Source: an uncultured Poribacteria bacterium (lineage in GTDB: Bacteria > Poribacteria > WGA-4E > WGA-3G). From it: a DNA stretch of 64,000 bases. The position numbers were made by a program, and so were the translations under genes. The notes under the pieces are model-generated. The model saw only the letters and a list, made by a program, of their open reading frames with translations. It had not been told where the DNA came from and did not search any database. Position 1 is the first letter of the stretch, and every line of letters starts with the position of its first letter. The stretch covers positions 1,888,001 to 1,952,000 of the forward strand of contig OX638351.1 of assembly GCA_951813565.1 (NCBI GenBank). The letters run 5' to 3'. Below are positions 1-64,000 of the stretch, piece after piece.

Positions 1-597
1 TTGACAAATTACGGAAAAATAACAACATTAGTCCATAATGCAGCACACTCATACACTAAAAAAGCAATCGAATTCACGTCTGAAGAATGGAACGAAAGCC
101 TTGGTGTGACGCTTGGCGGTCCGTGGCTTGGGGCAAAGTATTGTATTCCTGAAATGATTAGAAACGGAGGCGGCACCTTAGTCTTCATTTCAACCGTTAA
201 TGCCACGATTACAAACCCAGGTTTCGGTCTTTACGGTGCTGGCAAAGGCGGACTAAACGCATTAACACGCAGCATCGCGCTTGATTACGGCAGGGAAGGC
301 ATCCGCGCGAATGCTATTGCACCTGGGCAAATTGTTGGCGAACGCGGTGAAGCATCGCTTGCAGCGGATACGTTAGAGGAACAAGCTTCGCGTGATTGCT
401 ATCCTATAGGACGTTACGGCAAACCTGAAGACATCGCAAATGTAGCACTCTTTTTAGCATCTGATGAAGCGGATTTCGTTACAGGCATCGTGTTGACAGC
501 AGACGGAGGCTTAACACTCCAATCACCAGAAGCACTTGTGCGTCCCTCTTTCCGTCTCCGCTGGAGAGACGATATTCTGGTGCCGCAATCAAAATAG
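1..597 (+). CDS. SDR family oxidoreductase (5' end outside window)
   Basis: YxxxK catalytic motif (YGAGK), GIRANAIAPG, and C-terminal FLASDEADFVTG..ADGG typical of classical SDRs; the N-terminal GxxxGxG is not in the window. Confidence 0.9.
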   Translation: MTNYGKITTLVHNAAHSYTKKAIEFTSEEWNESLGVTLGGPWLGAKYCIPEMIRNGGGTLVFISTVNATITNPGFGLYGAGKGGLNALTRSIALDYGREGIRANAIAPGQIVGERGEASLAADTLEEQASRDCYPIGRYGKPEDIANVALFLASDEADFVTGIVLTADGGLTLQSPEALVRPSFRLRWRDDILVPQSK

Positions 598-729
598 GAT
601 TTATTAGTTGAATCCATGCATTCTTCAGCGGACACTTGCAACAAACATAGAGATAGGTCTCCGTACTAACAGGTTTCCTTAATCAAATTGAGACAAAATA
701 CTAACCATTTGTCATTAAAGGAGATAAAA

Positions 730-1473
730 ATGTGTGGACGATTTACCTTCACAAGCGACCCTATACTATTAAGGCAACTTTTTTTTGGCTGTAAAATACC
801 AACAAATATTTCTCCCCGGTACAATATCACACCAACACAGGATGTGGCTGTGATTGCCAACACACAGAATGATGGCGAATCTGACGGAAATGCAAAAAAA
901 GTTGAATTCTTCCACTGGGGACTTATCCCCTCTTGGGCAAAAGACGCCAAAATCGGAAGCAGGATGATAAATGCACGTTCAGAAACGCTAACAGAAAAAC
1001 CTTCTTTCCGAAGTGCCTACAAACGTAGACGATGTCTCATTTTGGCGGATGGTTACTATGAATGGCAGAAGGTCCTCGGCACTAAACTCAAACAACCAGT
1101 CTACATCCGTCTCAAATCGCAAAATCCGTTTGCATTCGCGGGGTTATGGGAGGAATGGCAGGCAAATTGGATGGAAAAACCGCTCCGATCCTGCACTATC
1201 ATTACATGCCCGCCGAACCCATTCTTGGAGGAAATCCACCACAGAATGCCTGTAATTTTGCCACAAGACCGTTATGCGCAATGGCTCGCCCCTGATGAAC
1301 AATCATCAGAGACGCTGCAACCACTTCTCGCCCCTTACTCGGGTGAAGAGATGGAGGCATATCCGGTGTCAAGACTCGTTAATCGTCCGATAAATGACTC
1401 TCCAGAATGTATTGCACCAGTATCGGATGGAAACGGTAGTAGCGAGCAGAAATTAGTAGGAAGTTTATTTTAA
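730..1473 (+). CDS. SOS response-associated peptidase (SRAP/YedK/HMCES family)
   Basis: Starts MCGRF (catalytic Cys2) after a GGAG RBS; RYNITPTQ, WGLIP, INARSET, RCLILADGYYEW, IHHRMPVIL motifs. Confidence 0.93.
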   Translation: MCGRFTFTSDPILLRQLFFGCKIPTNISPRYNITPTQDVAVIANTQNDGESDGNAKKVEFFHWGLIPSWAKDAKIGSRMINARSETLTEKPSFRSAYKRRRCLILADGYYEWQKVLGTKLKQPVYIRLKSQNPFAFAGLWEEWQANWMEKPLRSCTIITCPPNPFLEEIHHRMPVILPQDRYAQWLAPDEQSSETLQPLLAPYSGEEMEAYPVSRLVNRPINDSPECIAPVSDGNGSSEQKLVGSLF

Positions 1474-1519
1474 TTTTCTGACGAATTTTGGGAAAACATT
1501 ATTTTATTAGGAAGGATTT

Positions 1520-2503
1520 ATGTCGAAACCAACCAAAGAGCAGATGCTTTTTATGTATCGCAAAATGGTAGAAATCCGTCAATTTGAGGAAGCCGCCGGC
1601 ACGCTTTATCAGAGCGGTCAACTTCCCGGCTTTCTGCACCTCTATATTGGTGAAGAAGCTACAGCAGTAGGCGTCTGTGCACACTTAAAAGATGAAGATT
1701 ACATCACCAGTACGCATCGTGGTCACGGACATCTCATCGCGAAGGGTGGTAAACGCGACCGCATGATGGCAGAATTATTTGCCCGCACAACCGGCTACTG
1801 TAAAGGCAAAGGCGGTTCAATGCACATTGCCGACAAAGAGACAGGTATTCTCGGTGCAAACGGTGTTGTCGGCGCAGGTATTCCACTTGCAGCAGGTGCT
1901 GCACTCTCTGCAAAGTACCGTGGTACGCAACAGATCGCTGTATCTTTCTTCGGCGATGGCGCCACAAATCAGGGCGTCTTCCATGAAACGCTCAATCTCG
2001 CTGCAGTGTGGGAGCTGCCGGTTGTTTTTGTCTGTGAAAACAACCGATTCGGGATGGGAACGCCACAACATGAACATCAACGGGTAGAGGATATTGCTGT
2101 CCGTGCCCCCGCCTACGATATACCAGGACTTACCGTTGATGGAAACGATGTTCTGAAGGTTTATGCTGCAGCAGACGAAGCCGTTAAACGCGCACGCGAA
2201 GGTAGCGGTCCTACGCTCCTTAATTGTGATACCTACCGCTTCAAGGGGCATCACATCGGAGATCCAGGCACCTCTTACCGCGATCGCGAAGAGGTTCAAG
2301 AGCAGGAACGCCAACGCGATCCTATCCGAAGACTCGCCCAAGTTCTCACTGAAGAGAAAAGTGTAACACAAGAAGAACTTGAGGCACTTGAGGCAGAACT
2401 CGCAAATGAACTTGAGAAAGCGTTAGAGTTTGCAAAAAACAGTCCCGAACCACTTCCTGAAGATGCTTTAGATGACGTTTATGCAGGCTCCATTCAACCG
2501 TGA
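1520..2503 (+). CDS. TPP-dependent dehydrogenase E1 alpha subunit (pyruvate/acetoin dehydrogenase type)
   Basis: GFLHLYIGEEA, STHRGHGH, GKGGSMH, GDGA...ENN TPP motif, TYRFKGH; no beta subunit adjacent. Confidence 0.92.
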   Translation: MSKPTKEQMLFMYRKMVEIRQFEEAAGTLYQSGQLPGFLHLYIGEEATAVGVCAHLKDEDYITSTHRGHGHLIAKGGKRDRMMAELFARTTGYCKGKGGSMHIADKETGILGANGVVGAGIPLAAGAALSAKYRGTQQIAVSFFGDGATNQGVFHETLNLAAVWELPVVFVCENNRFGMGTPQHEHQRVEDIAVRAPAYDIPGLTVDGNDVLKVYAAADEAVKRAREGSGPTLLNCDTYRFKGHHIGDPGTSYRDREEVQEQERQRDPIRRLAQVLTEEKSVTQEELEALEAELANELEKALEFAKNSPEPLPEDALDDVYAGSIQP

Positions 2504-2521
2504 TTAGCAAATCCCAGAAAT

Positions 2522-2548
2522 GTAGGAGCGATTTAAAATCGCTCCTAC
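2522..2548. repeat. GTAG-type REP-like palindrome, possible terminator after the E1 alpha gene
   Basis: GTAGGAGCGATTTAAAATCGCTCCTAC is a near-perfect inverted repeat. Confidence 0.7.
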
Positions 2549-2593
2549 CGCAGCGTATCAATAATTATGTGGTGAAAACACGGAGATTTTAAA

Positions 2594-3530
2594 GTGTCCA
2601 ACACAACTACAGCGACAGAGATGTCACCATCCGAACTCGCGGAATGCAGAGAAAACCTCAAACGCCAGTGGGAAAATCGGCAGGTTGACGAGGAGTTGCT
2701 TCAACGCGCGTGGGGAGGCTGCACATCGCGTTGCTACAGTGCTATATCAAGATTATGGTGCGTCAAAAGTTGCTGTGTTCGGTTCACTCACTGAACGGGA
2801 ATGGTTCACTGAAAACTCCGATATTGATATAGTTGTCTGGGGTATTTCATATAACAAATGTCTTGATGCGCTTTGGAATACAGAAGGCTTAAGTTCTGAG
2901 TTTAAGATTGACCTTATCAATTTTAAAACCTTAGATAAATTATTTCATGTGCGGGTTCTAAATCAAGCAATTCTAATTGATAAGGAAGAACTGGACGCTC
3001 CAAAATTGATGGAAAAGACGAATACCACAACGGAGACGCAAACAGGAGAAATTTACAAAGTGAATCGTGACAAACTAATTCAACGTATCTCCGATGAGCG
3101 CACAAAAATAGAAGGAACTGTTAAAAGAATTGAGAGGGCTTTGGAAAAAATTGATGTGCTTCCAATTGATTCAAGAGAATTCATTGAGAGGGCACTCTCC
3201 GCTGACCTTGCCGAAGTCTACACAGGTTTTGAAAAAACCTGTGAACGGATTGCGAATGAAGTTGATAGGCACTTGCCGAGTGGGAGTCGGTGGCATAACA
3301 ATTTGCTTTTACAGATGACTGAGCGACGTTCTGAACGTCCACCTGTGATTTCTGACATCACCCAGCGAAGATTGAAGCGCCTCTTAAGGTTTCGTCATAA
3401 AGTAAACAATATCTACGGTGATGAATTGATTTACGGAAAAGCGGAGAAACACGCAAAACGAGTCGGTAAACTTTTCAAAAATATCTCTGAAGAACTGGAT
3501 GCTTTCGCCGCTTTTTTGCGCGAGACATAA
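2594..3530 (+). pseudogene. Nucleotidyltransferase (MNT)-HEPN fusion, split by a +1 frameshift near the 5' end
   Basis: 2594 frame reads ..EELLQRAW and the 2685 frame continues EAAHRVATVL..; removing one G from GGGG (2712-2715) joins them. MNT motif FGSL...SDIDIVV; HEPN-like C-half (YTGFE..RIA, WHNNLL, RFRHKVNNIYG). Confidence 0.75.
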
Positions 3531-3620
3531 TACCAAATTAACGAGAATTGTATTTTTTTCATTGCCGATGGTAAGGGCGGGCACAGAGACCCGCCCCTAC
3601 GATTTAGGGTAATTTGGTAT
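3530..3620. mobile_element. MITE-like element, TIR ATACCAAATTA...TAATTTGGTAT, carrying a REP hairpin
   Basis: Same TIRs at 61089-61181; internal GGGCGGGCACAGAGACCCGCCCCTAC hairpin recurs (one base different) near 58579. Confidence 0.65.
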
Positions 3621-3628
3621 AAGGCAAC

Positions 3629-5572
3629 ATGAAAGAAGATGAACGCCTAAAATTACATGGAGTTACATGGAAATCTGTCGTCATTACGCTTGTGTTGATT
3701 CCGTTTAATTTCTACTGGATCATCGCAGGTGAAGTTGGTCTTGTCGGCTATGCGTTAAATACTTACGCTGTCCCGTTTTACAATGTCGTCTTTGTTGTTT
3801 TCACATTCACCGTAATCAATCTTGCCGTTCAATACACGTCCCGTATCCGTTTACTTACCGATGCTGAACTTCTGACCATCTATATTCTGCTCAGCACTGC
3901 ATGCGCCTTCCCCTCCATAACCTTAATGACGATCCTCGTCACGACCGTCGGACATGCATTCTGGTTCGCGACTCCCGAAAACGAATGGAAACAACTCTTC
4001 TGGGATTATCTTCCGAGACGGCTTCTTGTAGATGACTCAAAAGCACTCACAGGGTACTATACTGGTGCTTCCAACCTCTCAACACTGGAGATTATTAGCG
4101 CGTGGATTGTGCCAATCTTATCTTGGACACTATTCATAACAGCGTTAATCCTCGTGATGCTGTGTATCAACGTCATCTTGCGCAAACAGTGGGTAGAACG
4201 AGAACGACTCGCATATCCTATTACACAGATTGCGTTTCATGTTACGCATAACACAAAATCGTTGTTCTCGCACCGCATCATGTGGATTGGCTTCGGAATT
4301 GCCGCATCCATTGCAATTCTTAACGGATTCAGTTTTCTGTATCCGACAATTCCTTCCCTACCGATAAAGCGTATCGGTGGGTGGCGTGGATTTGGACATC
4401 TGTTCACAGAAAAGCCGTGGAATGCCATCGGTGGTATTAGCATGTCCTACTATCCGTTTGTTATCGGACTTGGACTCTTGATGCCGCTTGATCTTTCGTT
4501 CTCCAGTTGGTTTTTCTTCTTTTTTTATAAGGCGCAATTAGTATTCTCAAGTGCTGTTGGACTGTCCAGCCTCCCCGGATTTCCATATATTGATAGGCAG
4601 TGTTTTGGTGCTGCCATAGGGATTTTCATCTCCGTGTTGGTGCTGAACGGACGTCATTTTCGGGGTGTATTCCGCATTGCGCGGCATCGCACAGGTGAGG
4701 ATTCTGCTGAACCGATTCCGTATAGATTTGCACTGTGGGGTATTGTTGGTGGACTTGCCATACTTTTTATTTTTTCTAAACGGATTGGCATGTCGCTATG
4801 GCTCATACCGTTGTTTTTTGCCATCTATTTCATTATCGTATTAGTGTTAACACGGATGCGTGCAGAACAAGGATTTCCCGTGCATGCGATGGAAAACATG
4901 CCGAATCATCATATCCTCATTGATAGCTTCGGCACGCGGACGTTAGGCACAAATAACCTTGTCGCCATGACGCTTTTCCGTTGGTTCAATCGGAGTTATA
5001 CAAGCAACCCAATGCCACACCAGTTAGAAGGCTTTAAACTATTGGAACGTTCCAACATTGGACCGAGGCGGTTGTTTTTCGCGCTACTTGGCGTTTCGGC
5101 TTTTGCCTCAATCATGGTATTCGGTGTTATTCTCTATCTCTACTACACGTATGGTGCTTTGAACATGAGTGGGAGCAGCAGTTGGAACATAGGTTTCGGT
5201 GAACGTGTTTTTGGCGGTCTTCAACGTTGGCTTTATTATCCTACCGAACCGAATTTCTATGCCACAGGCGGTATTGTTTTCGGTCTATTCTTTTCGACGT
5301 GTCTGATGTTTATGCGGGCGCGTTTCTTTTGGTGGCCCTTCCATCCGATCGGGTTTGTCGTCTCCAGTGATTGGGGAATGCGGTATTTGTGGAGTTGTAT
5401 GCTGGTAAGCTCAATCGTGAAATGGTCAGTTTTGAAAATCGGTGGTCCGCGAGCATCTCAACAACTGGTGATGTTTGCTGTTGGGTTGATGTTAGGTGAT
5501 TTCACTGTCGGCGGGATATGGAGTCTGATTAGCGTCATAACACAGCAACCGATGTATAACTTTTGGCCATAA
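3629..5572 (+). CDS. Multi-pass membrane protein, DUF6785/DUF6784-like (putative peptide transporter)
   Basis: Many hydrophobic helices; LRKQWVERERLAYPI, RMRAEQG, WWPFHPIGF motifs recalled for this family. Confidence 0.7.
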   Translation: MKEDERLKLHGVTWKSVVITLVLIPFNFYWIIAGEVGLVGYALNTYAVPFYNVVFVVFTFTVINLAVQYTSRIRLLTDAELLTIYILLSTACAFPSITLMTILVTTVGHAFWFATPENEWKQLFWDYLPRRLLVDDSKALTGYYTGASNLSTLEIISAWIVPILSWTLFITALILVMLCINVILRKQWVERERLAYPITQIAFHVTHNTKSLFSHRIMWIGFGIAASIAILNGFSFLYPTIPSLPIKRIGGWRGFGHLFTEKPWNAIGGISMSYYPFVIGLGLLMPLDLSFSSWFFFFFYKAQLVFSSAVGLSSLPGFPYIDRQCFGAAIGIFISVLVLNGRHFRGVFRIARHRTGEDSAEPIPYRFALWGIVGGLAILFIFSKRIGMSLWLIPLFFAIYFIIVLVLTRMRAEQGFPVHAMENMPNHHILIDSFGTRTLGTNNLVAMTLFRWFNRSYTSNPMPHQLEGFKLLERSNIGPRRLFFALLGVSAFASIMVFGVILYLYYTYGALNMSGSSSWNIGFGERVFGGLQRWLYYPTEPNFYATGGIVFGLFFSTCLMFMRARFFWWPFHPIGFVVSSDWGMRYLWSCMLVSSIVKWSVLKIGGPRASQQLVMFAVGLMLGDFTVGGIWSLISVITQQPMYNFWP

Positions 5573-5730
5573 GATATCTCTGTGTCTGAACACACTATTG
5601 TTGAATTATACGAAATCATTCAATCCCCAAGTTTCCCAAACCTCTGAGCAAAAGTTCTTGTGGGAGGGAAACCTTGTCCGCCCGATTTATGTGCGCAGAA
5701 GATAAATGCCGTACTAATAAAGTCCATCGC

Positions 5731-5759
5731 TTGACACACACTCATTTTTGCGTTAAAAT
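5731..5759 (+). promoter_or_regulatory. Sigma70-type promoter for fumC
   Basis: TTGACA-17 nt-TAAAAT. Confidence 0.7.
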
Positions 5760-5849
5760 TGAATTCGCTAAACAGAACGGACGGAACTTTACGCAATCAA
5801 AAAAGATAATTCCAGTCAACATAAACACAACTATTAAAAAAAGAGGAAT

Positions 5850-7244
5850 TTGATGAAAACACGGATAGAAAAAGATAGTTTAGGCGATGTAGAGGTGCCT
5901 GAGGATGCATATTGGGGTGCACAGACACAGCGCGCATACATTAATTTTGACATCGGAGATGAACGTTTTCCACCGACCTTCATTCGCGCGCTTGCTATTA
6001 TTAAGCATGCAGCTGCTACCGTCAATGTTGAACTCGGTGGGATTACCTCAGAAATCGCTGACCTTATCTGTCGTGCTGCGGATGAAGTCGCTGATGGCAA
6101 CCTCACTGACCAGTTCCCGCTTCGGATTTGGCAAACAGGCAGCGGAACACAAACACACATGAATATTAACGAAGTTATCGCAAACCGTGCGAATGAACTG
6201 ACGGGCGGAAATCGTGGAGCGAAATCTCCTGTGCATCCGAATGACCATGTGAACCGTTCGCAATCAACAAATGATGTTTTCCCGACTGCTATCCACATAG
6301 CGGTTGTTACGCAGTGTGTTGAACGTTTGTTGCCTGCAGCGGCAGCGTTACAAGGTGCATTAGAAGATAAAGTACAAGAATTTTCGGGGATTGTAAAAAC
6401 AGGACGGACGCATCTGATGGACGCGACACCATTAACATTAGGACAGGTATTCAGTGGGTATGTGCAGCAGATAGCACACGCGCAGGAAGCGATTAGGGAT
6501 ACGTTACCCCATCTTTATGAACTCCCTATTGGAGGCACGGCAGTCGGAACAGGATTGAATACACAACCTGATTATGCGGACGCGGTAGCATCTCGTATTG
6601 CTGAACGCACGGGACATCCATTTGTGAGCGCACCGAATAAGTTCGAAGCGTTGGGAAGTAGAGACGCACTCGTATCAGCAAGTGGTGCTATGAAACGGTT
6701 TGCTTGCGCCTTGTATAAAATTGCCAACGATATTCGTTGGTTAGGTAGCGGTCCCCGATGCGGTATCGGTGAATTGATTCTGCCAGAGAACGAACCGGGA
6801 AGCTCTATCATGCCCGGCAAAGTCAATCCGACTCAGTGTGAGGCAATGACGATGGTTTGCGCACAGGTGATTGGCAATGATACAACAATCTCACTCGCTG
6901 GTAGTGCAGGCAATTTTGAATTGAACGTATTTATGCCTGTAATCGCTTTCAATAGTCTACAATCGATTCGGTTGTTATCGGATGCGTGTGATGCGTTCCG
7001 TCAGCATTGCGTTGTTGGAATTGAAGCAAATTTATCAGTAATTGCTGGCTATCTGGAAGCATCTTTGATGTTGGTAACGGCGTTGACGCCACGGATAGGG
7101 TACGATGCGGCGGCAAAACTTGCACAGAAGGCACATCGGGAAGGGTCCACACTCCGCGAAGTAGCAGTTAAAGAAGGTGTGTTAACAGCAGAAGAGTTTG
7201 ATGCGCTTGTTGTGCCGAGTGAAATGGTCACGCCAAATTTATAG
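5850..7244 (+). CDS. fumC: Fumarate hydratase class II
   Basis: [45 protein letters not shown] signature. Confidence 0.97.
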
Positions 7245-7387
7245 CAAAACCAATGATTATTTATAGACTGCGAATCGTGTTTATGCAGGCTGGTAGATGC
7301 GGTGAATCAACGCCTCATGCACGTATGGCATTCGGCGGGAAAACGCATCTACCAGAGAAGTGTTCACATATTTTAGGTTTTACAATA
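7240..7387. mobile_element. Degenerate MITE of the TATAGTRAAAT family, filling the fumC/rpoC convergent gap
   Basis: Ends TATAGCAAAACC..ATTATTT and AGGTTTTACAATA; interior is an inverted homolog of 35904-36000; left end overlaps the fumC TAG. Confidence 0.6.
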
Positions 7388-7398
7388 AACAACTAAAG

Positions 7399-10300
7399 TT
7401 ATTCCTCAACCGTGTCAGCAATCGGTTCAGGCTCAGAAACCGGTTCAGGTAATTCTTCAGGTTCCGGATTATCGATTGCGTCGCGTGACACTTCAAGTTC
7501 ATGCCACTCAGAGAATCCTGTCCCAGCGGGGATGAGGCGTCCGAGGATAACGTTTTCCTTTAGACCTGTAAGCAGGTCTGTTTGTCCTTCAACAGCGGCA
7601 TCTGTGAGAACCTTGGGTGTCTGTTGGAAACTCGCTGCAGAAATGAAACTATCCGTGCTAAGTGATGCTTTACTGATACTCTGCAAGACAGGTTCACCTG
7701 TTGCGGGGGTACCGCCTTCTTGTTCGACACGTCTGTTTTCGGCGTGGAACTTGTGTCGACTGACTTCATCGTTCGCGTAGAACTTTGTGTCCCCGACAGA
7801 TAGGATGCGTATCTTTTGAAGCATCTGTCGCACAATAACTTCCACGTGCTTATCGTTAATGCTGTCAGTCGGATAGACTGCCTGAACCTCATCCACAAGG
7901 TATGCCCAAAGTGCTTCTTCACCTTCCAGAGAATGTCCATTAAGGGTAGTTCTACCAATGGTAAGAATGTCATGTGGGTTGAGGTATCCGTCCGTCAGAG
8001 GTTCTCCTGCTTTGACCCAGTCACCATCATCAACACGGCGTTTCTCGTCGGGAATAGAATATAGACGACTTTTAGTAGCCCCATCTACGATGCGGTATTG
8101 GGGTACTCCAGCTTTCTGCCCGGTGAGTTGCACATGCCCATCAATTTCAGCAATTTCAGCAGCATCTTCGCGTTTTGGACGCCGTGCTTCAAAAAGTTCC
8201 GTCACACGCGGAATCCCAGCAACAATGTCAAGGTTGGTAGTTTTTTCTTGCAATTCTGCCAACGAATGTTGTGCTTTGACACGTTGTCCATCCTTAACAG
8301 AAACTGAGTAACCAGCGGGAATAAGGTGCGACACACTCCCGCCCCCTGGGATATCAATATCGACTCGGAAGGTTTCGATTAAGCCATCCACATCAACGCC
8401 AGCATATTGTTCAAGCGCGGTGGCATATTCCCAATCTTTCAACTCTTGATCGACATTAAGCGTACAGTTCGGATGCGTTACCTTGGTCACTCGATAGGTA
8501 TTCTTTGAAGTAGAAGCCGATTCTTTTTTATAGTTAGCATCACTGAGAATATCACCTACAGCAACCTCAGCATCAGGCGCGGTAACACCCGTTACCTTAA
8601 AGACACGTTCAGTATCAAAGCCTTTGTAAAGTCGTTGGGCACGTTTATACTCAGTCTCGTCAATCTGTTGTCCAGCAGTAAACGGGCAATCATCATGATG
8701 AACAGCAAGGACGTGATACATCAGCTTTACATCAGGCAGTGGCGTATCCGTGTCTCGATGTTGTTTCACAAGTGCTTTGTAGTCCGATTCTGTCATAGTT
8801 TCTTTATCTTCATCCCCTTCAGGGGCATGTAGATAAAGTTTCTCAAAGTCGAACCCCTTATAATTTCGCCGGTATCGATTAGACTCAGATTGCGTGATAA
8901 GTTCACCAACAGCAACGGGAAAGTCAGCGTGGTGTGAGGCTGCAACGCGGTAGAGTCGTTCAACCTCAAACGCTCCTTCATTCTTAGTGACATCAACCTC
9001 AAAACCTGGATATGCCTTCAACACTGCTTTTTTCTCATTTTCGGTGAGCAGTGTTTCAGGTTCCAACTTACAATCGGGATGATGCACAGCAGTAATACGG
9101 TATTTGAGTCGTTCGGCAGTAAACCCGCTGAATTTATTCCGAAGTGCCTCTAATTTATCGGCTTCAATTAGTTCGTCAGGTTTTAGCGGGCATTCCGGGT
9201 GCATTACGTGTTTAACTCGATACAACTCCGCTGATGGGCGTTGCACTTCAAATGCTTTATACGTTTCCTGTGCACGTCGGAATTCTACAGCACTCAATTC
9301 TTGATCCACAGCTAAATCAATACCGTCACTGACCTCTGTTAAGGTATACACCGGTTCATCAAGTTCCAAGTGGTACTGGCTCTCTTCTTCCGGCGAGAGT
9401 AGTTTTCCTTCCTTAAACGGACAACTCGGATGTGTAACCTTCTGAATTTGATACATCATTTCGGCTTTCACACTGTCCTGCTTTCGTAAATATTCACTTT
9501 CGGTAAGGATCGTCCCTTTTTTCGTTTGGTACACCCATTCACCATCAAACGGGCGGATCTCAGAACGCCATGTTTCCGCCTCGCTTTCTGTCAGCAATGT
9601 GCCTTCCTTCAGTGAAGTATCCGCATGTTTTACACTTTTCACACGATAGTGTGGTTCAGAGCATCGGAACGGTGAGAATTTGTGAAAACAGATATTATAT
9701 TCCTGTTCCGTTAGATATTGCCCCTCTTGCAATGAAAAGCCTGATTCAGTGTTCGCTTCAATGATATCTGGACGTTTAACTCCAATAACTTGACAGGCGA
9801 TAGGTTCAACCTCAAACCCAGGAAAACGTTCACGGTTTTCCTCATGCTGTTTCTCGGTGAGGAGTTCATCCGGTTGCAGTTTGCATTCAGGGTGTTCTAC
9901 GGTTTTAACCTTATATTTTGGTTGATCGAGGTGTTCCGCGACCTGTTGAACTATCCATAATCCGCTTTCTTCACGAACGGTACGTCCCGGAATGAAATCA
10001 CGAAACCGCACTTTCCCGGTAGCCTTCGCCAGAATCTTACGTGCGAGTCGTTCACTCATATCTTCAACCACACCGCCTGTATGGAAAGTACGCATTGTCA
10101 ACTGCGTCCCAGGTTCGCCGATAGATTGCGCTGCGATGATGCCGATAGCCTCTCCAACATTGGCAAGTTGTCCCGATGTTAAATCAGCGCCATAGCAGGT
10201 CGCACAGGTGCCTTTATCGGCCTCGCAGGTAAGTATAGATCTGACACGAACGCTGGGAACCTCAGCATCCTCAATAATTTGTGCTATCTGTGGTGTAATC

Positions 10301-13017
10301 AATGTGCCATCTTCAACCAACGTTTCCTCTGTCGTGGGATGTATGACAGGTTCCACGGTGACACGACCACTAATTTTGAAACTGATGGTTCCTGCGTCTG
10401 TGGTAAATTTGAGGATACCGTGCGTTGTGCCGCAATCATCTTCGGTAATCATAACATCTTGCGCAACATCAACAAGTTTCCGCGTGAGGTACCCAGAGGC
10501 AGCGGTTTTCATAGCGGTATCCACCAACCCCTTCCGTGACCCATAGGTTGAGGTAAAGTAATCAAGTACATCCAAGCCTTCCCGATAAGAAGATTGAATC
10601 GGTGTAGACAGAATCTCACCACTCTGCTTAGATTTCAGTCCAACGATAGCACTAATTTGGATAAATGGATTTTTGCGAGCGCGGGCACCACTGTCTGCCA
10701 TCAGATGCACAGGGCTAAAACCTTCAACCTCTTTACCTTGTTCAACCAGATACGTTTCTGTCGTCGGAAGCTCGGTAAACAGCGTCTCTTCAATTTTTTC
10801 GACAGCATCATACCATATCCGAATTTTCTGGTTCTCTAATTCCTCTGCCTCAAGGTTTTCTTCCTCGCTTAAACGTTCAATTTGTTTGCTTGCCGCAGTG
10901 AGGATTTTCGTTTTATCAAGCGGTATCAAGTAATCTCGTATACCAGGCGATATTCCGCTGCGAGTTGCGTACTCAAAACTAAGTTTCTGTAACCGATCTA
11001 ACAACGATACAGTTTCTGCGGTCCCAAGTTCATTAAAACAACGTTTGACAAGTTGCGACAAACGTCTACTGCGCGCTTCCTCATTGAAAAATGGCAATTC
11101 AAGTCCTGTAGTCTCATCTTTCCAAGTGAGTGAGGCGGTGCCGTTTGTATGCGGAAGAACCTCATTAAAAATCACACGTCCAACGGTCGTGAGGATTGGT
11201 TCATGATGTCCTTTGAAGAACAGTAGAACAGAATCATGCAGTTTGAGCGTGCCACAACCGTGTGCATGCGTCACCTCATCCACAGATGTAAATCGGCGCT
11301 TGGCCCAAACTTCATTTTCTAACGTAGCAAAGACGTTATCTGATTTGGCATCTCCTGATTTTTCTGTATAGGCAGCATGGAGTTGTTCTGCTCGTCCTTG
11401 GTGTTCTGGCAGTGATTTTGTTAGAAAACTCGCGCCTAAAATCATATCAAGTTCTGGCACTGTAATCGGTTCACCATGCGAAGGTTTGAGAATATTACCA
11501 CTACTGAGTAGTAACATTTTCGCTTCTGCGCGAGCTTCAATAGATAGAGGCACATGAACTGCCATCTGATCACCATCAAAATCAGCATTAAACGCTTTAC
11601 AAACAAGCGGTGGTATCCGAATTGACTTCCCTTCAACAAGCACAGGCATGAACGCCTGAATTCCGAGTCTGTGTAGCGTCGGAGGACGATTCAATAACAC
11701 TGGATGGTCAGCGATAACTTCCTCTAATGCTTCCCAAACTGGCGAGTCTGGTGTAACGTGTTCGGTCAGATATTTGCCACGTTTAATAGTCTGCACTTTT
11801 CCAGCTGTTAAAAGTTTCTCAATAATAAATGGCTTAAAAAGTTCAACAGCCATTAATTTAGGCACCCCGCACTGATGAAGTTCCAGTTCGGGTCCGACAA
11901 CGATGACGCTTCTGCCAGAATAGTCGACTCGTTTACCGAGTAGATTTTGTCGGAAACGTCCGACTTTACCTTTAAGGATATCAGATAAGGATTTGAGCGC
12001 GCGTTTACCAGGTCCAGTCACGCGACGCCCGTGCCTGCCGTTGTCCAAAAATGCGTCGACAGATTCCTGAAGCATCCGTTTTTCGTTTCGGAGGATGACT
12101 TCGGGAGACCGGAGATCAATAAGTTTTTGCAGTCGGTTGTTTCGGTTAATTACACGGCGATATAGATCGTTGAGATCACTTGTTGCAAACCTACCACCTT
12201 CCAAAGAGACTAAAGGACGAAGATCAGGGCTAATCACAGGAAGAACATCAAGGATCATCCAGTCAGGATGCATCTCTGCTCTGTCAAAACCTGCTACCAT
12301 CTTGAGCTGCTTTGAAAGTTTTACTTTTTTCTGGTGGCTTGAGGTTGCCTCAAGTTCTTCTGTGAATTTTTTCACATCTTCTGGCAGATCAATTTTGCGC
12401 AGGAGTTCCTGAATTGCATCAGCCCCTGTTCGCGCTCGGAACGAATCCGGATGTTCACGCAGCTTAGCATTCACCTCCGTCTCTGTAAGGATATCTTTTT
12501 CTGCCAAACCACAACTGTCATCAATGACCTCTATAACAATAAATGCTTCAAAGTAAAGAACCCGCTCAACTTGTCGGGAGGCAAGCTCAAGGAACGTGCC
12601 AAGTCGCGATGGGATCCCTTTAAAAAACCATATATGGGAAACTGGCGTAGCAAGTTTGATGTACCCAAGTCGTTCTCGTCGGACTTGCGATTTTGTCACC
12701 TCAACTCCGCACTGGTCACAAATAAGACCTTTATGCTTAATTCGCTTATACTTACCGCAACTGCACTCAAAATCCTTTTGTGGGCCAAACGTTGCTTCAC
12801 AAAATAAACCTTGATTTTCAGGGCGAAAACTCCGGTAGTTAATCGTTTCTGCCTTTTTGATTTCGCCGCAATCACATGTGCCTTTCTCGGGACACGTCCA
12901 CGTATCGCTTGCTGGGTTCCGCCGCCTACAAGATGTCCGTTTTGCCCAATCCTTTATCTGCTCAGGCGAAGCGATACTGATAGAGATACGATTAAATCGA
13001 TTTTCTTTGTCTGCCAT
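7399..13017 (-). CDS. rpoC: RNA polymerase beta' subunit with a very large trigger-loop insertion
   Basis: Zn-ribbon CSCGKYK..CDQCGVE, GRFRQNLLGKRVDYSGRSVI, NADFDGD, EPGTQLTMRTFHTGG, GLKENVILGRLIPAGTG; start placed at MADKE after an AAAGGAG RBS. Confidence 0.98.
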   Translation of the reverse strand: MADKENRFNRISISIASPEQIKDWAKRTSCRRRNPASDTWTCPEKGTCDCGEIKKAETINYRSFRPENQGLFCEATFGPQKDFECSCGKYKRIKHKGLICDQCGVEVTKSQVRRERLGYIKLATPVSHIWFFKGIPSRLGTFLELASRQVERVLYFEAFIVIEVIDDSCGLAEKDILTETEVNAKLREHPDSFRARTGADAIQELLRKIDLPEDVKKFTEELEATSSHQKKVKLSKQLKMVAGFDRAEMHPDWMILDVLPVISPDLRPLVSLEGGRFATSDLNDLYRRVINRNNRLQKLIDLRSPEVILRNEKRMLQESVDAFLDNGRHGRRVTGPGKRALKSLSDILKGKVGRFRQNLLGKRVDYSGRSVIVVGPELELHQCGVPKLMAVELFKPFIIEKLLTAGKVQTIKRGKYLTEHVTPDSPVWEALEEVIADHPVLLNRPPTLHRLGIQAFMPVLVEGKSIRIPPLVCKAFNADFDGDQMAVHVPLSIEARAEAKMLLLSSGNILKPSHGEPITVPELDMILGASFLTKSLPEHQGRAEQLHAAYTEKSGDAKSDNVFATLENEVWAKRRFTSVDEVTHAHGCGTLKLHDSVLLFFKGHHEPILTTVGRVIFNEVLPHTNGTASLTWKDETTGLELPFFNEEARSRRLSQLVKRCFNELGTAETVSLLDRLQKLSFEYATRSGISPGIRDYLIPLDKTKILTAASKQIERLSEEENLEAEELENQKIRIWYDAVEKIEETLFTELPTTETYLVEQGKEVEGFSPVHLMADSGARARKNPFIQISAIVGLKSKQSGEILSTPIQSSYREGLDVLDYFTSTYGSRKGLVDTAMKTAASGYLTRKLVDVAQDVMITEDDCGTTHGILKFTTDAGTISFKISGRVTVEPVIHPTTEETLVEDGTLITPQIAQIIEDAEVPSVRVRSILTCEADKGTCATCYGADLTSGQLANVGEAIGIIAAQSIGEPGTQLTMRTFHTGGVVEDMSERLARKILAKATGKVRFRDFIPGRTVREESGLWIVQQVAEHLDQPKYKVKTVEHPECKLQPDELLTEKQHEENRERFPGFEVEPIACQVIGVKRPDIIEANTESGFSLQEGQYLTEQEYNICFHKFSPFRCSEPHYRVKSVKHADTSLKEGTLLTESEAETWRSEIRPFDGEWVYQTKKGTILTESEYLRKQDSVKAEMMYQIQKVTHPSCPFKEGKLLSPEEESQYHLELDEPVYTLTEVSDGIDLAVDQELSAVEFRRAQETYKAFEVQRPSAELYRVKHVMHPECPLKPDELIEADKLEALRNKFSGFTAERLKYRITAVHHPDCKLEPETLLTENEKKAVLKAYPGFEVDVTKNEGAFEVERLYRVAASHHADFPVAVGELITQSESNRYRRNYKGFDFEKLYLHAPEGDEDKETMTESDYKALVKQHRDTDTPLPDVKLMYHVLAVHHDDCPFTAGQQIDETEYKRAQRLYKGFDTERVFKVTGVTAPDAEVAVGDILSDANYKKESASTSKNTYRVTKVTHPNCTLNVDQELKDWEYATALEQYAGVDVDGLIETFRVDIDIPGGGSVSHLIPAGYSVSVKDGQRVKAQHSLAELQEKTTNLDIVAGIPRVTELFEARRPKREDAAEIAEIDGHVQLTGQKAGVPQYRIVDGATKSRLYSIPDEKRRVDDGDWVKAGEPLTDGYLNPHDILTIGRTTLNGHSLEGEEALWAYLVDEVQAVYPTDSINDKHVEVIVRQMLQKIRILSVGDTKFYANDEVSRHKFHAENRRVEQEGGTPATGEPVLQSISKASLSTDSFISAASFQQTPKVLTDAAVEGQTDLLTGLKENVILGRLIPAGTGFSEWHELEVSRDAIDNPEPEELPEPVSEPEPIADTVEE

Positions 13018-13048
13018 TCTTTCTGCTCCTTTAATGGTTGTAGGAATG

Positions 13049-13135
13049 GCTATCGGCAATTAGCCCTCGGCTTTCAGTATAAGAGATATGTGATGTATGC
13101 CAGTCCCCTTACCGATAGCCGATAGTTGATAGCCA
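13049..13135. repeat. Inverted GCTATCG/CGATAGC heptamer repeats in the rpoB-rpoC spacer
   Basis: GCTATCGGC at ~13049 and CCGATAGCCGATAGTTGATAGCC at ~13112-13135 can pair. Confidence 0.45.
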
Positions 13136-13144
13136 TGTTTCAAA

Positions 13145-16100
13145 CTATTCGGCGTCATCGGTGTCCCACGTGAGTTTTAAAGGTGGTTCCTCATCTATGG
13201 GTTCCATTGTATCCAACGTGTGTAAGAGCGGGAATCCCGCTTCATGGAGACCTACTTGTTCTGAGTCAACATCTGCAGGGTCACCTTCAGATAATTCCAC
13301 ATTTAAACCAAGACTTTGCAATTCTCTCACCAACACGTTAAAAGATTCAGGGGTGCCGGGTTTTAAAGGACTTTGACCTTTTACAATAGATTCATAAATT
13401 TTGGTTCTGCCTTTTACATCGTCCGACTTGATAGTCAACATCTCTTGCAGTGTGTGTGCTGCACCATAAGCCTCCAATGCCCAAACCTCCATTTCACCGA
13501 GTCGTTGCCCTCCGTGTTGGGCCTTTCCACCCAGCGGTTGCTGTGTCACCAAGGAGTACGGCCCGGTTGAACGCGCATGCATTTTATCCGCAACGAGGTG
13601 ATTCAACTTGAGAAAATAAACATAACCAACTGTTACTTCCTGTCCGAACGGTTCACCAGTGCGTCCATCATAGAGTACGCTTTTACCTGTCTGTTTGACC
13701 TTATCAGGCAAACCCGTTTTCACCAACATGTCGAACACCTCTTCCTCTGTAGCACCGTCAAATACAGGTGAGGCAACATGCAAACCGAGTTCCTTGCATG
13801 CCAAACCTAAATGTATTTCGAGAATCTGACCAACATTCATCCGAGAAGGCACGCCAAGAGGATTTAAAACTATATCAACAGGAGTACCATCCGGTAGGTA
13901 TGGCATATCTTCTTCGGGTAAAATTTTGGCGACAACGCCCTTGTTACCGTAGCGCCCCGCCATTTTATCTCCGATGGAGATCGGACGTCGACTTGCAACA
14001 TAGACTTTGACAAGTTTCAAAACCCCCGGTTTTAACTCTTCACCTGCAGCGAGTTTTTCCAACGCGTCATCTTTTTCCTGCGTATAAGCATTAATCCGAC
14101 CAGTGGCGAGTTCTTGCAGATTCTTAATGTACGACACTGCATCTGCATCTGTGATCTGAAGTGCTTCCAATTGACTTTGCGACAGCACGTCCAGATATTC
14201 ACGCGTCAACACTTCACCTGCCTGCATCTGCAGAGGTGCTTCAGTGTTTTCCCCATCCTCAGCCTTACTATCCTCCTCAAAAGTTGTTGGATACGCGAGT
14301 TCTTTGTTGACCAAAGTCTCACGTAATTCTTCTGTCAAGCGTTCGGTAACTTGTGCACACTGTTCTGTCCAGGTTTGCTCAATTTGTTTTCGGAATGCCT
14401 CTTGCCGCCAAGCGGTTCGCTCGCTATTAGGGGTAGCTTGGCGAGAGAATACCTTTACGTCAATGACAACGCCTTCTACGCCTGGTCGGGTGTAAGCGGA
14501 AGCGTCTTTTACCTCTTTGACTTTTTCCCCGAAAATCGCTCGTAGTAGTTTTTCTTCAGGACCATATTCACTTTCCCCTTTTGGAGAGATTTTTCCGACA
14601 AGAATACTACCGGTCCCAACGACACTCCCGATCCGAATGATTCCTTCGTCATCAAGTTGGGCAAGGCTCCGGGCAGACATGTTTGGAATATCACGGGTGA
14701 TCTCTTCGTCTCCCATCTTTGTTTGCCTCGCGGCGACTTCGAATTCTTCAATATGGATAGAGGTGAACGTATCGTTTTTGATGAGCGACTCGCTGATGAG
14801 GATTGAGTCCTCAAAGTTGTGTCCGCCCCACGGCATATAGGCGCAAAGAACATTTCTTCCAAGTGCGAGTTCACCACCTTCAGTTGCTGTGCCATCGGCA
14901 ACAACATCGCCAGCTTCAACAACATCGCCTATATTCACGCGTGGACGCTGATGGATACAGGTGCCGCTGTTACTCCGCTTGAAGTTTTTCAGTTTATAGA
15001 CATCGTAGCCCATTTCACTGAAAGCATGCTCACCTTCTTCAAGATGAAGCGCTTGCCCAGTGCGGATCAGGATCTCTTCGGCATCAACGCTGGAGACAAC
15101 CCCATCACGTTGTGCGATGACCATAGCATTAGCATCACGCGCAGCGCGATGTTCCATACCGGTCCCAACCCACGGTGCCTCTGGACGAATTAGCGGTACT
15201 GCCTGTCGCTGATGGTTAGCCCCCATGAGTGCACGGTTAGCATCTTCATGCTCCAAAAAAGGCACAAGCGCAGCGGAAACACCAACAATTTGTTGCGGAG
15301 CGATACCGATGTAATCAATTTCTTTAAGCTCGCGCGGAAGCACTTCCTCACCTTTTCGGCTACGAAGTATTTTTGATCTACTGTGAGAAGATATAGCATC
15401 TGCAGGGGCAATGTGGTACTTGTCCTCTGCATCTGCTGTTAAATATTCAACATCTTTGGTAATTTTACCTCTGCGGACAACACGGTAGGGTGTTTCTAAA
15501 AACCCGTATGGATTAACACGCGCAAAAGTTGCTAAGGAAACTATGAGACCGATGGAGGGCCCCTCCGGCGTTTCTAAAGGACAGACACGTCCATAATGCG
15601 TGCGATGGACATCTCGCACGGCTGCGGTAGCACGGTCACGATGTAACCCGCCAGGACCGATCGCTGAAATACGACGTTTATGGGTGAGTTCATCCAACGG
15701 ATTAATCTGTTGCATGAATTGGGAAAGTTGGTTAGAGCCGAAAAACTCTCGGAGTGCCATCATGAGTGGCTTTGGATTCACCAAATTCTTCGGATTTTTC
15801 AGCTGTGCATCAGTGGTCGTACTTAGTTTTTCTCGCGCTGCTCGGCGCATTTGCAGCAGTGCCATGCGAAATTGATTCTCAAGCAGTTCTCCGATAACAC
15901 GCACGCGGCGATTTCCGAGATGGTCTAAATCATCTACTTCTCTGTGCCCATTTCGGATGTGCATCAGGTGTTGTAAAGTGGCAGCGATATCCTCTTTGCG
16001 AAGTACCTTTATCTCTTCTAATGGCATCTCACCGGATTCATCAATATAGATAGCTAAATCACCGAGTTGCGTATTGAGTTTGTATCTTCCGACGGTGCCT

Positions 16101-17170
16101 AAATCATAACGTGCGCCATCAAAAAACAGGCGTTCTAAGCAGGTTGAAGATGCTTCGCGTGTTGGGGCATCGCCAGGCCGCAAGGTGCGAAATATCTCAA
16201 GCAGTGCTCCCTCTTGCAATGTTCCACCTGCATACGCCTTAACCGTGTCACGCGAAAGCGTATTCCGCAAATATCGTAGTTCCTGTTCATCTGATTCCCC
16301 CAACACTTCCACCTCTGATATCTTAGCTTCGGTGAGTCGATCAAATTCTATTTCAGATAACTTCGTATTTGCTTCAAGCAAAACTTCGCCTGAACTGGCG
16401 TCAACCACAGGTTCCGCGATAACGCGTCCGATAACATCCTGCGTCATCGGAACGATCTCTGTGCTGCTGAAAAGTTTTAGGATTTCCGCATCTGTTTCCC
16501 AACCGAGTGCCCGTAAAAGGACGGTAGCTAATAGTTTTTTCTTTCGGTCTAATCGGACGTGGATGCAGTCCTTTGAATCAAACTCAAATTCTATCCATGC
16601 GCCTCGATAGGGAATAATCTGGCCTGTTGGGAGTTTCTGCACACTTGCTGCATGCGATTTATCAAGAAAAATTACGCCTGGAGACCGATGTAACTGGTTT
16701 ACAATCACACGTTCGGACCCGTTAATGATAAAAGTTCCATTCTCAGTCATCAACGGAATATCACCAAGGTACACATCAGATTCGGTAATATCTAAAACAC
16801 GCGTTTGCCCTGTATCCTCATCCTTTTCGCGTTCGACGCGCATCAGGCGGGCTTGTAGCCGCACCTGATAGTTCAGGCCGCGTGCTTGACAATCCGAAAG
16901 ATCGTGTATGGGTGGACTAAGCGTGTAACTGACAAATTCAAGACTTGTCGTTTCTTTAAAATCATAAATCGGAAAAACTTCCTTGAACAGTGCCTGAAGT
17001 CCCATCGTCTCGCGTTCATTTCCTTCAACAAAACGTTGTAAAAATGCTGCGTAGGAACGCTTTTGGGTCTCAATTAAGTCAGGCAGTTCAAGCACCGATG
17101 GAGTTTTGGCAAAGGAGACACGTTGTCGTAACGCTGCTGAACTTCCATTAGTTTTAGTAGTATTGGGCAT
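13145..17170 (-). CDS. rpoB: RNA polymerase beta subunit
   Basis: [81 protein letters not shown]. Confidence 0.98.
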   Translation of the reverse strand: [1341 protein letters not shown]

Positions 17171-17609
17171 AAATTTTCACCTTGCGTGGGTCGCTGATGG
17201 ATTGAAGGGTTTGTCCGATTAGGCTGCTGTTTCTAACGAATTGACAGAGAAATACTTTCTGTTATCGGAAAAGGTGCTTACCAATAACAGATACTCAAAA
17301 ACAATTCTCATTACAAGCTATTGGGTTTTCTTTCACGACTTCTGTTGTTTTTGTGCTTGAATGTGCAATGCTGCTTGGGGTAGTGAAACATTCTGTTGAA
17401 TTGCGAATAGTTGGCGATATAACGGTTCACATAACTAACAATTGTGCCGATTCTCGTTCTTCAAAGTGAATACGAATTCGCAGAAGACCGAATATCCACG
17501 ATTTTGATGTAGGGTTCATCGTTAAGATTGTCACCGACTAACTGGATGCTTTTTTGCTGCCCAGCATCTTCCTGTCAGAGGGACAGTTGTGAATGCGATG
17601 AATCTGATT

Positions 17610-17753
17610 TATAGTGAAATCCATAATTATTTGGACATTTTGTTCTTATGCGGATTTCAAACACACCATAAATATAAGAGGCGCAATGAATTGCGCGACC
17701 ACAAACGCCGCTAACCTTAAGAAAATGTAAAGGTATTTTTAGATTTTACTATA
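17610..17753. mobile_element. MITE, TIR TATAGTGAAATC...GATTTTACTATA, with an internal REP
   Basis: Near-identical copy at 19836-19978; TA at both termini. Confidence 0.8.
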
Positions 17754-17976
17754 TTAAACATTATCAGGCAGTGGGCGCGAAAAAACGCTTGACCTCACAT
17801 ACCTCATAAAAGAAGCAAACGAAGTACTTGACAACCTGTGGCACAACACCAAACAATTATTAATATTTTTCATTTGATTTCAAAAACAGTTGCCTATTTT
17901 TTGAAGAAGTTATATACTTCCCTATAAAGATGTTTCAATACATACTTTTCCTTAACTTCTTAAGGCGTAACGTATA

Positions 17977-18005
17977 ATTATACCTTAAGGTTTACAAAAT
18001 GTCAA
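17977..18005 (-). promoter_or_regulatory. Perfect-consensus sigma70 promoter pointing toward rpoB
   Basis: Minus strand TTGACA-TTTTGTAAACCTTAAGG(17)-TATAAT. Confidence 0.75.
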
Positions 18006-18118
18006 GAAAAAGCGCGTAAAGTTGTAAAAATTTTCAATTTTGACATATATTTCCCACAAAAGTTCGAAATTTCGGTTGAGGTATAGCACCATTAAATTAT
18101 TCAGTTACGCGCGAATTT

Positions 18119-18649
18119 ATGCAAACACTTAGAGAGCAACTACCTGTCAAAGCGATTATTGGCGTTCTGACAGCGGAACCGCCAATTCTGCCGAAGGTCT
18201 ATCAGCAATTGGCAGACCAATTCGGTCCTATCGACTATACCAGTGAACTTTTACCATTTACCAGTACAACTTACTATGAAGGCGAGATGGGACAGGGACT
18301 GCAACGCCAATTTATCAGTTTCAAAAAACTGGTTGATGCCGGAACGTTGGCAGATAGAAAGTTATTTACAAATCAAGTAGAACAAGCATTTGTACAAAAA
18401 GACACCTCACAGCGACGTGTCAATTTAGATGTGGGTTACGTCTGTATGGCAAAGTTGGTGCTTGCGTCAACAAAAGATCACGCGCACCGTATTTATCTCC
18501 GTGATGGTATCTATGCAGAAATTACGCTCCGTTTTTATCGTAAAACGTTCCAGCCGTGGGAATGGACGTATCCAGATTATCGTTCCCCTGCTTACATTGC
18601 TATTTTTAATCAAATTCGCACTATCTATAGGGAGCAACTTAACGTATGA
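18119..18649 (+). CDS. DUF4416 family protein
   Basis: YYEGEMG, RRVNLDVGY, LVLASTK..HRIYL..GIYAE, WTYPDY motifs. Confidence 0.8.
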   Translation: MQTLREQLPVKAIIGVLTAEPPILPKVYQQLADQFGPIDYTSELLPFTSTTYYEGEMGQGLQRQFISFKKLVDAGTLADRKLFTNQVEQAFVQKDTSQRRVNLDVGYVCMAKLVLASTKDHAHRIYLRDGIYAEITLRFYRKTFQPWEWTYPDYRSPAYIAIFNQIRTIYREQLNV

Positions 18650-19830
18650 ACACACATACACAAAAATCCAAGATAGGAACTATTGTTTGCGCTTATGCAC
18701 GTTCTAAAATCTTCATTTCTTGCATTATCTACACTTTTTTGGTACAACTCGTAAGTTTTATCGGGGCACAAGAAACAGAAACTCCCCGAGTGCGGGCGCG
18801 AGAACTCGGTATCCACATAGGCACGCTTCCTACTGGTGAACACAATGCTATTACGGACGTTACTGGTGTCAAAGTCGGACATGTTACGCTAAACGAAGGC
18901 GATTCAATTCGCACTGGCGTAACCGCTATACTCCCTCACGATGACATTTGGAAGGTAAGATTGTTCGGTGCGGCGCATACTATCCATGGCAACGGTGAAA
19001 CCACCGGCATTGCCCGAATTAATCAGGCGGGATGGATTGAATCGCCTATTTTGCTGACAAATACGCTGAGTGTTGGTGCTGTTCACGATGGTGTTGTGCG
19101 ATATATTGTAAAGCGTTACCCTGATGATAACATCGTGCTTCCGATTGTGGCAGAATGCTACGATGGTGTGTTGAACGACATCAGCGGACTCCATATAAAA
19201 CCGGAACACGCGATTGAGGCAATAGAGAAAGCAACATCTGGTCCGGTAGCAGAAGGTTGTGTCGGTGGTGGCACAGGTATGCGTTGCTACGGTTTTAAAG
19301 CAGGTATCGGTACTGCTTCGCGAGTTTTACCACCAGATGTAGGTGGGTGGAAAGTGGGTGTATTGGTGAACTCCAACGGTGGAAGACGGCACCAATTGCG
19401 TATTGACGGTGTGCCAGTCGGTAAGGCGTTGGAAGATAACCAATTGAAACCGGGCAGAGATGGATCGTTTATTATTGTTATCGCAACGGACGCACCTTTG
19501 ACACACCGCCAATTGAAACAACTGGCTATCCGTGCGACACACGGTCTTGCCCGCACAGGCACGCCGAGCACAGACGGCAGCGGCGAATTTGTTATCGCAT
19601 TTTCAACTGCAAATGTCTTTCCAAGCAACACTGAAACCGGGACTTTTCAGATTCAGATGGTCGTTAACAGACGTTTAAGTTTGCTTTTTGAGGCAGCTAT
19701 TGAGGCAACTGAGGAGGCAGTTATCAACTCAATGACAATGGCAACGACGATGACGGGGCGTAATGGGCGGACAATGCCCGCGATTCCGCTGGAGCAGTTG
19801 AAACAGGTGATGAAACAGTATGGGCGTTGA
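18646..19830 (+). CDS. DmpA-like aminopeptidase (peptidase S58/P1 family)
   Basis: NAITDVTGVKVGH, RTGVTAILP, EGCVGGGTGM, GIGTASR, DG/SFIIVIATDAPL autoproteolysis site, EATEEAVINS. Confidence 0.9.
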   Translation: MNTHTQKSKIGTIVCAYARSKIFISCIIYTFLVQLVSFIGAQETETPRVRARELGIHIGTLPTGEHNAITDVTGVKVGHVTLNEGDSIRTGVTAILPHDDIWKVRLFGAAHTIHGNGETTGIARINQAGWIESPILLTNTLSVGAVHDGVVRYIVKRYPDDNIVLPIVAECYDGVLNDISGLHIKPEHAIEAIEKATSGPVAEGCVGGGTGMRCYGFKAGIGTASRVLPPDVGGWKVGVLVNSNGGRRHQLRIDGVPVGKALEDNQLKPGRDGSFIIVIATDAPLTHRQLKQLAIRATHGLARTGTPSTDGSGEFVIAFSTANVFPSNTETGTFQIQMVVNRRLSLLFEAAIEATEEAVINSMTMATTMTGRNGRTMPAIPLEQLKQVMKQYGR

Positions 19831-19835
19831 GTGTT

Positions 19836-19978
19836 TATAGTGAAATCCATAATTATTTGGACATTCTGTTCTTATGCGGATTTCAAACACACCATAAATA
19901 TAAGAGGCGTAATGAATTGCGCGACTACAAACGCCGCTAATCTTAAGAAAATGTCCAGTTATTTTAGATTTTACTATA
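19836..19978. mobile_element. MITE, second copy of 17610-17753
   Basis: Visually aligns along its full length with few mismatches. Confidence 0.8.
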
Positions 19979-19979
19979 A

Positions 19980-20136
19980 TAACCTAAGTTGCTACGGACA
20001 AGATTTCAAGTTCGCAAATACTGCTTTTTACTGAAAAAACAAGGCTTTTTCGCTGATTCTTATGTTTTTTGTTCTAAATCGGGGTTAGAAACCCCTCCTA
20101 CAAGAGCATTTGCGAAATAGGTGGCAACTTAGGTTA
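19980..20136. mobile_element. MITE-like element, TIR TAACCTAAGTTGC...GCAACTTAGGTTA
   Basis: Perfect 13-bp TIR; internal GGGGTTAGAAACCCCTCCTAC hairpin; related end at 59524-59536. Confidence 0.7.
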
Positions 20137-20300
20137 TAATACGGGTTATGCACTTTCAATTATTTGCGAGGTGTAGTGTTTTGTAAACCACCCTTTCCTG
20201 TAGAAGCGAGTTCTAACTCACGCCCTGAAATTACTTGACATCTGATGCAAATTTGTGTTAAACTTCAGCTTGTGAATCACTATCCTTTTTAACTAAAAAG

Positions 20301-20438
20301 AACGCCTATGGATAGCGGTATACACTTGATTTCACGCTGCATTGGCAGGACAAACAAGCGACAATTCAGAGTGCTTGGATTATTGAAACTAATTCTGATG
20401 TCCCAAAATTGATTACCGCGTTTCCTTTGTTATGGTAA
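20301..20438 (+). pseudogene. Remnant C-terminal part of a DUF6883-like protein with an in-frame stop
   Basis: Reads NAYG*RYTLDFTLHWQDKQATIQSAWIIETNSDVPKLITAF; lies directly upstream of a DUF4926 gene, the usual pairing as recalled. Confidence 0.55.
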
Positions 20439-20447
20439 GGATGTACT

Positions 20448-20870
20448 ATGAAAAATAAATTTTTCGATGACACCTCACACATAGATAACTTGCCTGAAGA
20501 TAAACAAAAACCTACAGAAAAAGGCAAAATCAAACTTCTGGATGTTGTTGCGCTTACTGAGGACATACCTGAACATAATCTTAAGCGTGGAGAAGCCGGC
20601 GCAGTCGTTGAAATCCTTGCAGATGGTGAAGCGTTTGAGGTTGAATTTAGTGATGACAATGGACAAATGTACAAGTGTACCAGTTTACTTGCATCTCAAC
20701 TTAGTGTGCTTCCACCTGAACCGACAAAAGCAAATGCGACAGCACAACGCTTAATCAAGGCAATGGAGAAACCGCCGCATCTCACTGATGAAGACATTGA
20801 AGCACTGAATCAGTCAATAAAAGAGGGGGAAATACCTATAAAGTTTGATTCGCCCTTTGAACTGGATTAA
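20448..20870 (+). CDS. DUF4926 domain protein with an antitoxin-like C-terminal tail
   Basis: LLDVVALTEDIPEHNLKRGEAGAVVEIL...FEVEFSDDNGQ; tail HLTDEDIEALNQSI precedes a vapC remnant. Confidence 0.75.
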   Translation: MKNKFFDDTSHIDNLPEDKQKPTEKGKIKLLDVVALTEDIPEHNLKRGEAGAVVEILADGEAFEVEFSDDNGQMYKCTSLLASQLSVLPPEPTKANATAQRLIKAMEKPPHLTDEDIEALNQSIKEGEIPIKFDSPFELD

Positions 20871-20880
20871 TACGAAAATA

Positions 20881-21295
20881 ATGAATAAATATCTCCTTGA
20901 AACAACAACATGTAGTGAGTTGATAAAGGAAACCCTAAAGTTAAAGGGCGTTTGAATTCTCTAACCGAGTCGGACTACCATTTTACTTCCCCATCGTTAA
21001 GGGCGAAATTCTGTTTGGAATTGTTCGGCTTCCTATTGGAAAAAGACGACAAGAACTTCAACAAAAGGCAAATGATTTATTTGCTGCTGTTACTTGTGAC
21101 CCAATCCCAGAAAATGCTGGCAATACTTATGCACACATAAAAGTTGCTGCTCAACAGCAAGGAACGTCTTTAGGTGAATGCGACCTTTGGATTGCTGCTA
21201 CGGCTTTATCTCTTGATGCAATCTTGGTTGCTTCTGATTCCGATTACGAGAGAATAATCGGGTTGGGATTGCGTTTGGAAAATTGGGAGAACTAA
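20881..21295 (+). pseudogene. vapC: PIN-domain (VapC) toxin pseudogene with two frameshifts
   Basis: Reconstructs as MNKYLLETTTCSELIKE/PKVKGRLNSL..FT/PIVKGEILFG...DLWIAATALSLDAILVASDSDY..LENW; shifts near 20931 and 20988; first catalytic D is E. Confidence 0.8.
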
Positions 21296-21333
21296 CAAGG
21301 ACATTCAATAATGCCGGTCTTAAGGTAAAGACA

Positions 21334-21741
21334 ATGAAATATATCTACCACAAAGAGGATGCCGAAGTCGTTCGGATTGAAGATGATGCCCCACGGACGT
21401 TGTATACGCTCATTGAACCGAATACCAGCGACACAGAACACTTCGCAATGGGATTAGAAGAAATTGACCCGAATAGCGAAATACCGATTCACTCGCATAG
21501 TGAAGCAGAGGAGATTATATTTGTGTTTGGTGGGAAAGGGAGAGCGTTTGTTGGCGATGAGGTGGCAGAGTTGAAACCCGGTACGGTGATCTATCTTCCA
21601 CCCAACGTTGAACACCGCTTTGTCAACACAGGCGATGAACCGCTTTGGATTACATGGACGCTTTCACCACCCGGCTTTGAGAAACAGATTCGCAAAATTG
21701 CGGATGGGTCTGCGGGGATGGAAGTTTTCAGCGAATCTTGA
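21334..21741 (+). CDS. Cupin domain protein
   Basis: PIHSHSEAEEIIFVFGG and YLPPNVEHRFVNTG cupin motifs. Confidence 0.88.
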   Translation: MKYIYHKEDAEVVRIEDDAPRTLYTLIEPNTSDTEHFAMGLEEIDPNSEIPIHSHSEAEEIIFVFGGKGRAFVGDEVAELKPGTVIYLPPNVEHRFVNTGDEPLWITWTLSPPGFEKQIRKIADGSAGMEVFSES

Positions 21742-23847
21742 TTAGGTTGACTTAGAAGTACTGACAGATGACGGTGCTACCTCATAATGCGAAAATTCTA
21801 ATGTAAATGCGCCTCGTCCCTGAGTCATAGAACGGAGCCGGGTTGTATATTGGAACGTCTCTGCCAACGGGATGATGGCATTGATAACGTTAGACGTGTC
21901 TTGAGAACTGGTGTCGTTGATTTGTGCGCGACGAGAATTTAAGTCACCGATAACCTTCCCAATGTGTTCATCTGACACAGTGATATGTATTTGCATAATC
22001 GGTTCAAGAAGTAACGGATTCGCCTGCCTAACGGCCTTTTCAAAAGCGAGCACAGCTGCCGCTTCAAAAGCCACCTCCGACGAATCGGTGGGGTGTGTTG
22101 AACCGCCGGTAAGTGTCACCTTAATATCTTGCAATGCGTACCCCATCAGTGCACCTGTGCCCATTGCACCTTCAAGAGCATTTTGAATAGATGAGATATA
22201 CTGCCTCGGAATCTGCGTCTCATCGGTTTTATCGTCAAACTGAAATCCTTCCCCCCGTTCCAAAGGTGCTACAGTAAGCACTACATCGCCGTAAATGCCT
22301 TCTTCATCTGTTTTATGGATATGTGTGCCGCGTGCCTCTGCAGTTGTGCTGATAGTTTCGCGATATGCCACTTGTAGTTTACTAACCCGTGCATTCACAC
22401 CAAACTCACGGATCATACGGTCGGTGAGGATTTCTAAATGAAGTTCTCCCATGCCGGAAATAATCCGTTGTCCCGTCTCTTTATCAATACCAACAGTAAA
22501 GGTTGGGTCTTCGTCCATAAGTTTTTCAAGCGTTTCTTCCAACGCGTCCGTATCACTGGCGCGTTCAGGTTCAATCGCAACAGAGATAACCGGCGGCGGA
22601 AATTCAATTGATTCCAGCAACAGTGGGTTGTTAACATCGCTCAAGGTGTGTCCTGTTTTAGTAGTGCGCATCCCGACGAGCGCGACAATATCGCCTGCAT
22701 ACGCGGCATCACAACTCGCCTCTTTATTCGCGTGCATCTGTAAAATGCGATTGACCCGTTCCCGTTTTTCTGTCGCCACGTTATAGACCACTTCACCGCG
22801 TTTAAGCGTGCCAGAATAGACGCGGCAGTAAACAAGTTTGTCCACAGTGTCATGACTTGCGACCTTGAATGCTAATGCGGAAAAGGGTTCAGTATCATCT
22901 GCACGGCGAGTGGCTTTATCTGTAGTCTGTGAAGTATCGCGTTTAGAGGATTTTCCTTTAGAAGGTTTTGGAATCTCACCTTCAATTGGCGGCACATCAA
23001 CCGGGGAGGGTAAAAAGTCAATAACCGCATCAAGGAGCGGTTGCACCCCCTGATTTTTTAGGGAACTTCCACATAGTATCGGAACGAAACTTCCTTTCAA
23101 CGTAGCGCTTCGAATCCCGGTTATTAATTCAGTCGTATCAATCTCGTTACCTTCAAGATATTTCTCAAGGAGATCATCATCTTCAGATGCTACATTCTCA
23201 ACAAGGGATTCGCGTGCGGTGTTCGCTGCTTCCTGAAATTCAGGCGGGATATCTACTTCTTGGTATGTCTTCCCTTGGTCATCGGGACTCCAATGAATGG
23301 CTTTCATTGAAATAAGATCAACTATCCCCGCAAAATCGCGTCCTTCACCAAGCGGTATCTGCAACGGCACAGGATTCGTGCCAAATCGTTCCGTCATCAT
23401 CTCAAGCACACGAGAGAAATTCGCGCCGACCCGATCCATCTTATTGACGAATGCGATACGGGGTACCTGATAACGTTCTGCTTGATTCCAAACCGTTTCG
23501 GATTGTGGTTCTACGCCGCCGACTGCACAGAACAAAGCAATAGCACCGTCCAAAACACGCAATGAACGTTCTACTTCTACTGTGAAATCAACGTGTCCAG
23601 GGGTATCAATCAGATGTATCGCGTGGTCTCGCCAGAAACAGGTCGTTGCGGCAGCAGTAATTGTTACACCGCGTTCCCGCTCCTGCAACATCCAATCCAT
23701 CTCTGTAGTGCCATCGTCTACAGTACCGATTTTATGCTTTTTGCCAGTATAGAAAAGAATTCGTTCGGTTGTGGTTGTTTTACCTGCATCAATGTGCGCT
23801 GCAATACCGATATTGCGCACGTTTTCTATTGGATATTCGCGTGCCAT
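21742..23847 (-). CDS. fusA: Elongation factor G (stand-alone paralog)
   Basis: [57 protein letters not shown]. Confidence 0.93.
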
Positions 23848-23877
23848 CTATTTCCTTTGAAGTAACTGAGAGTATTC

Positions 23878-24879
23878 CTACATATCATTGTTCCACTGAA
23901 GAATAACACCAAGCAGCCCAGGATTCCATTCCATAAGCAGTTGATACGCTTTCGGCGCATCGTGTCCAGACACTCGGTGACTAATCAGCGGTGCAACGAT
24001 AAACCTTTTCTGTGCGATAAGCGATAACATCAAACGACTATCATCTTCACTCGTCCAGAAATTCGGAGCGGATTCTTGACGCGGGCGGATCGAATTGTGT
24101 GCGCCATAGAGAATAAGCCCTTTTTTGTGCACATCACGATAGAAATTGACGCTCGGTGTTTCCCCACGTGTACTCGCTAACAACACAACCCGCGCGCCCC
24201 AACCTGCAACATCTAAAGCAGTGCTGATTGCATCTGGATGTCCCGTAGCCTCAATAACAACTGTTGGACCTTTGCCCATGGTTGCGCTGGATAACCTTTC
24301 GGAAAAATCTGTATCTTCAGGATTTAGTGTGTGGTCTGCGCCAATGCTTTTAGAAAGTTCAAGACGACTATCGGTTAAATCTGCTGCAATTACTGGCACC
24401 GCCCCGCTCAACTTAGAGAGTTGCAAAGCAAGTAGTCCGATGAGTCCCTGTCCTAAAACTAACGTTGCTTCCCCCAATTCTATCCGTGCTTTTCGAACTC
24501 CTTGTAGTGCAATCGCGCTCAAATTAAAAAAGACCATCTCTTCAGCTGGCACATCAGACGATTCTACCTTTAGTAATCGATGCGGTGATGCGACAAAATG
24601 GCTGGTGTGCCCCTGCGTTGTGGCGACACGATCCCCTACCGTATATCCACTAACATTTTTGCCGACCTCTACCACTTTGCCTATATTACTGTAGCCTGGG
24701 CGCGATGGATATCCACCCCGTGCGTTCGGAAGTCCTAATAAAAATGCGCGTTCTGTGCCGGGACTGATAAGCGTACATTCCGTTGCAACCAGAACTTCGT
24801 CATCTTTGACAGTAGGTAGATCAAACGCCTCAATATCAACTTTAGCGCGATCCGGCCAAATAACCCGTTGTCCTTTCAT
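23878..24879 (-). CDS. MDR-superfamily (zinc-binding-type) alcohol dehydrogenase
   Basis: LISPGTE, PGYSNIG, GQGLIG Rossmann motif, VIEATG. Confidence 0.85.
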   Translation of the reverse strand: MKGQRVIWPDRAKVDIEAFDLPTVKDDEVLVATECTLISPGTERAFLLGLPNARGGYPSRPGYSNIGKVVEVGKNVSGYTVGDRVATTQGHTSHFVASPHRLLKVESSDVPAEEMVFFNLSAIALQGVRKARIELGEATLVLGQGLIGLLALQLSKLSGAVPVIAADLTDSRLELSKSIGADHTLNPEDTDFSERLSSATMGKGPTVVIEATGHPDAISTALDVAGWGARVVLLASTRGETPSVNFYRDVHKKGLILYGAHNSIRPRQESAPNFWTSEDDSRLMLSLIAQKRFIVAPLISHRVSGHDAPKAYQLLMEWNPGLLGVILQWNNDM

Positions 24880-24906
24880 CAAACTCAAACCCCTTAAAAA
24901 AATGAA

Positions 24907-24950
24907 GGATAGCCGTTTTTCAGAAGTGTATCATAAAAACGACTATCCCT
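24907..24950. terminator. Long hairpin between degP and the dehydrogenase gene
   Basis: GGATAGCCGTTTTT...AAAAACGACTATCC inverted repeat. Confidence 0.45.
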
Positions 24951-25020
24951 CAAGTTTTAAATTTGCAAACAGAGACGAAACAATAACCGTCAGTGACGCC
25001 TACGTAGTTCGGCTCATGAA

Positions 25021-26607
25021 CTATCGATCTGACGTGCCTAAATTTAACGTAATATAACCTGTGCCTTCTCCGTCTGGGGATTTGACATAGAGAAGAATCC
25101 GAGTTTCCCTGTTATTTCTAATTTTGTTGAGAACATCTGCGTACTCTTTGAGGTCTTTAATTGGAGTGTATTCCATCTCTTGAATGAGGTAGCCAGGTTT
25201 GATACCCTTTTTCTTTGCTTCGCTGCCAGTTTCAACGCGTGTAACAACAACGCCTGTTTCATTTTCCGCGTATCCGTGGCGTAATGCATCGGCAGGAGTC
25301 AGGTCTCGGACGCGAAGCCCCGCAAATACTAACCCTTGTTCCTCTTCCGTGAGGGTTGCAAGTGTTTCTTCCGTGCGTTTACCCAGTTTAACGGTCAACT
25401 GTTTTTCTTTATTCCCACGCATAATTTCTACTTCAACAGATTTTCCAACTGCTGTTGCTGCGACGACGTGTCTCAAGTGTGACATGTCTTCAATTTTTTG
25501 ACCGTCAAACTTAAGAATTACATCACCACGTTGAATGTCGCCTTTTTCTGCGGGGCTACCTTCTCCGATTCGTTCCACTAAAACACCATACGGTTCATCT
25601 AAGTTGAGTTTATCGGCTAAATCTTCGTCAACAACCCCCATTGAGATTCCAAGCCAACCGCGTTCAACTTTTCCTTTTTCAATCAGGTCAGGCAAAATTT
25701 GTTGGGCAAGGTTACTTGGTAGCGCAAAGCCAAGACCTATATTCCCACTCATGAATCCATTAGTAGCAATATAGGCGTTAATACCTACCAATTCTCCGCG
25801 AATATTAATCAGCGCGCCACCGCTGTTGCCACGATTAATCGGCGCATCGGTTTGTATGAACTTCCCATAAGCAGTGTATCCTGGGCGTTCCTTAGCGCTA
25901 ACAATACCACGGGTTACAGTTTGTGAAAGGTTAAACGGAGTTCCAATTGCAATAACCCACTCACCGACTTCAAGTGCGCCCGAATCCCCAAACGGCAGCA
26001 CAGGTAAATCATTCGCATCAATTTTGATGACTGCCAAATCTGTTCCGCCACCACCATCCAAGGCAGCATCACGTCCGACTAACGATGCCTCATATTTATT
26101 ACCATCTGCCAGGGTAACAGTAATTTCATCCGCGCCTTCAATAACATGGTTATTGGTAAGGATATAGCCATCTTCACTGACAATCACACCGGAACCAATA
26201 CCTTGAGTGGAACGGGGTGGTACTGGTTCACTTGGTGTACGCTCTCTAAAAAAGCGTTCAAACAAATCATCACCAAATCTGCGTCTAAACTCTTCTCTAT
26301 CCATTTCACCTGGTGGAAATACTTCTACTCTGGGAACCGTACGTTCAACTCTTTGTTGTGATGTAACCTTAATTTGTACAACAGAAGGCTTTGTACGCTC
26401 AACTAAATTAATGAATGCGCGATTTGCGCGTTCTAAAGCCTGAAAATCTTCTAATTCTTTAGGTGTTTCATTCGTGTCACCAATTGCAGTCGGCACAACA
26501 AATTCGTCTGCGCCTTGATTAAATACAAATCCCGCTGCAACAGCAAGTCCAGCTAAGATTAAAAGTAGTGCCGCGCGTCTGCGAAGCATGTGTCTGAAAT
26601 TTAACAT
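25021..26607 (-). CDS. degP: HtrA/DegP (Do) serine protease with two PDZ domains
   Basis: GSGVIV..GYILTNNHV, TDLAVIKI, IQTDAPINRGNSGG, two PDZ-like regions, N-terminal signal/TM. Confidence 0.9.
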   Translation of the reverse strand: MLNFRHMLRRRAALLLILAGLAVAAGFVFNQGADEFVVPTAIGDTNETPKELEDFQALERANRAFINLVERTKPSVVQIKVTSQQRVERTVPRVEVFPPGEMDREEFRRRFGDDLFERFFRERTPSEPVPPRSTQGIGSGVIVSEDGYILTNNHVIEGADEITVTLADGNKYEASLVGRDAALDGGGGTDLAVIKIDANDLPVLPFGDSGALEVGEWVIAIGTPFNLSQTVTRGIVSAKERPGYTAYGKFIQTDAPINRGNSGGALINIRGELVGINAYIATNGFMSGNIGLGFALPSNLAQQILPDLIEKGKVERGWLGISMGVVDEDLADKLNLDEPYGVLVERIGEGSPAEKGDIQRGDVILKFDGQKIEDMSHLRHVVAATAVGKSVEVEIMRGNKEKQLTVKLGKRTEETLATLTEEEQGLVFAGLRVRDLTPADALRHGYAENETGVVVTRVETGSEAKKKGIKPGYLIQEMEYTPIKDLKEYADVLNKIRNNRETRILLYVKSPDGEGTGYITLNLGTSDR

Positions 26608-26734
26608 GGTATAAAACCTCCAGTTATTTTTTACCAAGCCAAGTGGGCTTTTAGATTTTTTTGGTGTCTACGCCTAAAGACACACCTATTAAGAAATAAA
26701 GTTGCAAAAAAAAAATTGCGCGTAAAAATTAAGA

Positions 26735-27091
26735 CTACTCACCGCGGGAAATTTTGTCCACATGCTCACGGACAATATGTTCGGGACAGGACTTGATAAA
26801 TAACCATGCGCCCGGTACCAAAATAATCAATGCTCCAATAACAATATCGTCAAAACGCCCCGCGAACAGCGGCAGAAAATCAAATATAAGATCAAAAGGA
26901 AAAACAAGGTAGGCAATCGCAAAGACACCTGCAAGAATTTCTGCGATAACCAGAATCGCCTTCCGATAGACTGGCACACGCTCATCACGGAAAAGACGCA
27001 TCGTCAACCGAATGAAGTTCGGAAAATGGAGAAAGATACGTAGAAAACGAAATATACCTCGTCCTCTACTGCCAAAGAAAAAAGGATTCAT
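26735..27091 (-). CDS. YkvA/DUF1232 family membrane protein
   Basis: RLFRDERVP..K, AYLVFPFDLIFDFLP..GRFDD. Confidence 0.8.
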   Translation of the reverse strand: MNPFFFGSRGRGIFRFLRIFLHFPNFIRLTMRLFRDERVPVYRKAILVIAEILAGVFAIAYLVFPFDLIFDFLPLFAGRFDDIVIGALIILVPGAWLFIKSCPEHIVREHVDKISRGE

Positions 27092-27370
27092 GATATGTTA
27101 AGTTTATCAAAATTCATGGTTTATGTGCAAATTATTTTATTTTCATTGACAGGGCATTCAATTTTGGCTTATTACCCGTTTTAGTCGAAAAGTCGCTAAC
27201 TGGAGGTCGTTTCTACAGCTATCCGAATTGTTTGCGTTTTTCTTGTCATTTCATTAGAATCATCTTCTTAAAAAGTTACCATACGGTAACTTTTTTCATA
27301 CCGTGGTAACTTTTTTAGATTCGCTCTAAACCCAGTCTCTGATTATATTTAGAATAGTTTTCTTATTGTG

Positions 27371-28122
27371 AATGTGAGTTTGATAAATAGTTAGGACTTC
27401 CACATTTCCTCTTAAAGTTCCTCTGATAAGGGGACTTAGGGGGTTTAAAAACACCAAAATAACGATTTTTTAAGCAAATATGCCCGTTCTCTGTTCAATT
27501 TGCCTCTGTCCTGTTAATTATCCAGAGGCATTCAATTTTCGTCTAATTATCGGTTTTAGTCGAAAAATTGGGACCTAAAAATCGTTCCCAGATGCACGAA
27601 TTGATTGTATTTTTCTTCTCATTTTATTGGAATCATCTCCTTAAAAAGTTACCATACGGTAACTTTTTTCATACCGTGGCAACTTTTTGAAATTCACTAT
27701 AAACTCAGTATATGTAAGGGTTTATAGACATTTTATTTAGATTTTATATTTTTCATCTGCGTTGAGGAACACGGGTTTCCTTTTGCTGGAGATATTTTAT
27801 TTTGATAAGTTTTGCGTTGTCGTCTTTGCATTAGAGAGTTACTTTCGATTTTCGGTGTGTTTGGGGATCGGTTTTCTCTTTTCATACTGATATTATACCA
27901 AGTTCTATGTAGTGATCAGAGGTTTTTGTGGCGTTAGGAACAATAGATATCCAATATATTGACAATAAGTTTGCAGGAAAAGTTGGGTTGATACGTTTTT
28001 GCATCTTGGATGAGCGTGCATTTTGTTGTCAGCATGGCGGTTGACGCGATTTTTTGGAGTCTTGGGAAAGAAAGAAATCATTGGAGAATTGAATGGCTCT
28101 GGTTAATTATCAAACTCACGTT
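27371..28122. mobile_element. Nested element B, TIR AAYGTGAGTTTGATAA
   Basis: AATGTGAGTTTGATAA...TTATCAAACTCACGTT flanked by direct repeat ATTGTG. Confidence 0.7.
27522..28102. mobile_element. Non-autonomous element A (inner copy)
   Basis: TIR CCAGAGGCATTCAATT...AATTGAATGGCTCTGG flanked by exact 8-bp repeat TTAATTAT (27514-27521, 28103-28110). Confidence 0.8.
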
Positions 28123-28693
28123 ATTGTGACATTAATTTTTTATTTTGATTAAGCCAACTTTCACGATTTTTGCAATAATTATGACTAAAATGGTGTAATT
28201 TTTAGCAGAATTCTGAATTATCAGCGCGTTTACATGAAGATTAAGAGATAAATTGGGTAATTTCATAGAGATGCTTGGTGCGGTTAGGAAACCGCACCTA
28301 CCGCGATTGAGGGAACTGGCATTATCTGATTAAATACTTAAACTTCATCAAAACGCGCCTACCACTTGTGCGTAAGTCCTAAAGTAATTTCAACATTCTC
28401 TCGTAGAGGTTGTGCTTCAGATTTCTGGTCTGGTTGTTATGCGTTTAGGGATTGGTTTGTTTTTTCATGCTGATATTATACCTTGTTCTGTGTGGTGATC
28501 AGAGATCTTTGTAGTTTGCGGACAATAGATATCCAATATATTTCCAATAAGTTTGCAGAAAAAGTTGGGGATAGACGCGTTTTTGAATATCTGATGAGCG
28601 TGGGTTTTGTTTTCAGCATGGCGGTTGACGTGGATTTTTGGTAAGGAAGAAATTATTGGAGAATTGAATGGTTCTGATTCCATTGAATTTGTC

Positions 28694-28722
28694 TTGACAT
28701 CTGTTCCTCTTGGGAGTATACT
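28694..28722 (+). promoter_or_regulatory. Sigma70-type promoter
   Basis: TTGACA-17-TATACT upstream of the 28894 ORF. Confidence 0.65.
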
Positions 28723-28797
28723 ACCACAAATAATACCATTTCTGAAAATAAGACTTCATTATGAGATTATAGGTTCACACTGAGGTGAAGAATGTCC

Positions 28798-28827
28798 GAG
28801 GCGCAATGAATTGCGCGACTACAAACG
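28798..28827. repeat. REP class GAGGCGCAATGAATTGCGCGACTACAAACG (copies at 17678, 19904, 28798, 32416, 58716)
   Basis: Five near-identical copies; minus strand reads GTAG followed by a hairpin. Confidence 0.85.
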
Positions 28828-28893
28828 CGTTTTTGTTAATGAAAGGCGATCAATTAGAAACGATATAACATATTACATACAGAAGGAAAAATT

Positions 28894-29658
28894 ATGGCAA
28901 CACAACTTGCAGCACAACTTTATACTTTGAGAGAATTCACCAAAACCGAATCCGATATTGCGGAAACCATGAAAAAGGTCCGGCAACTCGGTTACGAGGC
29001 GGTTCAATGTTCAGCACTTGGTCCGATTGAACCTGAAGCACTGAAAAAGATTGTTGACAACGAAGGCATCGCGATCTGCGCGACACATACCAGTTATGCA
29101 CGGATGCAGGATGAGCCGCAGGCAATTATTGATGAACATCAATTGTGGGGATGTAAGCACGCAGCAATAGGCGGACTCCCCGGTGAATATCGCAGCACAG
29201 AAGGTTATGCAAAATTTGCAAAAGAAGCTTCCGAAGTTGCAGCACGACTTGCTGAAGGCGGTTTAACCTTTTCCTATCACAACCACAGTTTTGAGTTGGA
29301 ACGTTATAATGGACGCACAGGGTTGCAAATTTTATATGAGGAAAGCGACCCGAAATATTTTAATAGTGAAATTGATACCTATTGGATTCAGCACGGTGGA
29401 GGTGATCCTGCTGAATGGATTCGCAAGTTAAAGGGGCGGGCGCATATCGTTCATCTTAAAGATATGGCAGTTGTAGGAAACTCACAACGATATGCAGAAG
29501 TCGGTGAAGGTAACCTCAATTGGACTGCTATCTTGGATGCGTGTGAGGACGCCGAAGTTGAATGGTATATTGTTGAACAGGATTCCTGCTATGAACGCGA
29601 CCCATTTGAAAGTTTAGGTATCAGTCTTAAAAACTTGCAAGCGATGGGGCTTTCTTAA
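28894..29658 (+). CDS. Sugar phosphate isomerase/epimerase (xylose isomerase-like TIM barrel)
   Basis: QLYTLR, YHNHSFE, EIDTYW, VHLKD, EVGEG, IVEQD. Confidence 0.88.
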   Translation: MATQLAAQLYTLREFTKTESDIAETMKKVRQLGYEAVQCSALGPIEPEALKKIVDNEGIAICATHTSYARMQDEPQAIIDEHQLWGCKHAAIGGLPGEYRSTEGYAKFAKEASEVAARLAEGGLTFSYHNHSFELERYNGRTGLQILYEESDPKYFNSEIDTYWIQHGGGDPAEWIRKLKGRAHIVHLKDMAVVGNSQRYAEVGEGNLNWTAILDACEDAEVEWYIVEQDSCYERDPFESLGISLKNLQAMGLS

Positions 29659-29679
29659 CGCAAAACGCTGAAATTATAA

Positions 29680-29727
29680 AAACTTGGCAGAGCATTTAAC
29701 GATTTTGATGTTCTGCCAAGTTTTTTT
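29680..29727 (+). terminator. Intrinsic terminator
   Basis: AACTTGGCAGAGCAT...ATGTTCTGCCAAGTTTTTTT. Confidence 0.75.
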
Positions 29728-29833
29728 GCAATCGCTTTCAAATGACTTGATCGCGATATATTCACCTTGACAACTTATCTGTTTCATGACAAAATCAAAT
29801 AAAAAACACAAAATAGAGCAACCATGACACAAC

Positions 29834-29900
29834 ACGCGCAGTCGAAATCACAATTGAACAAGACGAACAGGCTGCTATTGATTGGTTGGAATCTGTTTCA
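29834..29900 (+). repeat. 67-bp direct repeat, copy 1 (copy 2 at 31412-31478)
   Basis: 59/67 identical by manual alignment; both read RAVEIxIEQxEQAAIxWLESVS. Confidence 0.85.
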
Positions 29901-29944
29901 TAATGCCTGTCCGTGCCTTTGAGCCATCTTACAATGCGGCGGAA

Positions 29945-31222
29945 TCATTTTCTCAACCACAACAAATCACTCCCTTTAGACGGTCGTATGATTCCGACCT
30001 CACTGGCAGGAATTACTCTTTGCTTTACAGGCTCTATTCTTTTTTTCAGTGGACTTTTCGGATAGACAAAGAAAGGGAAATGTTTAACACAATCAGTATT
30101 AAGAGGAATTTTATTTTGGCCTCCCGCCAAGACGATACCAAAAGAAAAAGGCGGAGAAGTTAAGCCAGTAAATAAATCTATCTGACAACCGATATTATTA
30201 TTTTTGATGAAAAAACCAAAATAGTGTTTATGATGTTCTGTGTCCTTATAAACACGATTAGCGTTTACTTCGTTTGTCACTGCTGCCCATACGAACCTCG
30301 AAGACGTGCCACTACCACGACAGATAAAATTTTTGATAGGATTAAACTTTGTTTCATGTCCTGTATAGTTAGGATTGTGATACAAAAAGCAATGAAACGC
30401 GAGTTTTGCGATAGCTCTGCAAAATAATAATTCAGCATTATTATTCATTATGGCTGTAATTGGTTTTCTGAATACTTCTATTGGAAGATTCTTATCTTCT
30501 GCTATCATCTGTTTTGACTCACCTTGTAACGCGTTGAAGAAATCAATGAATTTCTGCTCACCTCTGCCTTCTTCAGGAGATATAACCCGCAAATTATATC
30601 GTGTGCGAGGATAATCCGTCATGAACTTAGATTTGAATACATCCACCGCATTTAGGTAACGGTGTGTTGTCTTTGGTGGGAAGATGTGAGTGTTTCCGAA
30701 TAAGCAGAATACATCATCTTCTTCATCATGAGTATACCAGTTTTCATTCCGTAAACTCTTGGTGTCATACTTTCTGTTGTTTTCCTCAACTACCTCTCTA
30801 CAGGTTTTTCCATCAAGATACTGTGTCAAAATCATCTGCGGCTGTAATGCGATCACCCCCAAATAGTTCACCTGATGATTCATGCTATCGGGTTCATGTA
30901 GAACGATGAGGTCATCGTATACTGGATTTGGAAACAGCATACGTATTGGTTTCACACCTCTGTTTATTTTGTGGTAAGGAGAAGCGTGAACACTTTTATT
31001 TTCTTGATCACGTTCCCTCTGAATTAAGTCAAACAAAAATGCAATGTTAGATCGCTGTGTCAAAACTACATCAAGTTCCCCTAAATCGCTGTTACACTTT
31101 TCACACAAATGATTGTCAATTATCCATTCTGCCGTGTTTCGTTGGCGCAGCGAATCTGGAAACGCATGCTCCCTGTTCAACGATGTTTCTGTTTTACAGT
31201 AAATACACTTTCCAATTTTCAT
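29945..31222 (-). CDS. HNH endonuclease domain protein (HNH_5-like N-terminus)
   Basis: CIYC...REHAFP..L..LCEKCNSDLG; C-terminal RAIAKLAF; AT-rich. Confidence 0.78.
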   Translation of the reverse strand: MKIGKCIYCKTETSLNREHAFPDSLRQRNTAEWIIDNHLCEKCNSDLGELDVVLTQRSNIAFLFDLIQRERDQENKSVHASPYHKINRGVKPIRMLFPNPVYDDLIVLHEPDSMNHQVNYLGVIALQPQMILTQYLDGKTCREVVEENNRKYDTKSLRNENWYTHDEEDDVFCLFGNTHIFPPKTTHRYLNAVDVFKSKFMTDYPRTRYNLRVISPEEGRGEQKFIDFFNALQGESKQMIAEDKNLPIEVFRKPITAIMNNNAELLFCRAIAKLAFHCFLYHNPNYTGHETKFNPIKNFICRGSGTSSRFVWAAVTNEVNANRVYKDTEHHKHYFGFFIKNNNIGCQIDLFTGLTSPPFSFGIVLAGGQNKIPLNTDCVKHFPFFVYPKSPLKKRIEPVKQRVIPASEVGIIRPSKGSDLLWLRK

Positions 31223-31372
31223 CAGAGACTCCTCCTTTCTCTTATTCCTTTTAGAAATTGGGAACCATGATTTTAATATCAGTTTTGTTTAATACCCAAT
31301 TAACATGTTAAGTTGCACTATGGCAAATTAAATAGGACGTAGAAAAGCGTTGTAATTTACCATTTCTGATAA

Positions 31373-31496
31373 CTTACGCAAGCGTGCCAAAAACCTCTTG
31401 GAATATGCTAAACGTGCAGTTGAAATCGCTATTGAACAGAACGAACAGGCTGCTATTGCGTGGTTGGAATCTGTTTCACAGGTGCCAGATGCTTAG
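31373..31496 (+). pseudogene. Orphan C-terminal tail resembling a restriction-system specificity (S) subunit
   Basis: LRKRAKNLLEYAKRAVEIAIEQNEQAAIAWLESVS; family assignment from recall only. Confidence 0.45.
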
Positions 31497-31806
31497 CGTG
31501 TGTCCCTTCAATCACCAGAGGATTCTTAAGAGCGTTCAACAAAGAGCTGAACGTATCTAATAATCGTGTAGCATCCTCATTAGAGAACATATTTAAAAGC
31601 GTTTCGGTATCAATACCAGTTCGTTTGCAAATTTCAACAACTCCACCTTGTGATTCTATAAAGACCCGAAGCTCCTTCAGGAAGAAGGGCAGATCGCCAT
31701 CAGCATGGTATTCTTCCAATGTCAATTGGAGATAGTTAATTGCTGCCTCCGGATCATCAGCAAGTCTTCTAATTTGATACTCGCGCCAGCTCCCCATTTC
31801 TCTCAT
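31453..31806 (-). CDS. HigA-like addiction-module antidote protein (HTH)
   Basis: LADDPEAAINYL, GGVVEICKRTGI..ETL..MFS; directly downstream of the toxin. Confidence 0.8.
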   Translation of the reverse strand: MREMGSWREYQIRRLADDPEAAINYLQLTLEEYHADGDLPFFLKELRVFIESQGGVVEICKRTGIDTETLLNMFSNEDATRLLDTFSSLLNALKNPLVIEGTHAKHLAPVKQIPTTQ

Positions 31807-32137
31807 TGATGTGTCTCCTTATATTCCCGCCAATAGGTTTTTGCGATTTCAATATCCCCTTGTTGTGATTTCCTATCCCCACCACAAAGCAAATAACAAT
31901 ATGAGAAGTAAGCGTGCCAAAATAGATCCGATATCCTGGTCCGTAGTTTATTCTCAGTTCATATAAATCGCTACCCAACCTTTTACAATCACCGAAGTTT
32001 CCCTCTTGTAGACGTGCAATTCGTCTCTGAATGTTTGCGCGTGTTCTTTTATCTTGGAGTTGTGTCAACCACTGACGGAACGGGTTACGTCCTTCTGGTG
32101 TGATATAGTTCCTGACCTCTCTGGCAATGACTTGCAT
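31803..32137 (-). pseudogene. RelE/HigB-family addiction-module toxin, frameshifted
   Basis: GRNPFRQWL..RIARLQEGNFGD..LYELRINYGPGYRIYF; one T missing at 31891-31893; the corrected frame gives LLCGGDRKSQQGDIEIAKTYWREY and an ATGA overlap with the antitoxin. Confidence 0.8.
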
Positions 32138-32190
32138 ATTTTGTAAGTATAACACATCTGCACGGCATTTTCAAATTATGCATCTTGAAG

Positions 32191-32285
32191 GGGTGTGTAA
32201 AGTTTTTGTAGAAATCCGCCCTACAGTGGAAAACGCCGCGTAATCATTGCAAATTGAACCTATGTAACCAAATATTTACACACCC
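32191..32285. mobile_element. Short MITE-like element, TIR GGGTGTGTAAA...TTTACACACCC
   Basis: Perfect 11-bp TIR; single copy in the window. Confidence 0.5.
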
Positions 32286-32342
32286 TGCTAAACAAATTTT
32301 CTTGACTTTTCCACCAATTTGTGATACTATTAATTGGGTAAC

Positions 32343-32491
32343 TATGGTAGATTTTAGAATTAATTGAATCTGTGGACAAGCGAGGTTAGGAAACCTCGCC
32401 TACCGGTGAATGTCCGAGGCGCAATGAATTGCGCGACTACAAACGGCGTAAATTCTAAGAAGATGTTCACTTGATTTTATAATTCACTATA
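32343..32491. mobile_element. Degenerate TATAGT-family MITE with two REPs, between a promoter and tRNA-Pro
   Basis: Ends TATGGTAGATTTT/AATTCACTATA; contains GCGAGGTTAGGAAACCTCGCCTAC and the GAGGCGCAATGAATTGCGC REP; TTGACT-17-GATACT lies just upstream. Confidence 0.55.
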
Positions 32492-32501
32492 AATTTGAAA
32501 A

Positions 32502-32575
32502 CGGGGCGTGGCGCAGCCCGGAAGCGCGCTTGAATGGGGTTCAAGAGGTCGCTGGTTCGAATCCAGTCGCCCCGA
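32502..32575 (+). tRNA. tRNA-Pro (GGG), CCA not encoded
   Basis: Acceptor CGGGGCG/CGCCCCG, anticodon arm CTTGA-ATGGGGT-TCAAG, T-arm GGTTCGAATCC. Confidence 0.96.
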
Positions 32576-32660
32576 TTTTTTGGGTGTTGAAGCGGATTGA
32601 TATACCGTTCGTTGCCCATTTTCAGTTAATAAGAATATCAGAAAAGAGGCAGTTGTAGTC

Positions 32661-33983
32661 GTGGATAAATCGTGTATCAATGTAGGAATTTTAGGATGGG
32701 GAACAGTCGGCACTGGTGTTTCCAAGATTCTGATAAATCAGAATACGCTCATATCCAAAAATAGTGGCATCCAACTATGCGTAAAAAAAGTCGTAAAACG
32801 GACACTTCCTGCTTCGCGAGAGGGGATAGAACTTCCCGCTGACTGTCTAACTTCCGATCCTGCTGAAGTTGTTGACAACCCAGAAATTGATATTGTCGTA
32901 GAGCTTATCGGTGGCATTTCCGAAGCACATTCACTCATTACTCGTGCGATTCAAAACGGTAAGCACGTTGTGACAGCAAACAAAGCTCTCTTGGCAGAAC
33001 ATGGAGGTGAGTTATTCCAATTAGCGAAGAAACATCAGGTGAGTCTCAATTTTGAAGCAAGCACAGCGGGCGGCATACCAATTATCAAAACGCTCCAAGA
33101 AAGTTTCACGGCTAATCAAATTCAATCTATCTACGGCATTGTTAACGGCACTTGCAACTATATGCTGACTGAAATGAATGAACGTGGTGTTGATTTTGCT
33201 GATGTGCTTACAGATGCCCAAGAGCAAGGTTTTGCTGAAGCGGATCCCACACTTGACGTTGAAGGTATTGATGCTGCCCAAAAGTTAACACTTCTCATTG
33301 CGCTCGCCTACGGTGTGAATCTCTCAGTTGACCAATTTCATGTTGAAGGTATCACAGACATTTCTCAGCAAGAGATTCAATATGCACATGAACTCGGCTA
33401 TGTAATCAAACTGCTTGCTATTGCGAAATTAACCGATGACAATCGTGTGGAAGCGCGCGTACATCCAACACTTCTGCCAGAACGAAGCCTATTAGCAAAC
33501 GTTGGCGGCGCATTTAATGCTGTCTGTGTTATCGGATCGGCTGTCGGCCCAACACTTTTTTATGGACAAGGGGCAGGTGAAATGCCTACTGCAAGCGCTG
33601 TTGTGGCAGATATTATTGATGCTGCAAAATCTATCCAGTGGGGTGTGAGTTCACCAATCTCTCAAGCATGGCTTTCGAATTCGGAGACTGAAATTACTGT
33701 CTGTTCTATTGACGATATTGAGACACGCTACTACCTCCGCTTTGTCGTTATTGATCGCCCAGGCGTTTTGGCAAGTATTGGCAACATATTAGGAAACCAT
33801 AATATCAGTATTGCTTCAGTTATTCAAAAAGAGCCTCACGGCACCGATACCGTTTCACTCATGATGCTAACGCATAAGGCACGAGAAAAAAATATGAAAG
33901 CCGCGCTTAAGCAGATTTACACACTTGAAGTTGTCAAAGGCGACGCGAAACTTATTAGAATTGAAGAAGAAGTAGCCTTTTAA
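32661..33983 (+). CDS. hom: Homoserine dehydrogenase with C-terminal ACT domain
   Basis: [53 protein letters not shown]. Confidence 0.95.
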
Positions 33984-34000
33984 GTCCACCAGACAAAACA

Positions 34001-34618
34001 ATGAAAGACACGTTAGTTTTTGACGCAAGAAACATTCGAGACGGGGTCTTCAATAATCATGAAGTAGAAATCCTAACCTCGCAGCTTGAATTGGATCTTG
34101 ATGATGTCCAATTTATCAGTCCAGTGCGGGGCACCGTTCAACTACTCCGTCACAGCGAGGATAATATTTACGTCAAAGCTGAAGTATTCACGGATATTGA
34201 AATGCAATGCGGTAGATGTCTTGAACCTTTTGAGGAAGACGTCACAGCAACTTTTGAGCTGCAATTCACGCCAGTTCGCAACCCCGAAGATATAAAATCT
34301 GAAGGAGACGGAGAACGCTACTATGATGGTGAAACGTTTGACATCTCTGAAGATGCCCGACAAGCATTGGTAATCCAGATACCAATTTGGCCTCTCTGCT
34401 CACAGACCTGTGAAGGCTTATGCCATGGATGCGGTGTAAATCTCAATGAAGAGCATTGTACTTGTCAAAATACAGATAAAATTGAATCTGAAACGCCCAG
34501 TGTAAATTCACCTTTTGCAGTGCTCCCACAGTTATTAGAAACAGCGAAATCGGAGAACAAATCCAAATCAAAAAATCGTAAGGAGATAATTTCTAAAAAT
34601 GGCACATCCAAAACGTAA
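34001..34618 (+). CDS. yceD: YceD/DUF177 family protein
   Basis: CGRCLE and LCSQTCEGLCHGCGVNLN..CTC; upstream of rpmF. Confidence 0.88.
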   Translation: MKDTLVFDARNIRDGVFNNHEVEILTSQLELDLDDVQFISPVRGTVQLLRHSEDNIYVKAEVFTDIEMQCGRCLEPFEEDVTATFELQFTPVRNPEDIKSEGDGERYYDGETFDISEDARQALVIQIPIWPLCSQTCEGLCHGCGVNLNEEHCTCQNTDKIESETPSVNSPFAVLPQLLETAKSENKSKSKNRKEIISKNGTSKT

Positions 34619-34787
34619 AACATCAAAATCGAAAAAAAGAATGCGTAGAAGCCATCATGCACTTCGGAGCCAAGTTGTTACAGGCTGCTTATATTGTGGA
34701 GAAATGATGGTTTCACACCGAGTCTGTCCGCATTGTGGGCACTATAAAGGGAGATCAGTTCTAAAGTCTACAGAAGAACAGTTGTAG
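34599..34787 (+). CDS. rpmF: 50S ribosomal protein L32 (Zn-ribbon type)
   Basis: MAHPKRKTSKSKKRMRRSH, CLYCG..HRVCPHCGHYKG. Confidence 0.96.
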   Translation: MAHPKRKTSKSKKRMRRSHHALRSQVVTGCLYCGEMMVSHRVCPHCGHYKGRSVLKSTEEQL

Positions 34788-34872
34788 GTAAGACACCAGC
34801 GTCTCAATTCTCGCCGATTAAGCCTTCACACTGTGTTGATTCTTCTAAATCGGCTAAAAAGGATTTTTTAGC

Positions 34873-35862
34873 ATGGATCGATATACAGCAATCATAGGGA
34901 CGGGTTCTTATCTACCTGAAACCGTTTTAACCAATTCTGATCTTGAAAAGATGGTAGATACCAGCGACGAATGGATTCTTCAACGCACAGGTATTGCTGA
35001 GCGACGAATCGCCGAAGACGACATCGCCACTTCGGATCTCAGTGTGCAAGCGGCACGATTAGCTATAAAAAAAGCACAAATTGACCCACTCGAAATTGAA
35101 ATGATCCTCGTTGCTACCGTTACACCCGACACATTTTTTCCATCAACTGCTTGTTATGTGCAGAAAGGGATCGGTGCTAAAAACGCGGCAGCAATGGATA
35201 TATCCGCTGCATGTGCAGGATTCTTATATGGGCTTGATTTAGCAAATGGCTTGATTGTATCTGGACAGTATGATACTATACTTGTAGTCGGAGGCGAAGT
35301 TTTTAACAATATCGTTGATTGGAACGATAGAAACACATGCGTCCTCTTTGGAGATGGGGCAGGCGCTGCCGTTGTCCAAGCAACTGAAGAATCGAAAGGA
35401 ATTCTCGCCTCTTACATCGGATCTGATGGGGATTATGCTGACATTGATCTACTCGGTATACCCGCTGGTGGGTCCAGAATGCCGGTAACATCAGAGGCAA
35501 TTGATCAAAAACTGGATAAAATTCAGATGAATGGACGCGAAGTTTTCAAACTTGGGGTTCGTCTCATGCCAGAAGCAGCACAACGCGCCCTAAGCAAAGC
35601 AAACCTCAGTGTTGAAGATATTGATTTGTTAATACCGCATCAAGCAAACTTGCGTATTATTGAAGCGGTCGGCGATAGGCTCGGTGTGCCACGAGAAAAG
35701 GTATATATAAACGTTGACAAATACGGCAATACCTCAGCAGCAACGGTAATCATCGCATTAGACGAAGCAATCCAGGATGGACGCGCAAAACCGGGGGACC
35801 TGATATTGCTCGTAACTTTTGGTGCCGGCCTGACATGGGGAAGTACGCTTTTAAGATTGTAA
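34873..35862 (+). CDS. fabH: 3-oxoacyl-ACP synthase III
   Basis: AACAGF, LFGDGAGA, PHQANLRI, YGNTSAA. Confidence 0.96.
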   Translation: MDRYTAIIGTGSYLPETVLTNSDLEKMVDTSDEWILQRTGIAERRIAEDDIATSDLSVQAARLAIKKAQIDPLEIEMILVATVTPDTFFPSTACYVQKGIGAKNAAAMDISAACAGFLYGLDLANGLIVSGQYDTILVVGGEVFNNIVDWNDRNTCVLFGDGAGAAVVQATEESKGILASYIGSDGDYADIDLLGIPAGGSRMPVTSEAIDQKLDKIQMNGREVFKLGVRLMPEAAQRALSKANLSVEDIDLLIPHQANLRIIEAVGDRLGVPREKVYINVDKYGNTSAATVIIALDEAIQDGRAKPGDLILLVTFGAGLTWGSTLLRL

Positions 35863-35903
35863 ACTGCACTAATTGTTGTTACGTGCCAGATTTAGGTTTC
35901 ATT

Positions 35904-36070
35904 TATAGTAAAATCTAAAACATGTGAACACTCCCTGGTAGATGCGGTTTCCCGCCAAATACCACACGCGTATTTGGCGTTGATTCACTGTATCTATGAG
36001 ACTAAACAAACACCGGTTCGGTTGGGAAACTGAACCTACCACAGTGTCCAAATAATTATTGGTTCCTATA
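35904..36070. mobile_element. TATAGT-family MITE between fabH and fabD
   Basis: TATAGTAAAATC left end; right end TGTCCAAATAATTATTGGTTCCTATA resembles the reverse complement of the 17610 end. Confidence 0.7.
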
Positions 36071-36085
36071 AGCGCCACAGACAAA

Positions 36086-37024
36086 ATGACGCAAATCGCC
36101 TTTATTTTTCCAGGACAGGGTTCACAGAAAGTTGGTATGGGATCGGAATTGGCACAGACTCACGCAATTGCCAAAACCGTTTTTGATGAAGCAGATAATT
36201 TCTTAGAAAGGTCATTAAGCCAACTCTGTTTTGAGGGACCAGCAGCAGAATTAAAACAGACAGAAAACACACAACTCGCTATTTTAACGTGCAGCGTCGC
36301 TACGTTGCAAATTCTCACACAATTGGGGGTTGTACCGAAGATTGTAGCAGGCCATAGTTTGGGGGAGTATTCCGCGCTTGTAGCGTCTGGCGTTCTTGAA
36401 TTTGTGGACGCGTTACAATTGGTCAGTGCCCGCGCACAGTTTATGGCAGAAGCGGGTAAAAAACAGAACGGCACAATGGCAGCAATCCTTGGCATGGAGG
36501 CAGCGCAGCTTGAACACTTCTGTGAGAGGGTTGATGGTGTGGTGAAGATCGCCAATTACAACTGTCCAGGACAATTGGTAATTTCAGGGGAGGTTGATGC
36601 GGTTAATCAGGTTGTCGCTCTTGCATCTGATGTAATTGGAGCGAGAAGATGTCGTCCCTTGCCTGTCAGTGGTGCTTTTCATTCGCCACTGATGGAATCA
36701 GCGCAACAAAAGTTTCAAGATGTGCTTGACTCGGTAAAGCTAAATCCACCGCAAATTGATATAGCGATGAACGTAACAGGCGAGTTTGCAACAAATACGG
36801 ATGACATCAAACACTTACTCTTTCAACAGATAACACAACCTGTCCAATGGGAAAAGACACTGCACACTATTGAGGAAACCGGAATCACAGATTTTATAGA
36901 GGTTGGACCAGGACAAGTTTTATCTGGTTTAGTGAAACGGACACTGCCCGAAAGTACTGCCTTGAACGTTGAAGATGTTGAGGCACTTTCACTCGTGACA
37001 GATGAATATGGAAGTGGTGAATAA
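36086..37024 (+). CDS. fabD: Malonyl-CoA:ACP transacylase
   Basis: FPGQGSQ, GHSLGEY, ANYNCPGQ, VSGAFHS. Confidence 0.96.
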   Translation: MTQIAFIFPGQGSQKVGMGSELAQTHAIAKTVFDEADNFLERSLSQLCFEGPAAELKQTENTQLAILTCSVATLQILTQLGVVPKIVAGHSLGEYSALVASGVLEFVDALQLVSARAQFMAEAGKKQNGTMAAILGMEAAQLEHFCERVDGVVKIANYNCPGQLVISGEVDAVNQVVALASDVIGARRCRPLPVSGAFHSPLMESAQQKFQDVLDSVKLNPPQIDIAMNVTGEFATNTDDIKHLLFQQITQPVQWEKTLHTIEETGITDFIEVGPGQVLSGLVKRTLPESTALNVEDVEALSLVTDEYGSGE

Positions 37025-37789
37025 ATGGAACAGCGTGTTTTTATAGAGGATATGCTGAATGGAAAAACCGCAATCGTAACAGGTGCGTCGCGTGGTATTG
37101 GTGCAGCAATCGCCCACAGACTATGTGAAGTCGGTGCAAACGTCGTTATCTGCTCGCGTTCTATTGAAAGTGTCTCCCAAACCGCCACTGCGTTGAAAGA
37201 CAAAGGCTACACCACGCACGCAATGGCAGCCGACATTTCCAAAAAAGAAGATGTTGAAACGCTTGTTGAAGAAACACTCGAACAGTTTTCGCAGATTGAT
37301 ATCCTCGTGAACAACGCTGGAATTACACGGGATATGTTGCTGATGCGTCTCAAAGATGAAGACTGGGATGCTGTTTTACAGACAAATCTAACCGGAACGA
37401 TGTATTGCACCCGCGCTGTTCTTCGTCCTATGATACGCCAAAAAAGTGGGCGTATTATCAATATCTCGTCAGTTATCGGATTGATGGGAAATGCAGGACA
37501 AGCGAGTTACGCTGCAGCAAAAGCTGGCATCATAGGTTTAACAAAAACGACTGCAAAAGAAGTTGGTACACGGGGCATAACTGTAAATGCTATCGCCCCC
37601 GGATTTATTACAACCGACATGACAGCGCAAATACCTGAAGAATTTCAGAAAAAACTGCTTGAACTTATTCCATTACAGAACTTTGGCACGCCAGAAGATG
37701 TCGCAGACGCTGTCTGCTTTTTGGCATCCGATGCCGCCCGTTATATCACCGGACAAACCTTTCAGGTTGACGGTGGCATGGTGATGTAG
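37025..37789 (+). CDS. fabG: 3-oxoacyl-ACP reductase
   Basis: TGASRGIG, NNAGITRD, GNAGQASYAAAK; operon context. Confidence 0.95.
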   Translation: MEQRVFIEDMLNGKTAIVTGASRGIGAAIAHRLCEVGANVVICSRSIESVSQTATALKDKGYTTHAMAADISKKEDVETLVEETLEQFSQIDILVNNAGITRDMLLMRLKDEDWDAVLQTNLTGTMYCTRAVLRPMIRQKSGRIINISSVIGLMGNAGQASYAAAKAGIIGLTKTTAKEVGTRGITVNAIAPGFITTDMTAQIPEEFQKKLLELIPLQNFGTPEDVADAVCFLASDAARYITGQTFQVDGGMVM

Positions 37790-37981
37790 CTTATATCTCT
37801 AAATTCTGTCAATAGGCAGCAAAATTTGTATTCTTAATAGTTGGCTTACCGTAGGGACAGTTACTAAAAATATGGGACTCTCCCTGCAATTAACCTTGAT
37901 TTTTAAATTAGGAGCGGACCCGGCAATCATTCAATTGTCGTTGATTTATCCGCCCGTTTGATAGGAGATTAAAATAAAGAA

Positions 37982-38215
37982 ATGGCTACGAACGAAAAAC
38001 GACTTATTGAAATTATTGCCCACCAACTCGGTATTGACGCAGATAACGTAACACCTGATGCTTCATTCATGGAAGACTTGGGAGCGGACTCGCTTGATCA
38101 AGTTGAATTAGTCATGGCACTTGAAGAGGAATTTGACCTTGAAATCCCTGACAGTGATGCTGAAAAGATACAAACTGTTCAAGATGCCCTTGATTACCTT
38201 GATGAGCATGTATAA
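37982..38215 (+). CDS. acpP: Acyl carrier protein
   Basis: DLGADSLD phosphopantetheine site, MALEEEF. Confidence 0.97.
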
Positions 38216-38298
38216 ATTCACATAATTTGACACATCTCTTGAGGGCGTGTAGCCGAAAACTGCTGTCCTCTTGACTACTTAAGAAAAGGATCGGTCTC

Positions 38299-39537
38299 GT
38301 GGAGCGTGTAGTTATTACAGGAATCGGAGTTGTCAATGCGATTGGCAATACGAAAGAAGAATATTGGGATGCGCTTGCTGTCGGTAAAAACGGAATCGGA
38401 CCTTTAACCTTTTTTGATGCAAGCGAATATCGGACTCAGATCGCCGCTGAAGTAAAAAACTTTGAAGCGGAAAAGTATCTGGATAAGAAAGCTGTCACCC
38501 GTTTTCCGCTTTTCATTCAGTACGCACTTGCTGCTTCAATGATGGCGCATGAGAATTCGGGTATAGACTTGTCTGAAGTTGATCCCTATCGCGCAGGAGT
38601 CCAAATCGGTTCTGGTGTCGGTGGCATCGGTGTGCTTGAAGAAAACGCAGCAGTACTTATTGATAAAGGTCCTAAACGCGTCAGTCCATTTCTTGTGCCA
38701 TTTATGATCATTAACATGGCATCGGGACAAGTGTCTATCCATTTTGACCTCAGAGGGCCCAGTTCTGCGTCTGTCACTGCTTGTGCAACTTCTAACCATT
38801 CCATGGGTGAATCATTTCGCTTGATTCAACACGGATATGCGGATGTGATGTTTACAGGTGGTGCTGAATCAGCGATTACACCATTGGCTGTTGCGGGCTT
38901 CTGTTCAATGCGTGCAATGTCCGAACGTAACCATGAACCTGAACATGCTTCTCGTCCATTTGACAAAGAACGCGATGGGTTTGTTATGGGTGAAGGCGCG
39001 GGGGTTCTTATCCTTGAATCACTATCACATGCCCAAAAACGTGGTGCCTATATCTACGCTGAGGTAGTCGGTTTCGGAATGACTTCGGATGCGCACGATA
39101 TGGTGAGTCCACCCAAAAGCGGTGAAGGTGCAGCTAAAGCGATGGAATTTGCGCTTAGTGATGCAAAACTGCCGATAGACGCCGTTGATTATATCAATGT
39201 ACACGGCACCTCTACGCCAATTGGCGATGTTGCCGAAACTAACGCTATTAAATCCCTCTTTGGTGAACGCGCCTACAAAATTCCGATTAGTTCTACTAAA
39301 TCTATGGTTGGACATCTGCTCGGAGCAGCGGGTGCGGTGGAACTTATAGCCTGCATAGGTGGTATGGAAAAAGGCTTTCTACCACCGACTATTAACTACG
39401 AAGTGCCGGATGAAGAGTGTGATTTAGATTACATTCCGAACGAGAGTCGTGATGCCAAGATTGAAGTAGTGCTCTCCAACGCCTTCGGTTTCGGCGGACA
39501 CAACACCTCTATCGCTATCCGCAAATTCTCCGGTTAG
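38299..39537 (+). CDS. fabF: 3-oxoacyl-ACP synthase II
   Basis: [46 protein letters not shown]. Confidence 0.96.
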
Positions 39538-39539
39538 CC

Positions 39540-40088
39540 GTGTCTCTGTCCACTTCTTACCATTCAAATTCTGTGCATTCAGCATATATTGGCTTTGGCA
39601 GCAACATCAACGATAGACTTTCGTATATTGAGGACGCTATCCACGCCTTATCGCAAGCGGAGGGAATCACCTTACAAAAGATTTCCTCCCTCTACAAAAC
39701 CGCCCCGGTCGGATATGAAACGCAGGCAGATTTTCTAAACGGTGTTGTTGCAATCAAAACCAGCCTTTCCCCTCACACCTTGCTGCACACCTTAAAACAG
39801 ATCGAAACCGACGTTGGTAGGCAACACCGCGCCCGCTGGGGGCCGAGAGAGATTGACATGGATATTTTAATCTATGGAGATATCTGCCTGCAATCCCTCT
39901 ATCTTATTATCCCGCACCCAGAGATGCATCTCCGCCGCTTTGTGCTTGTCCCGTTAGCTGAAATCGCTCCAGATGTTGTCCATCCTGTTTTCAATGAAAC
40001 TATCCAAACTTTACTTGAGCGTCTTGAGGATGATAAGTCCGTTGTGAAAAATAAAGATTATGATTTTTCATCCTACCCACCATCTTAA
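39540..40088 (+). CDS. folK: 2-amino-4-hydroxy-6-hydroxymethyldihydropteridine pyrophosphokinase
   Basis: [39 protein letters not shown]. Confidence 0.94.
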
Positions 40089-40212
40089 TCAAATTTTATC
40101 GCACAATCTGTCAGTTTGTGCTACCTGTCCCTGTCAAACACTCTTCTTTTCTTATAGACTTCCATACTGCAATCTGATATAATTCCTTCAACGACTTAAG
40201 GAGAGTAGAGAG

Positions 40213-41811
40213 ATGCGATGGTTTGAAACCCGCGGACCCGTGTACCCTGAGGATAACTACGTTGTCGCCCGAACAGAAGAACTCGCGGATTTTGTAGAGC
40301 GATTGGAAAAGGGGAGATACATAGTCCTCTTTGCGCCACGCCAGACCGGTAAAACTACATTTTTCCGAAACGGACTCGATACACTTGAAAATAATGAAGA
40401 CACATATTTCCCAATACAACTTAATTTTGAGGTGTACGTAGACATTGATGCTAATGTCTTCTATGGTTCTTTCTGTAACGAAATTTGTAAAAAAATTAGG
40501 GACGTATACCAAAAACGGAGAGAAAATCTCTCTGAAGAACTCAACCAATTTTTGGTGAGTGCACAGATAACCGATTCTGTTTCAATGTTAGAGTTCTTTG
40601 AAACTCTTGGAAGTTTGTTGGAAAAGCAGCGGTTTGTCATGATTATTGACGAATTTGATGCTATTCCACCACCTGCTTTACGAGGATTTCTACATACACT
40701 CCGTCAAATTTATCTTTCCGAAAAAACCCGATGTCCACATAGTGTCGGCATTGTCGGTGTCAAGAGCATCACACAACTGAATTATGATCGCTCAATATCT
40801 CCATTTAATATCCAAGACGAATTCAAATTGCCCAATTTCACACTTGAGCAGGTGCAGGAACTTCTTTCACAATATACGGACGAAGTTGGACAACCTTTTG
40901 TCTCTGAAGTAATAGTATCTATCCACAAACAAACTGCTGGACAACCAGTGCTTGTCAATCGATTTGCGCAAATTCTTACCGAAGAATTGGACATCCCGAA
41001 AAGCGAACCAATTACAATGGAACACTTTTCAAAAGCACACGTAAAACTCCTTCGCGAACGAAACACCAATATTGCCCATCTGACGACCAATATCCGTAGA
41101 GATCGGCGGTTTGAGGCATTACTCATGAAGATCGCTTCTTACGATGAAGGGGTGGAATTCACCCTGCACAATGAACTCATCAGTGAACTAACGACTTATG
41201 GCGTAATCACCGAAGGTACTGATGGAATGTGTGAAATTGTCAATCCAATTTACCACTATTGCATTATGCAAGCATTCAAACCTGCGGTTAATGGATTAGA
41301 ACAAGATTACTTACCTGAAGAAACCCATGACGGATTTAAGGATTATCTCACATCGGACGGACATATTCAGATGGAGGCACTCCTTGACAACTTCCGAGAC
41401 TTCATTGCACGCGTAGGGTTCAAGATTCTACAAGTGCCAGAAACACCACAAGAATACGTTGGGCAACATCTACTCTTCGCTTATTTGAGTCAGTTTGTTC
41501 AGATTATAGGTGGCACTATGTATCTTGAGGTGCAGATGGGACGTGGCAGATTAGATATTCTAATTCTCCACAACCAACGAAAATACATTGTTGAAACAAA
41601 AATATGGGGTGGAGATACTCGATATCAGTCAGGCAAAGCACAACTTGCCGCGTATGTTAGATTGGAAAAAGCACAAGAGGGGTATTATGCCGTATTTGAT
41701 CATCGGAAAACACCGGAACCACGAGTGGAAACTGAAACATTTGATGGATTAACTATTCGCAGTTACGTGATTCCTGTGGTACAAGAACTTCCTTCATCGA
41801 TTCAACCATAA
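40213..41811 (+). CDS. AAA-like ATPase with C-terminal PD-(D/E)XK nuclease-like domain
   Basis: Walker A APRQTGKT, Walker B IIDEFD, SPFNI; C-terminal GRGRLDIL..IVETK..QLAAY. Confidence 0.8.
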   Translation: MRWFETRGPVYPEDNYVVARTEELADFVERLEKGRYIVLFAPRQTGKTTFFRNGLDTLENNEDTYFPIQLNFEVYVDIDANVFYGSFCNEICKKIRDVYQKRRENLSEELNQFLVSAQITDSVSMLEFFETLGSLLEKQRFVMIIDEFDAIPPPALRGFLHTLRQIYLSEKTRCPHSVGIVGVKSITQLNYDRSISPFNIQDEFKLPNFTLEQVQELLSQYTDEVGQPFVSEVIVSIHKQTAGQPVLVNRFAQILTEELDIPKSEPITMEHFSKAHVKLLRERNTNIAHLTTNIRRDRRFEALLMKIASYDEGVEFTLHNELISELTTYGVITEGTDGMCEIVNPIYHYCIMQAFKPAVNGLEQDYLPEETHDGFKDYLTSDGHIQMEALLDNFRDFIARVGFKILQVPETPQEYVGQHLLFAYLSQFVQIIGGTMYLEVQMGRGRLDILILHNQRKYIVETKIWGGDTRYQSGKAQLAAYVRLEKAQEGYYAVFDHRKTPEPRVETETFDGLTIRSYVIPVVQELPSSIQP

Positions 41812-41818
41812 TCAAAAC

Positions 41819-41847
41819 TTGCAATTACCAATCAAGTATAGTATAAT
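41819..41847 (+). promoter_or_regulatory. Sigma70-type promoter for sucC
   Basis: TTGCAA-17-TATAAT. Confidence 0.65.
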
Positions 41848-41904
41848 CTTTAAACATTTTAACCTTGAAATAGGTTGACAATCTACCTCATACACACATA
41901 AAAA

Positions 41905-43089
41905 ATGAACATACACGAATACCAAGCCAAAGAGATTTTAGAGTCCTTTGGTGTTAGGACACTCCCTGGCAAAGTCGCTGAAACACCAGAAGAAGCGGAA
42001 GCCATCGCGAAAACAATTGATTGCACTAAATACGTTGTCAAAGCACAAATTCACGCAGGTGGGCGCGGAAAGGGTGGCGGCGTTAAACTCGCAAACTCTA
42101 CCGCTGAAGTAAAACAGCTCGCCACGGATATGCTCGGCATGCAACTTGTAACACCTCAGACAGGTCCCGAAGGCAAACTTGTCAGAAAAGTTCTTATTGT
42201 CCAAGCAGCAAAAATACAGAAGGAATTCTACCTCGCCATCTTACTTGACCGGGAAACATCACAACTCACCCTCATAGGTAGTGAAGAAGGTGGTGTCAAC
42301 ATAGAAGAAGTTGCGGCACAAACTCCCGAAAAGATTATCAGAACACAGATTCATCCCGCCTTTGGGTTAACCGAGTTTCAAGCGCGGGAGTTTGCATACA
42401 AACTGATCACTGACACAACCTATCGGCAGCTTATTCCAAGTGCCGTTGAATTGATTACCTGTCTTTACAATGCGTTTGTTGAATGTGATTGTTCACTGAT
42501 AGAAATTAATCCGCTGGCAATTGTAGGTGAGGAAGATAACTTAGAAATCGTAGCACTTGATTCTAAGGTCAACTTTGACGACAACTCCCTTTGGCGAAAT
42601 CCCGATATTGCTGCGATGCGTGATCCGCATGAAGAAGACCCCAGTGAATTAGAGGCGAGCGAATCTGGCTTAAGTTACATCCGTCTTGATGGTAATATCG
42701 GTTGCATGGTAAACGGCGCGGGATTGGCAATGGCAACGATGGACATAATCAAACAGAAAGGCGGCGAACCTGCAAACTTCCTTGATGTTGGGGGAGGTGC
42801 ATCTGTTGAGGCTGTCGCACATGCCTTCCGTCTTATCCTTGCAGACGAAAACGTGAAAGCTGTTCTTGTGAATATTTTCGGCGGCATCATGAAATGTGAC
42901 ACCATCGCCACCGGTATTGTTGAGGCAGCAAAGCAGGTCAAACTCAACGTCCCACTTGTGGTCAGATTAGAAGGTACAAACGTGGAACTGGGAAAACAAA
43001 TTATTGCCGAATCTGACTTGAACCTTCAACTTGCAGAGGGGCTTTCTGAAGCGACGGAACTTGCTGTGACCGCAGCAAATGCCGCATAG
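41905..43089 (+). CDS. sucC: Succinyl-CoA synthetase beta subunit
   Basis: [47 protein letters not shown]. Confidence 0.97.
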
Positions 43090-44083
43090 AGGACTTTTGA
43101 ACGAGCGAAGTGAAAAACAAGCCGCATCTGACGAGTTAATCTTACCACATCAACAATTTGACATTGTGGCAAAAGACCCGTTTTGTAACTTTCCGGAGGA
43201 TATGTTCCAATTTCTAATGGATGGGAATGATTTTGAGTTTATTGAGCATGTAGACAGCAATTTAACCACTGTTGAAGTTCGCCACATGGACATCCTGATA
43301 AAGGTGCTAAGGGATGAAAAACCTGTTTTAGTACATTGTGAAATCCAGACAGACGATAGCACACATCCAAACATGGTTCAGCGGAATGTAGGCTATCTCG
43401 GCAGGTGTTTTGAAAAATATGGGTTACCGATCTATTCTTACGTGCTTTACCTTCGGTCAACTGCGGGTGTTAGAGACCCAGGCGGATATTTTCAAGATGT
43501 GCCAGGACATCGCTTCATTGTTGAATATCAAGTAATTCGGTTAAACGAGATTGACGGTGAGGAAATTCTTCAGACACAGCAGCCAGGACTGATGCCATTT
43601 ACACCTTTGATGAAACCACCTGTCAATATGTCAAGCGTTGAGTGGACGACACATTGCGTAGAAGTAACGCAGTCATTGTCCGTGGATACAGCGGCACGGA
43701 ATAATTTACTGGTAGAACTATGGGTAATGAGTGGTTTAAGGCATGAACGTCAAAACCTATTAACAATATTATCGGAGGACATTGTGAAAGAATCGTCAGT
43801 TTATGAAATGATTATTGAACGTGGTATGGAACGCGGTATTGAGCAAGGTAAGCAGCTAGGCATTGAACAAGGTAAGCAGCTAGGGGCCAAAACAAAAACT
43901 ATTGAATTTATCACGGATTTACTTGACAAGCGTTTTGAGATGAGTACTGCCGAAATCTTAACGCCTTTGCTTCAACCGATTGACGATTTAGAACAGCTCA
44001 GACAGTTGTTTCATGAAGCATTAGAAGTGGAACATTTAGAAGATTTTATCCGGTCAGCACAAACGGCTCAAAATGGAACATAG
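43079..44083 (+). CDS. Rpn/YhgA-like PD-(D/E)XK protein (putative recombination-promoting nuclease); start uncertain
   Basis: [25 protein letters not shown]-terminal ERG/EQG repeats. Confidence 0.75.
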
Positions 44084-44148
44084 TGGGTATTGAAGAATCG
44101 CTAACGGAGTCATTAGCGGTATAACGTATATCGCATAGAAAAGAAAAA

Positions 44149-45339
44149 ATGGCAAAACTTGAATTAGCAGATATAGACATTACTGGAAAACGGGTTCTCG
44201 TGCGTGTGGACTTTAACGTCCCCTTGAAAGATGGAAAAATCACGGACGAAACCCGTATTACTGCTGCTCTGCCCACCCTTTTAGACCTTATCCATCGGAA
44301 TGCGAAAATCATCCTTGTTACACATTTAGGCAGACCAACAGTAGGATCATCCACAGATCGCGAAGAACTTTCTACTGCGCCAATTGCTATTGCACTTAGT
44401 CAAAAACTGGGAAAACGTATTACACATGTTCAAGATTGCATCGGTGAAGATGTTCAAAGTGCTGTTGAGTCGTTGGAAGGTGGTGAAATCCTACTCCTTG
44501 AGAACGTTCGGTTTTATGCAGAAGAAACAGACAACGACCCCGAGTTTGCAAAGCAACTTGCCTCACTCGCGGATATCTATGTTAACGATGCTTTCGGCAC
44601 AGCACACCGCGCGCATGCATCAACAGAAGGCGTGACGCATTACTTGACACCGTGCGTTGTAGGCTTACTCATGGCACGCGAGATACACTACCTCAGCATG
44701 AGTCTTGAAAACCCTGCCCGTCCTTATGTAGCGATCCTTGGTGGTGCGAAGATATCTGATAAAATAACACTAATTGAGAATCTATTGGGAAAAGTTGACA
44801 GTCTGTTAATCGGCGGTGGTATGGCTTATACGTTTCTTGCTGCGATGGGAGTTTCTATCGGCAACTCACTCGTTGAAAAAGAAAAACTTGATGTAGCTGC
44901 ATTCCTAATAAAGAAAAAAGGGTTTGCAGATACCGTTCTCCTACCAGTTGATCATATTGCAGGACAAACGTTTGACCCTGAAACCGAATCTCAGATTGTA
45001 GATGAAGTGGCTGTCCCTGACGGATGGCAAGGATTAGACATCGGCCCCAAAACTGTTGCCGTGTTTAGTGAACGAATTGCCTCCGCAAAAACAGTTGTAT
45101 GGAACGGTCCTTTAGGTGTCTATGAGTTCAAAAAATTTGCCCAAGGCACAATCTCGGTTGCTAAAAAGATCGCTGCTTCCGAAGCGGTAAGTATCATCGG
45201 CGGCGGTGATTGCGTTGCAGCAATTCAACAAGCAGGTGTCGCTGATCGGATTACACATGTTTCCACCGGTGGTGGCGCATCATTGGAGTTTTTAGAGGGA
45301 AAACCTTTGCCGGGAATTACGGCATTAACTGACAAATAA
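44149..45339 (+). CDS. pgk: Phosphoglycerate kinase
   Basis: RVDFNVP, HLGRP, NDAFGTAHRAHAS, GGAKISDK, STGGGASLE. Confidence 0.97.
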   Translation: MAKLELADIDITGKRVLVRVDFNVPLKDGKITDETRITAALPTLLDLIHRNAKIILVTHLGRPTVGSSTDREELSTAPIAIALSQKLGKRITHVQDCIGEDVQSAVESLEGGEILLLENVRFYAEETDNDPEFAKQLASLADIYVNDAFGTAHRAHASTEGVTHYLTPCVVGLLMAREIHYLSMSLENPARPYVAILGGAKISDKITLIENLLGKVDSLLIGGGMAYTFLAAMGVSIGNSLVEKEKLDVAAFLIKKKGFADTVLLPVDHIAGQTFDPETESQIVDEVAVPDGWQGLDIGPKTVAVFSERIASAKTVVWNGPLGVYEFKKFAQGTISVAKKIAASEAVSIIGGGDCVAAIQQAGVADRITHVSTGGGASLEFLEGKPLPGITALTDK

Positions 45340-45357
45340 TCAAAGCGAAACTAAAAT

Positions 45358-46794
45358 ATGTTTGATAAAATTACGCCTCGTAGTGAAGACTACTCAAAAT
45401 GGTATACACAAGTCATCCGCCAAGCAGAGATGGCAGATTACGCCCCCGTGCGTGGGTGCATGGTAGTGCGTCCTTACGGTTATGCGCTCTGGGAAAACGT
45501 CAAAGAACAACTGGATATCCGCTTCAAAGCGACAGGACACCAAAACGCCGCTTTCCCGCTTTTCATTCCGATGAGTTTCATTGAGAAAGAAGCAGAGCAT
45601 GTAGAGGGTTTCAAACCTGAACTCGCTGTTGTTACCCACGGTGGCGGCAAAAAGTTGGAAGAGCCGCTTGTTGTACGTCCGACATCCGAAACCATCATCG
45701 GCTATATGTATAGTCAGTGGATACAATCTTACCGAGACTTGCCCGTGCTTATCAATCAATGGGCAAATGTGGTGCGATGGGAATTGCGTCCCCGCCTTTT
45801 CCTCCGAACGATGGAATTTTTCTGGCAAGAGGGACATACTGCACATGCCACGCATGAGGAAGCAATGGAGGAAACACTTCGCATCCTTGACATTTATACC
45901 GATTTTGCTGTTAACGAAGCAGCAATACCGGTCATTCCCGGTCGTAAAAGTGATAGTGAAAAGTTTCCCGGTGCCTTAACCTCCTACACCATTGAGGCAA
46001 TGATGGGTGATAAACGCGCGCTCCAAGCAGGCACATCACACGATCTCGGACAGAACTTTGCCAAAGTCTTTGATATACAATATCTGGATGCGAATCAGAA
46101 ACAACAGCACTGCTGGACAACCAGTTGGGGTGTTAGCACCCGAATGATTGGCGCGATTATTATGACACACGGGGACGACCAAGGCTTGGTTCTACCCCCA
46201 CGACTTGCTCCCACGCAACTTGTTATCGTACCTATTATTCCGAAAAACAAGGATGAAGTGAAACAGGTCGTCACACAAACCGTTGAAACTATCTGTGAGA
46301 CGTTAGGCGATATCCGATACCATGTTGATGACCGATATGAGTATTCTCCGGGTTGGCGATTCAACGAATGGGAACTTAAAGGTGTGCCATTGCGGATAGA
46401 GATTGGTCCACGCGACATTGAAAATGAACAGGTTGTTTTTGCCAGACGAGATATTCCCGGTAAAGAAGGCAAAACATTTGTCCCGATTGCCAATGTTGCT
46501 GAGACAGCAACGCAGCTGCTTGACACAATTCAGGCGGATATGCTCAGGCGTGCAACAGAATTCCGAGATGCAAACACCTTTGAACCAACAGATTACGGTG
46601 AATTTAAAGAGATTGCTGAAAACGGGTTTGCACGTGCATGGTGGTGTGGAAACGCTGAATGTGAAGATAAGGTCAAAGAAGATACACAAGCGACTATCCG
46701 ATGCATCCCGATGGAGCAACCTGGCGGAGATGGTGCGTGTATTGTCTGCAGCACGTCAGCGAAAGAGATCACAATTTTTGCACGCGCATACTAA
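45358..46794 (+). CDS. proS: Prolyl-tRNA synthetase, archaeal/eukaryotic-like type
   Basis: VRPTSET, NQWANVVRWE, FWQEGHT, SWGVSTR, C-terminal C..C and FARAY. Confidence 0.95.
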   Translation: MFDKITPRSEDYSKWYTQVIRQAEMADYAPVRGCMVVRPYGYALWENVKEQLDIRFKATGHQNAAFPLFIPMSFIEKEAEHVEGFKPELAVVTHGGGKKLEEPLVVRPTSETIIGYMYSQWIQSYRDLPVLINQWANVVRWELRPRLFLRTMEFFWQEGHTAHATHEEAMEETLRILDIYTDFAVNEAAIPVIPGRKSDSEKFPGALTSYTIEAMMGDKRALQAGTSHDLGQNFAKVFDIQYLDANQKQQHCWTTSWGVSTRMIGAIIMTHGDDQGLVLPPRLAPTQLVIVPIIPKNKDEVKQVVTQTVETICETLGDIRYHVDDRYEYSPGWRFNEWELKGVPLRIEIGPRDIENEQVVFARRDIPGKEGKTFVPIANVAETATQLLDTIQADMLRRATEFRDANTFEPTDYGEFKEIAENGFARAWWCGNAECEDKVKEDTQATIRCIPMEQPGGDGACIVCSTSAKEITIFARAY

Positions 46795-46850
46795 CATAAC
46801 CCAAGTTTCCACCTAAAAAATTATAAACGAATCTTATTGGAAAAAAATAA

Positions 46851-47504
46851 ATGAAATACGTTATCTGTGCAACACCCCGCACACGCAGCACCGTTTTATG
46901 TGACTTGTTGGTTTCATCTGATGTAGCAGGGTATCCGAGAGAATACCACGAAGGACACGAATCGCTAAAAGGCTTGGACATAACCGATCCAGCAACATAT
47001 CAAAAATACGTATCCGTTTCCACTTCACCGAATGGGGTTTGTGGTATACAGGTCATGTCCACAGAAAAGCATATCGTTGAAAAGTTTATAGATTTTAAAA
47101 ACGTAAAATGCATCTGGCTCCGCAGAGAGAACAAAATAAAACAAGCCATCTCCCTTTTGAAAGCGCACAAACGCAATTGCTTTTACCAGACAGATAAAAC
47201 CCGGAAAAATGACGATCTCAATCAAATCAAAATTACGCGTGATGAGATCGCATACAGCACATTTGAATTGACTGCACAGGATATGTCGTGGGGATATTAT
47301 TTTGAAGAAAACAAGATTATTCCCCTAATAATTTGGTATAAAGACTTAGAAACAGAAACACAGCAGAAAGAGACCCTCAAGAAAGTCTTAGATTTTCTTG
47401 ATATCTCCGACACGCCGAGTGAACCTAAAGTTTGGGTTACACGTCAGGATGCTAAATGGGATGAGGACTTATATAAGCAAATTGTGGATTCCTATCGGCT
47501 ATGA
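46851..47504 (+). CDS. Stf0-family sulfotransferase
   Basis: YVICATPRTRSTVLC..L..GYPREY; WLRRENKIKQAIS. Confidence 0.75.
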   Translation: MKYVICATPRTRSTVLCDLLVSSDVAGYPREYHEGHESLKGLDITDPATYQKYVSVSTSPNGVCGIQVMSTEKHIVEKFIDFKNVKCIWLRRENKIKQAISLLKAHKRNCFYQTDKTRKNDDLNQIKITRDEIAYSTFELTAQDMSWGYYFEENKIIPLIIWYKDLETETQQKETLKKVLDFLDISDTPSEPKVWVTRQDAKWDEDLYKQIVDSYRL

Positions 47505-47645
47505 ATCACTATTTAATCCAAGTTGCTACCCTCGCTGATGGGTGGAGTTGATTTGGCAGAATACCATACGCGTATTCTATATGATAGAATTAGTCAATGT
47601 CCAAACATAGTCTAAATAAGGCAGGGCTATACTTATTGCCTTCCT

Positions 47646-48083
47646 TTATGGTGTAATATTCAGATTTATTTCTTTATGCCTTCTATAGAATTCTATGAAG
47701 TTTTTATCAAAGTTTATATCAATATTGTAGTTCATGAGAATATCAAGTCCGATAACTCCATCTATAAACATGTTATCAAAATGTTCATTACATAGAACTT
47801 TATGATCTCTATATTTTGATCCAGCAAAATCAATCTGTTTAACTGTAATTATCGATAATGGTTGTGTTCCGCCAGCAGTATCAAAATCTTGGGGGATACC
47901 ATGTTGTAGTAGGTCATATCCTAATTCTATTGCTAAATTTTCGCTAATTCCACTTATTGTTGCACCAGTATCCAAAACAAGTTTTATGTCTCTATAATTA
48001 GAATCAGGAATTCCATGTATCTTACATCTAATCGTGATCTGCCCATTTCTAAATTCTATACGTGTTTTGTAATCAGGGACCAA
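47646..48083 (-). CDS. Retropepsin-like aspartic protease
   Basis: LVLDTGATIS and DGVIGLDIL. Confidence 0.85.
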   Translation of the reverse strand: MVPDYKTRIEFRNGQITIRCKIHGIPDSNYRDIKLVLDTGATISGISENLAIELGYDLLQHGIPQDFDTAGGTQPLSIITVKQIDFAGSKYRDHKVLCNEHFDNMFIDGVIGLDILMNYNIDINFDKNFIEFYRRHKEINLNITP

Positions 48084-48100
48084 AATAATGTCCTTCTTTA

Positions 48101-48149
48101 AAGCAAACCCTTATTGCACTCTTTATGTTGCAACAAGGGTTTGTGCTTG
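48101..48149. terminator. Stable hairpin between the two AT-rich minus-strand genes
   Basis: AAACCCTTATTGCA...TGCAACAAGGGTTT. Confidence 0.5.
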
Positions 48150-48151
48150 AA

Positions 48152-48418
48152 TTATTTAGAGTTCTTCGGTTTATATGAAGTTATCCTATGTATCCGTTTA
48201 TATTTTGGATTTGTCCATTCACCTGTGAACCTTATAGCTGCACCACCAATAAATTCTTTTGAAACTTTATGAATATCATCACGTGACGGACTATGGACTT
48301 GAACGATACCAGATATAAGTTCATCCGTTTCCTCACAGATAGCAGGTTCAATGATGAACAACCATTGGTTAGGATATTTCTCTACCATTTCCTGTGTTGT
48401 CAAACGCTCACGTGCCAT
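48152..48418 (-). CDS. Small hypothetical protein (DUF5678-like) upstream of the aspartic protease
   Basis: EKYPNQWLFI..GIVQVHSPSRDDI..RFTG. Confidence 0.6.
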   Translation of the reverse strand: MARERLTTQEMVEKYPNQWLFIIEPAICEETDELISGIVQVHSPSRDDIHKVSKEFIGGAAIRFTGEWTNPKYKRIHRITSYKPKNSK

Positions 48419-48621
48419 TTTACTGAGTCTCCTATTGTGAGTTTTGTGATTATTTTTTGTCCGATTATGGACAATAGTGTTACACTTTAATATTATGTCT
48501 TATTCTGTCCGTAGAGTCAAACCTTTTTCGGGAATGCACCGTGCTTGCATTTCTTGTCTTGTTATGGTAAACTCCGTTATTGAAGACATCAATAGGTCCG
48601 GTTTTATTTGGAGAATTACAA

Positions 48622-48846
48622 ATGCCAGTAAATTGGAGAAATTACATTGTTAGCACGCCAGAAATATTACCAGGTAAACCGCTTATTAAAGCCACGAGGA
48701 TTCCTGTCCGTCTCATTCTTGGTTACTTTGCTGCGGGGTGGACCACAGACGACATCATTGTCGAATTTCCCGATCTCAAAAAAACGCAGATTCATGCTTG
48801 CCTTGATTATGCGCGCGACTTAGCAGAATTTGAGGAAGTTGCATAA
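48622..48846 (+). CDS. DUF433 domain antitoxin-like protein
   Basis: IVSTPEILPGKPLIKATRIPV..I..EFPDL..IHACLDYA. Confidence 0.88.
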   Translation: MPVNWRNYIVSTPEILPGKPLIKATRIPVRLILGYFAAGWTTDDIIVEFPDLKKTQIHACLDYARDLAEFEEVA

Positions 48847-48958
48847 TGGAATTGCGGTTTTATTTGCCGAGCAGTGTATGCCTACTATTGTGACTGAATC
48901 CCTGTGCAGTACTGGATATGAAGTAATGCCACTAAAAAATTTAGGTTGTTTCTCATGA
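48846..48958 (+). pseudogene. Truncated, frameshifted DUF5615 (PIN-like) toxin remnant
   Basis: TAATG coupling to DUF433; MELR/LFAEQCMPTIVTESLCSTGYEVMPL resembles the DUF5615 N-terminus as recalled. Confidence 0.55.
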
Positions 48959-49338
48959 ACAATATAAAGTATTTAGGCAAAGTAGTGCTGATTTTTTTAG
49001 GTGTAGTTTGGTTAGGATACTCTTTTAGTGGGTGCTCACATAATACTCCTTTACTGTTCGCAATGTTGATATTGCTGTGTATAAATACAGTGCTTCTGGC
49101 AGCTTGTTTAACAATCTTACTCATCAATATACTTAAAAAATGATGAACTATAAAGAGTATCCTCTTAATTATCAAGTGTATTGCTGTACTGACGCTGTAG
49201 TGTGATTCTTATGTTAGGGAATCATATCTCTACAGAATGAACGTTCAGAACTGAACCGTATTTTTCACATGATAACCAAATTGAAAGAGCAAAGCGTGTT
49301 AGACTAAAAATCATAAACGAATAAATCGGAGGAATTAA

Positions 49339-49812
49339 ATGAATTTCAAACAAAAATTAGTATATATGTTCATCGGATGTCTATTCACATTAGCAGGTTA
49401 TTTCCTTGCTACATTGGGTTCAGGAGGGTTCGCCCCACAAAATGCGTCCGCACAAGCAGGAGACAAACAGATAATTGATGAGATCGTCTGTAGAGGGTTG
49501 TCGATTGTCAATGCGGAAAATAAAATTATCGTTCGCTTGGTTGCAGATGCTGAGGACGAGGGAGGCATGATATCCATTTCCAATAAAGTAGGTTTTCCCG
49601 TTGCCACCTTGAGTGTTATTGAAGAAGGTGGTTCCCTAAGTATCGCTAATAGAGTAGGTCAAGCCGTTGCTGCCTTGATTGCTGAGGATGAAGGTGGCAG
49701 CCTGAATATATTTGGTAGTAATAGGAATAAAAGTGGTGCTCGCTTAAGTGCTAACAAAAATGGCGGCGTTCTAACTGTCAGGTATAAGGGAAGATCGAAA
49801 AGTTTTTATTAA
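49339..49812 (+). CDS. Hypothetical exported protein with short beta-strand repeats
   Basis: GGAGG RBS; hydrophobic N-terminus; repeated EGGxLxIxN..G..VA units. Confidence 0.7.
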   Translation: MNFKQKLVYMFIGCLFTLAGYFLATLGSGGFAPQNASAQAGDKQIIDEIVCRGLSIVNAENKIIVRLVADAEDEGGMISISNKVGFPVATLSVIEEGGSLSIANRVGQAVAALIAEDEGGSLNIFGSNRNKSGARLSANKNGGVLTVRYKGRSKSFY

Positions 49813-49945
49813 CCAATTAAAAAATGAAAACTGAACACACCCGTGATCTACAATCCAGAAACGTGGGATTCCCAAATACGATCTCACCTACAACACGTCC
49901 TACATATAATGACAAAAACTTTACACACCCTGAGAAGAACTTAAC

Positions 49946-51988
49946 ATGCACTACACATCACAACAAAATGATTGGTTAGTTCAACCCTATAGCCAACCCG
50001 CTTCAGTCCAAGAAACGGACAATCAGATTATTCTCGGTAATGGACTCATTCAACGAAGATTCGTCACCGCACCGAATTTCGCAACGGTTGCTTATACAAA
50101 TCAAATTACCGAGAGCAGTCTTCTGCGTGGCATCAAACCAGAAGCGGTGCTTACGATTGACGAACACGAATTTGAGGTAGGTGGCTTAAAGGGGCAGCCA
50201 GACTACGCCTACCTTGATGATGATTGGATTGCAGACTTGACCAGTGACGAGAACGCATTTCAGTTTCACGAATACCAAGTCGGTGAACCTGAAACCCGCT
50301 ATCCGTGGGTACGCAGGCGTACTGCAACATCATCAGTATATCCGCCAGAGGGTGCGACACTGACAGTTGCGTTTTCACCGCCGCCCTCCCTTGACTCCCT
50401 GCAGGTTTGTGTGCATTATGAACTATATCAAGGTATTCCAGTACTGTCCAAATGGATCACTATTCGCAATGAGGGGCAAAAACCTATTCAGATTGATGCC
50501 TTAAGCTGTGAAATCCTTGCTGTCAACGAGCAGGAGAAGCATCGGCTACATGTCGAGAGCGATTATGCATTTAGCAGAATGGAAACGACACAGTGGGGAC
50601 CAGATGCGGATTACCTGACGCAAGTAGATTATCGCTATCAGATGCCGCTGTTGATGACAAGCCACTATCCGCTCGGTCCGGGTGTGCTACTTCAACCGGG
50701 AGAGACTTTCACAAGTTTTCGCACCTTCGAGATTCTGCATGATAGTGATGATCGTGAACGTAAAGGACTTGCACGCCGCAAGATGTTTCGCACGGTTGCA
50801 CCGCAGGTCACGGAGAATCCTATCCTCATGCACGTTCGGAGTGCTGAGCCAGACGCGGTCCGTTTAGCGATTGATCAGTGCGCCGAAGTCGGATTTGAAA
50901 TGGTGATTATGACCTTTGGAAGTGGATACAATATTGAGAGCGAAGACCCGGAATATATCGCTACGATGAAGGGATTAGCAGATTATGCACATAGTAAAGG
51001 CATTCAACTCGGTGGCTATACGTTGATGTGTGCTTCGCGGGGAGTAGGTGAGGATTACAACTGTATTGACCCAGAAACCGGGCAACCCGGAAGTAGGTTT
51101 GGGCAGAGTGCTTGTCTTGCGAGCAGTTGGGGAGATGGGTATGTCCAACGAGTGTTGAATTTTATGGATGCAACGGGTATGGATATCATTGAGACTGATG
51201 GACCTTATCACGGTGATGTATGTGCTTCAACGAAGCACGAACACCATAACGGCTTAGCGGATTCGCAGTTGCGGCAGTGGGAAGCGTGTGTCCATTTTTA
51301 CCACGAATGCCGAAAACGCGGTATCTATATCAATTCGCCAGATAATTATTACCTCAACGGTTCAAACAAATGCGGTATGGGCTATCGCGAAACGAATTTT
51401 AGCTTGCCCCGCGAGCGACAAATTCTAATTGCCCGTCAGAATATCTACGATGCAACTTACGAAAAGACACCGAGTATGGGTTGGATGTTCGTCCCGTTAG
51501 TGGAGTATCACGGTGGTGGACAAGCCGCGACATTTGAGCCACTTTGCGAACACCTTGATGACTACGAAGCCCACCTTGCCCAGAACTTCGGCAGTGGTGT
51601 GATTGCGTGCTATCGCGGTCCCCGGCTTTTTGATACTGAACAGACAAAAACTGTCGTTAAGAAATGGGTTGGCTTTTTCAAAAAGTATCGTCCAATATTG
51701 GAGTCTGACCTGATTCATGTGCGTCGTCCGGATGGAGGCTCTATTGATTGTGTGCTACACGTTAACCCGCAAATTACCCCCTGTGGACTCGCGATGCTCT
51801 ATAATCCCACGCGGACGGAACAACAGATCACTTTGAAATTACCAGTCTATTATACTGGATTGTCTGAAACTGCCAAGATTCGTGAAAAAGAAAGAGAACT
51901 CAAACATTACAAAATAGACCGAAACTACAACATTGAGATTCCAATTGAGATGGAGGCAAAAAGTATTAGCTATCTCGTTATTGAGTAA
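49946..51988 (+). CDS. Putative alpha-galactosidase (glycoside hydrolase, GH36-like)
   Basis: AIDQCAEVGFEMVI.TFGSG, ETDGPYHGD, GMGYRETNFSLPR, MGWMFVPL motifs recalled from proteins so annotated. Confidence 0.65.
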   Translation: MHYTSQQNDWLVQPYSQPASVQETDNQIILGNGLIQRRFVTAPNFATVAYTNQITESSLLRGIKPEAVLTIDEHEFEVGGLKGQPDYAYLDDDWIADLTSDENAFQFHEYQVGEPETRYPWVRRRTATSSVYPPEGATLTVAFSPPPSLDSLQVCVHYELYQGIPVLSKWITIRNEGQKPIQIDALSCEILAVNEQEKHRLHVESDYAFSRMETTQWGPDADYLTQVDYRYQMPLLMTSHYPLGPGVLLQPGETFTSFRTFEILHDSDDRERKGLARRKMFRTVAPQVTENPILMHVRSAEPDAVRLAIDQCAEVGFEMVIMTFGSGYNIESEDPEYIATMKGLADYAHSKGIQLGGYTLMCASRGVGEDYNCIDPETGQPGSRFGQSACLASSWGDGYVQRVLNFMDATGMDIIETDGPYHGDVCASTKHEHHNGLADSQLRQWEACVHFYHECRKRGIYINSPDNYYLNGSNKCGMGYRETNFSLPRERQILIARQNIYDATYEKTPSMGWMFVPLVEYHGGGQAATFEPLCEHLDDYEAHLAQNFGSGVIACYRGPRLFDTEQTKTVVKKWVGFFKKYRPILESDLIHVRRPDGGSIDCVLHVNPQITPCGLAMLYNPTRTEQQITLKLPVYYTGLSETAKIREKERELKHYKIDRNYNIEIPIEMEAKSISYLVIE

Positions 51989-51994
51989 AAGAAT

Positions 51995-52867
51995 ATGAGC
52001 ATACTTGTCCACAAAAATACAAAAGTAATAGTTCAAGGAATCACAGGACGTTCTGGGCGTTTTCACACAGAACAGTGTGCCGATTACGGCACGCAAATTG
52101 TTGCTGGTGCAGTTCCCGGTAGAGGTGGAACTGATGTGAACGGCATCCCTGTGTTTGACACCGTAGCAGAAGGCGTTGCTGAGACAAGCGCAGATACCTC
52201 TCTGATTTTCGTTCCTGCGCGCTTTAACGCCGCCGACTCTATCATGGAAGCCGCTGATGCCGGTATTGAACTGATCATCTGTATCTCGGAACATATCCCT
52301 GTGCTTGATATGGTAAAGGCAAAAGCGTTCCTTCATGGCAAACAGACACGGTTAATCGGTCCGAACTGTCCCGGCATCATCACACCCAGCGAATGTAAAA
52401 TCGGTGTGATGCCCGCGTTTGCTTATTCCCCCGGTAACGTCGGTATTGTTTCACGAAGTGGCACATTAACTTATGAAGCTGCGTATCAATTGAAACAACT
52501 CGGTATCGGGCAATCTACCTGTGTCGGTATCGGTGGCGATCCTGTGATTGGGACAAACTTCGTTGATGTTCTCAAGCTTTTTGAGGAGGACGATGGGACG
52601 CATGCCGTTGTTTTAATCGGGGAAATCGGTGGCACAGCTGAGGAAAAAGCAGCGCAATTCGTCAAGAACGAAATGACAAAACCTGTGGTCGGTTTTATCG
52701 CTGGACAGACTGCCCCACCGGGCAAACGGATGGGACATGCAGGTGCAATCATCTCAGGTGGACAAGGCACCGCTGCAGATAAAATTGCATCACTCAAAGA
52801 TGCCGGAATCGCTGTTGCAGACGACCTCACTACCATCGGAGAAACCGTTGCGGAGGTCTTGGCTTGA
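51995..52867 (+). CDS. sucD: Succinyl-CoA synthetase alpha subunit
   Basis: [34 protein letters not shown]. Confidence 0.97.
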
Positions 52868-52887
52868 TACCTGGGAGGTGGAACATA

Positions 52888-53505
52888 ATGGCATTTAGTG
52901 ATTTTAAAGCGATCCCCGAAGTCCAAGAAAAGTTTGGAATCAGACACATTGAAAATGATTTTATAGTGGTTGAGGAAACGGCGGGTGCCCCTTCAGCACA
53001 ATTTCAAGAGGAATTAGAATTTAGTCGACAACACATTGATGTTTTCGTTTCCGAGGGGGCTCGATGTGAAGCGATTATCTTCCCTATTTTACGGGAAGTC
53101 TACAAAGGTTATGCTGAAAACTACGCCCTCTGGATAAAAAAACCGATCACTTATGATGAGATTTTGAGCGGCACGCCAGATTACTTTATCTCAACACGAT
53201 CCGAGTTGGGTATGCTCGTTGTCGGGATACCTCTAATAATGCTGGTAGAGGCGAAGAAGAACGATTTTGAACAAGGATGGGGGCAATGTCTTGCTGAATT
53301 GGTAGCAGCACAAAAAATAAATGCCGATTTGGATGTCCCTGTCTATGGAATTGTGAGCGATGGAACTTGGTGGCAATTTGGGTGCCTTCTCGGCGATGCT
53401 TTCACTCGAAATAGAACAAGTTTTAGCGTGGATGATTTGTCTACACTCTTTCGCGCGATTCATGCTATCTTCAAAGCAGCAAGCGAGACACCTAAGCAAT
53501 CCTGA
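52888..53505 (+). CDS. Hypothetical PD-(D/E)XK-like protein
   Basis: SGTPDY..LVEAKK..QGWGQCLAELVAAQ..YGIVSDG..WQFG. Confidence 0.65.
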   Translation: MAFSDFKAIPEVQEKFGIRHIENDFIVVEETAGAPSAQFQEELEFSRQHIDVFVSEGARCEAIIFPILREVYKGYAENYALWIKKPITYDEILSGTPDYFISTRSELGMLVVGIPLIMLVEAKKNDFEQGWGQCLAELVAAQKINADLDVPVYGIVSDGTWWQFGCLLGDAFTRNRTSFSVDDLSTLFRAIHAIFKAASETPKQS

Positions 53506-53512
53506 TGCCTTT

Positions 53513-53646
53513 TATAGTAAATTATGTAAATAAATTCACATATATTCTGTAGGAGCGATCTCCGAATCGCGACGAAACCACTAATAGTCGGGAATCGGAG
53601 TTCCCTCGGACAGCTCAGATGTCCAGTTAATTGTAGACTCCGCTAT
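53513..53646. mobile_element. Degenerate TATAGT-family MITE with REP-like interior
   Basis: TATAGTAAATT...CCGCTATA ends; internal GTAGGAGCGATCTCCGAATCGC. Confidence 0.45.
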
Positions 53647-53738
53647 AACAGCAGAACATCAGAAACTCGCGGAGACAAGACTTAGCGTGCATAGCACGTT
53701 CTACAGTGTGTGCAGATTACTTAGTTGGGAGCCTTTTT

Positions 53739-54569
53739 GTGAAGAAAAACATCGGTTTCTTGCACTCGAAAAAATATAAACATGAACTCATTACCGTGCT
53801 CACCTGCTACGATTACCCCACCGCTTGCATGCAGGACGAAGCAGGTATTGATATCGTGTTTGTCGGGGATAGCGTCGGCACGAATATCCTCGGCTATAAA
53901 AGCGAAATGGAGGTGACGATGGCTGATATGCTGCATCACCTCAAGGCGGTGCACCGCGGTGTGACAAATGCTTACCTGCTCATTGACATGCCTTACGCCG
54001 CTGACCGCAACGCGAAGCAAGCTGTTGCCAATGCAAACCTCTTTTTAGATAGTGGTGCTGATGGTGTTAAATTGGAAGGTGGGACTGAAAAAATCCCTAT
54101 TGTTACTGCACTTGCCGAGCAAGGAATAGAGGTCTGTGCACACATCGGACACAACCCACAAATCCATGGCACGAAGGCGGCAACGCACGGAAAAACGGTT
54201 AGCAAAGCAAAAGAACTCGTTCAAACTGCAGTGGCACTTGCAGGTGCTGGTGCAAAACTTATCGTGCTTGAAAAAATCACTGAAGAGGTAAGCCAAATCA
54301 TCACGGGGACGCTTGATATTCCCACCATCGGCATTGGGGCGGGCAGATACTGTGACGGGCAAGTGCTTGTTATCAACGATGTTTTAGGGATGGGCACCCT
54401 CTTCAAACACGCCAAACGCTATCAGGATTACGATCATCTCACCTTTGAAGCAATATCGCAATATATATACGACGTAGAAAACGGAGATTTTCCAAGAGAT
54501 GAAAATGTCTCTCACATCGCCCCTGACAAGTTAGCGCGGGTTCAGAAGTGGCTGGAATCAGAAAGGTGA
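53739..54569 (+). CDS. panB: 3-methyl-2-oxobutanoate hydroxymethyltransferase
   Basis: LTCYD, FVGDS, IDMP, VKLEGG, PTIGIGAG..CDGQVLV. Confidence 0.93.
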   Translation: MKKNIGFLHSKKYKHELITVLTCYDYPTACMQDEAGIDIVFVGDSVGTNILGYKSEMEVTMADMLHHLKAVHRGVTNAYLLIDMPYAADRNAKQAVANANLFLDSGADGVKLEGGTEKIPIVTALAEQGIEVCAHIGHNPQIHGTKAATHGKTVSKAKELVQTAVALAGAGAKLIVLEKITEEVSQIITGTLDIPTIGIGAGRYCDGQVLVINDVLGMGTLFKHAKRYQDYDHLTFEAISQYIYDVENGDFPRDENVSHIAPDKLARVQKWLESER

Positions 54570-54588
54570 TACACCTCTATTTGTTCTC

Positions 54589-57435
54589 CTACCAATCCGA
54601 ACCCTTGAGGGCTTCATCCCAATCCCACAAAAGAATTGTGCCATCTTGCCCCGTGCTGACGAGTGTCTTGCCATCAGGTGAGAATACCAGCGTCTCTACT
54701 GGTGCTGAATGCCCATCAAGTATAGTGAGTTTGTCCCCAGATTCAACATCCCATAACTCAATTCCACCGTTTCTAAGACCAGCAATAAGCAAAGAACTAT
54801 CTGGTGAAAATACTAATGATTTGGCACCATTGGAAACTTCCTTAAGACATTCCATTTTATTAGTGCTCATTATGTGGATTCGTTTACGACTTGCCACGGC
54901 AAGCAAGGCACCATTTGAAGAAAATGATAAAGCTTCAATCTCAGAATTCTGTTCAGTAAACAAAGTTAACACAACTCCAGTTTCTACATTAGACATCTGA
55001 ACTTTTCCTTCCTTAGTTCCACTAACAAGTTTCTTACCGTCTGATGAAAATATCAAAACATCTACATCTATTTTCTTGTCTGAGAGAGGAATATCAAAGA
55101 AAGAGCCAATTTCCGTATTCCATATGCGAATTTTTTTAGTGAAACTTGCTCCGATCGCAACCTTTTTTCCATCAGGTGAAAAAGACATAACTGAAGGAAT
55201 GCCTTCACCTGGATTCTCCAAACGTATCAACTCGCGCCCTGTGCGGGTACCAATCAAACGAATTAGTCCATCTAACACTGACACCGTATGCATTGCGCCA
55301 AATCCTGGATCGAAAATTATATCACTATCTGCACCAATGCTGACAAGTTTCATTCCATCAGGTGAAAACGCTAAAGTCTGTAACGAATCCCGATGTCCTG
55401 TAATTTTGAGAGAACTTTTTTGAGACGTTTTTATATCCCAAAAGGTCATTATGCCATTAAGTGCAACACTCGCAAGCGTGGAACTGTCCTTAATGAAAGC
55501 CACTGCTTTAACCCACTCCGTATGTCCAGTGATGTGAGTTGGAAGAAGAGATCCAGTTTTTATATGCCAGAACTTAATAGTACCATCTGTACTCCCACTG
55601 ACGAGGGTGCCACCTTCTGGTGAAAAAGTTAAGGCAGCGATACCGTTAATATGTCCGGTGAGTGTCGCCAACAATTCTCCCGTGATAGTATTCCACAGTC
55701 GTACTGTCTTATCAGTGCTTCCGCTTGCGAGCATTCTTCCATCATGTGAAAATGCCAATGTAGTTATCCAATCTGTATGTTTCCGAAGGATAAACAGTCC
55801 ATGATTCTTAGAGGTATTCCATAATCGTACTGTTTTATCCTGACTCCCGCTTGCGAGCATCGTGCCATCAGGTGAAAATGCTAAGGCGAAAACGTGTTCT
55901 CCCGAATGTCCTTTGAGAGTAGATAATTTTTGCCTGATTGTCGTGTCCCATATCTCAATCTTCCCGTCTCTCATTCCAATTGCAAATAAATCTTGTGTAA
56001 GCGCGTATGGTTCCTTGCCGTACTTTTTCTTATGCTTCTTCCATCGTCCTTTAATCTTCTCTATATTCCTCTTCTTGGTCTCAATATCTAACCTGCCAAT
56101 TTCGTCGCCTGAGTTCCCCAAACTGATAAGCGTTTTGCCATCTTTAGAGAAACGTAATTCTGAAGCAGGATACAGCAAACCAGTGAGTGCAACTTTTCTA
56201 CCAGTCGCTACTTCCCACAACTGGAGTCTCTTCCCACGGAACCTACCACCTATCCCAAGCTTATCCCCTCCACTGGCAAGAAAACGTCCATCTGGGGAAA
56301 ATGCCAGGGATTGACACGCACCAGGGAACATGGATATTTCTTCGCCTGTTTTCGCATCGTAAAGCCACACACCGATATTACTACCTACCGCGAGTTGTGT
56401 GCCGTCAGGTGAAAACTGCATCGCATTAATTCCACCTTTCCCTAAACGCGCTTTCGCCTCTTTCGGTAATTCCCATTTTGTCCAATCTTCCGCTATTTCG
56501 TTAGTTTGCGCCTCTGCAATTGCTGCAGGAGCATCATTAGGTTGCTGTTCAGGGTTATCGCGTTTATCCAGTGCATCAACATTTCCGATTTGTGTCCGCA
56601 CATTTGGCTTAGATTCCAAGTTCGCGACTATTGGAGCGTCAACGATCTCAATCGACATCTCTGTGGTGGCATCTAAACTATAAGGTTGCTGAAAACGAGC
56701 TAAGTATTGATGGTTTCCAAAACCAAGCATCAACAACACCACTACCAACGTTGAAGCAGCAATTGCCCATGGCACTAACGGTTTACTGCCGACTGGTGTA
56801 GCGGGTTTGGTCCGCGAAATCTCTTGCATGATGTTTTCTGTCAGATTTGGAGTGATTTTGAAATTGTCTAAAGCCTCTCTTATCATCGTTTCCTCCTTCT
56901 GTAAACGCTGCTGTGCGCGGCGCAGACGACTCTTAACCGTATTTGCCGATACACCTAAAAACGCACCTATTTCTGTACACGACATCTCTCCGAAGTAATG
57001 CAAAGTCATGACAGTACGTTCACTTTCTCCCAGCTTCGCAAGTAGTTTTTTGACGACATCGCGTTGTGTTTCTACGGTGATCCGTTCGTTTTCCTCAAGC
57101 ACATGCTCAGAATAAGTCGCTTTTTCGGGTTGTGCAACGTCCTTGTCCTCCAACAAATGTTTACGCAAATGTTTCTTACGTAACCATGTGCTGCAGCGGT
57201 TTGTAGCAATCACATAAAGCCAACTTGCGAAACGCTGCGGTTTCTTAAGCTCGCCTAATTTCTGATACGCTTTCAGAAACGTATCCTGTGTAATCTCTTC
57301 GGCTGTGTGAAAATCTCCGATTTTCCGCCACACAAGCGCATGAACCTGTTTTTGATATTTTTCCACAAGTTCTGCAAAGGCGGTATCATCGCCATCAAGA
57401 GTCCGGTGGATTAATTGCACATCGTTGTTTTTCAT
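54589..57435 (-). CDS. ECF sigma-70 factor fused through a TM segment to WD40 repeats
   Basis: Region 2 AEEITQDTFLKAY..FASWLY, region 4 EIGAFLGVSANTVKSRLRRA, hydrophobic WAIAASTLVVVLLMLG, many FSPDG..LASGS.D..W repeats. Confidence 0.92.
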   Translation of the reverse strand: MKNNDVQLIHRTLDGDDTAFAELVEKYQKQVHALVWRKIGDFHTAEEITQDTFLKAYQKLGELKKPQRFASWLYVIATNRCSTWLRKKHLRKHLLEDKDVAQPEKATYSEHVLEENERITVETQRDVVKKLLAKLGESERTVMTLHYFGEMSCTEIGAFLGVSANTVKSRLRRAQQRLQKEETMIREALDNFKITPNLTENIMQEISRTKPATPVGSKPLVPWAIAASTLVVVLLMLGFGNHQYLARFQQPYSLDATTEMSIEIVDAPIVANLESKPNVRTQIGNVDALDKRDNPEQQPNDAPAAIAEAQTNEIAEDWTKWELPKEAKARLGKGGINAMQFSPDGTQLAVGSNIGVWLYDAKTGEEISMFPGACQSLAFSPDGRFLASGGDKLGIGGRFRGKRLQLWEVATGRKVALTGLLYPASELRFSKDGKTLISLGNSGDEIGRLDIETKKRNIEKIKGRWKKHKKKYGKEPYALTQDLFAIGMRDGKIEIWDTTIRQKLSTLKGHSGEHVFALAFSPDGTMLASGSQDKTVRLWNTSKNHGLFILRKHTDWITTLAFSHDGRMLASGSTDKTVRLWNTITGELLATLTGHINGIAALTFSPEGGTLVSGSTDGTIKFWHIKTGSLLPTHITGHTEWVKAVAFIKDSSTLASVALNGIMTFWDIKTSQKSSLKITGHRDSLQTLAFSPDGMKLVSIGADSDIIFDPGFGAMHTVSVLDGLIRLIGTRTGRELIRLENPGEGIPSVMSFSPDGKKVAIGASFTKKIRIWNTEIGSFFDIPLSDKKIDVDVLIFSSDGKKLVSGTKEGKVQMSNVETGVVLTLFTEQNSEIEALSFSSNGALLAVASRKRIHIMSTNKMECLKEVSNGAKSLVFSPDSSLLIAGLRNGGIELWDVESGDKLTILDGHSAPVETLVFSPDGKTLVSTGQDGTILLWDWDEALKGSDW

Positions 57436-57532
57436 GGATCACCTCCGATTTCACCCTATAGTGACGTCACGAAACGGTGAAACGGGTGCATAATTCTGCA
57501 AATATAGGAGTGTGTTTAGATAAGAGGGTTCT

Positions 57533-57565
57533 GTAGGTTGGGTTTCGTTCCTTAACCCAACCTAC
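57533..57565. repeat. GTAG-type REP palindrome overlapping a stop codon
   Basis: GTAGGTTGGGTT..AACCCAACCTAC; includes the minus-strand TAG at 57562-57564. Confidence 0.7.
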
Positions 57566-58332
57566 GCATTAACAGGTACTACGTCAGCATACACATAAGT
57601 CGGAGGATTAGGACTGCTGGAATGAATTTTGTCATCTTCGTCTTTGGCTGCAGAAACAATATCTCTCTGCACTATTCTGCCCGGTTTCGCAGCAATAGGT
57701 GAACTAAACATCGGTCCATCAACTACGCAGGTATGGAATTCCCCGTTTTCACCGAGCGGGTCCACCTCATCTGGTAAGTCTGCAAGGAGTTCGGTATCAA
57801 ACCACCTTCCTGCAAACTCTGCGGGGACTTTGGTAGGATTGAGGGCAGTGATAATCGCGCGCATGCCAGAAGTAACCATCTTTTGCGCGAGTAATGTTGT
57901 ATCCTCACCCCATACCGGAAAAATCGGTGTGAAGCCGGTACCGCTAAGTTTCTCCTCTCGGTATGCACGGATGTCTTCAAGGAACAGATCTCCGAATGCG
58001 AAATGCGAAGCGGTCAAATGCTTTGGTAATGCTTCTACTTCTGCAAGAAACTTTCGCATCGCCGCTTCGTATATTTCGTTTGAGCAAGGATAGGGAATCG
58101 GTATCTCGTATAACGGCACGCCGAGTCTTTCTGCTTGCTGTTTCAAAACCCACGCAGGTGTAGAGTGAATAGAAACACGGTCAAATGTCTTTGTGACAGT
58201 GGTAAAGACTCCACGCACATCGTATCGTTCTGGCTGTTGACGCAAAGTGTGAAGTGCCCACGCAGAATCTTTCCCTGAGGACCAGGAGACCAGAACTGGC
58301 ATGGGCGACTTGTCTTTTATTTCATTTGTCAT
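57562..58332 (-). CDS. Adenine nucleotide alpha-hydrolase / diphthamide synthase-like PP-loop protein
   Basis: SWSSGKDS, FGDLFLED, DPLGENGEFHT.V.DGP. Confidence 0.85.
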   Translation of the reverse strand: MTNEIKDKSPMPVLVSWSSGKDSAWALHTLRQQPERYDVRGVFTTVTKTFDRVSIHSTPAWVLKQQAERLGVPLYEIPIPYPCSNEIYEAAMRKFLAEVEALPKHLTASHFAFGDLFLEDIRAYREEKLSGTGFTPIFPVWGEDTTLLAQKMVTSGMRAIITALNPTKVPAEFAGRWFDTELLADLPDEVDPLGENGEFHTCVVDGPMFSSPIAAKPGRIVQRDIVSAAKDEDDKIHSSSPNPPTYVYADVVPVNA

Positions 58333-58368
58333 GATTGAGATTTTTTCTCCAATTCGCATCTATAATTG

Positions 58369-58781
58369 GTAGGTTGGGCAGAGCGAAACCCAAATCAACG
58401 CTATGAATGCGCTTGTGGCATTCAGCCAAATCAACGCAGCGTGCGCGTGGCACGCTGCGGGTGTCAATTTAAGCATGAATCCCTGTTCACATCGTAGGGC
58501 CAAATCAACGCCAAATGCGCTTTTTGGCATTTGTCGGGTCCCTGTGCCCCGCCATGTGTCTGGATTATGTTAAGCAACGGGCGGGCACAGGGACCCGCCC
58601 CTACAAGAGGTGGCCATTTGGAGGAAATCGCGCTTACAAAGCGCTCCCACAAGAGAAATTCAGCAAATTTTTCTTAAGTTGACAGTTAATAGGCAGAACC
58701 CAACAAATTTCAAAAGAGGCGCAATGAATTGCGCGACTACAAACGCGGTACTTCCCAAGATGCACTTGTAAGCGCGCCTAC
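58369..58781. repeat. Composite cluster of REPs, AATCAA mini-hairpins and a MITE (TIR TGTCAAYTTAAG, 58462-58684)
   Basis: Three CAAATCAACGC units, an inverted REP pair and a GAGGCGCAATGAATTGCGC copy. Confidence 0.8.
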
Positions 58782-58798
58782 CAGCGAGAGCATGTATT

Positions 58799-59362
58799 TT
58801 ACAGAGCCAAAAAGTTGCCTAACAAACTCTTTCCAGCAGCTGTCAAAATAGATTCCGGATGAAACTGTACACCCCATACAGGTAAAGTCTTATGTCGAAG
58901 CCCCATGATTTCATCCTGATCTGTCCATGCCGTGATTTCAAGGCAATCTGGCAGTGTTTCTTTTTTTACAATCAGCGAATGGTAGCGCGTCGCTTCAAAT
59001 GGATTATCCAAACCCTCAAAAAGTTCAGCACCATTGTGCAGTATCATTGAGGTTTTACCATGCATCAACCGATCCGCACGGACAACCTCACCACCAAACA
59101 CGTCCCCAATACACTGATGCCCAAGACAGACGCCTAATATCGGCACTTTTCCTGCGAAATGTTCTATCGCATCGTTGGATATGCCTGCTTCTCGCGGTGT
59201 GCAAGGACCGGGTGAAATGACAATCCGCTCCGGTTCCAGCATGTCTAATTCCTCTACCCCTATTTTCCGACTGCGATGCACTTCCAATTCCGCACCGAGT
59301 TCACCAAAATATTGCACAAGATTGTAAGTAAATGAGTCGTAATTGTCAATCATCAAAACCAT
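58799..59362 (-). CDS. trpG: Anthranilate synthase component II (glutamine amidotransferase)
   Basis: [34 protein letters not shown]. Confidence 0.92.
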
Positions 59363-59533
59363 CTTTTGCCTCCTATAATAGCAGAACTTGTTGCCACCTA
59401 TGTAGCACAACTTTAGTTTGTGCATATTAGGACGCAAACTGAAAGTTTGCGCTACGATATTTCACGAATAATGAACTGTTCTCTATTAAAAATGGCGTCT
59501 GTGCGTCTAAAATCTTATAGATAGCAACTTAGG

Positions 59534-61036
59534 TTATAATAGCAGCCCTTGTTGCGCCATTTCAATAGCAGTGAGCATTGCCCATGCCTTACTGACGGTT
59601 TCATAATACTCATTTTCAGGCACTGAATCAGCAACGACACCGCCGCCCGCTTGCACATAGGCAACACCATCTTTGATAACCGCAGTTCGGATCGTAATCG
59701 CTGTGTCCGCACTACCAGAAAAACTGAAATAGCCAACTGCCCCACCATAAGGACCACGACGTGTCGGTTCCAGTTCGTCAATGATCTCCATTGCGCGTAT
59801 TTTTGGTGCGCCAGAGAGTGTGCCTGCGGGGAGGCATGCCCGAATAACATCAAAAGCGGAAAGATTATCACGCAGTTTTCCAATAACATGCGATACGATG
59901 TGCATCACGTGTGAAAACTTTTCAACTATCATCAGATCGGTTACTTCAACGGTATGGTATTCACACACACGCCCGAGGTCATTTCGCCCTAAATCGACAA
60001 GCATGACATGCTCTGCGCGTTCCTTCGGATCAGCAAGGAGTTCTTGTTCCAATTCAATATCCTCTTCTGTGGTCTTTCCGCGCGGGCGTGTTCCGGCAAT
60101 CGGAACAGTCTGGACAAATCCATCTTCCACACGCACCATCATCTCTGGCGATGCCCCAACAATGTCAAAGCTATCAAATTTTAGGTAATACATATAAGGC
60201 GATGGATTCACCACCCGCAATGCACGATAAATATCGAACGAGTCAACGGATACCGGACGGCTAAACCGCTGTGAAGTTACAACCTGTATGATGTCACCTG
60301 CGGCAATATATTCTTTGGCGCGCCGTACAACGTTTTCGTAAGCAGCCTTTGTGAAATTTGAAGGCGGGTCAGGCACAGTTTCAGCAGGACTACCTGAACG
60401 ATCATCCGTCCTATTTACTAAATGCACTTCAGAAGTAGATGTCAGTTTTCCAACCATTGCGTCAATTTTGCCAACAGCATTGGCGTAAGCAGCATCTAAA
60501 TCCCCATCAATGTGTGCATTTGCCACAACTTTAATTTGATGATTTACATGATCAAAGATCAGAATTGTCTCTGCAATCATAAAAAAGCAATCGGGAAGTT
60601 GCAGTTCATCTTCGGTATCATCTGGCAATTCTTCCACGAAACGTACCATATCGTAACTCATAAAACCGACAGCACCGCCGTGGAACTGTGGTAAACCGTC
60701 AACACTGACAGGTTGATAATTCTGCATTACCTCTTCCAAGGCTTTCAGCGGGTCTTCATACTCCGTAGACACCTTTTCACCTTTTTCCAAATACTCAATG
60801 GTAACCTGATGTCCTTTGCTCTGGAAAAGGACGGACGGTTGGCTCCCCAAAAATGAGTAGCGCGCAACGGTTTCACCACCTTCAACGCTCTCTAATAAAA
60901 ACGCGTAATCATTGGGCATCAATTTGTAGAAGGCGGACACCGGTGTCTCCATATCTGCCAAAATTGGGCGATATACCGGTATCGTGTTGCCTGTTTTCGC
61001 TTTTTCCTTAAATTCCTCCAAAGTCGGATAATACAT
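59534..61036 (-). CDS. trpE: Anthranilate synthase component I
   Basis: FLLES Trp-feedback motif, NPSPYM, PIAGTR, KERAEHVMLVDLGRND, GAPKIRAM. Confidence 0.95.
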   Translation of the reverse strand: MYYPTLEEFKEKAKTGNTIPVYRPILADMETPVSAFYKLMPNDYAFLLESVEGGETVARYSFLGSQPSVLFQSKGHQVTIEYLEKGEKVSTEYEDPLKALEEVMQNYQPVSVDGLPQFHGGAVGFMSYDMVRFVEELPDDTEDELQLPDCFFMIAETILIFDHVNHQIKVVANAHIDGDLDAAYANAVGKIDAMVGKLTSTSEVHLVNRTDDRSGSPAETVPDPPSNFTKAAYENVVRRAKEYIAAGDIIQVVTSQRFSRPVSVDSFDIYRALRVVNPSPYMYYLKFDSFDIVGASPEMMVRVEDGFVQTVPIAGTRPRGKTTEEDIELEQELLADPKERAEHVMLVDLGRNDLGRVCEYHTVEVTDLMIVEKFSHVMHIVSHVIGKLRDNLSAFDVIRACLPAGTLSGAPKIRAMEIIDELEPTRRGPYGGAVGYFSFSGSADTAITIRTAVIKDGVAYVQAGGGVVADSVPENEYYETVSKAWAMLTAIEMAQQGLLL

Positions 61037-61088
61037 TGAATAACTCCTTTTCGTATCCTTAACATCAAAATCTATTCTCTAAGTCCTT

Positions 61089-61181
61089 ATACCAAATTAA
61101 CAGTATTCCACCAATCTATAAGTGCGGTTAGGAAACCGCACCTACCGTCCAAAAATAAGATAAATCGCGTTAATTTGGTAT
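61089..61181. mobile_element. MITE-like element, TIR ATACCAAATTAA...TTAATTTGGTAT, with REP GTGCGGTTAGGAAACCGCACCTAC
   Basis: Same TIR as 3530-3620 but a different internal REP. Confidence 0.65.
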
Positions 61182-61288
61182 TACACCGTAAGGTAACAAA
61201 CACTGTTCTTTGTTATATCAATGGTAGGCAACCCAATTATGCAATTCCTGATCTGATGCCAAGGGACGAAAGTTAGGAATATCACAGT

Positions 61289-61669
61289 CTAATAGACAGC
61301 ATCAGCATCAAAAATCTTTTCACCCACCACATTTGTTGACTCACCATCGGAGGAGACTTCCCGAAAGAAGCAGGAGCGATAGCCGGTATGGCACGCTGCC
61401 ACCTTCTGCTCAACCTTTATGAGCAAGGCATCGCCGTCACAATCAACTGCTACAGACTCAACAGTCTGTGTATGCCCTGAAGTCTCCCCCTTTATCCACA
61501 ACTTTTGGCGGGAACGACTCCAGAAGCAGACACGACCAGTCGACAGTGTTTGTTCGATCGCTTCAGCGTTCATATAACCAACCATCAGCACTTCGTTATT
61601 TGTCTGATCCTGAATTACTGCGGCGACCAAACCATCGCTATCATATTTTAGTTCCGATAAAAATTTCAT
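61289..61669 (-). CDS. hisI: Phosphoribosyl-AMP cyclohydrolase
   Basis: [32 protein letters not shown]. Confidence 0.96.
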
Positions 61670-61689
61670 AGTTTCTCCTTCGTCATATT

Positions 61690-61733
61690 AAAAACAAAAA
61701 ACCTTATGCCACTGAGGTTCGTGTGCATAAGGC
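61690..61733 (-). terminator. Attenuator terminator upstream of hisI
   Basis: Minus strand CCTTATGCAC-ACGAACCTCA-GTGGCATAAGG followed by TTTTTTGTTTTT. Confidence 0.85.
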
Positions 61734-61773
61734 TTAATAAGTAACATCAAAAATAAAATAGATCGAATTTTGC

Positions 61774-61869
61774 TTAGCGCGCACACTCCTCTTTAATGGA
61801 ATTGGAACGCCACCAATGCCAATAATTGAATATGCTATGCAAGTTGGAGTGTGAACGGGTATATTTCAT
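61774..61869 (-). CDS. Leader peptide MKYTRSHSNLHSIFNYWHWWRSNSIKEECAR (trpL-like, also His-containing)
   Basis: 31 codons with TGG-CAT-TGG-TGG, between a promoter and a terminator, upstream of hisI-trpE-trpG. Confidence 0.85.
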   Translation of the reverse strand: MKYTRSHSNLHSIFNYWHWWRSNSIKEECAR

Positions 61870-61925
61870 TTTTTAGGTCTTCGTAGTCAAAGTTCTCTTA
61901 CATATCATTTACAGCGATTTTTAAT

Positions 61926-61954
61926 ATAATACCACATTTAGATTCTATATGCAA
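61926..61954 (-). promoter_or_regulatory. Sigma70-type promoter for the leader-hisI-trpE-trpG unit
   Basis: TTGCAT-17-TATTAT with an extended -10 TG. Confidence 0.65.
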
Positions 61955-61972
61955 ATAAATTTAGAATTTTCT

Positions 61973-62086
61973 TATAGTGAAATGCATAATTATCTTGATA
62001 TTGGCGAGGTTAGGAAACCTCGCCAGCGCGAGTGTGTGGGAATTGTTATTCATTGAAATGTGAACATATTTTCGGATTTTACTATA
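61973..62086. mobile_element. TATAGT-family MITE carrying REP GCGAGGTTAGGAAACCTCGC
   Basis: TATAGTGAAAT...GATTTTACTATA ends. Confidence 0.7.
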
Positions 62087-62099
62087 AACCCATTTAGCT

Positions 62100-62765
62100 T
62101 CAGTTATTGACGAACTTCCTCATGGGCATTTCCCCATCCCATTCCAACGGACGGTTCTCTAAATACGGACGCAGCAGCTCTCGAAGACGTCGATGCGCAT
62201 GATGCAAGTGTGTTTTGACCGTTCCTTCTGATCGATCTATGAGGACCGCAATCTCTTTAATCTGAAGTTTCTGATCATACCGCAATCTGAAAACACGTCG
62301 CTGTTTCGGAGCAAGTTGATTTACCGCCTTGCCAATAATGTCTCCGAGTTCCTCCATCTCAATTAGATGAGATGGAGATGGATACTTGCTAATCAGCATC
62401 AACTCCTCCGGACCTCCCGTTAATTCTTCAAATGCAACAGTTTTCCTCCTGCTCTGTTGCCGTAAAAAATCAATACAGCAATTCATGGCGATGCGGTAAA
62501 GCCAACTATAAAAAGCAGATTCACGTTTAAATTCCGGTAACGCCTTAAAGGCTTTCAAGAACACTTCTTGACAGAGGTCTTTTGTCGTTTCAGCGTCGTT
62601 AATATGTCTGTAAATAAGTTTTGCAATGCGGGTCTGATATTTCAGTACGAGTGTGTTAAAAGCACCTATATCACCGTTTTGGAATCGGGTTACTAACTCA
62701 TGTTCATCAATTAATTCTAATTCATCGGCAGATGGCAAATCTAAATGTCTTTTTGTGTCTGGCAT
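62100..62765 (-). CDS. ECF sigma factor (RpoE/SigW-like)
   Basis: DLCQEVFLKAF..FYSWLYRIAMN, EIAVLIDRSEGTVKTHLHHA; no anti-sigma gene downstream. Confidence 0.9.
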   Translation of the reverse strand: MPDTKRHLDLPSADELELIDEHELVTRFQNGDIGAFNTLVLKYQTRIAKLIYRHINDAETTKDLCQEVFLKAFKALPEFKRESAFYSWLYRIAMNCCIDFLRQQSRRKTVAFEELTGGPEELMLISKYPSPSHLIEMEELGDIIGKAVNQLAPKQRRVFRLRYDQKLQIKEIAVLIDRSEGTVKTHLHHAHRRLRELLRPYLENRPLEWDGEMPMRKFVNN

Positions 62766-62914
62766 TCTAATTCTCCATAATGGGTGCGAACATTTTTGGG
62801 CTAATTGGACAAATGCGCAAGTGTGAATAACTTTATGTACTGCCACCGGAAATTCGGGCCACTCTCTAAGACAAGATTATGGTATAATATCCATCTACTT
62901 GAAAGGAGTATCCG

Positions 62915-63205
62915 ATGGCGAAACGAAAACGAAGAAACTTCACTCCCGAGTTTAAAGCCGAAGTTGTTCTTGAGGCACTGAGCGGTCAAAGTTCCCAAGC
63001 AGAAGTGTGTCGGCGACATAGCCTCAGCGATGAACAACTTTCAAAGTGGAAGCGACAGCTTCTTGAAAATGCGGCGACCCTCTTTGAACCCGCTGATAAA
63101 CAGTCTGATGCCTCTGCGGATCGGATCGCCCAACTTGAGCAACTCGTTGGGCGGTTGACCCTGGCACTTGACATCCAAAAAAAAGCCTCAACTTACTTGA
63201 GTTGA
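62915..63205 (+). CDS. IS3 transposase OrfA
   Basis: RRNFTPEFKAEVV..AEVCRRH..LSKWK. Confidence 0.9.
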   Translation: MAKRKRRNFTPEFKAEVVLEALSGQSSQAEVCRRHSLSDEQLSKWKRQLLENAATLFEPADKQSDASADRIAQLEQLVGRLTLALDIQKKASTYLS

Positions 63206-63210
63206 CCCCG

Positions 63211-64000
63211 ATGGAGCAGCGAGAAATGGTTGAAGCATTACGGATAGACTTTTCGGTTCGGCAGATATGTGAGACGCTCGGTTTCAACCGAAGCAATCTC
63301 TATTATCACCCCAAGCAGGACCCGTGTGAAGCGGGCCTCCGGGATGAAATAGAGAAGTTATCTTTGCTATATCCAACATACGGATATAGACGTATCACAC
63401 AGTTGTTAGTGCGTGGCGGATACACCATCGGGTATAAGCGTGTTGCCCGATTGATGAAATCCGCCAACCTCTCGGTTTCTGTCAAACGTGTCTGTCAAAC
63501 CACGACATCCGTTGCGGGTGTGCGTCCCTGGGGTAATCGCCTTGAAAACCTTGATGTCTCCCGATGTGATCAGGTCTGGGTAGGCGATATTACCTACGTC
63601 CGTCTCAAAGGACACTTCATCTATGTTTGTCTGCTCATGGATGTCTTCACTCGCATGATCAGGGGGTGGCATATCAGTCGACACTTGACGCAATCTCTGG
63701 CGTTGAAACCCTTAGAGACAGCATTATGTCAAAGTGTTCCAGAGATCCATCATTCTGATCAAGGCGTTCAGTATCTTTCAGATGCGTATATCTCACTGCT
63801 TAGGTATCATGGGATAGAGATTTCAGTCGCCCGAAGAGGGTGTCCTTGGGAGAACGGATATGCTGAAAGACTTATCCGCACGCTCAAGGAAGAAGAAGTT
63901 CATCTCAACGCCTATGAGGACATCCACGAAGCGAGAGCCCGCATTGGGCATTTTATTACGCAAGTGTATAATCACAAACGCCCTCATTCAGCGTTAGGGT
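63211..64000 (+). CDS. IS3 transposase OrfB (-1 frame, truncated by the window edge)
   Basis: YGYRRI, WVGDITY, HHSDQGVQY, WENGYAER..TLKEE, YNHKRPHSALG. Confidence 0.9.
   Translation, partial: MEQREMVEALRIDFSVRQICETLGFNRSNLYYHPKQDPCEAGLRDEIEKLSLLYPTYGYRRITQLLVRGGYTIGYKRVARLMKSANLSVSVKRVCQTTTSVAGVRPWGNRLENLDVSRCDQVWVGDITYVRLKGHFIYVCLLMDVFTRMIRGWHISRHLTQSLALKPLETALCQSVPEIHHSDQGVQYLSDAYISLLRYHGIEISVARRGCPWENGYAERLIRTLKEEEVHLNAYEDIHEARARIGHFITQVYNHKRPHSALG

What the first reader, a model, noticed from the sequence alone, without database searches (positions are those of the whole stretch)
8240..10070. RpoC trigger loop carries ~13 tandem repeats that resemble the protein's own clamp segment
Seen: about 600 aa lie between RTFHTGG and DIVAGIPRV. 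They open with half of an SBHM-like fold (ILAKATGKVRF) and close with the other half (IPAGYSVSVKDGQRVKA). In between (~8395-9915) I count 11 full and 2 partial copies of a 35-40-aa unit, Y-x-V-x-x-V-x-H-P-x-C-x-L-x-x-G/D-x-L-L-T-E-x-E-Y...Y/F-x-G-F (e.g. YRITAVHHPDCKLEPETLLTENEKKAVLKAYPGF). The unit resembles this protein's clamp segment FIVIEVIDDSCGLAEKDILTETEVNAKLREHPDSF (~12440-12545). Established: trigger-loop insertions (E. coli SI3, the larger cyanobacterial one) are built from SBHM repeats and affect pausing and promoter complexes. Inference: a different module, possibly copied from the clamp and possibly metal-binding through HPxC, was amplified inside an SBHM into a long arm on the catalytic loop. 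I do not know of a described example.
Basis: partly seen in the sequence, partly recalled or inferred. Interest (0 to 1): 0.9.

Follow-up and report, generated by a model that had tools for sequence, protein, structure and literature searches.

The report
Repeat arm inside RNA polymerase trigger loop
In one family of sponge-associated bacteria (Poribacteria), the catalytic trigger loop of RNA polymerase carries a 614-residue insertion made mostly of 13 copies of a small module copied from the enzyme's own clamp, a build not reported for such insertions.

Summary
The gene at window 7399-13059 (-) is rpoC (1886 aa). 614 residues lie between RTFHTGG and DIVAGIPRV. Their flanks are the two halves of one SBHM, homologous to the C-terminal SBHM of E. 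coli SI3. A loop of that SBHM holds 13 tandem units of 25-48 aa (window 8380-9915). In leave-one-out tests, 12 of 13 units beat all 200 shuffles.

The unit is not an SBHM. It is a strand-strand-helix-strand module. Its only significant relative in beta' is the clamp module (E. coli beta' 144-180; hhalign E 3.6e-16 against relatives that lack the array). That segment is also the only extra hit in the whole 5.4-Mb genome. A weaker link leads to the BBM2 motif of E. coli beta-i4.

The array occurs in 107 of 111 other genomes of one Poribacteria family and in 0 of 64 genomes from ten sister families. It is under purifying selection (dN/dS about 0.1), and single contigs from three studies span it.

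Metal binding through HPxC is untested and looks unlikely. Function is inferred: an acidic body carried by the trigger loop that acts like SI3, in an order where Gre and DksA were not found.

This is a new variant of a known kind. This scan noted a related case earlier in another Poribacteria genome.

The parts
7399..13059 (-). rpoC (beta' subunit), 1886-aa open frame. The likely true start is MADKENRF at residue 15 (window 13017).
   Evidence: relatives begin at MADKENRF
12424..12543 (-). Clamp module (residues 173-212, FIVIEVIDDSCGLAEKDILTETEVNAKLREHPDSF...). Equivalent to E. coli beta' 144-180 and the likely source of the repeated unit.
10072..10092 (-). RTFHTGG, the end of the first trigger helix (residues 990-996)
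9916..10038 (-). N-terminal half of the single SBHM (residues 1008-1048). Aligns to E. coli beta' 1026-1065 (SI3 SBHMb).
   Evidence: strands in model
8380..9915 (-). Array of 13 tandem clamp-like modules (residues 1049-1560, 512 aa). pI 5.14 over the 510 aa computed.
9796..9915 (-). unit 1 (residues 1049-1088)
   Evidence: leave-one-out 42.4 bits, 0/200 shuffles reach it
9649..9792 (-). unit 2 (residues 1090-1137), with a 9-residue loop insertion
   Evidence: 12.7 bits, 0/200; alignment
9529..9648 (-). unit 3 (residues 1138-1177)
   Evidence: 35.8 bits, 0/200
9454..9528 (-). unit 4, partial (residues 1178-1202)
   Evidence: 11.0 bits, 0/200
9343..9453 (-). unit 5 (residues 1203-1239)
   Evidence: 21.3 bits, 0/200
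9223..9348 (-). unit 6 (residues 1238-1279), degenerate
   Evidence: 16.0 bits, 0/200
9103..9222 (-). unit 7 (residues 1280-1319)
   Evidence: 37.9 bits, 0/200
8983..9102 (-). unit 8 (residues 1320-1359)
   Evidence: 49.4 bits, 0/200
8833..8952 (-). unit 9 (residues 1370-1409)
   Evidence: 37.2 bits, 0/200; 28.6 bits as a non-seed member
8719..8829 (-). unit 10 (residues 1411-1447). Degenerate in this genome.
   Evidence: 1.7 bits, 18/200 shuffles reach it; its counterpart in a distant genus is canonical
8602..8718 (-). unit 11 (residues 1448-1486)
   Evidence: 40.0 bits, 0/200
8497..8601 (-). unit 12 (residues 1487-1521)
   Evidence: 17.2 bits, 0/200
8380..8496 (-). unit 13 (residues 1522-1560)
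   Evidence: 36.4 bits, 0/200
8242..8379 (-). C-terminal half of the SBHM (residues 1561-1606). Aligns to E. coli beta' 1074-1126.
8203..8229 (-). DIVAGIPRV, the start of the second trigger helix (residues 1611-1619)

Best explanation
SHOWN. This is the beta' subunit of a Poribacteria RNA polymerase. Its trigger-loop insertion (the SI3 / beta'i6 site) has been rebuilt. The first SBHM of the usual two-SBHM insertion is absent. The second SBHM is kept. In the loop that corresponds to E. coli beta' about 1065-1074, it carries 13 tandem copies of a module of about 40 aa, with the order strand, turn (H-P-x-C), short strand, helix, strand. The module is homologous to the beta' clamp module (E. coli beta' 144-180) and more distantly to BBM2. 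The array is old: units keep their positional identity across genera. It is fixed in one family and is under purifying selection.

INFERRED (origin). The unit arose by copying the lineage's own clamp module into the SBHM loop, followed by tandem amplification.

INFERRED (mechanism; my odds about 45% for this version).
- The array enters and leaves through one loop, so it must be a closed body of about 60 kDa hanging on the SBHM.
- It therefore has to move with every folding and unfolding of the trigger loop, as E. coli SI3 and cyanobacterial Si3 do.
- The host loop is the part of E. coli SI3 nearest the downstream DNA. The secondary-channel-facing SBHMa is missing. The body is acidic (96 D+E against 66 K+R).
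- I therefore expect it to lie along the jaw, beta-lobe and downstream-DNA side. There it would tune trigger-loop folding (pausing, catalysis, open-complex stability) and offer a docking surface, rather than bind DNA.
- This happens in an order where no Gre factor and almost no DksA was found.
For: Identity and site. With the array cut out, the rest aligns to SBHMb of E. coli SI3 and of five to six relatives, and SBHMa is absent. The flank profiles align to E. coli beta' 1026-1065 and 1074-1126.

Fold: the AF2 model of residues 985-1625 has pLDDT 81.5 and shows a regular strand/strand/helix/strand repeat. The three-unit model has pLDDT 79.7.

Clamp homology:
- A profile of 118 trigger-loop units against the clamp segments of 5 relatives that lack the array gave prob 98.7%, E 3.6e-16.
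- Against a full-length alignment of 10 RpoC without the array, the only significant hit was E. coli beta' 144-180 (prob 92.9%, E 3.6e-7).
- In the PDB profile search, the top 4 of 17 hits were beta' chains at residues about 141-170 (E 0.016-0.089).
- In Foldseek, one unit superposes on Firmicute beta' over 40-41 columns, rmsd 1.4-2.1 A, 22-30% identity.
- All 13 of 13 units score higher on the clamp-module HMM (2.0-20.2 bits) than on the beta-lobe module HMM (-2.3 to 4.7 bits).

Distribution:
- The insert is 614-616 aa in 14 of 14 genus loci read.
- Of 121 proteins read, 118 gave a measurable insert of 613-1359 aa with 9-18 units.
- In the phylum scan the window's family had 107/111 and the ten other families 0/64.

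Selection: dN/dS is 0.094-0.134 in the array and 0.036-0.055 in the rest, in the 8 of 10 pairs where dS was finite.

Positional orthology.

Context: the Gre N domain was found in 0/176 genomes, while the control rang in 9 of 14 named genomes. The DksA zinc finger was found in f1 1/111, f2 0/11, f3 0/29 and f4 1/7.

Literature passages read:
- SBHMa faces the secondary channel. SBHMb faces the downstream DNA, with D1073 16 A from position +14. SI3 is acidic (Opalka 2010, PMC2939025).
- Cyanobacterial Si3 swings with the trigger loop and shields the Gre/DksA site (Qayyum 2024, PMC10895346).
Against: - Whole-model Foldseek gave nothing at E <= 0.001.
- The window's own clamp segment scores only 4.3 bits with the first 8-seed HMM. 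The strong scores come from relatives' clamp segments.
- pTM of 0.45 means the overall shape is unknown.
- Gre and DksA are also missing from sister families that lack the array, so their absence is not tied to the array.
- dN/dS in the array is about 2.5 times that of the rest of the protein.
- No experiment bears on function.
- Lane & Darst 2010 and Iyer et al. 2004, the catalogues of RNAP insertions, could not be read here.
Confidence: 0.7

Rival explanations
1. The units are ordinary, diverged SBHMs, so this is simply a large SI3 of the cyanobacterial type.
For: Insert size (614 aa) is close to cyanobacterial Si3 (645 aa). The flanks are SBHM halves. T. elongatus Si3 (8emb_C) appears at rank 4 in the whole-model Foldseek list, but at E 0.035.
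Against: Each unit is 35-48 aa and contains a helix. That is too short for an SBHM, whose two halves here take about 90 aa. The unit profile hits the clamp module and no SI3 or SBHM region of RpoC. The window's family shows no sequence match to the trigger-loop inserts of sister families (0/64).
Confidence: 0.03
2. The array is a metal-binding device: His and Cys of the H-P-x-C turns from neighbouring units form Zn or other metal sites.
For: His is present in 90% and Cys in 66% of 118 strong units. Several of these His and Cys are invariant across 33 aligned sequences.
Against: Each unit gives at most 2-3 ligands. Units 3, 9 and 12 lack the Cys, and unit 12 lacks both residues. The clamp module has D-P-x-C and the beta-lobe module has D-x-x-T/S-G-E at the same turn, which suggests a structural turn. 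No coordinates were available to measure distances.
Confidence: 0.1
3. The unit came from the beta-lobe BBM2 module or from outside the genome (horizontal transfer), not from the clamp.
For: The unit profile's best hit in beta is E. coli beta 300-335, inside beta-i4 BBM2b (prob 63%, E 6.8e-5). The same unit sits in tandem at the beta-i4 site in a relative.
Against: 13 of 13 units score higher on the clamp HMM than on the lobe HMM. The units share D/H-P-x-C-P-L with the clamp modules of this order. Only 30 proteins in 1.84 billion representatives match at E <= 0.001. Of the 20 scanned with Pfam, 7 were RpoC or RpoB and 3 were TPR proteins. Three matches were tied to Poribacteria: P0126 matches the beta of a same-family genome (L050/G087), P0133 is 100% identical to a frame in G150, and P0142 is named Candidatus Poribacteria by its source.
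Confidence: 0.1
4. The array is a selfish in-frame element (intein-like or endonuclease-borne) tolerated at a permissive loop, with no role in transcription.
For: Relatives carry nuclease domains in frame in or next to such arrays. PF18741 lies at residues 1328-1421 of P0123, between units. An HNH-like motif lies beside 7 units in the beta subunit of G001. An earlier scan note (e1-749041) reports the same.
Against: No Pfam family, Hint or nuclease, matches the window's array at E <= 1. Length is fixed at 614-616 aa in 14 of 14 genus loci. dN/dS is about 0.1. Unit-by-unit orthology holds across genera.
Confidence: 0.05
5. Assembly artefact.
For: None found.
Against: Single contigs from three DNA runs of three studies span the stretch with 0-2 differences. 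107 of 111 other family genomes carry the array, several of them as single-contig genomes.
Confidence: 0.01

Closest known systems
E. coli SI3 (beta'i6), the 188-aa trigger-loop insertion of two SBHMs
   Same: It sits at the same site in the trigger loop. The window's flanks are homologous to its C-terminal SBHM (SBHMb). Both are acidic.
   Different: SBHMa is absent here. 512 of the 614 residues are 13 non-SBHM modules nested in an SBHMb loop. The insert is 3.3 times longer.
Cyanobacterial / plastid Si3 (645 aa, 8-9 SBHMs; Qayyum 2024, PMC10895346, passages read)
   Same: Both are very large trigger-loop cargo of similar size, nested in a first SBHM. Both occur in lineages where secondary-channel factors were not found (for this phylum).
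   Different: The building block is different: a clamp-like alpha/beta module rather than an SBHM. beta' is not split. No sequence relation was found. Gre and DksA are also missing in sister families without the array.
BBM2 (beta-beta' module 2) tandem repeats of beta-i4 / SI1 (Iyer 2004 as cited in Opalka 2010, PMC2939025)
   Same: Both are small modules that occur in tandem (1-6 copies) in RNAP lineage-specific inserts. The unit profile's top hit in beta lies in E. coli BBM2b. Relatives have five of the same units at the beta-i4 site.
   Different: The link is weak (prob 63%). No fold match to the beta-i4 crystal appeared in my lists. BBM2 has not been reported in the trigger loop in the papers I could search. 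The copy number of 13 exceeds the 1-6 quoted.
beta' clamp module, E. coli beta' 144-180. That this segment belongs to the clamp is recalled, not tested.
   Same: It is the best sequence and profile relative of the unit, and a single unit superposes on it at 1.4-2.1 A.
   Different: It is a single conserved copy in the clamp, not a repeat and not in the trigger loop.
   Same: A giant trigger-loop insertion with 'SBHM/BBM2-like repeats' in Poribacteria beta'.
   Different: That one is 827 aa and holds an in-frame HNH domain. The window's insert has no nuclease domain. The clamp origin and the single-SBHM host were worked out here.

Membership tests
Trigger-loop insertion SI3 / beta'i6 | Inserted between the two trigger helices of beta' | tested here: met
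   614 aa lie between RTFHTGG and DIVAGIPRV. Aligned with E. coli and relatives.
Trigger-loop insertion SI3 / beta'i6 | Consists of two or more SBHM repeats (Bao & Landick 2021, passage read) | tested here: not met
   Only one SBHM equivalent is present, aligned to E. coli 1026-1065 and 1074-1126. SBHMa is absent. The other 512 aa match the clamp module and no SBHM region.
Trigger-loop insertion SI3 / beta'i6 | The flanks adopt the SBHM fold | tested here: inconclusive
   Profile homology to SBHMb, and a second hit to the jaw region at 1169-1211. The model shows strands only. No separate fold search of the flanks was made.
BBM2 (beta-beta' module 2) | Profile similarity to a literature-defined BBM2 (E. 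coli beta-i4, residues 225-343) | tested here: inconclusive
   The top hit of the unit profile along beta is E. coli 300-335, prob 63%, E 6.8e-5. The 118-unit HMM gives no hit in beta-i4 of the single E. coli sequence.
BBM2 (beta-beta' module 2) | Occurs as tandem repeats in lineage-specific inserts of beta and beta' | tested here: met
   13 copies in the beta' trigger loop. Five at the beta-i4 site of P0126/L050. About 7 in the beta subunit of G001.
BBM2 (beta-beta' module 2) | Same fold as the beta-i4 crystal structure | tested here: inconclusive
   No beta-i4 chain was listed among the matches. Those lists show only the best alignment per chain.
beta' clamp module (E. coli beta' 144-180) | Significant profile-profile similarity | tested here: met
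   Prob 98.7%, E 3.6e-16. Prob 92.9%, E 3.6e-7 as the only hit along RpoC. The only non-training hit in the genome.
beta' clamp module (E. coli beta' 144-180) | Superposable fold | tested here: inconclusive
Intein / homing-endonuclease insertion | Hint or nuclease domain present | tested here: not met
   No Pfam family other than the five Rpb1 domains matches at E <= 1.
Zinc-binding repeat | Three to four ligands placed for one metal site | not testable with these tools
Only motif frequencies are known.

The most novel reading that the evidence does not exclude
In one Poribacteria family, a module copied from the beta' clamp has become a lineage-specific building block. It has been inserted and amplified repeatedly in the transcription machinery:
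- 13 or more copies on the catalytic trigger loop in every genus.
- 5-7 copies at two different sites of beta in some genera.
- Copies in TPR proteins.
- Sometimes the arrays lie next to in-frame nuclease domains.

The trigger-loop array would be a second, independent invention of a giant mobile arm on the active-site loop, convergent with cyanobacterial Si3. It arose in a lineage that also lacks Gre and DksA, and it would take over control of pausing, proofreading or access to the enzyme.
Probability: 0.3. Interest if true: 0.8.

Novelty: new variant of a known kind. Interest (0 to 1): 0.65.

Why it matters
Trigger-loop insertions are thought to be built only from SBHMs (Bao & Landick 2021, passage read), and cyanobacterial Si3 (645 aa) is called the largest lineage-specific insert (Qayyum 2024). 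This case changes both points:
- The catalytic loop carries a cargo of similar size built from a different module, taken from the enzyme's own clamp. Relatives reach 923-1359 aa.
- It is therefore a natural test of what such cargo needs to be. Mass and anchorage may matter more than a particular fold.
- It is a second case of a giant insert in a lineage without Gre or DksA.
- It is a clean example of intragenic domain copying followed by amplification.
- It is a sharp marker for one Poribacteria family (107/111 against 0/64).

These bacteria are uncultured, so the main route to function is to express the enzyme in another host.

Tried and rejected
- Whole-model Foldseek against the PDB gave no match at E <= 0.001. 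The three-unit model likewise gave none.
- I first recalled that Thermus beta'i2 is made of BBM2 repeats. Opalka 2010 says it is made of SBHM repeats, so I dropped that line.
- The ESM Atlas gave no usable hit.
- Lane & Darst 2010 (two papers) could not be read by PubMed id or PMC id. Iyer 2004 has no PMC id in the reference list. Whether they list such an insert stays open. The supplements of Bao & Landick (species table, Fig. S6) are closed and may bear on which phyla they examined.
- Literature searches found nothing on this insert: 'Poribacteria' + 'RNA polymerase' gave 30 papers, 15 listed, none on an rpoC insert. One of them was checked by passages. 'trigger loop' + 'insertion' + 'BBM2' gave only Opalka 2010.
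- Gre and DksA absence as a correlate of the array was rejected, because sister families without the array also lack them.
- P0135, P0144, P0147, P0148, P0150 and P0151 from the representative search are low-complexity or unrelated proteins, or gave no unit hit on re-scoring.
- The RNA run X19 holds only contigs of a 90-95% relative, over 13 of 30 bins. That is a hint of transcription in a relative, not proof, and the holes prove nothing.
- The 'near' look-up of earlier findings returned nothing.
Full report
WHAT IS THERE. The finding lies in a 1886-aa open frame on the minus strand (window 7399-13059). It is rpoC: TIGR02386 scores 1418.7 bits, and the five Pfam Rpb1 domains are present, with Rpb1_5 stretched over residues 828-1760. 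No other Pfam family matches at E <= 1. rpoB (1341 aa) lies directly upstream at 13145-17170. Proteins named by their sources among the relatives are all 'Candidatus Poribacteria bacterium'.

THE OBSERVATION. RTFHTGG begins at residue 990 and DIVAGIPRV at residue 1611, with 614 residues between them. Thirteen units fill residues 1049-1560 (window 8380-9915).
- In a leave-one-out test, 12 of 13 units scored 11.0-49.4 bits against an HMM of the other twelve and beat all 200 shuffles. Unit 10 scored 1.7 bits, reached by 18 of 200 shuffles. Its positional counterpart in a distant genus is canonical.
- The consensus of 118 strong units from 17 proteins is Y-[RK]-[VI]-T-x-V-x-H-P-[DE]-C-P-L-x-x-G-E-L-L-[TS]-E-x-E-Y ... 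[YF]-x-G-F-[DE]-V-E, with His in 90% and Cys in 66%. These units were chosen at 15 bits or more, which favours the motif.
- The stretch is not an assembly artefact. Three DNA runs from three studies each hold window 8200-10100 in one 11.8-12 kb contig with 0-2 differences and no indel or joint. One of them may be the assembly's source.

THE HOST FOLD. With the array cut out in a script, the remainder aligns to the second SBHM of the two-SBHM inserts of E. coli and of relatives of the same order, and the first SBHM is missing. Without any joining, profiles of the two flanks align to E. coli beta' 1026-1065 (prob 69%, E 4.3e-5) and 1074-1126 (prob 92%, E 6.2e-7). The C-terminal flank has a second hit at 1169-1211. 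The array therefore sits in the SBHMb loop that corresponds to E. coli about 1065-1074. Opalka et al. 2010 (PMC2939025, passages read) say three things that bear on this:
- SBHMb harbours the larger insertions between its core strands.
- SBHMa faces the secondary channel.
- SBHMb faces the downstream DNA, with D1073 its closest point (16 A from position +14).
Two genomes of a sister family carry an unrelated insert of about 170-190 aa at the same loop (L014, L015).

THE UNIT. AlphaFold2 on residues 985-1625 (33-row alignment) gave pLDDT 81.5 and pTM 0.45. It shows a regular pattern of strand, loop, short strand, helix and strand, and strands often run on from one unit into the next. A three-unit model (residues 1276-1412) gave pLDDT 79.7.

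Fold searches are weak because the unit is small.
- Nothing reached E <= 0.001 in Foldseek.
- The lists are nevertheless dominated by beta' chains.
- Single units superpose on Firmicute beta' over 40-41 columns at rmsd 1.4-2.1 A and 22-30% identity (6wvj_D, 7l7b_D, 7ckq_D, 7f75_D). For 7ckq_D the matched range is beta' residues 131-171.
- The fold alone does not decide.

Sequence does decide.
- A profile of the 12 window units puts beta' residues about 141-170 in the top four of 17 PDB hits (E 0.016-0.089).
- The 118-unit profile matches the clamp segments of five relatives that lack the array at prob 98.7%, E 3.6e-16.
- Along a full-length alignment of ten RpoC without the array, its only significant hit is E. 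coli beta' 144-180 (prob 92.9%, E 3.6e-7; the next hit has E 0.17).
- All 13 units score higher on an HMM of the clamp module than on one of the beta-lobe module.

RELATION TO BBM2. Opalka 2010 reports that beta-i4 was predicted to hold one to six tandem BBM2 motifs, and that E. coli beta-i4 (residues 225-343) has two. Along a 21-sequence beta alignment, the unit profile's best hit is E. coli beta 300-335, inside that insert (prob 63%, E 6.8e-5). A beta subunit 66% identical to the window's (P0126, the type found in genome G087/L050 of the same family) has five of the same units exactly at the beta-i4 site, directly before the resident module. I therefore call the unit BBM2-like, with the clamp module as its nearest kin. 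Strict membership is not settled. My recollection that Thermus beta'i2 consists of BBM2 was wrong: the paper says SBHM.

DISTRIBUTION AND AGE.
- The insert is 614-616 aa in 14 of 14 loci of the genus.
- It is 193-214 aa in seven loci of three sister families and 369-388 aa in two.
- Of 121 proteins read (the window's plus the 120 listed of 149 hits), 118 gave a measurable insert of 613-1359 aa with 9-18 detected units. Three gave none because the sequence was truncated or the motif was not found.
- A scan of 176 genomes of the phylum with the 512-aa array found it in 107 of 111 other genomes of the window's family (6 of 6 genera). The four misses are 81-90% complete. It was found in 0 of 64 genomes of ten other families.
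- The strong units (1, 3, 7, 9, 10, 11, 13) find their positional counterpart as the best match in proteins of a distant genus.
- dN/dS against genus members is 0.094-0.134 in the array and 0.036-0.055 elsewhere (8 of 10 pairs; dS was saturated in two).
- Among 1.84 billion representative proteins, only 30 match the unit profile at E <= 0.001. Of the 20 I scanned with Pfam, five are RpoC, two RpoB and three TPR proteins. One TPR protein is identical to a frame in a genome of the same family.

HOW IT LIKELY WORKS (inference). The array leaves and re-enters one SBHM loop, so it is a closed body of about 60 kDa on the SBHM, which is itself tied to both trigger helices by short linkers. It must therefore travel with each folding cycle of the trigger loop. 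The same is shown for E. coli SI3 and for cyanobacterial Si3, which swings widely and shields the Gre/DksA site (Qayyum 2024). Three features point to the jaw, lobe and downstream-DNA side rather than to the secondary channel or to DNA binding:
- The host loop is the one nearest the downstream DNA in E. coli.
- SBHMa is lost.
- The array is acidic, with 96 D+E against 66 K+R and pI 5.14.
My best guess is a regulator of trigger-loop folding (pausing, catalysis, open-complex stability) and a docking surface.

Context: the Gre N domain was found in 0 of 176 genomes of the phylum. The Gre C domain was over its cut-off only once, in a 1346-aa frame. The DksA zinc finger was found in 2 of 158 genomes of the four families of the order, but in f5 3/3, f9 1/1, f10 2/2 and f11 1/1. 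This parallels cyanobacteria, but it is shared by sister families without the array, so it is context and not evidence for the mechanism.

METAL BINDING. The motif is strongly conserved. However, each unit offers one His and one Cys, some units lack one or both, and the clamp module has D-P-x-C at the same turn. I give the metal reading about 10%. It was not testable here because no coordinates were available.

NOVELTY. [quoted passage not shown] My searches found no paper on a Poribacteria rpoC insert or on BBM2 in the trigger loop. The two catalogues that could contradict this were not readable. This scan noted a related insert earlier, in another Poribacteria genome (e1-749041). The finding is a new variant of a known kind, a trigger-loop insertion built from a different module. 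It is not a new category.

Noticed in passing
L022 / L049 (G001:C3, rpoB): In a genome of the same genus, beta is an 1818-aa frame. It has an insertion of about 450 aa at E. coli beta 597/598, which contains an HNH-like Cys/His motif followed by about 7 of the same units (up to 34.6 bits). G095 has a similar 1814-aa frame.
   Followed up: partly
L050 (G087, same family); P0126: Beta of 1548/1519 aa with five of the same units in tandem exactly at the beta-i4 site, just before the resident lobe module.
   Followed up: partly
one search matches near rpoC in genus g13 (e.g. G148:C1:3923171-3924049): In the other large genus of the family, frames of about 1750-1900 aa next to rpoC (presumably rpoB) share a region with residues 213-520 of the TPR protein P0133, which holds the units. 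Beta seems to be decorated there too.
   Followed up: no
P0132, P0133 (= G150:C1:806564-809074, L067), P0149: TPR-repeat proteins of 452-938 aa carry 2-4 copies of the same unit outside RNA polymerase. The window's own genome has none.
   Followed up: partly
whole phylum: No Gre factor was found in 176 genomes (N domain 0/176), and the DksA/TraR zinc finger was found in only 2 of 158 genomes of the four families of this order. The controls rang in named genomes.
   Followed up: partly
window 12868-12939 (-), beta' residues about 41-64: A Cys-rich micro-insertion (C-x13-C-x5-C-x-C) lies ahead of the usual N-terminal zinc-binding motif of beta'. It is conserved in the 33-row alignment. It may be an extra zinc knuckle.
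   Followed up: no
P0008, P0011, P0013, P0014, P0024, P0031, P0065, P0123 (relatives' RpoC): Many relatives have further in-frame insertions. One is a 343-aa coiled-coil repeat after residue 736. Others are 300-550 aa around residues 905-914 in proteins with PF18741 or PF04480 nuclease-like domains. PF18741 lies inside the array in P0123.
   Followed up: partly
L014, L015 (sister family f4), trigger-loop inserts of 369-388 aa: A different, largely helical insert of about 170-190 aa occupies the same SBHMb loop, so this loop is a hot spot for insertions.
   Followed up: no
P0139 (2029 aa, metagenome contig of 8305 bases): An RpoC only 38-40% identical to both the window's and E. coli's. Its whole clamp segment (E. 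coli 123-223) is repeated about 8 times in place, and it has no trigger-loop insert.
   Followed up: partly
window 8395-8821 and 9552-9661, run X19: Metatranscriptome contigs of a 90-95% identical relative cover parts of the array. This is a hint of transcription, with the caveat that DNA can be present in RNA libraries.
   Followed up: partly

Follow-up and report, generated by a model that had tools for sequence, protein, structure and literature searches.

A predicted His- and Trp-responsive attenuator upstream of hisI-trpE-trpG in the sponge-symbiont phylum Poribacteria

In enterobacterial hisL, the His codons of a leader ORF control his genes. In the leaders of thrL (Thr and Ile) and of ilvGMEDA/ilvBN (Leu, Ile, and Val), codons for several amino acids are interleaved, which gives an OR response; in all mixed-codon leaders known to us, the amino acids belong to a single branched pathway. 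His and trp genes are linked in the aro-trp-his supraoperon of B. subtilis and in actinobacterial his-trp clusters with PriA, and we know of no mixed-codon leader for either. In the trp attenuators of E. coli (trpL), Corynebacterium, and Streptomyces, an ORF with two or three UGG codons stands before trpE, and an antiterminator and a U-tailed terminator are mutually exclusive. The Poribacteria leader described here resembles each of these systems in part: it has the build of a trp attenuator, its His codons would control a his gene as in hisL and in the hisZ/hisS leaders of bacilli, its codons for two amino acids are interleaved as in thrL and ilv, and the his and trp genes behind it are physically linked.

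Published work covers Trp attenuators in Actinobacteria, including the Corynebacterium and Streptomyces trp leaders (PMC1262725), the theory of attenuation sensitivity (PMC1183508), His leaders before hisZ and hisS paralogs in bacilli (PMC2965389), and leader genes (PMC4833913). The examined text of these four papers contains no leader combining His and Trp. Full-text searches of open-access papers found no report of one, although a comparable leader may be among those in the large attenuation surveys Vitreschak 2004 and Lopatovskaya 2010.

The hisI-trpE-trpG locus and its leader

The window is a stretch of 64,000 nt from an uncultured Poribacteria bacterium (contig OX638351.1 of assembly GCA_951813565.1, hereafter the source genome). 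Its positions are used for the following parts of the locus, given in order of transcription.

61926..61955, minus strand: promoter-like site of sigma-70 type (TTTGCA, 18 nt, TG-n-TATTAT), predicted by sequence scan
61774..61869, minus strand: leader ORF of 31 codons, MKYTRSHSNLHSIFNYWHWWRSNSIKEECAR, from the ORF call, presumably translated
61846..61853, minus strand: segment 1, CACACTCC, codons 6-8 with His7, from folding
61810..61821, minus strand: control codons Trp17-His18-Trp19-Trp20, from sequence and conservation
61781..61791, minus strand: segment 2, GAGG-A-GTGTGC, predicted 5' strand of the antiterminator, from folding and conserved pairing
61714..61733, minus strand: segment 3, terminator 5' arm and loop, with GCACAC and CCTC as antiterminator partners, from folding
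61690..61712, minus strand: segment 4, terminator 3' arm and U-tract, from folding and sequence, with the 3' end expected at about 61695-61693
61675..61680, minus strand: ribosome-binding site of hisI, AAGGAG, from sequence
61289..61669, minus strand: hisI, phosphoribosyl-AMP cyclohydrolase, 126 aa (NCBIfam PRK00051, 175 bits, cut-off 126)
59534..61036, minus strand: trpE, anthranilate synthase component I, 500 aa (TIGR00564, 589 bits, cut-off 518)
58799..59359, minus strand: trpG, anthranilate synthase component II, 186 aa (TIGR00566, 272 bits, cut-off 121)

An earlier sequence-only reading had named the promoter, the 31-aa ORF, the terminator with its U-tract, the ribosome-binding site, and the three genes, and each was recovered, the genes all scoring above their NCBIfam cut-offs. 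His occupies codons 7, 11, and 18 of the leader and Trp codons 17, 19, and 20, which leaves a single His in the core of the source genome. Segment 2 ends 5 nt before the leader stop codon. The terminator, GCCTTATGC-A-CAC / GTG-GCATAAGGT (61733..61701, -17.5 kcal/mol), is followed by a T6-G-T5 tail that runs to 61690; a simple terminator scan did not pick up this hairpin because of its bulge. The leader ATG of the source genome has a weak Shine-Dalgarno sequence. Sites of the TTTGCA-18-TATTAT type number 3 in the 1.8-kb region against 5.4 in shuffles, and taken alone the promoter-like site is at chance level. The window holds the only strong hisI match of the source genome, and this HisI is the short monofunctional form. 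Canonical hisE was not found in the source genome (95% complete), where two weak MazG-like PF01503 matches scored 28 and 22 bits. The gap between hisI and trpE measures 252 nt; a search for internal promoters between hisI and trpE gave a 9/12 site in two of 56 gaps of family f1 and none in the source genome. An ATP-pyrophosphatase-like gene after trpG was considered as an operon member or HisE substitute and rejected, being absent within 1.5 kb after trpE at 26/26 other loci. In six deeper loci, a TrpD-like start, identified by likeness to TrpD of the source genome, follows trpG.

REP-like palindromes and larger repeats fill intergenic gaps of the window (62000-62040, 61120-61150, 59380-59530, and 58340-58790), and in some relatives (L003, L007, and L012) related repeat elements separate the terminator from hisI. 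An ECF sigma factor gene (62100-62765, minus strand) stands directly upstream of the leader promoter in many loci of genus g1, and a second ECF sigma factor, at 54589-57435 (minus strand), is fused to WD40-like repeats. Two overlapping ORFs at 62915-63999 (plus strand) look, by eye, like an IS3-type transposase pair.

Conservation of the leader and its predicted RNA switch

The leader and the hisI-trpE arrangement are real and conserved over most of the sponge-symbiont phylum Poribacteria. hisI was matched in 101/101 relatives and in 171 of the 176 genomes of the phylum, and the DNA upstream of it was read in 170 of these 171, leaving out G129, in which hisI lies at a contig start. In the first set of loci, trpE follows hisI on the same strand in 98/103, the two genes lying 12-698 nt apart (∼20 nt in genus g11), and trpG lies no more than 1.5 kb beyond trpE in 26 of 27 loci. 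Upstream of hisI, the W-x-W-W core is intact at 89/103 first-set loci (families f1, f2, and f3) and at 50/52 further loci, mostly of genus g5, which are short stretches upstream of hisI and were used for the leader core, not for trpE adjacency. This makes 139/155 loci in families f1-f4, with x being His in 136/139. The two further loci lacking an intact core have an insertion within it. The motif for the alignment of the first 89 demanded His or Tyr at the centre, and the 14 misses were inspected one by one, with no other W-x-W-W found before hisI among them; four are divergent hisI copies away from trpE, four have a decayed leader but still the terminator, four have no leader, one lies on a truncated contig, and one has an insertion that breaks the leader. 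hisI-trpE is retained without a leader in genus f1g2 (three genomes), G072, and G105. Sixteen more distant loci, two basal loci with separate trpE aside, yielded 14 leaders with Trp and one to five His; one of the other two has no leader and one is truncated.

Sequence features of translation are conserved as well. An in-frame ATG lies 12-19 codons upstream of the first Trp in 88/89 leaders and exactly 16 codons upstream in 68/89, indels 5' of the core come in multiples of three and keep the frame, and the stop codon sits just beyond segment 2 in nearly all leaders. Clear AAGG-type Shine-Dalgarno sites are present in family f3. A promoter-like site matching at least 9/12 positions lies upstream of 78/89 orthologous leaders, compared with 0/89 control windows inside hisI. 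Residues outside the four-codon core are wholly different between families, and the leader tail is frameshifted in genus g5. Among individual leaders, L065, L272, and L294 are broken by short hairpin-like insertions inside the Trp/His core, L073 has its leader tail and terminator tandemly duplicated, and the hisI-first leaders L115, L118, and L091 have three His but one Trp, as if drifting to His-dominant sensing.

A terminator hairpin with U-tract is found in 89/89 leaders (predicted -12.4 to -22.5 kcal/mol), its sequence being wholly different in f1 versus f2/f3. The antiterminator, formed by a 7-mer near the leader end and the top of the terminator 5' arm, reaches at least 6/7 pairs in 89/89, and its two strands switch jointly between families, from GTGTGCG/TGCACAC to GTRTGCC/GGCATAC. 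The ORF, start, core codons, antiterminator, and terminator are thus kept across three families whose terminators differ, as expected of the ribosome-mediated attenuator proposed from the letters. Within groups, the stem covariation that had been suggested as a check was not above shuffles, for segments 1 and 2 within f1 or for the terminator (0 two-sided changes), and cognate antiterminator duplexes were no better than permuted ones in 4/4 groups, with column counts weakened by register shifts of segment 2. Segments 1 and 2 are paired in 88.5% of cells in 24 leaders of family f1. Rfam gave nothing at gathering level: Trp_leader (RF00513) scored 16.9 bits against 41 (E 2.5), and none of the nine matches at E up to 10 was a His leader, T-box, or riboswitch family.

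As assessed by nascent-transcript folds (transcript to the terminator 3' arm, after removal of all RNA as far as 13 nt beyond the A-site codon), the antiterminator probability by group, over the 89 leaders, is 0.80-1.00 with the ribosome at the core, falls at +8 to +10, and is 0.00 at the stop codon. Values for the source genome are 0.85 at the core, 0.00 at the stop, and 0.01 when untranslated, and untranslated leaders are partly open in several groups (mean 0.33-0.85). Folding with ribosome-masked segments, a check suggested by the sequence-only reading, thus predicts read-through for a core stall and termination for a ribosome at the stop codon. The pairing proposed in that reading of CACACTCC (61853..61846) with GGAGTGTG (61789..61782) is present in the fold of the whole leader, which has a folding z-score of -1.93. 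Its antiterminator stands in part: GAGG/CCTC and GTGTGC/GCACAC form in the nascent transcript, but TAAG/CTTA is not predicted, and the G of TAAG is not conserved. The read-through model assumes that the ribosome blocks pairing around itself. When upstream RNA is allowed to pair across the ribosome, a stall at His18 brings the antiterminator to about 0 in 6/13 leaders, the source genome included, and in the source genome stalls at His7 or His11 still antiterminate (0.80 and 0.84). Full-length equilibrium folds with ribosome masks gave the terminator at 0.999 for every mask and are uninformative.

Taken together, it is probable that the leader is a ribosome-mediated attenuator that opens hisI-trpE-trpG on shortage of charged Trp-tRNA or His-tRNA, which would make it an OR gate. 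A shortage of either tRNA would stall the ribosome at codons 17-20, and segment 2 would then pair with the terminator 5' arm and loop, giving read-through. A ribosome reaching the stop codon, 5 nt past segment 2, would cover segment 2 and let the terminator form, and when no ribosome is present segment 1 would hold segment 2, at least in the source genome. The switch mechanism would be a textbook one; the two-pathway His/Trp input would be unusual and is backed comparatively.

The central His codon and the history of the operon

Among the 139 intact cores, the central codon is CAT in 131, CAC in five, Tyr in two, and Arg in one. His is central in 88/89 leaders of the first set (CAT in 85/89) and in 48/50 out-of-sample cores, in which the first Trp is kept in 47/50, i.e. 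His at the centre is equally fixed. By parsimony on the TrpE tree with 88 leaders, there is one amino acid change at the His codon (and three synonymous ones) and 0, 1, and 1 at the Trp codons, compared with 7-31 at each of 18 other codons. The alignment comparison of His and Trp codons, called for by the sequence-only reading, thus finds a central His that changes as rarely as the Trp codons. Overall, His makes up 337/2803 codons (12%) in the 89 leaders, against 2.3% genome-wide, and 55/518 codons in 18 more distant hisI-first leaders. Counter-cases among hisI-first leaders are G117, G119, and G104, with Cys, Tyr, and Pro at the centre and 4, 3, and 1 His nearby, and G061, in which His is absent and the Trp run has decayed.

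The other His codons behave differently. His at -10, -6, and -1 relative to the core exchanges with Asn, Asp, Tyr, or others, and these upstream codons look at least partly structural. The codons at -6 and -1 (11 and 16 in the source genome; 61837-61839 and 61822-61824) alternate mostly between CAT, AAT, GAT, and TAT. The amino acids of these codons are the four read by queuosine tRNAs, but pairing of the last two bases offers the simpler reason for the alternation.

Gene context gives the most telling test of selected His sensing. Leaders of the same build also occur directly before trpE, without hisI, in G102 and G103 (other classes), in L229 (a metagenome contig), and in genus g9 (G063, G081, and G066). 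The four intact ones (G102, G103, G063, and L229) have 0 His in 122 codons, 4/4, with Arg or Cys at the centre, and two degenerate g9 leaders have one His each, at the position after the core. In the TrpE tree (rooted on G101 by taxonomy; 118/119 rows, L015 dropped since its contig lacks trpE), G102, G103, and L229 fall outside all hisI-first lineages, and g9 is nested inside them (support 0.985). The nested lineage shares segment 2 with its hisI-first relatives and lost its His codons; the basal His-free leaders have a one-base difference in segment 2. His codons thus appear to come with hisI and go with hisI, as two independent events and not 139; the 139 intact cores are close kin. Dual His/Trp sensing is supported by a central His that is invariant before hisI and absent from homologous leaders without it.

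Because His is absent without hisI in both basal and nested lineages, a Trp attenuator probably came first, took in hisI, and acquired its His codons afterwards. The sequence-only reading had offered a plain trp attenuator that captured hisI as the alternative to dual sensing, but the two are compatible, and the tree suggests capture followed by His gain. In this history, hisI would have been inserted between an ancestral Trp-only attenuator and trpE, His codons would have been selected that keep the sole hisI on when Trp is plentiful and His short, and they would have decayed again where hisI left the operon. The motive is likely the repair of the capture, without which plentiful Trp would silence the only copy of hisI. 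Needless TrpEG would be cheap because Trp inhibits anthranilate synthase. The proposal that the leader integrates two PRPP-consuming pathways is unsupported: neither PRPP-using enzyme is in the hisI-trpE-trpG operon of the source genome, in which hisG lies at C1:504.8 kb under its own His leader and trpD at C1:3776 kb, and PRPP sharing is not needed for the motive. In L103 (G063:C309, 593-2405), the divergent g9 hisI stands beside two GTPase genes that we take to belong to the family labelled COG0523-like, which suggests that a zinc-limitation hisI paralog replaced the operon copy in genus g9.

His/Trp-rich intergenic short ORFs number 14 genome-wide, and only two precede a matching biosynthetic gene: the hisI-trpE-trpG leader and a His-only leader before hisZ-hisG-hisS (named from PF01634, the rest by eye). 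The latter (G000:C1:502871-502912, plus strand) is Trp-free, lies 218 nt before these genes, and is conserved in 14/14 f1 loci fetched (L208-L221), with CAT in 38/45 of its His codons, the same bias as in the hisI leader. It has three or four consecutive His plus one, and a terminator-like tail downstream. Its conservation makes His-codon attenuation plausible in family f1; outside f1, no His leader was found before hisG in 6/6 loci, which lack hisZ there. Scans of 500 nt upstream of trpB, trpA, trpD, hisA, hisF, hisD, and hisB in the source genome found no leader, and these other his and trp genes are scattered.

We followed the hairpin scaffold beyond Poribacteria with a codon-free pattern (56 genome and 28 metagenome stretches), identifying downstream genes from ten checked proteins and otherwise by likeness. 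Phe/Tyr/Trp runs occur before genes like those for shikimate kinase (L177, L182, L230, L239, and L255), DAHP synthase (L194, L235, and L247), and ADH synthase (L232, L204, and L251), and Trp runs before IorA-like (indolepyruvate ferredoxin oxidoreductase alpha) and TrpB2-like genes (L202 and L236); several matches have no run. The scaffold therefore does not need His. The aromatic-gene leaders, from Desulfobacteraceae/Thermodesulfobacteriota and metagenome contigs, are rich in Tyr, Phe, and Trp and are candidate three-amino-acid attenuators. In Chloroflexota and metagenome contigs (L153, L154, L180, L193, L198, L201, L238, and L249), the ORFs behind the scaffold look, by eye, ABC-type or RNA-methyltransferase-like; the leaders are short and have no aromatic runs, and several carry a second hairpin in tandem. 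These are possibly stall-sensing leaders of another kind.

Alternative explanations and comparison with known systems

The most serious competitor of dual sensing is a Trp-only attenuator that captured hisI and kept His since CAT fits the RNA stems, any His response being an unselected side effect. The central codon does lie inside predicted stems in several groups, its A and T pairing in 20/24 and 24/24 f1 leaders, i.e. the second and third bases of CAT pair in the f1 inner hairpin, and CAT itself is found in 85/89. Positions -6 and -1 likewise hold their last two bases while the first varies. However, the central codon barely varies at its first base, which does not pair in the f1 hairpin, and the codon sits in differing predicted contexts among groups. 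CGT, which the trpE-first leaders use and which pairs equally well, occurs at the centre once in 139 cores (1/50 out-of-sample), whereas the codon following the core toggles freely between CAT (24/89) and CGT (31/89), the pattern expected of a pairing constraint. In silico swaps of the centre to CGT, TAT, CAA, and CAG shift the ensemble energy by less than 1 kcal/mol in four large groups and by 2-4 kcal/mol in group f3g8 (five leaders). The CAT bias is identical in the His-only leader, and distant hisI-first leaders with a changed centre mostly retain a nearby His. The segment 2 base by which the basal His-free leaders differ could mean coupled changes, and the independent gain/loss contrasts number only two, but the nested hisI-less lineage lost its His codons despite an unchanged segment 2. 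On balance we regard retention for stem fit as unlikely, though the one competitor with appreciable weight.

Two other explanations dispense with hungry codons. A nascent peptide could stall the ribosome by sensing a free ligand, either Trp, as TnaC does, or, given that HisI is a zinc enzyme, a metal by way of His residues. The fixed W-H-W-W core, whose spacing from the start hardly varies (Met lies 16 codons before it in 68/89), and the COG0523-like genes beside the divergent g9 hisI would suit such a sensor. A TnaC-type conserved peptide upstream of the stall site was not found, with 7-31 changes per non-core codon; the non-core residues differ completely between families, the g5 tail is frameshifted, and in other phyla the scaffold codons track the amino acid of the downstream gene. 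Moreover, the predicted effect of the stall is to turn biosynthetic genes on, in keeping with a signal of shortage and not of excess, and we consider peptide sensing very improbable. Hardly more credible is an untranslated ORF within a purely structural, protein- or RNA-bound element whose terminator is constitutive or otherwise controlled. The weak Shine-Dalgarno sequence of the source genome, the terminator in every full-length equilibrium fold (0.999), and the modest z-score of -1.93 are in its favour, but the in-frame ATG in 88/89 leaders, indels in threes before the core, clear AAGG-type sites in f3, and a stop codon just past segment 2 in nearly all leaders all speak for translation, and there is no T-box or riboswitch match in Rfam.

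Considering dual sensing by codons as the preferred reading, we lean, by a narrow margin of belief, towards a broader proposal: that this is the first ribosome-stalling attenuator answering two unrelated pathways, a Trp sensor that captured hisI, gained His, and lost His with hisI, and one setting of a wider scaffold, without Rfam match at the hisI locus and with a codon run that different phyla have adjusted to the gene that follows (Trp+His, Trp, or Phe/Tyr/Trp). If true, it would take only a few codon changes to turn an attenuator into an OR gate once an operon has been reshuffled, and the natural gains and losses are ready-made alleles for the speed and precision with which leader codons track gene content. 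The leader would also open direct access to how this uncultured, sponge-associated phylum manages its His and Trp, and synthetic biology would gain a compact part with two inputs.

Compared with trp attenuators, the Poribacteria leader has His fixed inside the Trp run and a his gene first in the operon, segment 1 forms a long-range helix in the family of the source genome, and the stop codon lies 40-50 nt before the terminator; it falls below the cut-off of Trp_leader RF00513 and is not a member. The his leaders have a His run and no Trp, whereas the Poribacteria core interleaves one to four His with Trp. Unlike in the PriA clusters, the hisA-family and trpF-family genes are kept separate in the source genome. 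Finally, thrL and the ilv leaders serve one branched pathway with the same enzymes, whereas His and Trp share no enzyme in hisI-trpE-trpG.
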